A stretch of 33,007 nucleotides of DNA, taken from positions 1-33,007 of IMG/VR virus record IMGVR_UViG_2547132254_000003; one strand, given 5' to 3'. Each line of letters starts with the position of its first letter. Position 1 is the stretch's first letter. The notes under the pieces were generated by a model, which made no database searches, had not been told where the DNA came from, and saw only the letters and a program-made list of their open reading frames with translations. Positions 1 through 33,007 of the stretch are shown piece by piece. Both the position numbers and the translations under genes were made by a program. This DNA is from a virus. Lineage: Duplodnaviria; Heunggongvirae; Uroviricota; Caudoviricetes.

Positions 1-1119
1 TCAAATAACCAACTTAACCCATTCCTGACCTCGAGTATCGTTATAGCGATCGGTGGTTGCCTGGACTTTATGTCCTAGTAATGTTTTTGTATCGATACCC
101 TGTGCACGGTACAGCCGTTCTGATAGAGAGCGTTGTTCATGAAATGTTGGCGGAGTTTTTCCTGCTGGTGGAATTATCCCAGCCAGATCCCGTGCTTTGG
201 CAAAGTAGTCGCTCAGGTTGTCTTTACTCATCGGCTTCGGTTGTTTCTGGTGCCGACTATGGATTAGATATGGACTTAATATTCTGTCTCGGCACCCATC
301 AATAACTTCTTTTAACGTTATCCCAATGGCATCACAGCGTAGTGTAAGCGGTAACGCCAGACGCATTCCGGTTTTTCCCTGGGTGATATGCAAGTGTTCG
401 TTCCACACATCTGAAAAACGCATGTGGCAAATGTCATCACGGCGCTGACCAGTAACAATCGCAAGAAGCATTGCGTTACGGATAAAGTGTTTTTCAGGCG
501 TTGCATTGTAAATTTTTTGCCAGTCTTCCATGGTGAGCCTGGCTCTGGTTACTTTAGGGATCGGTTTACGGGTAGCCTCCGGAGGATTCCATCCAGGAGG
601 AACTTCCCCTGCATGCTGTGCTTCTTTATAAATATCAACCCATAATCCACGATTTACTCTCGCTGTGCTGACCATGTCTTTATCCAGCCACTCATCCAGT
701 ATTAATGCAAAGTCTCTTACTTCCAGTTCTTTCAATGGGTGGTTTCCCAGACGGGAAACCAGGTATGCAGCCATTCGGGTTTTTTCTTTGTGAGTTGTAG
801 CTGCAATATCTCCATTTTTCAGTCGCGTGTCCTGTATTTTCAGATATCGATCAACCCATGCCTTTAATCTGATACCCCGACGTTTTGTTGCTGACGGACT
901 TTCATCAATTTTGCGCATGAAATATTCAGCTTCTGCTGCAGCTATTCGCTGATTGGCTGTGGAAGCGATTTTTTCTGCCTTACATTTGTCTGTTCCGAGT
1001 CCGTGAAATTTTCCAGTCACAGGATTTTTATACTGGTAGTAAACTCTGCCAGTTCTGCGATCAAACTTTTCGTAAAGACCGGCTACGTCAGTGCTGTTTT
1101 TTCGTGGCCTCGGTGACAT
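1..1119 (-). CDS. int: Phage integrase (tyrosine recombinase), 372 aa, complete; stop codon at window position 1-3
   Basis: Full-length ORF with ATG at 1119; size and position typical of lambdoid integrases; directly followed by an Xis-like gene and overlaps it by about 30 nt. Family assignment from overall sequence character and context, not a search. Confidence 0.8.
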   Translation of the reverse strand: MSPRPRKNSTDVAGLYEKFDRRTGRVYYQYKNPVTGKFHGLGTDKCKAEKIASTANQRIAAAEAEYFMRKIDESPSATKRRGIRLKAWVDRYLKIQDTRLKNGDIAATTHKEKTRMAAYLVSRLGNHPLKELEVRDFALILDEWLDKDMVSTARVNRGLWVDIYKEAQHAGEVPPGWNPPEATRKPIPKVTRARLTMEDWQKIYNATPEKHFIRNAMLLAIVTGQRRDDICHMRFSDVWNEHLHITQGKTGMRLALPLTLRCDAIGITLKEVIDGCRDRILSPYLIHSRHQKQPKPMSKDNLSDYFAKARDLAGIIPPAGKTPPTFHEQRSLSERLYRAQGIDTKTLLGHKVQATTDRYNDTRGQEWVKLVI

Positions 1120-1357
1120 GAGTTAAAATCTCCTTCAGTGCATCATCATCGCCAGTATGAATTTCCGGCGCAATTCCCGTTTCACCAGGCCCAACAAACA
1201 CTGCTCGGCGATCTATCAGCCAACGCCCACGAATTTTTTGTGGCCTTGGAACGATGTATCCTAGTTTTCCGTATTTCACCAGGGTAGTGTTTGTTATTGG
1301 GAGACTGAACCGTTTTGGTTTCCACTCGTCGAGCGTTATCAGGTACTGTTCGCTCAT
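1088..1357 (-). CDS. xis: Excisionase-like protein (Xis family), about 89 aa
   Basis: ATG at 1357 with GGAG about 9 nt upstream (the ORF track begins at an upstream GTG, 1366). N-terminal YLITLDEW...R pattern resembles lambda Xis (YLTLQEW). Sits immediately upstream of int. Confidence 0.6.
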   Translation of the reverse strand: MSEQYLITLDEWKPKRFSLPITNTTLVKYGKLGYIVPRPQKIRGRWLIDRRAVFVGPGETGIAPEIHTGDDDALKEILTHVTEATKKQH

Positions 1358-1418
1358 GGCTATCACTCCGGAACGCGCCAGTTGCAGAATATCAACGACA
1401 ACTGGCGACGGTTGAACA

Positions 1419-3890
1419 TTAAAAATCAGCCTGACTCGGGATCAGTTTTTGCCAGATAACTGAAACGTATTTTGCCTGGTAACGGGCGTCATCAAGTGCA
1501 TTATGGCGCTCACCTTCGAATGGAATAGCCGTTCTGGCATCGAAGTCTATGGCTTTCCCCAGCTCAACGATTGTGCGTACATCGCGATCGTTGTAGTAAC
1601 GCCACGGGCAGGGGATCCCCTGCCGTTCGTATGAACGGCGCAAAATCGTGTTGTCGAAGTTGGCTCCATTTCCCCAGACCTGAACAAAAAATTCACCGGA
1701 GTTTTCGTCGATAAATTCCCGCAATTGTAACAGTGCATCATCTAACGGGATTTCATCGGTCATAATGGCAGATTGCGCTTCGCGTGATTGCTTAAGCCAC
1801 CATTTAATGGTGTCCCGATCAATGACTCCGCCAGCAGTTTCCAGATCGATAGTCTTACTAAATTCCGGTCCCATATCTCCGGTTTGCGGATCGAAAAATA
1901 TTGCACCTATTGAGATGATCGGGGCATCAGGATTTTTTCCCATAGTTTCAAGGTCGATCATTAGATGGTCACACGTCCTGCTGGTGGATGTGATTTCTTG
2001 ATGACCGTTCACCTTAATTGAGTGATCTGCCGTCTCGCCAGTTTCATTATCGCTGGCATGATGCTGATTGCCGCCAGTATTCTCCTTGTGTGGATGTTCA
2101 GCGCCTTCCATTTCCTCCGGATCATCTTCCTGAACTTCAACCTGATACTCTTCATCGAATGTTTCCTGGTATGTTGCGTCGCCCATCACCGCGCCACAAT
2201 CAGGGCAGTTGCCGCCGCCGGTCTGACCGCAGGCGGTGCAGACTTTTTCCACTTCCTGTTGCGCCACTGGTTCAGGCTGTTTCGTTTCTGGCTCGTTTTG
2301 TAACGCATTTGGGCTGTTTTGTTCCGCTTTCTGGTCGTTCTGTTCCGTTTCTTGCTGGTTCTGGTTCACAGAATCGCGGGTCTGGATCCCCTTAACCCAT
2401 TTCGGATCATTCGGGTCGCTAATCCCTTCAACAAATTCACCACGTGATACTGCAAGCAGTTCATCGGCGTCAGGCTGGCTGATATTGGCTGCCTGCATAA
2501 TTTTGTTTACTTCGTCAGCGGTAACTTTTACTGACCCTGGTTGTGCGGTCGTGTCAGATGCACCAGTATTTTGTTGTGAACCTGAGTATGTACCGTTTTT
2601 GCGGGCGAAATATTCTTCTTTCGTGATTTCAGTAGCCCCGGCAGCCAGTGCCTTACCCAGACCAGAAAGTTTGTTTGCGCGACCGTATTTTTCGCCATCC
2701 TTGTCGGTGAAGAGGAAGTAGAACGGCCCCTCACGCTCTACAGATGGTTCGACTTCCACTTTGCATTCGGTTTTTTCGTTGTCCGGAATTGCCGTTTCCA
2801 CTGCATCAGTTTCTGGTACTGGCGCCGAGAGAGTATCAGTTGCGCTCTGATTTCTTCCTTCATCTTCAAACACGCCCTTTGTAGTCAGGTATTCAGTAAT
2901 GTATTTGTTCAGTGCCACAGGGTCTTTGTGAATGTCGATCGGACGTTCACGGACAAGGCCAAAAATAGTCTGGCGGTCGTAGCGAAGGGCATCAGGCTGT
3001 TTGCGCATTGATGCCGAGATACGCTTCCAGTCTTCGCGGTCGTTGTCGATAACTTCATTTTTTGCCCAGCGATGGATGCTGCCGTCAATGTTTCCGGCAT
3101 CCACATCACCAGGCCAGAGAGCGTAGGCCAGTTCGTCATCCAGTGTTTTCCATGTCTGCTTGTATTCGCGATGAGTGGCAGCAATGACCGGGTTGATTTT
3201 TCCTGTTGAATTTTCAGTGTGCTGTTGATTGGCTCTGGCGCGGGCGAGATCAACAACAGACGTGTATTTTCCGGTTTCCTTGCGTTCATCTTCGCGACGT
3301 TTTTTCCAGATGCGCATCTCTGCCTGAATTTCGGGCCATTTGGCACCTGGATTACATTTATGTTTAACCCACCCGATGGCGAGCAGCTTAAGCTCTGAAT
3401 ACATGACGTTAACTTCAGGCATTTTCATCAATGCCTCAACGATATGCCCGTCGAATGTTGCCATGTCCTCCTGCAACAATTCCTGTGCACTAATCACCAT
3501 ATCAACGGTGATGTTTTCACATGTACCGAACTTAACTAGGACCGCGTTCTGTACTTCAAGGGACAGCTTGTCAAAATTGACGTTCATCGGATCGGATTCT
3601 GGTTCGACCGGAATAAAGGAAGCGGATTCCTCATCCCAGTGGTTTTCCTGCATATATTCGGTATCCCAGGAATCAAGGGCAGGGCGGGCCATGCCGGGTT
3701 TATCCTCACAGACAAGAAATTTATAAGCGCAGTCCTGAGCAGCCGGATGTTGCTCCAGGAATTGCCAGGTAAATTTGGCACGGGCGCGGCGTTCGTCGCC
3801 GGCTTCAATGGCAGTGGCTACAGCAACTGCACCTTCTTCCTTTATTGCCTGTTCGTCCGGAATGGCGGCGCAAATAAAGACTTTACTCAT
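1419..3890 (-). CDS. Large exonuclease-like protein, 823 aa, in the RecE position; C-terminal DnaQ-like DEDDh 3'-5' exonuclease domain
   Basis: C-terminal region has IDLETMG (Exo I-like D-x-E) and HNALDDARY (Exo III-like H-x4-D) motifs; central acidic/Q-rich low-complexity segment; a CTACG...CPDCG four-cysteine motif. ATG at 3890 with GAGG upstream. Confidence 0.6.
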   Translation of the reverse strand: MSKVFICAAIPDEQAIKEEGAVAVATAIEAGDERRARAKFTWQFLEQHPAAQDCAYKFLVCEDKPGMARPALDSWDTEYMQENHWDEESASFIPVEPESDPMNVNFDKLSLEVQNAVLVKFGTCENITVDMVISAQELLQEDMATFDGHIVEALMKMPEVNVMYSELKLLAIGWVKHKCNPGAKWPEIQAEMRIWKKRREDERKETGKYTSVVDLARARANQQHTENSTGKINPVIAATHREYKQTWKTLDDELAYALWPGDVDAGNIDGSIHRWAKNEVIDNDREDWKRISASMRKQPDALRYDRQTIFGLVRERPIDIHKDPVALNKYITEYLTTKGVFEDEGRNQSATDTLSAPVPETDAVETAIPDNEKTECKVEVEPSVEREGPFYFLFTDKDGEKYGRANKLSGLGKALAAGATEITKEEYFARKNGTYSGSQQNTGASDTTAQPGSVKVTADEVNKIMQAANISQPDADELLAVSRGEFVEGISDPNDPKWVKGIQTRDSVNQNQQETEQNDQKAEQNSPNALQNEPETKQPEPVAQQEVEKVCTACGQTGGGNCPDCGAVMGDATYQETFDEEYQVEVQEDDPEEMEGAEHPHKENTGGNQHHASDNETGETADHSIKVNGHQEITSTSRTCDHLMIDLETMGKNPDAPIISIGAIFFDPQTGDMGPEFSKTIDLETAGGVIDRDTIKWWLKQSREAQSAIMTDEIPLDDALLQLREFIDENSGEFFVQVWGNGANFDNTILRRSYERQGIPCPWRYYNDRDVRTIVELGKAIDFDARTAIPFEGERHNALDDARYQAKYVSVIWQKLIPSQADF

Positions 3891-4013
3891 TTTGTTTTAA
3901 CCTCATTACAGATTTAAGGATGAACAAATCCCTGCCATTGCTGGCATATAAGAATCAAATCTGATGTATTCATTAAGCTGAATGTCGTATTGTGGCAGTT
4001 ATTTTATTGCTGC

Positions 4014-4235
4014 TCACCATGACTCTGCTTTTACAGGTAAACCATCACGACCAAGGAAGACTTTAATCATGGTTTCCTTAATACAGTGTTGTGTGGAAAA
4101 ATCACGAATATAGAGCCGTTGTTTTTTAATGTTGTTTACCGAAGCAATATATGTTCTTCCTTTATGAATAACATAATCACCGGGAGTCACGCACTGACGA
4201 GGAATCTCATCAGTTCCGAAGTGATGAGCAATCAT
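4014..4235 (-). CDS. Small protein (about 73 aa) directly downstream of DicF; possible Kil/DicB-position cell-division inhibitor
   Basis: ORF track gives 4014..4247; the internal ATG at 4235 has GGAG upstream. Function is inferred only from position downstream of DicF (as dicB is in Qin) and from a 73-aa size like Rac KilR; the protein does not match my recollection of DicB. Confidence 0.45.
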
Positions 4236-4414
4236 AATTATCTCCATTTTTACAAATGAACTTTGTTGATGCGGTGCCTGGTGCCTCCAGGTGACGTTAA
4301 CCAGTTAACAATTAACGCCGGATACAGAGAATCCACCCATAACACTGTTTTTGGTTTTAACTGTTCCGCGTGCGCTCAGCCGCATTCACCACATCACAAA
4401 ATTCACTTTAAAAA

Positions 4415-4467
4415 GGGCGGCAGAGCAGTCACGGAGTAAAACTGATACCGCCAAACGTCACCAGAAA
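4415..4467 (-). ncRNA. dicF: DicF-like small RNA (53 nt) followed by a T-run
   Basis: Reverse complement of 4415-4467 reads TTTCTGGTGACGTTTGGCGGTATCAGTTTTACTCCGTGACTGCTCTGCCGCCC followed by TTTTTA, which matches my memory of E. coli Qin DicF. Located in the leftward early operon. Confidence 0.65.
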
Positions 4468-4800
4468 ATTGATAACAGAGGGCGTTGCAGCGGGGTTGTC
4501 ACTTAAGCGTATGGTCAACCTGACAACCCGGTGTCCTCAACGGGGAAGGAATAACCCCGCCATACTTACCGCCGCGCCATTTCGCGGAGTGCCACAACCG
4601 GAAGCGCACGGTCGACGAAAATTTAACGACAGGCTATCTATGAACCAACAACTTCGCCGTGCGCTTTCGCGTTATGCCCTGACTTTTCAGGGAGATATCC
4701 TTTCAGTAAACTGTCAGTGCCGGATGCTCACCCGTGTCCGGCGCACGCACTCCACCTCACCCGTGGAGAACTCCTTAATTACTAACCCTCAGGAGGATGA

Positions 4801-5077
4801 AATGGGGTTTGATGTCAATGAAACTCTTAACTCTCTTATACGGAAAATTAATGATTTTGATAAAACACTACAGCATGCTGCGGCGCGTAGTGATATAACA
4901 TTGTTAGCAATTTCATACCTTGCATCTGCCATGAATAAAGATGAAACGGTACGAAAGAATCTCGTTGATTATATCGACTCGCTTCAGCCGGGCACTTTCA
5001 ACCCTGAGAGCTTCAATCATGAGAAAGAGCATGTTAAATCTGTAATTAATTCTCTTGTTTTGAATCAAAAGAATTGA
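4801..5077 (+). CDS. Hypothetical protein, about 92 aa, AT-rich, opposite in orientation to the early-left operon
   Basis: ATG at 4801 preceded by AGGAGG at optimal spacing. The upstream part of the 4469..5077 frame overlaps the DicF region, is GC-rich and has no good start, so only the 4801 start is called. 3' end overlaps the convergent gene 5046..5375. Confidence 0.4.
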
Positions 5078-5375
5078 TGCTTCTTGTTACGAAGCAATTT
5101 TCAAGGGGTTCTATCCGAATCCCTTTCTTTTCCATTAACAAGCCAAACCCCTTATTAATGATGTCCATTAGATCCAGGAAGTATTTTTCATGTAAATCCT
5201 GGTTATCAGAGAGCTGCTTCTCTTCGTACAGACCGATAAAGGCACGACGCACGTTACCGGATATAGTATCGATGGTTTCTTTTTCTACGGTACTCAGGTC
5301 AAGAGTCGCCAGTTGGGAACGAACTATATTCGCTGCCATTTCCTGGAATTGCATTGGTAAATCTTTAAATTCCAT
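5046..5375 (-). CDS. Hypothetical protein, 109 aa, early-left operon
   Basis: ATG at 5375 with GAGG 7 nt upstream; 22-nt gap from the stop of the upstream gene (5398), consistent with an operon. No recognisable motif. Confidence 0.55.
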   Translation of the reverse strand: MEFKDLPMQFQEMAANIVRSQLATLDLSTVEKETIDTISGNVRRAFIGLYEEKQLSDNQDLHEKYFLDLMDIINKGFGLLMEKKGIRIEPLENCFVTRSINSFDSKQEN

Positions 5376-5397
5376 TATTAGCCTCGTTGGTTAGCTA

Positions 5398-5616
5398 TTA
5401 ACGCGGGTATGTAATCATTCTGGCAATGCTTAATGCCGCTGCTTTTTCCAGCCTGGTGATATCCTGCTCCAGAGCGGACAGATTTTCAGCCTGCTTAGCC
5501 CTGGCTTCATTGGCCCATTTCAAATCCTGCGCTGCATTAATTTTCTGGCGCATCCACTCATAAAGTTCATCATCGGTATAGTCTGGCGCGATGATGACAG
5601 GTTCTCGTTTCTGCAT
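5398..5616 (-). CDS. Hypothetical protein, about 72 aa, early-left operon
   Basis: ORF track starts at GTG 5655; the internal ATG at 5616 has AAGGAG 5 nt upstream. Coiled-coil-like C-terminus. Confidence 0.5.
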   Translation of the reverse strand: MQKREPVIIAPDYTDDELYEWMRQKINAAQDLKWANEARAKQAENLSALEQDITRLEKAAALSIARMITYPR

Positions 5617-5687
5617 GTCAGCTCCTTGTGGTTCGCATTGCCTGCTTTTAACCACGTCAGGCGAGGTGGTATCCTCTGAGGGGTCTG

Positions 5688-6044
5688 TTACTCGAGAGGA
5701 AATTGGTTATGAATACAATCAAGTTTTCTTGCCCAGAATGTGGTGGCGAAGTCTTTGACACATCCTTTAAGCCGCAGGGCTCTGACAGTTTCGCGGGAGC
5801 CATCTGCAAAAATTGTGGTCACCTTGTAACTGAAGATGAGTCCTCGCAGTTCGATGACGAAATCGTTGACAATATCTTCGGTGCACTCACCAGAGACTTT
5901 CTGAAATAAAGACGCATACCGCTTAGTTACCGCTCTGATAACTCTTACCTGTCCGGCAATGGCGCTGATGTCAATATAAAGCGCCATTGCTGCTTCTTTG
6001 CCGATCCCGTGATGCCTTCCATTCTGATGTTTGACTTCGCCCAC
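5688..6044 (-). CDS. Hypothetical protein, 118 aa; would be the first gene of the leftward early operon
   Basis: GTG start with AGAGGA upstream; operon context supports it, but it overlaps a plausible + strand zinc-ribbon ORF, so one of the two is probably not real. Confidence 0.3.
   Translation of the reverse strand: MGEVKHQNGRHHGIGKEAAMALYIDISAIAGQVRVIRAVTKRYASLFQKVSGECTEDIVNDFVIELRGLIFSYKVTTIFADGSRETVRALRLKGCVKDFATTFWARKLDCIHNQFPLE
5709..5909 (+). CDS. Small zinc-ribbon protein, about 66 aa (alternative to the overlapping - strand ORF)
   Basis: CPECGG ... CKNCGH four-cysteine motif with zinc-ribbon spacing; acidic C-terminus; GAGAGGA about 9 nt upstream of the ATG at 5709. Confidence 0.3.
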   Translation: MNTIKFSCPECGGEVFDTSFKPQGSDSFAGAICKNCGHLVTEDESSQFDDEIVDNIFGALTRDFLK

Positions 6045-6233
6045 TGAGAAATCCTCTGTTTCCCCTTAACGCCGGGGTAGCGGAACAAAAACCTGCTGCA
6101 TAGTTATTAAAGTTGAACCCTGCCGTCATGTTCTTACGCCTCGGGCTGGCTACTTAACCCCTGACCACTGCCTGGTAACTCGAAGTATTGCCCTGCATTC
6201 TGTGGGGCGGGGTGGGTTGGTATGAAAAGAAGG

Positions 6234-6271
6234 ATACCCATAGGTATTTAAAAAGTAAATACCCATGGGTA
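6234..6271. promoter_or_regulatory. Putative left operator (OL) palindromes
   Basis: ATACCCATAGGTAT (6234-6247) and TACCCATGGGTA (6260-6271) are palindromes with TACC/GGTA arms, located just downstream of the repressor gene's 3' end and upstream of the leftward operon. Confidence 0.35.
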
Positions 6272-6313
6272 AATTTTTGCGGTGTCTTAACTGGTGACTA
6301 GTTGTTTGGTGAG

Positions 6314-6733
6314 CTATGATGCGTTTTGTGCTTTCTTTTTACGGATTTCTTCGTAGATCATATTGTAATACTGTTTTTTCTCTTCAAGAGTTTTTAATAA
6401 TTTATCCGCTTCACTTTCTGGCAGTTCGTCTAAGAGATCTAAAAAAATACGTTGTCGTGGCGTTAGAACCCTTGTTTCATAACTGGAGGCTGTGTTCGTT
6501 GATGATGAAACGATACCATCCATCCATCCCCGGGGTAACCCAAAGGACTCTTCGATAATCTCCACCATATCATCAGCGATCCGTTTTTTTCCCTTTTTCC
6601 CCTCTGGGTACAACATTCTTGATACATAAGAAGGCTCGCGCCCGATCTTTCTGGCCACGTTAACCGCTTTACCATCGCATTTCTCATCACGAATTTTGAT
6701 GAGTTGCTGTCGTCTAAATTCATATTTGTCCAT
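6314..6733 (-). CDS. Prophage repressor (CI/RacR-like HTH protein), 139 aa
   Basis: Divergent from a Cro/YdaS-like gene; flanked on both sides by TACC-n-GGTA palindromes; N-terminal region has HTH-like character. Family from context and motif reading. Confidence 0.65.
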   Translation of the reverse strand: MDKYEFRRQQLIKIRDEKCDGKAVNVARKIGREPSYVSRMLYPEGKKGKKRIADDMVEIIEESFGLPRGWMDGIVSSSTNTASSYETRVLTPRQRIFLDLLDELPESEADKLLKTLEEKKQYYNMIYEEIRKKKAQNAS

Positions 6734-6752
6734 AGGTAAATAATAGATGCGA

Positions 6753-6809
6753 TTACCGCAAGGTAAACAACCTGTGGGTATTGACTTTTGTTTACCTGTG
6801 GGTATTCTT
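6753..6809. promoter_or_regulatory. Putative right operator/promoter region (OR/PR) between the divergent repressor and cro-like genes
   Basis: TTACCGCAAGGTAA (6753-6766), CCTGTGGGTAT (6771-6781) and TACCTGTGGGTA (6793-6804) share the half-site seen at the left operators; TTGACT at 6781-6786 is a candidate -35 for rightward transcription. Confidence 0.4.
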
Positions 6810-6833
6810 TGCTGTGTTTACTAAGGAGTAGCT

Positions 6834-7115
6834 ATGGAAGAATTAAGAATATTTCTCAATTCTCTTTCGTCAGATGAACAGCGTATGTTTGCATGCGAGT
6901 GTGGTACCAGCATCGGTTATCTAAGAAAGGCATTGAGTAAAGGTCAAGTGTTAGGGGCATCGTTATGTGTCCTTATTGAGCGAGCCAGTAATGGTGAAGT
7001 TACACGTCAGCAACTAAGGCCTTTTGATTGGATGAATATTTGGCCCGAGCTGGAAGATACCAAAACGTTAACACAACCACTTTCTAGGAGCTTGATTCAT
7101 GAAAATCAAGCATGA
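6834..7115 (+). CDS. Cro/YdaS-family HTH regulator, 93 aa
   Basis: ATG with AAGGAG upstream; ERASNGEV...QLRPFDW pattern resembles Rac YdaS (ERATRGEV...ELRP); divergent from the repressor. Confidence 0.65.
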   Translation: MEELRIFLNSLSSDEQRMFACECGTSIGYLRKALSKGQVLGASLCVLIERASNGEVTRQQLRPFDWMNIWPELEDTKTLTQPLSRSLIHENQA

Positions 7116-7524
7116 ACACATCCGCATGGCGATGAATGCCTGGGCGCGTCCTGATGGCGAAAAAGTTCCAGCAGCTGGAATAACCCAGGCTTATTTTGAG
7201 TTGGGTATGACGTTCCCAGAACTGTATGACGACAGCCATCCGGAAGCCCTGGCTCGCAATACCCAGAAAATTTTCCGCTGGGTAGAGAAAGACACCCCTG
7301 ATGCTGTTGAAAAAATGCAGGCTCTGTTACCGGCGATCGAAAAGGCGATGCCGCCTTTGCTGGTGGCCCGTATGCGCAGCCACAGTTCTGAATATTACCG
7401 TGAGATCGTCGAACGGAGGGATCGGCTGGTGAAGGATGTCGATGATTTTGTTGCGTCAGCGGTTGTTTTGTATGACCAGATGAATCGCGGCGGCCCGGCA
7501 GGGAATGCTGTGGTGATGCACTAA
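7099..7524 (+). CDS. YdaT-like protein (CII-position regulator), 141 aa
   Basis: Begins MKIKHEHI and ends ...VVMH, as I recall for Rac YdaT; sits between the cro-like and replication genes. Confidence 0.55.
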   Translation: MKIKHEHIRMAMNAWARPDGEKVPAAGITQAYFELGMTFPELYDDSHPEALARNTQKIFRWVEKDTPDAVEKMQALLPAIEKAMPPLLVARMRSHSSEYYREIVERRDRLVKDVDDFVASAVVLYDQMNRGGPAGNAVVMH

Positions 7525-7546
7525 AAGCACGGTGTTCGGGGGTTTT

Positions 7547-8509
7547 ATGAGCAGCAAGCTTCATGGTCTTGTCTGGGAAGGGTGCGCCTTCACCGGCATG
7601 ATCTTATCCAGGGTGGCGGTTATGGCCCGTCTTGCAGACTACAGCAATGACGAGGGCGTGTCATGGCCTGCCATTGAAACTATCCGGCGTCAGATCGGTG
7701 CAAGAAGTGAATCCACAGTGAAATCGGCTATTGCAGAACTGGCGAAAGAGGGCTGGCTGACGAAGGAAGAGCGTAAGGTCGGTGGGCGTAATGTAAGCAA
7801 TATCTATCGGCTTAATGTGGAAAAACTCGAAGCAGCTGCGGCGGCGGCGCGTGAGTCATATAAACCGAAAAGAAAAATTAGCCCGGCAAAAAATGACCCG
7901 TTAACAGTTGACCCGTCAAATATTGACCCCTCAACGGTTGACCCGTCAAATTTTGATGGATCAACTGTTGATAAAAAACTGCCGATTAGGGGGGCGATGA
8001 TTGACCCCGATCCGTCAGTATTAAAACCTGATCCGTCAGATAAAAGATCTTCTTGTCCGGACGCTTCGCAACCGGACCCGCAGACGGCTGAACAGGATTT
8101 TTTAACCCGACACCCTGACGCGGTTGTGTTCAGTGCGAAAAAACGCCAGTGGGGAAGTCAGGAAGATTTGGTGTGCGCACAGTGGATCTGGGGACGAATC
8201 GTGAGTCTTTACGAGCAGGCGGCCAGCTATGATGGCGAGATCACTAGACCGAAAGAACCCAACTGGACAGCATGGGCCAATGACGTTCGCACAATGCGGA
8301 TGCTGGATGGCAGAACTCACAGACAAATTTGTGAAATGTTTGGGCGTCTCCAGCGGGATTCGTTCTGGGTAAAAAACATCATGAGTCCGGCAAAACTCCG
8401 GGAAAAATGGGATGAACTGGTTATCCGCCTGGGGCGTTCGCCTGCGCAGCGTTGCGTGAATCACATTTCTGAACCGGACACTGAAATACCGCCGGGATTC
8501 AGGGGGTGA
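7547..8509 (+). CDS. Replication initiator (lambda O-like / YdaU-like), about 320 aa
   Basis: Position upstream of a DnaC-like loader; N-terminal HTH-like domain; contains an internal array of 15-bp iteron-like repeats encoding a D-P-S/T-rich linker, as the lambda origin lies inside O. ORF track starts at GTG 7532; ATG at 7547 used. Confidence 0.65.
   Translation: MSSKLHGLVWEGCAFTGMILSRVAVMARLADYSNDEGVSWPAIETIRRQIGARSESTVKSAIAELAKEGWLTKEERKVGGRNVSNIYRLNVEKLEAAAAAARESYKPKRKISPAKNDPLTVDPSNIDPSTVDPSNFDGSTVDKKLPIRGAMIDPDPSVLKPDPSDKRSSCPDASQPDPQTAEQDFLTRHPDAVVFSAKKRQWGSQEDLVCAQWIWGRIVSLYEQAASYDGEITRPKEPNWTAWANDVRTMRMLDGRTHRQICEMFGRLQRDSFWVKNIMSPAKLREKWDELVIRLGRSPAQRCVNHISEPDTEIPPGFRG
7893..7967. 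repeat. Iteron-like direct repeats (five units, 15-bp period), putative replication origin inside the initiator gene
   Basis: TGACCCGTTAACAG, TTGACCCGTCAA, TTGACCCCTCAA, TTGACCCGTCAA and TTGATGGATCAA start at 7893, 7908, 7923, 7938 and 7953; each unit has internal dyad symmetry; an AT-richer stretch follows. Confidence 0.55.
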
Positions 8510-8515
8510 CGTGTC

Positions 8516-9262
8516 ATGAAAAACATTGCGGCAGTTGGGGTTCTTGAACGTATTCGCAGACTTGCACCACAGGGGTCGGTTCCACCGTACCGGACGGTGG
8601 AGGAGTGGCGGGAATGGCAACTTGCTGAAGGACGAAAACGCAGCGAGGAGATTAACCGCCAGAATCGCCAGTTGCGGGTGGAAAAAATCCTGAATCGTTC
8701 GGGCATCCAGCCTCTGCACAGCAAATGCTCGTTTGCAAATTATCAGGTGCAGAACGACGGGCAAAAATACGCGCTGAGCCAGGCCAAATCCATAGCTGAC
8801 GAACTGATGACCGGGTGCACGAATTTTGTGTTCAGCGGTAAAACCGGCACCGGGAAAAATCACCTTGCAGCGGCGATGGGCAACCGGCTGATGGTGAAGG
8901 GGCGCAGCGTGATTATCGTCACCGTGTCTGACGTCATGAGCGTGTTGCATGACAGCTACGACAACGGCAAATCCGGGGAAAAATTTTTACAGGAGCTTTG
9001 CGGGGTTGATTTGCTGGTCCTGGATGAAATAGGCGTTCAGCGGGAGACGAAAAACGAGCAGGTGGTATTGCACCAGATAATTGATCGCCGGACAGCATCA
9101 CTGTGCAGTGTCGGGATGTTAACAAACCTGAATCATGCCGCAATGAGTACGCTTCTTGGTGAGAGGATTATGGACCGCATGACCATGAACGGTGGTCGAT
9201 GGGTGACGTTTAACTGGGATAGCTGGCGTCCAAATGTCAGCAATATGAGGGTTGTGAAGTAA
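8516..9262 (+). CDS. DnaC-like helicase loader (IstB-type AAA+ ATPase; YdaV-like), 248 aa
   Basis: Walker A FSGKTGTGKNHLAAAMG and Walker B LLVLDEIG; position after the initiator; same length as Rac YdaV. Confidence 0.85.
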   Translation: MKNIAAVGVLERIRRLAPQGSVPPYRTVEEWREWQLAEGRKRSEEINRQNRQLRVEKILNRSGIQPLHSKCSFANYQVQNDGQKYALSQAKSIADELMTGCTNFVFSGKTGTGKNHLAAAMGNRLMVKGRSVIIVTVSDVMSVLHDSYDNGKSGEKFLQELCGVDLLVLDEIGVQRETKNEQVVLHQIIDRRTASLCSVGMLTNLNHAAMSTLLGERIMDRMTMNGGRWVTFNWDSWRPNVSNMRVVK

Positions 9263-9283
9263 TTTTGTCCGGAGGAAATTTTA

Positions 9284-10054
9284 ATGGAAACCGTATCTGA
9301 CGCACTGAAAGCACTGAAAAAAGCCTCTTCACATGTGGTGGCAGCTCGCCTTGGAATCAGTCGTGAAGAGGCTGTCAACGAGCTGTGGGAACTCAAAAGA
9401 AAAGGCGTCGTTGATAAAACTGGTCACACCTGGTTTCTGGCTGGCGAAGGTGAATCCCGGGTAACCGAAGAGCGGCCAGTAAAATCTGAAGCACAGGATA
9501 TGCTGACCGGGGAGGTCGAACAAAAAGTTACCGCAGACATGATGATTGAGTTTATCGGTCAGGATGGGGCTAAAACGTGTGAGGAACTGGCGGGTAAGTT
9601 CGGTGTCAGTACTCGCAAGGTTGCTTCCACGCTGGCGGTGGTAACCGCAACGGGGCGGCTGGCACGCGTTAATCAGAACGGTAAATTTCGTTACTGCATG
9701 CCGGGCGATAATTTACCAGCAGAGCCGAAAGCCGCGCTGGTAACGGAAAGTGATGGTAAGGCCTTTCCTCAGCCAGCAGGTGCTGCGTTACCAGTCCGGG
9801 AAGCCGCAACACAGGAAGAAATTAAAACAGAAACTGTGGCGGACATTGTGCAGCCGTTGCCATCGTTTACCGAAACGCAAGCAGATGAGCTGATTTTTCC
9901 GTCCCTTCGCAGGGCAAACCTGGCGCTGCGCAGGGCGAAAAGTGATGTTCAGAAGTGGGAGCGAGTCTGCGCCGCGCTGCGGGAGCTGAACAAGCACCGG
10001 GATATTGTTCGACAGATTACTGATTCTTCCCGCCGTGTTGTATCGGAAAAGTGA
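9284..10054 (+). CDS. Hypothetical phage protein, 256 aa
   Basis: ATG with GGAGGA upstream; no motif recognised. Confidence 0.5.
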   Translation: METVSDALKALKKASSHVVAARLGISREEAVNELWELKRKGVVDKTGHTWFLAGEGESRVTEERPVKSEAQDMLTGEVEQKVTADMMIEFIGQDGAKTCEELAGKFGVSTRKVASTLAVVTATGRLARVNQNGKFRYCMPGDNLPAEPKAALVTESDGKAFPQPAGAALPVREAATQEEIKTETVADIVQPLPSFTETQADELIFPSLRRANLALRRAKSDVQKWERVCAALRELNKHRDIVRQITDSSRRVVSEK

Positions 10055-10069
10055 TTGCCGGAGGCGCTT

Positions 10070-10495
10070 ATGGCAAAAGTATTTACACAAGAAGAGCGGG
10101 AAAAAATTAAAGGGCAGGTTGTTGAACTTGTACGTCTGAGCGGTCGCGAGACGTTGCGGCAACTGGAAGCCAGGACAGGTGCGACAAGATATCTGATGAG
10201 TGTTCTCGCCAGAGAGCTGGTTGCCAGTGGCGATGTATACAACTCTGGTTACGGGTTATTCCCGTCTGAACAGGCGCGTAAGGACTGGCAAAATGCTCGC
10301 AAAAAACTCTCAAGGGCAAAGGTGAAGAAACCTGCAGTGGTTGATCCGGACCTTATCTGGTCGTTACCAGACGGCGAAATACGCCGCTACGACAGGCGCC
10401 TGAATATAATCTGTCGCGAGTGCCGGAAGAGCGAAGCTATGCAGCGTGTACTGGCATTTTATCAAGGAAATGTTAGGTATTTTAGACGTTACTAG
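10070..10495 (+). CDS. Hypothetical phage protein, about 141 aa
   Basis: ATG at 10070 with GGAGG upstream (ORF track begins at 10055); cysteine pair CRECRK near the C-terminus. Confidence 0.5.
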   Translation: MAKVFTQEEREKIKGQVVELVRLSGRETLRQLEARTGATRYLMSVLARELVASGDVYNSGYGLFPSEQARKDWQNARKKLSRAKVKKPAVVDPDLIWSLPDGEIRRYDRRLNIICRECRKSEAMQRVLAFYQGNVRYFRRY

Positions 10496-10648
10496 ATTAA
10501 AGAGCATTAGTTCAGATGTGAATTGACATTTTCATGGCGCAGGGTAGAGCCAGCGTGGTTGTCCGCTTTGCGTCAAAACCAGATATTACCAGATTTAGAC
10601 ATATATTCCCGATAGACCTGCTCTGATGCTACACTCTGTGCTATTTTC

Positions 10649-11335
10649 ATGACCCCAATAAAAATATTTATGACTATTGCTGATTTCAAACGGCCTAAAT
10701 TGGAGCTCCCAAACGGGGCAAACAAACTACTACTGCACTCTTGCTGTGCTCCATGTTCCGGTGAAGTGATGGAGGCGCTTCAGGCCTCGGGAATCGACTA
10801 CACCATCTTTTTCTACAACCCGAACATTCATCCTCAGAAAGAGTATTTAATTCGTAAGGATGAAAATATTCGCTTTGCTGAACAACACGGCGTGCCGTTT
10901 ATCGATGCTGATTACGACACCGACAACTGGTTTGAACGTGCCAAAGGAATGGAATGGGAGCCTGAGAGGGGGATCCGTTGTACCATGTGTTTTGACATGC
11001 GTTTTGAGCGGACAGCGTTGTACGCTGCTGAAAATGGTTTCAGTGTGATCAGCAGTTCACTGGGCATTTCACGCTGGAAAAATATGCAGCAGGTTAACGA
11101 GTGTGGGCGGCGAGCTGTTGCGCATTATCCGGGTATGGTGTACTGGGATTATAACTGGCGCAAGCAGGGCGGCTCGTCCCGTATGATTGAAATCAGCAAG
11201 CGCGAAAAATTCTATCAGCAGGAATATTGTGGCTGTGTGTATTCTCTGCGCGATACCAATCTACACCGCAAATCTCAGGGACGCCCTCTTATCAAAATTG
11301 GCCAACTCCACTACGGAAAAGAAGAGAAGGAGTGA
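10649..11335 (+). CDS. DUF208/QueH-like protein (epoxyqueuosine reductase-like), 228 aa
   Basis: N-terminal [11 protein letters not shown] cysteine motif and further conserved cysteines (CTMC, CGC) recalled from the QueH family; candidate promoter TTGACA ... TACACT in the upstream intergenic region, so it looks like a moron. Confidence 0.5.
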
Positions 11336-11514
11336 TTTTATGGATCACCTTTCTGATTGATTTTATATTGGCGAGGTAACGGGAGTTAAGTAGAATGGCT
11401 GCGGGTGCTTGAGGCTATCTGTCTCAGGCATGAACACCAAAGGCAGATAGAGAAAAGCCCCAGTTAACATTACGCGTCCTGCAAGACGCTTAACATTAAT
11501 CTGAGGCTCAATCT

Positions 11515-11727
11515 ATGAACGGCAAATCTAGGTTAGCCTCTTACGTGCCGAAAGGCAAGGAGAAGCAGGCTATGAAGCAGCAAAAGGCGATGTTAATCGC
11601 CCTGATCGTCATCTGTTTAACCGTCATTGTGACGGCACTGGTAACGAGGAAAGACCTCTGCGAGGTACGAATCCGAACCGGCCAGACGGAGGTCGCTGTC
11701 TTCACAGCTTACGAACCTGAGGAGTAA
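11515..11727 (+). CDS. mok: Mok-like in-frame leader ORF overlapping hok, 70 aa
   Basis: In-frame upstream extension of the Hok ORF with GAGG upstream, analogous to chromosomal mokC/hokC organisation. Confidence 0.45.
   Translation: MNGKSRLASYVPKGKEKQAMKQQKAMLIALIVICLTVIVTALVTRKDLCEVRIRTGQTEVAVFTAYEPEE
11572..11727 (+). CDS. hok: Hok/Gef-family type I toxin, 51 aa
   Basis: MKQQKAMLIALIVICLTVIVTALVTRKDLCEVRIRTGQTEVAVFTAYEPEE: single TM helix plus the conserved RKDLCEV-IRTGQTEVAVFTAYE core of Hok/Gef; AAGGAG upstream of the ATG. Confidence 0.8.
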   Translation: MKQQKAMLIALIVICLTVIVTALVTRKDLCEVRIRTGQTEVAVFTAYEPEE

Positions 11728-11790
11728 GAGACCTGGCGGGGGAGAAATCCCTCGCCACCTCTGATGTGTCAGGCATCCTCAACGCACCCG

Positions 11791-11799
11791 CACTTAACC
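11791..11799. repeat. Left copy of the 9-bp target site duplication (CACTTAACC) of IS10
   Basis: Identical 9-mer immediately flanks both ends of the IS10 element. Confidence 0.8.
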
Positions 11800-13128
11800 C
11801 TGATGAATCCCCTAATGATTTTTATCAAAATCATTAAGTTAAGGTAGATACACATCTTGTCATATGATCAAATGGTTTCGCCAAAAATCAATAATCAGAC
11901 AACAAAATGTGCGAACTCGATATTTTACACGACTCTCTTTACCAATTCTGCCCCGAATTACACTTAAAACGACTCAACTGCTTAACGTTGGCTTGCCACG
12001 CCTTACTTGACTGTAAAACTCTCACTCTTACCGAACTTGGCCGTAACCTGCCAACCAAAGCGAGAACAAAACATAACATCAAACGAATCGACCGATTGTT
12101 AGGTAATCGTCACCTCCACAAAGAGCGACTCGCTGTATACCGTTGGCATGCTAGCTTTATCTGTTCGGGCAATACGATGCCCATTGTACTTGTTGACTGG
12201 TCTGATATCCGTGAGCAAAAACGGCTTATGGTATTGCGAGCTTCAGTCGCACTACACGGTCGTTCTGTTACTCTTTATGAGAAAGCGTTCCCGCTTTCAG
12301 AGCAATGTTCAAAGAAAGCTCATGACCAATTTCTAGCCGACCTTGCGAGCATTCTACCGAGTAACACCACACCGCTCATTGTCAGTGATGCTGGCTTTAA
12401 AGTGCCATGGTATAAATCCGTTGAGAAGCTGGGTTGGTACTGGTTAAGTCGAGTAAGAGGAAAAGTACAATATGCAGACCTAGGAGCGGAAAACTGGAAA
12501 CCTATCAGCAACTTACATGATATGTCATCTAGTCACTCAAAGACTTTAGGCTATAAGAGGCTGACTAAAAGCAATCCAATCTCATGCCAAATTCTATTGT
12601 ATAAATCTCGCTCTAAAGGCCGAAAAAATCAGCGCTCGACACGGACTCATTGTCACCACCCGTCACCTAAAATCTACTCAGCGTCGGCAAAGGAGCCATG
12701 GATTCTAGCAACTAACTTACCTGTTGAAATTCGAACACCCAAACAACTTGTTAATATCTATTCGAAGCGAATGCAGATTGAAGAAACCTTCCGAGACTTG
12801 AAAAGTCCTGCCTACGGACTAGGCCTACGCCATAGCCGAACGAGCAGCTCAGAGCGTTTTGATATCATGCTGCTAATCGCCCTGATGCTTCAACTAACAT
12901 GTTGGCTTGCGGGCGTTCATGCTCAGAAACAAGGTTGGGACAAGCACTTCCAGGCTAACACAGTCAGAAATCGAAACGTACTCTCAACAGTTCGCTTAGG
13001 CATGGAAGTTTTGCGGCATTCTGGCTACACAATAACAAGGGAAGACTCACTCGTGGCTGCAACCCTGCTTACTCAAAATCTATTCACACATGGTTACGTT
13101 TTGGGGAAATTATGAGGGGATCTCTCAG
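11800..13128 (+). mobile_element. IS10 (IS4 family), 1329 bp, intact, with terminal inverted repeats
   Basis: Left end CTGATGAATCCCCTAATGATTTT (IS10 outside end), right end reverse complement CTGAGAGATCCCCTCATAATTTCCCC (inside end); length 1329 bp; flanked by a perfect 9-bp direct repeat. Confidence 0.9.
11907..13115 (+). CDS. IS10 transposase, 402 aa
   Basis: Full-length ORF, MCELDILHDSLYQFCPELHLKRLN... matching my recollection of IS10/Tn10 transposase almost residue for residue; no frameshift or stop. Confidence 0.9.
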   Translation: MCELDILHDSLYQFCPELHLKRLNCLTLACHALLDCKTLTLTELGRNLPTKARTKHNIKRIDRLLGNRHLHKERLAVYRWHASFICSGNTMPIVLVDWSDIREQKRLMVLRASVALHGRSVTLYEKAFPLSEQCSKKAHDQFLADLASILPSNTTPLIVSDAGFKVPWYKSVEKLGWYWLSRVRGKVQYADLGAENWKPISNLHDMSSSHSKTLGYKRLTKSNPISCQILLYKSRSKGRKNQRSTRTHCHHPSPKIYSASAKEPWILATNLPVEIRTPKQLVNIYSKRMQIEETFRDLKSPAYGLGLRHSRTSSSERFDIMLLIALMLQLTCWLAGVHAQKQGWDKHFQANTVRNRNVLSTVRLGMEVLRHSGYTITREDSLVAATLLTQNLFTHGYVLGKL

Positions 13129-13137
13129 CACTTAACC
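13129..13137. repeat. Right copy of the 9-bp target site duplication (CACTTAACC) of IS10
   Basis: Identical to 11791-11799. Confidence 0.8.
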
Positions 13138-13208
13138 CGCTTCGGCGTTTTTTCCGTTGATTAACTCTAGTTATTAGAGAACCGAACTTTTATTGATGGG
13201 GCAGGGAG

Positions 13209-13601
13209 ATGAAGAAACTTGTTTTAGTCGCAGGTGTAATGATTGCAACAGTAATGTTGGGAGGGTGTGCAGCAAAGATCGATCCAGCGTTGAAAGCAGA
13301 AGCAATGAAGCCACTAACATGTAATGATGAAAAGCAATGTGACTTTTATTGGAAACGAGCGCAATTCTGGTTGGCTAATAATTCCTCATGGAAAATTCAA
13401 ACGGCGACAGACACGCTAATTTCCACTTATAATCCCTCTCCAAATAGTCCATTCCTCGCTTATCAAGTGAGTAAAATGCCAAATGAAGATGGATCCTCAA
13501 GAATTTTCATCAAGCCTTTTTGCGATAATATGTTTGGCTGTCAACCAAACCCCTATCAGGCAGTTGTTTCCTTTAAAAACTTCGTTAAAACAGGGCAGTA
13601 G
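13209..13601 (+). CDS. Predicted lipoprotein, 130 aa, unknown function (moron)
   Basis: Signal peptide with lipobox LGGC; two extra cysteine pairs (CNDEKQC and CDNMFGC) suggesting periplasmic disulfides; GGGAG upstream; own terminator downstream; AT-rich surroundings. Confidence 0.6.
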   Translation: MKKLVLVAGVMIATVMLGGCAAKIDPALKAEAMKPLTCNDEKQCDFYWKRAQFWLANNSSWKIQTATDTLISTYNPSPNSPFLAYQVSKMPNEDGSSRIFIKPFCDNMFGCQPNPYQAVVSFKNFVKTGQ

Positions 13602-13800
13602 TGTATAGCTTGGACGATAAATTATTAGTGAAAACGCCGTAAACCCTCACCCAATGTGGACTAAGTCTATCAAACATGACTGTGATGATTAGTCCGTAGT
13701 TGTTGTCTATGAAATCTGGATTGAGTCAGGGTTTAATCCAATAATTATTCTATCGTTCCTTTACAAGTCCGGTATATTACTTTCAGTTTGTTTTAGCATA

Positions 13801-13824
13801 CCCGCTTCGGCGGGTTTTGTTTTT
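13801..13824 (+). terminator. Rho-independent terminator (CCCGC-TTCG-GCGGG plus T-run)
   Basis: Perfect 5-bp GC stem with UUCG tetraloop followed by TTTTGTTTTT. Confidence 0.6.
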
Positions 13825-13896
13825 CCTGGCATTCTGGTTTACAATTCGCACGCCAGCCTGAACAACTGGCACCTGCTGCGCCAGCAGAGACAACCG

Positions 13897-14175
13897 ATGG
13901 CGCACGATACCAAATTACACAATTCTGATGATTCTGCCGTCTTTGCCAGCAGGCACGGGCGGCGTTCCCGCACTTTCAAATCTGACTGGTTCCAGCATGA
14001 CCCATGTACTGAAGAACAGGCCGAATGGCTAATTCATAACTATCGCAGACGCGGATACGAGATTAAGAAAGCCCTCAGCCTCGATTATCGTCACTGGATA
14101 ATCTATGTCAGGCTCCCTTATTCCGAACGCCCACCGCGCCCATCCCGCACATACCAGCAACGGATCTGGAGGTAA
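13897..14175 (+). CDS. Hypothetical protein, about 92 aa, translationally coupled to the downstream DUF968 gene
   Basis: Its TAA stop abuts a GTG start preceded by GGAGG. Start codon uncertain. Confidence 0.4.
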   Translation: MAHDTKLHNSDDSAVFASRHGRRSRTFKSDWFQHDPCTEEQAEWLIHNYRRRGYEIKKALSLDYRHWIIYVRLPYSERPPRPSRTYQQRIWR

Positions 14176-14176
14176 C

Positions 14177-15226
14177 GTGCGGATATTACTTCGACCTGTT
14201 CTGGTACCGGAACTCGGGCTGGTGGTCCTTAGGCCGGGCCGTGAATCCATGCAAGTATTTCATAACCCTCGAGTGCTGGTGGAGCCTGAACCGAAAAGCA
14301 TGCGCGGTCTGCCGTCCGGAGTCGTCCCTGCCGTTCGCCAGCCGCTGGCGGAGGATAAATCATTACTGCCATTTTTCAGCGATGAGCGGGTGATTCGTGC
14401 TGCTGGCGGCGCTGGGGCGCTGTCTGACTGGCTGTTGCGTCATGTCAAATCCTGCCAGTGGCCTCATGGTGACTATCATCACAGTGAAATCGTCATACAT
14501 CGTTACGGTACCAGCGCGATGGTGTTGTGCTGGCACTGCGACAACCAGTTGCGTGACCAGACATCCGAATCACTCGGGCAACTTGCTCATCAAAACCTGT
14601 CAGCATGGATGATTGACGTCATACGCCATGCAATGAATGGCACGCAGGAGCGGGAATTGTCGCTGGCTGAATTATCTTGGTGGGCGGTCTGCAATCAGGT
14701 GGCGGACGCGCTTCCGGAGGCAGTATTACGTCGTTCTCTGGGGGTACGTGCGGAAAAAATCCGCTCCTTGTACCGCGAAAGCGACATCGTACCGGGAGAG
14801 CAGACCGCCACCAGCATACTGAAGCAGCGCACAAAAAATCTTGCGCCGTTGCCTCATGCCCACCAGCAACAGAACCCACCACAGGAAAAGACGGTGGTAT
14901 GCATCACCGTTGATCCGGAGTCTCCGGAATCTTTCATGAGGCGACCTAAACGTCGCCGTTGGCTAAATGAGAAATATACGCGCTGGGTGAAGACACAGCC
15001 GTGTGCGTGTTGTGGTCAGCCAGCCGACGATCCCCATCACCTGATTGGTCACGGTCAGGGAGGGATGGGAACAAAGGCCCACGATATTTTCACGCTACCG
15101 TTGTGCCGGGAACATCACAACGAACTTCATGCGGATCCGCTGGCGTTCGAAGAAAAGCATGGTTCCCAGGTTGATTTAATTTTTCGTTTTCTTGATCACG
15201 CCTTTGCAACCGGCGTGCTCGGGTAA
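14177..15226 (+). CDS. DUF968-like protein (YdfU-like), about 349 aa, with a C-terminal Cys/His-rich nuclease-like motif
   Basis: C-terminal CACCGQ...HHLIGHGQGG...CREHHNELH motif; GTG start with GGAGG upstream; length equals that recalled for K-12 YdfU; lies upstream of rusA. Confidence 0.5.
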   Translation: MRILLRPVLVPELGLVVLRPGRESMQVFHNPRVLVEPEPKSMRGLPSGVVPAVRQPLAEDKSLLPFFSDERVIRAAGGAGALSDWLLRHVKSCQWPHGDYHHSEIVIHRYGTSAMVLCWHCDNQLRDQTSESLGQLAHQNLSAWMIDVIRHAMNGTQERELSLAELSWWAVCNQVADALPEAVLRRSLGVRAEKIRSLYRESDIVPGEQTATSILKQRTKNLAPLPHAHQQQNPPQEKTVVCITVDPESPESFMRRPKRRRWLNEKYTRWVKTQPCACCGQPADDPHHLIGHGQGGMGTKAHDIFTLPLCREHHNELHADPLAFEEKHGSQVDLIFRFLDHAFATGVLG

Positions 15227-15238
15227 AAGAGGTTACTG

Positions 15239-15598
15239 ATGCGTATAGAGTTTGTTTTGCCTTATCCGCCGACGGTGAATACTTACTGGCGACGTCGTGG
15301 CAACACATATTTTGTATCAAAAGTCGGTGAGCGTTATCGCCGTGATGTGGCACTAATTGTTCGCCAGCAGCGGTTGAAATTAAACCTGTCCGGAAGGCTG
15401 GCAATAAAAATTATTGCAGAGCCACCGGATAAGCGCCGCCGCGACCTGGACAATATCCTGAAGGCACCACTGGATGCGCTGACGCATGCCGGACTTCTCA
15501 TAGACGACGAGCAGTTTGATGAAATCAATATTGTGCGCGGACTGCCTGTTCCTGGTGGTCGGCTGGGGATAAAAATCACAGAACTGGAGTGCGCATGA
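15239..15598 (+). CDS. rusA: RusA Holliday junction resolvase, 119 aa
   Basis: Conserved RRDLDN and GGRL motifs and overall similarity to E. coli RusA; AAGAGG upstream. Confidence 0.8.
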   Translation: MRIEFVLPYPPTVNTYWRRRGNTYFVSKVGERYRRDVALIVRQQRLKLNLSGRLAIKIIAEPPDKRRRDLDNILKAPLDALTHAGLLIDDEQFDEINIVRGLPVPGGRLGIKITELECA

Positions 15599-16284
15599 AT
15601 AACCAGTATTTACAGTTTGTGCGTGAGCAGCTCATTATCGCTACCGCTGATTTGAGTGGGGCAACAAAAGGTCAGCTTGAAGCCTGGCAGGAGAATGCCA
15701 TGTTTGATACAGGGCGTTACAGGCGTAAAAAAATCCGGTACCGCGATGAAGTGACTGGAAGAATGATAACGCGGGATAGTCCACCGATACCGGGAAAACA
15801 ATCACTGGCGAAAGGCTCATCAATTGCTCTGGTAAGTCAGGTTGAGTTTTCGACATCATCATGGCGACGGGCAGTTCTGTCTCTTGAAGAACATCATAAA
15901 GCCTGGTTGTTGTGGTGTTACAGCGGGAGTATTTGTTGGGAATATCAGATCGCGATAACACAGTGGGCGTGGAATGAATTTAATACTCAATCCGGTACCA
16001 GAAAAATTGCAGGGAAAACGCAGGAACGCCTGAAAAAATTAATCTGGCTGGCGGCGCAGGCATTAAAAGCAGAACTTTTTGGTGGGGAAGGTTATGAATA
16101 CCAGGAGCTGGCATTACTGGCGGGAGTGACAACTAAAAACTGGTCCAAAACATTTACTCGTCACTGGGTTGCAATGAAACACATTTTTCACCGACTTGAT
16201 AGTGAGGCTTTATTGTTTGTAATGAGAACACGTTCAAAACAAAAGGCGGCATTTTCAAAGCAAAGTGTTGCAAAAGTAGATTGA
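15595..16284 (+). CDS. Putative late-gene antiterminator Q, about 229 aa
   Basis: ATG overlaps the rusA stop (ATGA); followed by a promoter/terminator region and the lysis genes. Called by position; no motif recognised. Confidence 0.5.
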   Translation: MNNQYLQFVREQLIIATADLSGATKGQLEAWQENAMFDTGRYRRKKIRYRDEVTGRMITRDSPPIPGKQSLAKGSSIALVSQVEFSTSSWRRAVLSLEEHHKAWLLWCYSGSICWEYQIAITQWAWNEFNTQSGTRKIAGKTQERLKKLIWLAAQALKAELFGGEGYEYQELALLAGVTTKNWSKTFTRHWVAMKHIFHRLDSEALLFVMRTRSKQKAAFSKQSVAKVD

Positions 16285-16350
16285 AAGGCATATATTTCAT
16301 GCAAATCTGATATTTTGCCGATTTTGTACGTGATGGCAAAAGCAAACAAA

Positions 16351-16374
16351 ACCCGCCCACAAGCGGGTTTTTTG
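16351..16374 (+). terminator. Rho-independent terminator downstream of Q (tR'-like)
   Basis: ACCCGC-CCACAA-GCGGGT followed by TTTTTT; position matches lambda tR' after the late promoter. Confidence 0.6.
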
Positions 16375-16440
16375 TGCCACTTATCTCGGATAGACATGGT
16401 GAATGCGCTGGTGGAGGAGATAAGGGTGATTTTTGAATGC

Positions 16441-16470
16441 TTGCAACATTGATTTCGTAACGTTATTATC
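16441..16470 (+). promoter_or_regulatory. Sigma70-like promoter immediately upstream of the tRNA cluster
   Basis: TTGCAA, 17-nt spacer, TATTAT; the first tRNA begins about 8 nt after the -10. Confidence 0.45.
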
Positions 16471-16478
16471 CTGCGCCC

Positions 16479-16554
16479 GGCCCTTTAGCTCAGTGGTGAG
16501 AGCGAGCGACTCATAATCGCCAGGTCGCTGGTTCAAATCCAGCAAGGGCCACCA
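16479..16554 (+). tRNA. tRNA with anticodon CAU, Ile2 (lysidine)-like, 76 nt, CCA encoded
   Basis: Cloverleaf folds by eye; anticodon loop CUCAUAA; close to my memory of E. coli ileX. Ile versus Met cannot be decided from the anticodon alone. Confidence 0.75.
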
Positions 16555-16555
16555 G

Positions 16556-16632
16556 CCGCCACTAGCTCATCAGGAAAGAGCGTCAACCCTTTAAGTTGAG
16601 TGTGCGAGGTTCGAGTCCCCGGTGGCGGTCCA
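16556..16632 (+). tRNA. tRNA-like gene, 77 nt, noncanonical anticodon loop; identity uncertain
   Basis: All stems pair except one A-C mismatch in the T-stem; anticodon loop CCUUUAA has C at position 33 (normally U), giving nominal anticodon UUU; begins with C1-G72. Confidence 0.5.
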
Positions 16633-16634
16633 GT

Positions 16635-16710
<76 letters not shown>

Positions 16711-16713
16711 TAT

Positions 16714-16788
<75 letters not shown>

Positions 16789-17082
16789 GTTAGAGTCTTT
16801 CAGTCTGCGATGATGGGAAATCCCGGAGTGACTGAAAGACGTTTAAGTTATGAATGATCGCCTTTTTTTGCAAAATTGCTGTGCAGAAATACTAACCTTC
16901 GGGCAGGCGATCATTCATAAGCACTCTGCTTTTATTCCGATTAACTGTGGGTGTGGTTTGTTGGATAGAGTGCTTTCCTTTCTGTATATATCGTTTCGCC
17001 CGCTTTTGCGGTTTTTTCTTTTCAAATCCCTTTCATTTCTCAGTGTAAAACTACGCCATCCGTTATTTGCGGAGGTGAGGCT

Positions 17083-17298
17083 ATGAAATCCATGGACAAA
17101 ATTTCAACGGGCATTGCCTACGGCACCTCCGCAGGCAGTGCTGGCTACTGGTTTTTACAGTGGCTTGATCAGGTCAGTCCGTCACAGTGGGCTGCGATTG
17201 GTGTACTGGGGAGTCTGGTTCTGGGCTTCCTGACTTATCTGACAAATCTGTACTTCAAAATCAGAGAAGACAAGCGTAAGGCTGCACGGGGAGAGTAA
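17083..17298 (+). CDS. Class II pinholin, phage 21 S-like, with dual-start motif (71/68 aa)
   Basis: [30 protein letters not shown]...: two TM segments, Met1/Met4 dual start, charged C-terminus; GGAGGTGAGG upstream. Confidence 0.85.
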
Positions 17299-17302
17299 TT
17301 CA

Positions 17303-17617
17303 ATGACTCAAAACTATGAACTGATTGTGAAAGGGATCCGCAATTTTGAGAATAAAGTTACGGTAACTTTAGCGTTACGGGACAAAAAACGCTTTGACGG
17401 TGAAATTTTTGGCTTGGACATCTCGCTGGACCGTGTTGAAGGTGCCGCGCTGGAGTTTTATGAGGCAGCAGCCAGAAGGAGCATCAGACAGGTCTTCCTG
17501 GATGTTGCTGCCGGGTTATGTGAAGGGGACGAGCTGTTGCCAGAAACGCGCCCCTGTTCAGAGGCGCGGTATACCATAAAAATTAACAGTTCTGATAACT
17601 CGATTACAGGTTGTTAG
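17303..17617 (+). CDS. Hypothetical soluble protein, 104 aa, between holin and endolysin
   Basis: ATG 4 nt after the holin stop with a GGAGAG-like SD; no TM segment; no motif recognised. Confidence 0.5.
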   Translation: MTQNYELIVKGIRNFENKVTVTLALRDKKRFDGEIFGLDISLDRVEGAALEFYEAAARRSIRQVFLDVAAGLCEGDELLPETRPCSEARYTIKINSSDNSITGC

Positions 17618-17672
17618 CTTTTTGCAGTTGGCTTTCCAGTATCTTTCATTGGTAGCATCCTGATAAATATCC

Positions 17673-18206
17673 ATGAGCGCAAAAATCAAATACGGCCTGT
17701 CAGCTGCTGTTCTGGCGCTGATTGCTGCAGGCGCGTCTGCTCCTCAAATACTTGACCAGTTTCTGGATGAAAAAGAGGGTAACCACACTACGGCATACCG
17801 CGATGGTTCCGGTATATGGACCATCTGTCGTGGTGCCACAATGGTGGATGGTAAGCCCGTCATACCGGGAATGAAGCTGTCGAAGGAAAAATGCGACCAG
17901 GTTAACGCTATTGAACGTGATAAGGCGTTGGCATGGGTGGAGCGCAATATTAAAGTACCACTGACCGAACCACAGAAAGCGGGTATAGCGTCATTCTGTC
18001 CCTATAACATTGGCCCCGGTAAGTGTTTCCCGTCGACGTTTTATAAGCGGCTGAATGCCGGTGATCGTAAGGGCGCATGCGAGGCGATTCGCTGGTGGAT
18101 AAAAGATGGTGGGCGCGATTGCCGCATACGTTCAAATAACTGCTATGGACAGGTTATTCGTCGTGACCAGGAAAGCGCATTAGCCTGTTGGGGGATAGAT
18201 CAGTGA
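17673..18206 (+). CDS. SAR endolysin (T4-lysozyme-like, phage 21 R type), 177 aa
   Basis: N-terminal signal-anchor-release hydrophobic segment ([15 protein letters not shown]); catalytic spacing E-x8-D-x5-T ([16 protein letters not shown]). Confidence 0.85.
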
Positions 18207-18670
18207 GCAGAGTCGCAGCGATTATTTATACTCTGGTTATCTGCACCATCGTCTGCCTGTCGTGGGCGGTCAATCATTACCGTGATAACGCCATCGCCTA
18301 CAAAGAACAGCGTGATAAAAAAGTCAGTGAGCTGAAGCAGGCGACTGCCACCATCGCTGACATGCAACAGCGTCAGCGTGATGTTGCTGCGCTCGATGCA
18401 AAGTACTCGAGAGAATTAGCCAATGCGAAAGCTGAAAATGAAACTCTGCGCGCTGATGTTGCCGCTGGTCGTAAGCGCCTGCGGGTCAATGCCAGTTGCT
18501 CCGCAGCCGTGCGTGAAGCCACCGGACCCACCAGCGTGGATAATGCAACCAGCCCCCGACTGGCAGACACCGCTGAACGGGATTATTTCACCCTCAGAGA
18601 ACGGTTGATGACGATGCAGAAGCAACTGGAAGGGGCACAGCTATACATTCGTGAGCAATGTCTCAGATAA
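18203..18670 (+). CDS. Rz-like i-spanin, about 155 aa
   Basis: GTG overlapping the endolysin stop; N-terminal TM helix then coiled-coil-rich periplasmic domain; contains an embedded Rz1-like ORF. Confidence 0.7.
18423..18608 (+). CDS. Rz1-like o-spanin (outer-membrane lipoprotein) embedded in Rz in a different frame
   Basis: Signal peptide with lipobox VVSAC; proline-rich mature part; entirely within Rz. Confidence 0.65.
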
Positions 18671-18848
18671 AAAACGGCCAAGGATAATCCGCTAAAGATT
18701 CGCCGGTGGCGAAAGAGAGCCAAGGTGTCAACCTACGCTATTACTTATGATAATGCAACAGACGAAGCGGGACATTCAGGTGCATAACAAAGCGTGGCAG
18801 GTGAACTGCAAACCTGAAAAGGCGCAAAAATCTGCGCCAGAATGGTAG

Positions 18849-19334
18849 TTATTTTGTGGTTTTGAAAAGTTTCATGTACTGATTGATAGGTTTTCCTGAG
18901 TAAGAATCTGTCCCTGGCTCAGGAGTATCAGATAAAACTTTTGCAGCTAATTTGTTGGAGGCTTGATTACCAACCCCGACAATAGCCTCTACATAGAATT
19001 CATTGAAGGAATTTCTAAATCCGTATTGCATTTCTTCAATGCTGGCGATGAGAAGTTGAGTACCGATGCCTTGCGCTTTATATTCATCGGCTACTGCATA
19101 GCCAACGCCAAAGCATGGTTTACCTTCAACAAACTCTGCAGGGACATATATAGCAACACCTTTAACATTTTCTCCTTCAAAGAATGCATAAGTAAACCGT
19201 GGTGTACCCTCTGCATCATCCAAAAGCACCTTCATATTTGGGTGAACTATGCATGGTGAAGGCTTAATCAGACCATTAGAAAAGGCGTATTGAAAACTAA
19301 TTAATGAGTCTGTTGGATCAACGAGTTCTGGCAT
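18849..19334 (-). CDS. GNAT-family N-acetyltransferase-like protein, 161 aa (reverse-strand moron)
   Basis: Candidate acetyl-CoA-binding motif AQGIGTQLL; AT-rich gene and flanks; opposite orientation to the lysis and packaging genes; no partner ORF upstream. Confidence 0.55.
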   Translation of the reverse strand: MPELVDPTDSLISFQYAFSNGLIKPSPCIVHPNMKVLLDDAEGTPRFTYAFFEGENVKGVAIYVPAEFVEGKPCFGVGYAVADEYKAQGIGTQLLIASIEEMQYGFRNSFNEFYVEAIVGVGNQASNKLAAKVLSDTPEPGTDSYSGKPINQYMKLFKTTK

Positions 19335-19578
19335 TTTGAGTCCTATGTATTTTGATATAAGCGATTCAACATACTACTTTCTTACGTTTAATTCTTTAAC
19401 ATTAACGAGCCAGGATTCGAAATTTTGAAAAAGAGTAAAGTTTTTAATAATTCATTCAAAGCATATCGCATGTGCACATCTAAGAAAGGCTTTCAGCTGT
19501 GAGCCTGGGTAAACCGTAAACTTTCGGCGACTCTGCCGTGCGACAGGTTCACGTCTAACATGTCTAAAAGGAAGAGTT

Positions 19579-19779
19579 ATGAAGTTTCAGGTCGCTAAAC
19601 TGTATCGTGGTAAACATTTCGCAGGGTATGGGATTGCAGTTGATGGTGAGTTACTGGAAGGGCAGCTTTCCGCCAGGACAGAGTCACGCGGAGGCGAGCC
19701 ACCAACAGTCACTGTGACTTTCAGACTGACAGCAGAACATATCGAGAATCAGCCCGTCATTCAACTGAACAGGGGGTGA
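19579..19779 (+). CDS. Hypothetical protein, 66 aa
   Basis: ATG with AAGGAAGAG upstream; directly precedes the HNH endonuclease gene. Confidence 0.45.
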   Translation: MKFQVAKLYRGKHFAGYGIAVDGELLEGQLSARTESRGGEPPTVTVTFRLTAEHIENQPVIQLNRG

Positions 19780-19786
19780 GGTATTT

Positions 19787-20137
19787 ATGCCATCACGAAT
19801 CCCACGCGCCTGCCGTAAGCGTGGATGTGCAGGTACAACCACAGACAGTTCTGGTTACTGCGATAAACATCGTGGCGAAGGATGGGTACAGCATCAACGC
19901 GGACTGAGCCGCCACCAGCGTGGCTATGGCTCGAAATGGGATGCCATACGTGCGCGCATACTGAAGCGTGATAATCATCTGTGTCAGAACTGCCTGCGCA
20001 ATGGGAGAGCCGTTGAAGCCAGAACTGTGGACCACATCATTCCGAAAGCTCATGGTGGCACGGATGCAGACAGTAACCTGCAGAGTCTGTGCTGGCCCTG
20101 TCATAAAGCAAAAACAGCGCGCGAACGCATCAATTGA
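19787..20137 (+). CDS. HNH endonuclease (terminase-associated), 116 aa
   Basis: CxxC ... HIIPKAHGG ... CWPCH motifs; located just upstream of the terminase small subunit as in HK97-like phages. Confidence 0.8.
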   Translation: MPSRIPRACRKRGCAGTTTDSSGYCDKHRGEGWVQHQRGLSRHQRGYGSKWDAIRARILKRDNHLCQNCLRNGRAVEARTVDHIIPKAHGGTDADSNLQSLCWPCHKAKTARERIN

Positions 20138-20284
20138 TAACAGTTCCCATCTGTAGGGGAGGGGCGGGTCAAATCTCTGCAACCCTGGCTGCTCAGTACC
20201 GCCGCCTGACCTTTCCTCGCATCGCCGCAGGTTCGAAAACTTTTTTTTGGAATGTGATTAAATGATTGATAGGTAAAATCGATT

Positions 20285-20767
20285 ATGTCTGGACCCCCGA
20301 AAACCCCGCCACGCCTGCATTTGATACGAGGTAACCCCTCAAAGCGGCCAGTTAAAGACTCCAAAAAAACCGCTAAAAAGGATGAAAAAGGTCTCCCTAA
20401 AATTCCGCAACATTTAGGGGCGCAGGGGAAGTACTGGTTCAGGCGAATGGCGGAAGAGCTGAATGCGGAAGGGATCATTTCTCAGCTCGATGCACGTGCG
20501 CTCGAGTTACTGGTGGAAGCCTACACCGAATACCGGCATCACTGCGAAATACTCGATGTTGAGGGTTATACCTACCGCACGGAAACGCAGAATGGCGATG
20601 TGCTGATCAAGGCACACCCGGCTGCTGCGATGAAGGCTGATGCCTGGAAGCGGATTCGGGCGATGCTTGCAGAGTTTGGTATGTCACCGGCAAGCCGGGC
20701 GAAAGTAAATACCGCCGGACCGGATGATGTTGATCCGCTGGCAGAGCTTTTAAAAGCGAGAGACTGA
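20285..20767 (+). CDS. Terminase small subunit (P27/HK97-like), 160 aa
   Basis: Basic N-terminus; position directly upstream of and overlapping the large terminase gene. Confidence 0.7.
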   Translation: MSGPPKTPPRLHLIRGNPSKRPVKDSKKTAKKDEKGLPKIPQHLGAQGKYWFRRMAEELNAEGIISQLDARALELLVEAYTEYRHHCEILDVEGYTYRTETQNGDVLIKAHPAAAMKADAWKRIRAMLAEFGMSPASRAKVNTAGPDDVDPLAELLKARD

Positions 20768-22524
20768 TGGCAAAAGTGGCTGACGGGATCCGCTACGCCG
20801 AACGTGTTGTTGCAGGAGAAATTGTTGCTGGCGAATTTGTCCGTCTGGCCTGCCAGCGTTTTCTTGATGATCTGAAGTACGGCGAAGAGCGGGGGATTTA
20901 TTTCAGTGAACCTCGTGCACAGCACATCCTTAATTTCTACAAATTTGTACCCCATGTGAAAGGGGCGCTGGCAGGTCAGCCCATTGAGTTGATGGACTGG
21001 CATGTGTTTATCCTCATTAATATTTTTGGTTTTGTCATTCCGCTGGTGAATGAAGAAACCGGGGAAGTTGTCATGCGCAGCGATGGCAGTGGACGCCCGG
21101 TGATGGTGCGCCGGTTCCGGACAGCATACAACGAAGTTGCCCGTAAAAACGCAAAATCAACCCTGTCATCGGGTATCGGTCTGTATATGACGGGGGCAGA
21201 TGGTGAAGGCGGGGCTGAGGTGTATTCAGCCGCAACCACGCGTGATCAGGCCAGAATCGTGTTTGAAGACGCCAAAAATATGGTCAGAAAAGCCCGGTCG
21301 ACACTCGGGCGGTTGTTTGACTTCAACAAGCTGGCGATTTACCAGGAGCAGAGCGCATCAAAATTTGAACCGCTTTCCTCGGATGCAAACAACCTGGACG
21401 GTCTGAACATCCACTGCGCCATTATTGATGAACTGCATGCTCATAAAACCCGTGACGTGTGGGACGTTCTGGAAACGGCAACCGGTGCCCGTCTGCAGTC
21501 TCTGTTATTTGGCATCACCACGGCTGGCTTTAACAAGGAAGGGATTTGCTACGAGCAGCGTGATTACGCCATCAAGGTATTGCGAGGCTATAACAGCGAC
21601 GTGGAGGGCGCGGTAAAAGACGACTCCTACTTTGCGATCATTTACACGCTCGATGAGGGAGATGATCCGTTTGATGAAACGGTCTGGCAGAAAGCGAATC
21701 CTGGCCTGGGCATCTGTAAACGCTGGGATGATCTGCGTCGTCTGGCGAAAAAAGCGAAGGAGCAGGTCTCTGCGCGGGTGAATTTTTTTACCAAACACAT
21801 GAATGTGTGGGTCACTGCCGAATCTGCCTGGATGGATATGATTAAGTGGGAGAAGTGCGAATACATTGCTCCACAACATGAGCTGAAAACATATCCCATG
21901 TGGGTCGGCGTAGACCTTGCTCATAAGATTGATATCTGTGCGGCGGCAAAACTATGGCGAACCGATAACGGACATGTTCATGCTGATTTTAAATTCTGGC
22001 TTCCGGAAGGACGGCTGGAGCGATGCTCGCGGCAGCAGGCAGAACTTTACCGGAAGTGGGCGGAGATGGATAAGCTCATCCTGACGGATGGTGATGTTAT
22101 CGATCATGCTCAGATAAAAAGTGACTTACTGGAATGGATTGGCGGTGAAAACCTCAGGGAACTGGGATTTGACCCGTGGAGCGCAATGCAGTTCAGCCTG
22201 GCACTGGCTGAAGAAGGGATACCGCTGGTGGAGGTTCCGCAGACGGTCCGCAATCTGTCAGAGGCCATGAAGGAAACGGAATCACTGGTTTATGCCGGGC
22301 GTTTCCATCACAGCAATCATCCGGTCATGAACTGGATGATGTCTAACGTTACGGTAAAACCGGACAAAAACGACAACATCTTCCCGAATAAATCCACGCC
22401 TGAAGCCAAAATCGACGGCCCTGTTGCGCTTTTTACGGCCATGAGCCGCTTTCTGGTAAATGGCGGGGGCGTGAATGACTTTCTGTCCACGCTTGATCCT
22501 GATGAGGACCTGTTAATTCTGTGA
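20767..22524 (+). CDS. Terminase large subunit (HK97-like), 585 aa
   Basis: Size, ATPase-like N-terminal half and nuclease-like C-terminal half; ATG overlaps the TerS stop. Confidence 0.85.
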   Translation: MAKVADGIRYAERVVAGEIVAGEFVRLACQRFLDDLKYGEERGIYFSEPRAQHILNFYKFVPHVKGALAGQPIELMDWHVFILINIFGFVIPLVNEETGEVVMRSDGSGRPVMVRRFRTAYNEVARKNAKSTLSSGIGLYMTGADGEGGAEVYSAATTRDQARIVFEDAKNMVRKARSTLGRLFDFNKLAIYQEQSASKFEPLSSDANNLDGLNIHCAIIDELHAHKTRDVWDVLETATGARLQSLLFGITTAGFNKEGICYEQRDYAIKVLRGYNSDVEGAVKDDSYFAIIYTLDEGDDPFDETVWQKANPGLGICKRWDDLRRLAKKAKEQVSARVNFFTKHMNVWVTAESAWMDMIKWEKCEYIAPQHELKTYPMWVGVDLAHKIDICAAAKLWRTDNGHVHADFKFWLPEGRLERCSRQQAELYRKWAEMDKLILTDGDVIDHAQIKSDLLEWIGGENLRELGFDPWSAMQFSLALAEEGIPLVEVPQTVRNLSEAMKETESLVYAGRFHHSNHPVMNWMMSNVTVKPDKNDNIFPNKSTPEAKIDGPVALFTAMSRFLVNGGGVNDFLSTLDPDEDLLIL

Positions 22525-22682
22525 AACAGCTTATTACTGATATGACCGGGCTGATCGGTTTCGGTTTGCTCACTGCTGGCGTTTATCTGTATGCAGGTCT
22601 GCCAGCGTCTCTGATGCTGTCGGGCTGTTTGTTGCTGCTTTATGCACTGGTGGTGTCCATGAGGAGAAAACATGCTTCTTGA
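22521..22682 (+). CDS. Possible small membrane protein, about 53 aa, between terminase and portal
   Basis: GTG overlapping the TerL stop; strongly hydrophobic (two predicted TM segments); overlaps the portal start. Below the ORF-track size cut-off. Confidence 0.3.
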   Translation: MKQLITDMTGLIGFGLLTAGVYLYAGLPASLMLSGCLLLLYALVVSMRRKHAS

Positions 22683-23898
22683 TGCTCTGTTTCGCAGTGA
22701 GCCTCTGGAAAATCCCTCGGTTCCGGTAACCGGAGAGGCCGCTGAGACGGATAATATTTTTGCCCGGGATGTGTATGTCAGTCCGGAAACATCCATGAAG
22801 CTGGCTGCTGTCTATGCCTGTATTTATGTTATTTCATCCAGTGTGGCTCAGATGCCCCTGCATGTGATGCGAAAAACGAATGAGCATGTTCAGCCTGCAC
22901 GCGATCATCCGTTGTTCTGGCTCGTTCATGATGAACCGAATGCCTGGCAGACCAGCTATAAGTGGCGGGAACTGAAGCAGCGTCATGTGCTGGGGTGGGG
23001 CAATGGTTATACGTGGGTAAAACGTAATCGTCGTGGAGAGGTTACCAGCCTTGAATGCTGTATGCCATGGGAAACCACGTTACTTAACACCGGTGGGCGT
23101 CATACTTACGGGGTGTATAACGAAGAGGGTGCATTTGCGGTAAGTCCGGACGACATGATCCATATCAGGGCGCTGGGAAACAATCAGAAAATGGGACTGA
23201 GCCCGATCATGCAGCATGCTGAAACCATTGGTATGGGAATGAGTGGCCAGCAGTATACCAGCGCCTTTTTTAACGGTAATGCCCGTCCTGCCGGTATTAT
23301 TTCTGTGAAAAATGAACTGAACGAACAAAGCTGGGGCAGGCTTAAAAATATGTGGCAGCGGGCGGTGACAGCGCTTCGCAGCCAGGAAAATAAAACCATG
23401 TTGCTGCCTGCGCAACTGGATTACCGCGCTCTGACAGTTTCTCCGGTGGATGCTCAGATCATTGATATGACCAAGCTGAACCGGTCGATGATTGCCGGGA
23501 TTTTTAATGTCCCGGCGCACATGATTAATGACCTGGAAAAAGCCACATTTTCGAATATTACGCAGCAGGCGATTCAGTTTGTTCGCTACACGATGATGCC
23601 CTGGGTTGCGAACTGGGAGCAGGAGCTTAACCGTCGCCTGTTTACCCGTACAGAACGGGCTGCCGGGTATTACGTTCGTTTCAACCTCACGGGGTTGCTC
23701 CGTGGGACCCCACAGGAGCGTGCGCAGTTCTATCACTTTGCCATTACAGATGGCTGGATGAGTCGGAATGAAGCCAGGGCATTTGAGGATATGAACCCGG
23801 TTGACGGTCTGGATGAAATGCTGGTCAGCGTAAATGCAGCAAATCCGTTGAATAACTTTAAAGATACGAAAGGCAAAGAGGAAAAGAACGATGAATGA
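22672..23898 (+). CDS. Portal protein (HK97 family), 408 aa
   Basis: Size and position after the large terminase; GAGGAG upstream. Confidence 0.85.
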   Translation: MLLDALFRSEPLENPSVPVTGEAAETDNIFARDVYVSPETSMKLAAVYACIYVISSSVAQMPLHVMRKTNEHVQPARDHPLFWLVHDEPNAWQTSYKWRELKQRHVLGWGNGYTWVKRNRRGEVTSLECCMPWETTLLNTGGRHTYGVYNEEGAFAVSPDDMIHIRALGNNQKMGLSPIMQHAETIGMGMSGQQYTSAFFNGNARPAGIISVKNELNEQSWGRLKNMWQRAVTALRSQENKTMLLPAQLDYRALTVSPVDAQIIDMTKLNRSMIAGIFNVPAHMINDLEKATFSNITQQAIQFVRYTMMPWVANWEQELNRRLFTRTERAAGYYVRFNLTGLLRGTPQERAQFYHFAITDGWMSRNEARAFEDMNPVDGLDEMLVSVNAANPLNNFKDTKGKEEKNDE

Positions 23899-24490
23899 CC
23901 GTGAAACGCGCTGTTACAGCGGGGAGGTGCGGGCGGAACAATATGATAATGCCCCGACCCACATTCTGGGGTATGGCTCGGTATTTAACAGTCGTTCAGA
24001 ACCTCTGTGGGGATTTCGTGAAATCATCAAGCCGGGGGCTTTTGATGATGTACTGAATGATGATGTACGTGGCTTGTTTAATCATGATCCTAATTTCATT
24101 CTCGGACGAAGTTCTGCCGGCACGTTGTCATTGTCGGTGGATGAACGCGGTTTACGTTATGACATTGTTGCACCGGATACTCCGACTATTTGTGACCTGG
24201 TGCTGTCTCCAATGTTGCGTGGTGACATTAATCAGTCCTCGTTCGCGTTTCGTGTCGCCCGTGACGGAGAGAGCTGGTATGAAGACGACGAGGGGATTGT
24301 TATCCGGGAAATCACGCGCATTTCTCGTCTGTATGACGTCAGCCCGGTGACATATCCGGCCTATCAGGACGCAGACTCTGGTGTCCGCTCAATGAAAGCC
24401 TGGCAGGAAGCGCGGGCGAGTGGTGCGCTGAAGAAAGCTGTTAACGAACGAATGGCGCGTGAGCGTCTTTTGACCCTTCTTAATGCATAA
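23891..24490 (+). CDS. Prohead maturation protease (HK97 family), 199 aa
   Basis: Position between portal and major capsid; size typical of HK97-type prohead proteases. Confidence 0.75.
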   Translation: MNDRETRCYSGEVRAEQYDNAPTHILGYGSVFNSRSEPLWGFREIIKPGAFDDVLNDDVRGLFNHDPNFILGRSSAGTLSLSVDERGLRYDIVAPDTPTICDLVLSPMLRGDINQSSFAFRVARDGESWYEDDEGIVIREITRISRLYDVSPVTYPAYQDADSGVRSMKAWQEARASGALKKAVNERMARERLLTLLNA

Positions 24491-24504
24491 GGATACTACT
24501 GACG

Positions 24505-25722
24505 ATGAAACTTCATGAGATGAAGCAAAAACGAAACACCATTGCAAAGGATATGCGTGCACTGCATGAAAAAATTGGTGATAACGCATGGACTGATGAG
24601 CAACGGGCAGAGTGGAACAGGGCGAAAGCTGAGCTGGATGCGCTGGATGAGCAAATCGCCCGTGAAGAAGAGTTGCGCCGTCAGGATCAGGCATATGTGG
24701 ATGAGTCCGGGCCGGAAGAGCGCCAGAATAATGAGGCGGAGAACGGGAAAAAGGCGGTGGAAGAGAAGCGCGCTGCGGCATTTAACCGTTTTCTGCGTGC
24801 CGGATTTGCAGAACTGAATGCTGAAGAGCGTAATCTGATGCGTGAACTGCGGGCTCAGAGTGTAACAACGGATTCTCAGGGCGGATATACGGTGCCCACG
24901 CAGATGCGTAACAAAATCATTGACACCATGAAGGCTTATGGCGGGATTGCCAGTGTGGCGCAACTTCTGACCACATCAACCGGGCAGGATATCACCTGGT
25001 CAACGTCTGATGGCACGACTGAAGAGGGCGAACTGCTGGCGGAGAATACAGCCGCAACGGAACAGGATGTGACGTTCGGGACCGCTATTCTGGGGGCTAA
25101 AAAGCTGTCATCAAAAATAATTCGTGTGTCCAATGAGCTGCTCCAGGACAGTGGGGTGGATATTGAATCTTATCTGGCAAACCGTATTGCCCAGCGTATT
25201 GGTCGTGGAGAGGCAAAATATCTGGTTCAGGGGACCGGAACGGGATCACCGTTACAGCCAAAAGGGCTGGCAGCGTCGGTGACGGGAACCATCCAGACTG
25301 CAGCCTCTGCCGCTTTCACCTGGAAAGAAATGAATGCCCTGAAACATGCCATTGATCCGGCATATCGTGGTGGGCCGAAATACCGCTGGGCATTCAATGA
25401 TGCCACATTGCAGACTATTGAAGAGATGGAGGATGGACAGAAACGCCCGTTATGGCTGCCGGATATTGCAGGCGGTACGCCGGCTACTGTGCTGGGGATC
25501 CCTTATGTTATTGATCAGGCTATTGACGGGATTGGTACCGGAAAAAAATTCATTTTCCTGGGGGATTTCAACCGCTTTATCATTCGCCGCGTTACTTATA
25601 TGGAACTGAAACGTCTGGTTGAGCGTTATGCTGAGTTTGATCAGGTGGCATTTCTGGCTTTCCATCGTTTTGACTGTGTGCTGGAAGATGTGGCAGCCAT
25701 CAAGGCGCTCACTGGCAAATAA
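24505..25722 (+). CDS. Major capsid protein (HK97 fold) with N-terminal coiled-coil delta/scaffolding domain, 405 aa
   Basis: Charged coiled-coil N-terminal region of about 100 aa followed by a capsid domain; no separate scaffold gene; follows the protease. Confidence 0.85.
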   Translation: MKLHEMKQKRNTIAKDMRALHEKIGDNAWTDEQRAEWNRAKAELDALDEQIAREEELRRQDQAYVDESGPEERQNNEAENGKKAVEEKRAAAFNRFLRAGFAELNAEERNLMRELRAQSVTTDSQGGYTVPTQMRNKIIDTMKAYGGIASVAQLLTTSTGQDITWSTSDGTTEEGELLAENTAATEQDVTFGTAILGAKKLSSKIIRVSNELLQDSGVDIESYLANRIAQRIGRGEAKYLVQGTGTGSPLQPKGLAASVTGTIQTAASAAFTWKEMNALKHAIDPAYRGGPKYRWAFNDATLQTIEEMEDGQKRPLWLPDIAGGTPATVLGIPYVIDQAIDGIGTGKKFIFLGDFNRFIIRRVTYMELKRLVERYAEFDQVAFLAFHRFDCVLEDVAAIKALTGK

Positions 25723-25744
25723 CCACTCGTTGTTCAGTTACAGA

Positions 25745-25765
25745 CCGCGCCGACGCGGTTTTTTT
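25745..25765 (+). terminator. Rho-independent terminator after the major capsid gene
   Basis: CCGCG-CCGA-CGCGG followed by TTTTTTT. Confidence 0.55.
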
Positions 25766-25798
25766 ATGCCCGCACAGTGTTGCGGGCAGGAGTTTCTG

Positions 25799-26116
25799 AT
25801 GGCAGCAATAGTGGAAAAACTCAGGGCGCAGTGCCGTATTGATACAGATGATGCAACTGATGATGAGTTACTGATGCTGTATTTCCGGGCTGCCTGCCGC
25901 AAGGCAGAAAATTTTATCAACCGTAAGCTTTATGAGGAGACGGTGCCGGAAGGTGATCCTGAAGGGGTGCTTATAGCTGATGATGTTTTGCTGGCGCTCA
26001 TGTTGCTGGTCGGGCACTGGCACGAAAACCGGGAAAATTCCTCAGATGTCAGCAAGGCACCAGTCCCGTTTGGTTTTTCTTCTCTGCTGGAGCCTTATCG
26101 TTTTATTCCTTTGTAG
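25799..26116 (+). CDS. Head-tail connector (gp6-like), about 105 aa
   Basis: ATG at 25799 with GCAGGAG upstream (ORF track begins further upstream); position after the capsid gene. Confidence 0.55.
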   Translation: MAAIVEKLRAQCRIDTDDATDDELLMLYFRAACRKAENFINRKLYEETVPEGDPEGVLIADDVLLALMLLVGHWHENRENSSDVSKAPVPFGFSSLLEPYRFIPL

Positions 26117-26124
26117 GAGGAGAC

Positions 26125-26463
26125 ATGCAGGCGGGCAGATTACGTGATCGCGTAATTATTCTGAATGTCACCACCGCCCGCTCTCCGTCAGGGCATCCGG
26201 TGGAGACGGTGACGGAGGGAGCTACCGTATGGGCAGAAGTTAAGGGTATCAGCGGGAGGGAGATAATCTCAGGCGGAGCAGAAACCGCTCAGGCTACGGT
26301 CAGAGTCTGGATGAGATTCCGGCGCGATGTGACAGCGACTTCACGTCTGAAAGTGCTGACCGGTGCATTTAAAGGGGCCATTCTGGGTATAGAAGGTCCA
26401 CCAATACCGGATGCACGCGCTACCCGGCTTGAAATACTCTGCAGCCTGAAGGGGAATGTGTGA
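26125..26463 (+). CDS. Head-tail adaptor / head closure protein, 112 aa
   Basis: AGGAGG upstream; position and size. Confidence 0.55.
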   Translation: MQAGRLRDRVIILNVTTARSPSGHPVETVTEGATVWAEVKGISGREIISGGAETAQATVRVWMRFRRDVTATSRLKVLTGAFKGAILGIEGPPIPDARATRLEILCSLKGNV

Positions 26464-26909
26464 TGGATTTCAGTCTTGATTTTTCCGGCCTGGCGGATAT
26501 TGCACGGGATTTGGAGACGCTCAGCAGGGCAGAAAACAATAAGGTTCTGCGCGATGCCACCCGTGCCGGTGCTGAAGTTATGCGGGATGCAGTTGTTGAA
26601 CGTGCGCCGGAGCGAACCGGGAAACTGAAGAAAAATGTGGTTGTTCTCACTCAGCGTTCAAAGCGTCGGGGGGAAATTATCTCGGGTGTCCACATTCGCG
26701 GACGGAACCTGCGAACCGGAAACAGTGATAACAGCATGAAAGCCAGCGATCCCCGAAATGCATTTTACTGGCGCTTTGTGGAGCTGGGAACGATAAACAT
26801 GCCCGCGCATCCATTCATTCGCCCGGCTTTCGATACGACAGAGGAGCTGGCGGCGCAGGTTGCCATACAGCGAATGAATCAGGCTATTGATGAGGTCTTA
26901 AGTAAATGA
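26463..26909 (+). CDS. Tail component (HK97 gp10-like), about 148 aa
   Basis: Start overlaps the upstream stop; position. Confidence 0.5.
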   Translation: MDFSLDFSGLADIARDLETLSRAENNKVLRDATRAGAEVMRDAVVERAPERTGKLKKNVVVLTQRSKRRGEIISGVHIRGRNLRTGNSDNSMKASDPRNAFYWRFVELGTINMPAHPFIRPAFDTTEELAAQVAIQRMNQAIDEVLSK

Positions 26910-27250
26910 GGGAGGCCACACTGTATTCCCTGTTGTCTCAGCTGGCCGGAGGACAGGTTTATCCTTATGTGGTCCCGCTGACGGAGGGAAAGCCTGCGGT
27001 ATCTCCGCCGTGGCTGGTGTTTTCTGTGGTGTCTGACACGGCATCTGATGTGCTTGATGGGCAGGCTGAATCCAGAATTACCGTGCAGATCGATGTCTGG
27101 GCGACAGTACCTGATGACGCAGATAATATTCGTGAGCAGGCGCTTGATGCGGTAAGGAAACTGGCACCCTCCGTTATTTCTAAAACGCAGGGTTATGATC
27201 CTGATTCCCGTCTGAGCAGAGCCACGCTTGAATTTCAGGTAATAGCCTGA
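26906..27250 (+). CDS. Tail completion / terminator-like protein (DUF3168-like), 114 aa
   Basis: Position upstream of the major tail protein; overlapping start and stop. Confidence 0.5.
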   Translation: MREATLYSLLSQLAGGQVYPYVVPLTEGKPAVSPPWLVFSVVSDTASDVLDGQAESRITVQIDVWATVPDDADNIREQALDAVRKLAPSVISKTQGYDPDSRLSRATLEFQVIA

Positions 27251-27270
27251 GGTCGTTAATGATTTTACCC

Positions 27271-27294
27271 ACCCGCCGCTGGCGGGTTTTTTAT
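27271..27294 (+). terminator. Rho-independent terminator upstream of the major tail gene
   Basis: ACCCGCC-GCT-GGCGGGT followed by TTTTTT. Confidence 0.55.
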
Positions 27295-27309
27295 TTTCAG
27301 GAGACGAGT

Positions 27310-28014
27310 ATGTCCTCTAATTTTGAGCGTTCGCAACTGACGAAAATTATGATTTCGTCTGCACCGGTAACAGCAGAAACCCTGGATTCTGCCAGCTATC
27401 TTGGCCTGAGCTGTACAATCAAAGAAGTGCAGTTTACCGCTGGACAAAAGCAGGATATTGATGTCACCACGCTGTGTTCTGTTGAGCAGGAAAATATTAA
27501 CGGTCTTGGTGCCGCGTCAGAGATTTCCATGTCAGGCAACTTTTACCTCAATGCTGCCCAGAACGCGTTGCGCAGTGCCTATGACAATGACACCACGTAT
27601 GGCTTTAAAGTTATTTTTCCGTCAGGCAACGGATTTACCTTTATGGCAGAAGTGCGTCAGCATACCTGGTCTGCAGGAACCAATGGTGTTGTGGCTGCAA
27701 CGTTTTCCCTGCGTCTGAAAGGCAAACCTGTGCTGACGACAGCTTCGCTGAAAGTGAAGGTTGATTTAAAAAGCACGCTGCGGGTTGCTTCCGGAGCGAA
27801 ACTTGAAATGGCGGTTGAGGCTGCGGGTGGTGTGCCGCCTTATTCTTATGTCTGGAAGAAAGGTGGTTCTCCTGTTTCCGGACAGACGGCGGCAACGTTC
27901 AGTAAGGCATCAGCATCATCCGGTGATGCGGGTGCGTATACCTGCGAGATTTCTGATTCAGCAAGCCCTGTTAACAAGGTGACCTCCACTTCCTGCACTG
28001 TTACCGTCAGTTAA
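27310..28014 (+). CDS. Major tail protein with C-terminal Ig-like (Big_2-type) domain, 234 aa
   Basis: ATG at 27310 with AGGAGACGAG upstream; C-terminal 80 aa have an Ig-like pattern (GG.PPYSY.W...G...YTC.); position before the G/T chaperone pair. Confidence 0.7.
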   Translation: MSSNFERSQLTKIMISSAPVTAETLDSASYLGLSCTIKEVQFTAGQKQDIDVTTLCSVEQENINGLGAASEISMSGNFYLNAAQNALRSAYDNDTTYGFKVIFPSGNGFTFMAEVRQHTWSAGTNGVVAATFSLRLKGKPVLTTASLKVKVDLKSTLRVASGAKLEMAVEAAGGVPPYSYVWKKGGSPVSGQTAATFSKASASSGDAGAYTCEISDSASPVNKVTSTSCTVTVS

Positions 28015-28511
28015 TGAGGATAGATGTGATGACTAAAAATATCCGCAATCTGGCACTGGCAACGATGTCGGGGTTTCGCCATAAAACTGTTGATGTGCCT
28101 GAATGGGAAGGGGCAACGGTTGTATTACGGGAACCTTCTGCAGAAGCCTGGTTGCGCTGGCAGGAGATCGTTAAAGCAAAAGATAATGAGACACCGTTAT
28201 CCGTTGCGGAGCGCGCCCGCCGAAATCTGGAGGCAGATGTTGAACTGTTCATTGATGTTCTGTGTGATACCGGACTGCAACCCGTATTTTCAGAGGATGA
28301 TCGTGAACAGGTGATTGCCGTGTATGGCCCGGTGCATGCGCGGCTTCTTCGGCAGTCTCTGGAACTGATCAGTGATGCCGGCGAGGTTAAAAAAAGTAGC
28401 GCTTCCGGGGATGCGTTTTCTGATGATGCTGGCGCTCAGGATGGGGCGCACATTGTCAGAGTTACGCCGGGAAATGTCCGCATCAGAAATCATGATGTGG
28501 GCAGAATTTGA
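28014..28511 (+). CDS. Tail assembly chaperone (lambda G-like), 165 aa
   Basis: Position between the major tail and tape-measure genes; overlapping downstream ORF in another frame; slippery A7 run inside. Confidence 0.7.
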   Translation: MRIDVMTKNIRNLALATMSGFRHKTVDVPEWEGATVVLREPSAEAWLRWQEIVKAKDNETPLSVAERARRNLEADVELFIDVLCDTGLQPVFSEDDREQVIAVYGPVHARLLRQSLELISDAGEVKKSSASGDAFSDDAGAQDGAHIVRVTPGNVRIRNHDVGRI

Positions 28512-28701
28512 CAGGTTCAGCCCGCTGGGGGACGAACGGGCTGATTTCCGGGCTGCCCAGATTGTTTCAGCTGTTTACGGTGCGCAGGGGGTCAAAGTGT
28601 CACTGAATGATGCGCTTCTTCAGTGGGAGAAGGAGCAGACAGAAGGCGTATCAGATCCATTTGCCGGACTGGAAAAAGCGCTTTTAATAGTGTCTCAGTG
28701 A
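28014..28701 (+). CDS. Frameshifted tail assembly chaperone fusion (GT-like), predicted +1 shift at the A-run 28389-28395
   Basis: Frame of 28014 runs through AAAAAAA; the +1 frame is open from there to 28701; the -1 frame hits TAA at 28388-28390. Confidence 0.5.
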
Positions 28702-28710
28702 GTCAACATA

Positions 28711-28731
28711 ACCGCTTCGGCGGTTTTTTTT
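28711..28731 (+). terminator. Terminator-like hairpin (ACCGC-TTCG-GCGGT plus T8) between the chaperone and tape-measure genes
   Basis: Perfect 5-bp stem, UUCG loop, T-run. Confidence 0.5.
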
Positions 28732-28741
28732 CGTCCGGAGA

Positions 28742-31700
28742 ATGAGTGTGGCGACATTACGTGAACTGATTATTAAAATCTCGGCAAATTCCCGGTCATT
28801 CCAGTCAGAGATCTCCCGGGCTTCGCGTATGGGGCAGGATTACTACCGTACCATGCAGAACGGAGGCCGGCAGTCCGCTGCTGCATCCCGTGAAATGCGG
28901 CGTGCACTGGCAGAAGTGACGGATCAGATAAATACAGCTAAATCTTCGGCACTGAATATGGCGGGGGCATTTGCCGGGGCTTTTGCTACCGGTCATCTTA
29001 TTTCTCTCGCCGATGAGTGGAATTCAGTAAATGCCCGTCTGAAGCAGGCCTCACAGTCCAGTGATGATTTTCAGGTATCACAACGTGAATTAATGGCGAT
29101 CAGCCAGAGAACGGGGACGGCGTTTTCTGATAACGCCAGCCTTTTTGCCCGTTCTGCAGCTTCCATGCGGGAGTATGGTTACAGTTCTGAGGAGGTACTG
29201 AAAGTCACCGAGGCGATCTCCACGGGCCTGAAATTATCCGGTGCCAGTACAGCAGAAGCCAGTTCGGTGATCACGCAGTTCAGTCAGGCACTGGCGCAGG
29301 GAGTGCTGCGCGGTGAAGAGTTTAACTCGGTGAATGAGAGCGGTGATCGTGTTATTCGTGCGCTGGCTGCGGGAATGGGCGTTGCCCGTAAGGATCTGAA
29401 GGCCATGGCGGATAACGGAAAACTAACCGCCGATAAGGTTGTTCCTGCACTGATTAGTCAGCTTGGGGCGTTGCGTGATGAATATGCAGCAATGCCTGAT
29501 ACGGTTTCATCCTCTGCAACCAAAGTTGAAAACGCCTTTATGGCCTGGGTTGGTGGTGCGAACGAGGCAAGCGGAGTGACGAAGACGCTCTCCGGGGTGC
29601 TGAATGGTCTTGCAGGCAATATTGACACCGTGGCAACCGCTGCCGGTGCTCTGGTTGCCGTCGGGGTAGCCCGATATTTTGGCAATATGGCGTCTTCTGC
29701 TGGATCTGCAACTGCCGGATTAATTACTGCAGCCAGAAACGAAGTGGCTCTTGCTGAAGCGCAACTTCGGGGGACACAGATAGCAACCGCCAGGGCGCGT
29801 GCGGCGGTTTATCGTGCGCAACAGGCGGTTGTTGCTGCTCGCGGTACCGAAAGGCAGGCCGCAGCAGAAGCGAAGCTGACAGCTGCCCAAGCGTCACTTA
29901 CCCGTAATATTGCGGCCAGAACAGCGGCACAGACAACGCTGAATACTGTCACGTCAGTGGGGAGTCGTCTGTTAAGTGGTGCGCTGGGGTTGGTTGGTGG
30001 TGTGCCGGGACTCGTCATGCTGGGGGCGACGGCCTGGTACACGATGTATCAGAATCAGGAGCAGGCCAGAGAATCTGCACGCCAGTATGCCGCAACAATC
30101 GACGAAATTCGCCAGAAAACGTCGGCAATGTCGCTTCCTGAAGCGTCAGATAATGAGGAAAAGACGCGGCAGGCACTTGATGAGCAAAACAGGTTAATTG
30201 ACGAGCAGAAAAGTAAGATTAAATCCTTACAGGAAAAAATTGCTGGCTATCAGTATGTGCTGGCAAACCCGGGCTGGACAACCGATAACGGTTTTATGAT
30301 TAACCACATGACGTCGGTAAAAACTGTCACAGAAGGGCTTGCAGAAGCAACAAATCAACTGGCAGTTGAACAGTCCCGTCTCACACAAATGCAGGGCAAA
30401 GCGCAATCCATTCAGGATGTGCTTGCCGGGCTGGAGGAGCGACGGGTGGCGTTGATCCGTCAACAGGCCGCGGAACAAAACAAAGCGTATCAGTCCCTGT
30501 TGATCATGAATGGGCAGCATACCGAGTTTAATCGCCTTCTCGGGCTCGGTAATGAATTACTTCAGCAGCGACAGGGGCTGGTGAATGTACCGTTACGGCT
30601 ACCACAGGCAACCCTGGATGATAAACAGCAGACTGCACTGAATAACAGCGAGCGCGAACTGGCTCTGTCCCGCCTGAAGGGGGAAGCCCGTGAGCGTGCC
30701 CGCTTGGGTTATGCTGCGGATGATCTCGGCTTTGTGGGAGAGGCGTATCAGACAGCCAGACAGAATTATATCAATAACTCACTGGATGCCTGGCGAAATA
30801 ACCAGGCAAATAAACCCAAAGCGCATAAAAAGACCGAAGCGGAAAAAACAGAAGATATTTATAAACGGCTGATTAAACAGCAAAAAGAACAAATAGCACT
30901 GGCAGGGCAGAATACTGAACTGGCTAAGATGAAATATCAGGTCAGTCAGGGCGAATTATCAACCCTGTCAGAAGCGCAGAAAAAAACGCTTTTGCAGAAT
31001 GCAGCACTCATCGACCAGAAAAAGATTCGTGAGCAGCTTGCTGCGTATGAAAGCAGCCTGGCGGACAGTAATGCCAGTACCCGGGCGTCTAACGACGCGC
31101 AGTTACTGGGATATGGTGAAGGCTCACGGATGCGTGAACGACTCCAAGAAATGTGGAGTATCCGGCATGAGTTTGAGCAGAAAAATAACGAGCTGCTGAG
31201 ACAGTATCAGGCCGGAGAAATTGAAGAAGCCCTGTGGAAACAGGAGAAAGAACTGAATAAAAAATATCTGGAAGAGCGTCTCAGCGATCAGCAGGATTAT
31301 TATGCAAAGGCCGATGCTTTACGTAATAACTGGAATGCAGGACTCCAGGAGGGGCTGACCAACTGGGCAGACAGTGCCACCGATTATGCTTCGCAGGCGG
31401 CAGATGCTGTCGTTTCCACTATGGACGGACTGGTATCAAATATTTCCGATGCACTGGCCGGAAATGTTGTGGACTGGAGAAACTGGGGGAGTTCAATTCT
31501 CCAGGAAGTTTCAAAAATTCTGATGAATGCGGCCATTGTTAACGGACTGAAGTCACTCTCCGGTGCCGGAGGGTGGCTTGGTACGGTCGGCGGATGGATT
31601 TCGGGGGCGGTGGCAAACGCAAAAGGTGGTGTTTACACATCGGCAAATCTGAGTGCTTACAGTAACACTATTGTGGATACACCGACGTATTTTGCTTTTG

Positions 31701-31975
31701 CGAAAGGTGCCGGGCTGATGGGCGAGGCCGGGCCTGAAGCTATCATGCCACTGACACGGGCAGCGGACGGCTCTCTTGGGGTCAGAGCCATTGGCAATGT
31801 GAATAGTGGCGGGGGGTTTGTTTATTCTCCCGTGTATCACATCAGCATTCAGAACCAAGGGAGCAATGGCGAGATAGATGCGCGCTCAGCCAGGGGACTG
31901 GTGGATCTGATCGACAGCAGGGTTGTGTCAATTATGCAGTCATCGCGTCGGGATGGAGGATTGTACAGTGCCTGA
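28742..31975 (+). CDS. Tail tape measure protein, 1077 aa
   Basis: Size, extended coiled-coil/alpha-helical composition, position after the G/GT pair. Confidence 0.9.
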   Translation: MSVATLRELIIKISANSRSFQSEISRASRMGQDYYRTMQNGGRQSAAASREMRRALAEVTDQINTAKSSALNMAGAFAGAFATGHLISLADEWNSVNARLKQASQSSDDFQVSQRELMAISQRTGTAFSDNASLFARSAASMREYGYSSEEVLKVTEAISTGLKLSGASTAEASSVITQFSQALAQGVLRGEEFNSVNESGDRVIRALAAGMGVARKDLKAMADNGKLTADKVVPALISQLGALRDEYAAMPDTVSSSATKVENAFMAWVGGANEASGVTKTLSGVLNGLAGNIDTVATAAGALVAVGVARYFGNMASSAGSATAGLITAARNEVALAEAQLRGTQIATARARAAVYRAQQAVVAARGTERQAAAEAKLTAAQASLTRNIAARTAAQTTLNTVTSVGSRLLSGALGLVGGVPGLVMLGATAWYTMYQNQEQARESARQYAATIDEIRQKTSAMSLPEASDNEEKTRQALDEQNRLIDEQKSKIKSLQEKIAGYQYVLANPGWTTDNGFMINHMTSVKTVTEGLAEATNQLAVEQSRLTQMQGKAQSIQDVLAGLEERRVALIRQQAAEQNKAYQSLLIMNGQHTEFNRLLGLGNELLQQRQGLVNVPLRLPQATLDDKQQTALNNSERELALSRLKGEARERARLGYAADDLGFVGEAYQTARQNYINNSLDAWRNNQANKPKAHKKTEAEKTEDIYKRLIKQQKEQIALAGQNTELAKMKYQVSQGELSTLSEAQKKTLLQNAALIDQKKIREQLAAYESSLADSNASTRASNDAQLLGYGEGSRMRERLQEMWSIRHEFEQKNNELLRQYQAGEIEEALWKQEKELNKKYLEERLSDQQDYYAKADALRNNWNAGLQEGLTNWADSATDYASQAADAVVSTMDGLVSNISDALAGNVVDWRNWGSSILQEVSKILMNAAIVNGLKSLSGAGGWLGTVGGWISGAVANAKGGVYTSANLSAYSNTIVDTPTYFAFAKGAGLMGEAGPEAIMPLTRAADGSLGVRAIGNVNSGGGFVYSPVYHISIQNQGSNGEIDARSARGLVDLIDSRVVSIMQSSRRDGGLYSA

Positions 31976-32309
31976 GCCTGAAGTTTTTAACTGGATCCCC
32001 CGTGAGGGGATGGAGACGACACGAAAGCCATCAGTTATTACGGTAAAGTTTGGTGACGGATATGAACAGAGACGGGCTGGTGGTCTGAATGCGGATCTGA
32101 AAACGTTTAAACCGGTATTTCGTGTCACAGATGAATATTCCCGTGCCGCGCTGGACAGTTTTTTATCCCGTCATGCCGGGATTCGTGCTTTTTTGTGGCG
32201 TCCGCCAAAACACAACAGGACTGTCCGGGTTGTCTGCAGGGAGTGGAGCATTTCGGATAATGCCATGTATACCGATTTTAACTGTACCTTTGAAGAGGTC
32301 ACTCACTGA
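31953..32309 (+). CDS. Minor tail protein M (lambda gpM-like), about 113-118 aa
   Basis: VKFGDGYEQRRAGGLNADLKT...FLWRPP resembles lambda gpM (VRFGDGYSQRAPAGLNANLKT...FLWTPP). Start is ATG 31953 or GTG 31968 (the latter has GGAGGA upstream). Confidence 0.75.
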   Translation: MEDCTVPEPEVFNWIPREGMETTRKPSVITVKFGDGYEQRRAGGLNADLKTFKPVFRVTDEYSRAALDSFLSRHAGIRAFLWRPPKHNRTVRVVCREWSISDNAMYTDFNCTFEEVTH

Positions 32310-33007
32310 TGCAGGATATACAGCAGGAAACACTCAATGAGTGCACTAAAACGGAGCAATCCGCGCTGATCGTGCTCTGGGAAATTGATCTGACAGAGGT
32401 CGGCGGAGATCATTATTTCTTCTGTAATGAGCAGAACGAAAAAGGTGAACCAGTCACCTGGCAGGGGCGGCAGTATCAGGCCTATCCCATTCAGGGAAGT
32501 GGATTTGAGATGAACGGCAAAGGAGCCAGTGCAAGGCCAACGCTGAAAGTCTCTAATCTGCACGGCATGGTCACCGGGATGGCGGAAGACCTGCAGAGTC
32601 TGGTCGGCGGAACGGTGGTCCGGCGTAAGGTTTACGCCCGTTTTCTGGATGCGGTGAACTTCGTCAACGGAAACAGTGACGCCGATCCGGAGCAGGAGGT
32701 GATCAGCCGCTGGCGCATCGAGCAGTGCAGCGAACTGAGCGCGGTGAGTGCCTCTTTTGTACTGTCCACGCCGACGGAAACGGACGGTGCCGTTTTTCCG
32801 GGACGTATCATGCTGGCCAACACCTGCACCTGGACCTATCGCGGTGATGAGTGCGGTTATCACGGTCCGGCGGTAGCGGATGAATATGATCAGCCGACGT
32901 CCGATATCACGAAGGATAAATGCAGCAAGTGCCTGAGCGGCTGTAAGTTTCGCAATAACGTCGGCAACTTTGGCGGCTTCCTTTCCATTAACAAACTTTC
33001 GCAGTGA
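32309..33007 (+). CDS. Minor tail protein L (lambda gpL-like), 232 aa, stop at the window end
   Basis: Same length as lambda gpL; C-terminal cysteine cluster (CTWTYRGDECGY ... CSKCLSGC); ATG overlaps the gpM stop. Confidence 0.8.
   Translation: MQDIQQETLNECTKTEQSALIVLWEIDLTEVGGDHYFFCNEQNEKGEPVTWQGRQYQAYPIQGSGFEMNGKGASARPTLKVSNLHGMVTGMAEDLQSLVGGTVVRRKVYARFLDAVNFVNGNSDADPEQEVISRWRIEQCSELSAVSASFVLSTPTETDGAVFPGRIMLANTCTWTYRGDECGYHGPAVADEYDQPTSDITKDKCSKCLSGCKFRNNVGNFGGFLSINKLSQ

Follow-up and report, generated by a model that had tools for sequence, protein, structure and literature searches.

Prophage morons and GNAT acetyltransferases are both known kinds, and the gene described here, an ordinary prophage accessory gene, already carries the generic PGAP annotation WP_001114684.1. 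Among the morons, its closest described counterparts are lambda bor and E. coli iss, single genes with expression signals of their own, which lie after Rz/Rz1 and before the packaging genes in reverse orientation and are present or absent among near-identical prophages. The gene shares their slot, their orientation, their patchy occurrence and, as far as can be predicted, their possession of separate expression signals. In contrast, its product is unlike theirs: Bor and Iss are outer-membrane lipoproteins, whereas the present product is an enzyme of cytoplasmic type that depends on acetyl-CoA and is unrelated to either in sequence.

Several described groups of GNAT proteins are relevant for comparison. 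RimI, Ard1 (Naa10) and RimL are protein N-alpha-acetyltransferases of ribosomal or housekeeping context. The detoxifying GNATs include the C-terminal domain of MccE and RimL (acting on microcin C), PAT/BAR, MnaT/YncA and AAC(6'). AcrVA5 is a GNAT anti-CRISPR that acetylates Cas12a. The type II toxins TacT, AtaT, KacT and ItaT are paired with antitoxins of the DUF1778/RHH type; a catalytic Tyr on alpha4 is essential in TacT and AtaT, and tRNA-binding toxins rely on basic surfaces. In GNATs, motif A (R/Q-x-x-G-x-G/A) binds the pyrophosphate of acetyl-CoA.

Genomic location and composition of the gene

The window, i.e., the whole stretch of 33,007 nucleotides that was analysed, comes from a lambdoid prophage of E. 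coli whose head and packaging module is of the HK97 type. The earlier note on this DNA had described a 161-aa GNAT-like ORF on the reverse strand between the lysis and packaging modules, and this arrangement was borne out:

18188-18670, plus strand: Rz, left flank of the GNAT gene
18423-18608, plus strand: Rz1, left flank
18849-19334, minus strand: GNAT N-acetyltransferase coding sequence, 161 aa, ATG start (ORF listing; named 'GNAT family N-acetyltransferase' by PGAP)
19787-20137, plus strand: HNH, right flank
20285-20767, plus strand: terS, right flank
20767-22524, plus strand: terL, right flank

The base composition of the GNAT ORF (GC 0.397) differs from that of the whole window (0.494), and its GC3 of 0.30 contrasts with values of 0.54 for Rz and 0.56 for terL (about 0.53-0.56 in the flanking phage genes). 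In this respect (GC 0.40, GC3 0.30) it departs from its phage neighbours in the manner of a moron. The AT-rich island seen earlier is confirmed by the deviating GC and GC3 together with the 28% GC of the 109 bp immediately upstream (19335-19443). The AT-rich upstream region ends there, since the adjoining stretch at 19444-19560 has 45% GC.

Comparison with orthologues from Enterobacter, Dryocola, Leclercia and IMG/VR contigs gave dN/dS values of 0.10-0.16, and the GNAT gene is therefore under strong purifying selection. Full-length ORFs are kept across genera, and the pattern of substitution shows the ORF to be a genuine gene. A megablast search with the 1.2-kb segment surrounding GNAT found it at ≥99% identity in 63 of 5,426 complete E. 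coli genomes; in all of the matches listed, it is flanked by the lysis genes on one side and an HNH endonuclease on the other, and GNAT is kept intact as a single gene in these 63. In an annotated relative (L001) the order of genes is Q, four tRNAs, holin, a DUF1327 protein, lysozyme, Rz and GNAT (reverse), followed by a 66-aa ORF, HNH, a P27-type terS, terL and portal.

A variable cargo slot between Rz and HNH

Homology to GNAT-less relatives ends at 18651-18669 (at 18810 for phage vB_EcoS-689R5) and resumes at 19770-19787. The variable block thus extends from the stop codon of Rz to the start of HNH and includes the 66-aa ORF. The block and its elements other than GNAT and its signals are as follows:

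18671-19786, no strand: variable, dispensable block from the Rz stop to the HNH start, a cargo slot of bor/iss type (homology to GNAT-less relatives)
18747-18848, plus strand: C-terminal remnant of a spanin-like lipoprotein gene, a 33-aa ORF (...QQTKRDIQVHNKAWQVNCKPEKAQ...) (tblastn, DNA alignment, ORF clusters)
19444-19560, plus strand: conserved palindromic intergenic element of the late operon, 45% GC, ending just before the ribosome-binding site of the next plus-strand gene
19579-19779, plus strand: 66-aa ORF within the variable block (ORF listing)

The contents of the slot in related prophages were surveyed with a query consisting of the flanks only, and three architectures were seen. In one prophage (L076), which matches L001 exactly in its holin and lysozyme proteins, Rz and HNH are only 42 bp apart. 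This prophage retains 28 nt of the 66-aa ORF, and its empty site is therefore a deletion derivative; the block is dispensable whether or not it arose in this way. In another (L077), iss, the bor homologue, occupies the space between Rz1 and HNH in reverse orientation. Other reverse-strand genes are found in the slot of phage vB_EcoS-689R5 (L066), which carries a YfbU-domain gene, and of a prophage from a K-12 lab strain (L067), which carries a gene for a protein of 204 aa. As judged against L076, GNAT is additional DNA separating two genes that lie next to each other in related phages, which is the definition of a moron in the sense of Hendrix and Juhala.

The small plus-strand remnant next to the 3' end of GNAT is informative about the history of the block. 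By tblastn, 16 of 24 residues are identical to the C-terminus of a lipoprotein encoded in a related locus (L002). In Enterobacter and Leclercia prophages a spanin-like lipoprotein gene converges on GNAT, and its 3' end overlaps the GNAT terminator; in the window, that gene is reduced to its last ∼24-33 codons, which overlap the terminator likewise. The survival of this remnant points to transfer of the cassette from one phage backbone to another by recombination.

The palindromic element on the other side of GNAT was considered as a regulatory leader of GNAT and rejected as specific to it, as it also occurs in GNAT-less prophages in the sense of the late genes, including the tail module. Copies that are 81-89% identical are present in 130 E. 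coli genomes without GNAT; a blastn search of 68 sequences (67 loci and the window) found the element in 38. In the GNAT-less prophages it lies ∼14 nt before an ATG, once in the tail module. Because of its presence in such prophages, the element is not specific to GNAT. A search for RNA structure in it yielded no Rfam match, z-scores of -1.25 and +0.32 and a negligible covariation term (0.12). The 66-aa ORF has no Pfam match and was found only in loci of the E. coli type, with unrelated genes in its place in other genera; it is a part of the variable block and not a conserved partner of GNAT.

Expression signals

The following signals were assigned to the unit:

19341-19344, minus strand: Shine-Dalgarno sequence AGGA, 6 nt before the ATG (read from the sequence)
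19335-19443, minus strand: GNAT-specific AT-rich upstream region, presumed promoter (GC 0.284; block-wise conservation among GNAT loci)
19424-19429 (-35, TTCAAA) and 19401-19406 (-10, GTTAAT), minus strand: weak sigma-70 candidate (PWM scan)
18816-18838, minus strand: predicted intrinsic terminator, stem GGCGCAG/UUGCGCC (arms 18832-18838 and 18821-18827) followed by UUUUC (ViennaRNA, -13 kcal/mol)

In 11 homologous upstream regions the (A/G)AGGA block is retained. A strict consensus scan of the GNAT strand returned no sigma-70 promoter and the PWM candidates are weak, so that a promoter belonging to the gene is something we infer. The stem of the predicted terminator, missed by a strict terminator scan, is GC-rich, comprises 7 bp and lies directly 3' of the GNAT stop codon. 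A hairpin with a U-tract follows the stop codon in all copies examined, from E. coli, Enterobacter, Dryocola, Leclercia and Yersinia. The Leclercia and Yersinia hairpins are unrelated in sequence to the others, and the presence of non-homologous hairpins at the same place indicates that the predicted terminator is conserved in function, not merely in sequence. A predicted terminator of its own is a further property expected of a moron, and the anatomy of the unit points to autonomous transcription.

Taken together with the slot, GNAT is probably a classical moron, a self-contained unit in the bor/iss position, whose predicted enzyme would work without a partner and in the way proposed below.

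Fold and catalytic residues

The protein matches PF00583 (Acetyltransf_1) over residues 37-132 with 27.4 bits, above the gathering cut-off of 20.7, which upholds the earlier assignment to the GNAT proteins. An AlphaFold model derived from an alignment of 37 sequences (pLDDT 92, pTM 0.87) contains the GNAT alpha/beta fold, and motif A is intact (K86-A-Q-G89-I-G91); among 163 family members position 86 is R, K or Q, G89 is present in 99%, and position 91 is G or A. From profile and model, the protein is thus assigned to the GNAT superfamily, with predicted acetyltransferase activity.

The top profile matches in the PDB were Ard1/Naa10-type (E=6e-4) and RimI/RimL enzymes. These matches cover only the part from motif A to beta5, about 40-80 residues. 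In an hhalign comparison with RimI, E116 falls on the catalytic E103 and N123 on N108. Unlike in RimI, the position of the general acid (Tyr115) is occupied by Ala130, and Ala is found there in 92% of the 163 members. The N-terminal arm likewise appears atypical: of the 161 residues, only 110-125 can be superposed on known GNATs, and where the canonical arm would be beta1-alpha1-alpha2, the model shows a single helix (7-19) and then a meander of four consecutive strands (34-81), with no alpha2. In view of Ala130 and this arm, catalysis may differ from the textbook scheme.

Among the NCBIfam equivalog and subfamily models, those of resistance and housekeeping acetyltransferases included, none was matched, apart from a fragment of Pat (11.6 bits against a cut-off of 460). 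In contrast to RimI, Ard1 and RimL, then, the protein belongs to no NCBIfam equivalog and is encoded on a mobile element. The PADLOC-DB v2 collection contained no defence family matching it at E≤1, PHROGs gave nothing specific and BFVD no close relative. Two cysteines, invariant in a first alignment, were discarded as catalytic or metal-binding residues, since C28 is conserved in just 61% of the family. Protein charge was also discarded as a clue to the substrate: the protein of the window is acidic (pI 4.8), yet pI values across the family range from 4.9 to 9.2 (median 6.3).

A family of stand-alone acetyltransferases on mobile elements

When 1.84 billion cluster representatives (clusters at 50% identity) were searched with a profile, 593 matches were retrieved at E≤1e-3, of which 197 were at E≤1e-30. 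Nearly all of them are 155-170 aa in length and aligned end to end. They form a coherent family of ∼160-aa stand-alone GNATs with no characterised member. Among 163 members (median identity to the query 38%), positions conserved in at least 90% include P7, D39, R46 (100%), Y49, G78, A80, G89, E116, A117, N123 (100%), S126, A130, D143 and S146. Of these, D39, R46, Y49, D143 and S146 are tentatively placed on the acceptor side, to judge from their positions in the secondary structure, and the set is conserved from Enterobacteriaceae to Acidobacteriota. Conservation of the CoA-binding and catalytic positions together with this family-specific, putative acceptor-side set argues for a conserved substrate.

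At the protein level the family was absent from 50,697 deposited phage genomes, and it was present in 29 IMG/VR contigs. It was further detected on 34 plasmids (17 of them conjugative), mostly of Pseudomonas, Agrobacterium, Aeromonas and Vibrionaceae, and sporadically in 21 species-representative genomes, its range extending to Acidobacteriota, Alpha- and Betaproteobacteria and one Saccharimonadales MAG. The plasmids and the loci L011, L068, L069 and L072-L075 represent accessory contexts on mobile elements; the family is thus found on plasmids, on integrative elements and in defence islands as well as in prophages.

In one metagenomic sequence (P0097) an Mrr-nSTAND1 NTPase is fused to, or abuts, a GNAT domain, and a SIR2 gene adjoins. 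This fusion was rejected as evidence for a defence effector or sensor: it is a one-off, because the 119 closest STAND relatives, of ∼910 aa, lack the domain. It is possibly the product of a stop-loss or an assembly artefact.

Proposed mechanism and possible targets

In this scheme the single gene would be preceded by an AT-rich promoter region and a strong Shine-Dalgarno sequence and followed by an intrinsic terminator. Host RNA polymerase would transcribe the unit without reliance on the late operon, which depends on Q and runs in the opposite direction, so that expression would be expected both in the lysogen and from incoming phage DNA. Acetyl-CoA would be held by motif A (R/K86-x-x-G89-x-G/A91) together with N123 and S126, and the acetyl group would be transferred directly to a primary amine, with Glu116 acting as general base as in enzymes of the RimI/Ard1 type. 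If the placement of R46, D39, D143 and S146 is correct, the acceptor would itself be conserved and would probably bear an anionic group beside the amine.

As to the target, we lean, tentatively and short of calling it probable, towards a small amine metabolite or antimetabolite of the amino-acid or aminoacyl-nucleotide type, the acetylation of which would be protective and would increase host fitness. This choice is favoured by the base rates for mobile stand-alone GNATs and by the conserved, putative acceptor-side signature. In contrast to the known detoxifying GNATs, the protein matches no curated resistance model and lacks an integron or transposon resistance context, and its similarity to them is no better than that to protein acetyltransferases. 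A conserved protein or other macromolecule engaged in phage-host conflict is a possible target, if a rather doubtful one, little less likely than the first and favoured by the company of defence and candidate counter-defence genes in which the family is found. That aminoacyl-tRNA is the target, which would make the enzyme a toxin, is very unlikely; targets of some further kind account for the remaining probability.

The genomic company of the family also bears on what the enzyme would do. Under the reading that its substrate is a protein or nucleic-acid component involved in conflict between phage and host or between phages, which we consider on the unlikely side, it would be either a lysogen-expressed factor for superinfection exclusion or defence, or a counter-defence or establishment factor resembling AcrVA5. 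Like the latter, which acts enzymatically in trans, it is a small stand-alone GNAT carried on mobile elements, and the family member at L069 sits next to an AcrVA2-like gene. That gene is part of an island which also encodes a RecA-dependent nuclease, PhoH, RNase H and an NAD-salvage set. On plasmid p382 the family member is found in an extended array of small, co-directional ORFs that adjoins Pycsar, on pAt2 with a TIR protein, a second GNAT and an S8-peptidase/AAA pair, and on pAsmA with an Abi protein, while L068 presents an integrase/ParAB/MazEF context. Neighbours at the non-enteric loci include ArdC, SSB and ParA, as well as PADLOC matches to Drt3b, PycC/PycTIR and PD-T4-6, which are to be read as occurrences, not as enrichment. 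These many contexts would favour involvement in conflict over simple detoxification, and the fact that the closest relatives by sequence profile are protein N-alpha-acetyltransferases is in keeping with it, as would be the single contig with the Mrr-nSTAND1 protein and the SIR2 gene. A counter-defence role would also suit the position of the gene, ∼1 kb from the right cos end presumed by analogy with lambda and HK97; the right cos end is the DNA end that is injected first by lambda-type virions.

Against involvement in conflict stand the lack of any match between GNAT and a PADLOC model, the one-off nature of the STAND fusion, and the absence of the family from the deposited phage genomes searched. 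The conservation of the putative acceptor-side residues across phyla would be unusual for an arms race with a variable target. Moreover, a literature search found nothing on the family, on WP_001114684 or on a link of the family to defence.

A broader proposal, which we hold to be distinctly unlikely, would make the whole family single-gene, acetylation-based conflict factors of prophages, plasmids and integrative elements, which exclude or abort incoming phages or else neutralise a conserved component of host defence or signalling. In cos phages GNAT would sit near the first-injected DNA end, and in plasmids within small-gene arrays resembling arrays of establishment genes; convergent late transcription would shut GNAT off when the prophage goes lytic.

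Solo status and the toxin question

The earlier note had left two options, a stand-alone modifying enzyme or an orphan toxin, and had reported no convincing antitoxin gene upstream. All ORFs of ≥20 aa on both strands of the window were searched for an antitoxin, and ORFs were called in 66 loci, with all of those within 4.5 kb being clustered. The candidates that emerged (c71, c28 and c32) were rejected as low-complexity or antisense to lysis genes. The upstream region on the GNAT strand contains two small ORFs, of 29 aa (19388-19477, GTG start) and 22 aa (19493-19561, ATG start). Neither is conserved: in homologous loci the former stops after 6-9 codons and the ATG of the latter is missing.

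The same picture emerged from the homologous loci. In enterobacterial prophages GNAT was always alone, antiparallel to the late genes and beside the packaging genes, and this solo antiparallel placement recurs in Enterobacter, Leclercia, Dryocola, IMG/VR contigs and Yersinia. The lysis cassettes that flank it are of at least three unrelated types, and the packaging modules of several types; in Yersinia the GNAT gene (46% identity) is wedged between terS and the presumed terL, the terS families differing among the loci (DUF2280 or Terminase_2). Among the 146 neighbouring proteins at the 19 non-enteric loci, no Pfam family occurred in more than two. In all, about 75 loci yielded no conserved co-oriented partner ORF and no adjacent, co-transcribed antitoxin of the RHH/DUF1778 type. 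The earlier interpretation is supported in part, on the side of the stand-alone enzyme.

An orphan GNAT toxin would be TacT/AtaT-like, acetylating aminoacyl-tRNA and arresting translation, possibly as an effector of abortive infection, and would be silenced either through regulation or through an antitoxin whose gene lies elsewhere. Fold, similar size and occurrence on mobile elements are shared with the type II GNAT toxins. The resemblance ends there: in contrast to TacT, AtaT, KacT and ItaT, the present protein has no adjacent antitoxin, no preferential similarity to the toxins, Ala at the position of the catalytic Tyr and an acidic character. Searches by sequence and by profile retrieved no GNAT toxin structure; ItaT ranks 46th on a flat plateau of matches, and similarity to the toxin clade does not exceed that to other GNATs. 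The catalytic Tyr on alpha4 is lacking, as judged via the alignment of RimI Y115 with A130, and the low pI contrasts with the basic surfaces of tRNA-binding toxins. Retention as an intact single gene under purifying selection, in the 63 complete E. coli genomes and across 593 family clusters, likewise speaks against a toxin. The toxin of a toxin-antitoxin pair is not supported, and since there is no conserved partner and no closer relationship to GNAT toxins, the orphan-toxin idea is not supported either and appears highly improbable.

That GNAT is a functionless, hitch-hiking remnant, carried by recombination at flanking conserved sequences, is the least credible reading of all: the block is dispensable (L076) and its flanks, shared with other phages (the spanin 3' remnant and the palindromic element), could mediate cassette exchange, but the dN/dS of 0.10-0.16, the full-length ORFs across genera, the catalytic and CoA-binding motifs invariant across 163 divergent sequences and the conserved Shine-Dalgarno sequence and predicted terminator all argue against it.

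Significance

As it stands, the finding is an ordinary one: one more prophage accessory gene, with nothing in it to surprise a specialist. What the analysis adds is that the toxin reading can be set aside, and that the gene belongs to a well-delimited GNAT family, which recurs on mobile elements from enterics to Acidobacteriota and is marked by a conserved catalytic signature and putative substrate-side residues. For the HK97-type coliphages, the Rz-to-HNH junction emerges as a cargo slot in which iss, GNAT and other reverse-strand genes replace one another. Should the enzyme turn out to act on a defence component, on a phage protein or on an antimicrobial, its family would represent a compact and testable form of enzymatic lysogenic conversion.

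Cargo in the Rz-to-terminase slot

The interval between Rz and the HNH/terminase genes is a cargo hotspot, which in related phages holds genes other than the GNAT acetyltransferase gene of the window:

L077, 1547-1840: iss (a bor homologue), in strain uk_P46212
L066, 2999-3538, reverse strand: YfbU-domain gene, in phage vB_EcoS-689R5
L067, 2145-2759, reverse strand: unrelated 204-aa gene, adjacent to one for a Rha regulator, in a prophage of a K-12 laboratory strain

In the window itself, the variable block around the GNAT gene also contains the following:

18747-18848, plus strand: 33-aa ORF, a remnant of the C-terminal part of a spanin-like lipoprotein gene
19444-19560, plus strand: conserved palindromic intergenic element of ∼115 nt
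19579-19779, plus strand: 66-aa ORF

The 33-aa remnant overlaps the predicted terminator of the GNAT gene, and an intact spanin-like lipoprotein gene adjoins GNAT in Enterobacter and Leclercia prophages. The remnant segment, up to position 18810, is common to the window and phage vB_EcoS-689R5, in which the cargo gene differs. The remnant resembles a relic left behind when a cassette passed from one phage backbone to another.

The 66-aa ORF has no Pfam match. A 28-nt internal piece of it is kept (at 1528-1555) in L076, the locus with a near-empty slot, and this "empty site" is therefore the product of a deletion.

Palindromic element and tRNA array

The palindromic element comprises a long stem (GTGAGCCTG/CAGGCTCAC), with GGCAAA/TTTGCC inside, together with a small GCGC hairpin. 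Copies with 81-89% identity are carried by 130 E. coli genomes that lack GNAT. The flanking genes vary from copy to copy (in L070, for example, the element lies between a tail-tube gene and a DUF1983 gene); in every copy it is oriented in the late-gene sense, and its 3' end is located ∼14 nt ahead of the ATG of a plus-strand gene. An Rfam search with the element gave no match, and covariation was not meaningful. The element may represent a module-boundary or recombination linker, or an element of the late transcript.

A tRNA array is located between the Q antiterminator and holin genes:

16479-16788, plus strand: four tRNA genes (CAT anticodon, Lys-TTT, Thr-TGT and Gly-TCC)

The first of these was called tRNA-Met by ARAGORN, and its counterpart in L001, an annotated relative carrying GNAT, was called tRNA-Ile by PGAP; the latter call implies a lysidine-modified CAT anticodon.

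GNAT relatives in other prophages

In the Yersinia loci L008-L010, a family member with 46% identity (6001-6477) forms an antiparallel insertion between terS and the presumed terL. The terS family differs among these loci (DUF2280 or Terminase_2), such that the Yersinia GNAT marks a recombination joint within the packaging module. L009 additionally carries a gene for a Mom homologue.

Among the enteric prophage loci examined, a single sizeable co-oriented neighbour of GNAT was observed:

L042 (IMG/VR contig), 4129-4818, plus strand: 229-aa ORF, separated by 183 bp from the downstream GNAT (54% identity)

This ORF has no Pfam match and does not recur at other loci.

Domain fusions and island contexts

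At the following loci, a family member belongs to a larger assembly:

L015 (one metagenomic contig), 295-4740: SIR2_2 gene, followed by a gene for a 1,098-aa protein
L069, 893-14576: island holding a GNAT family member

The 1,098-aa protein carries the GNAT domain at its C-terminus, preceded by Mrr nuclease and nSTAND1 NTPase domains. Its 119 closest STAND relatives (∼910 aa) lack the GNAT domain, and the fusion is thus a one-off, possibly a stop-loss, a recent fusion or an assembly artefact. Two other rare fusions occur in the family: in P0138 (204 aa) the GNAT is followed by a SEC-C zinc motif (PF02810) at the C-terminus, and in P0123 (314 aa) by a C-terminal extension of 150 aa.

The L069 island encodes an ADP-ribosylglycohydrolase, PIN-PhoH, RNase H, a RecA-dependent nuclease, an AcrVA2-like protein and a CYTH protein, as well as what looks like a full set of NAD-salvage proteins (NAD synthase, NAPRTase, and nicotinamidase-like, NMNAT-like and NUDIX proteins). 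In this setting, the family member resides in an island that resembles a mobile-element counter-defence island.
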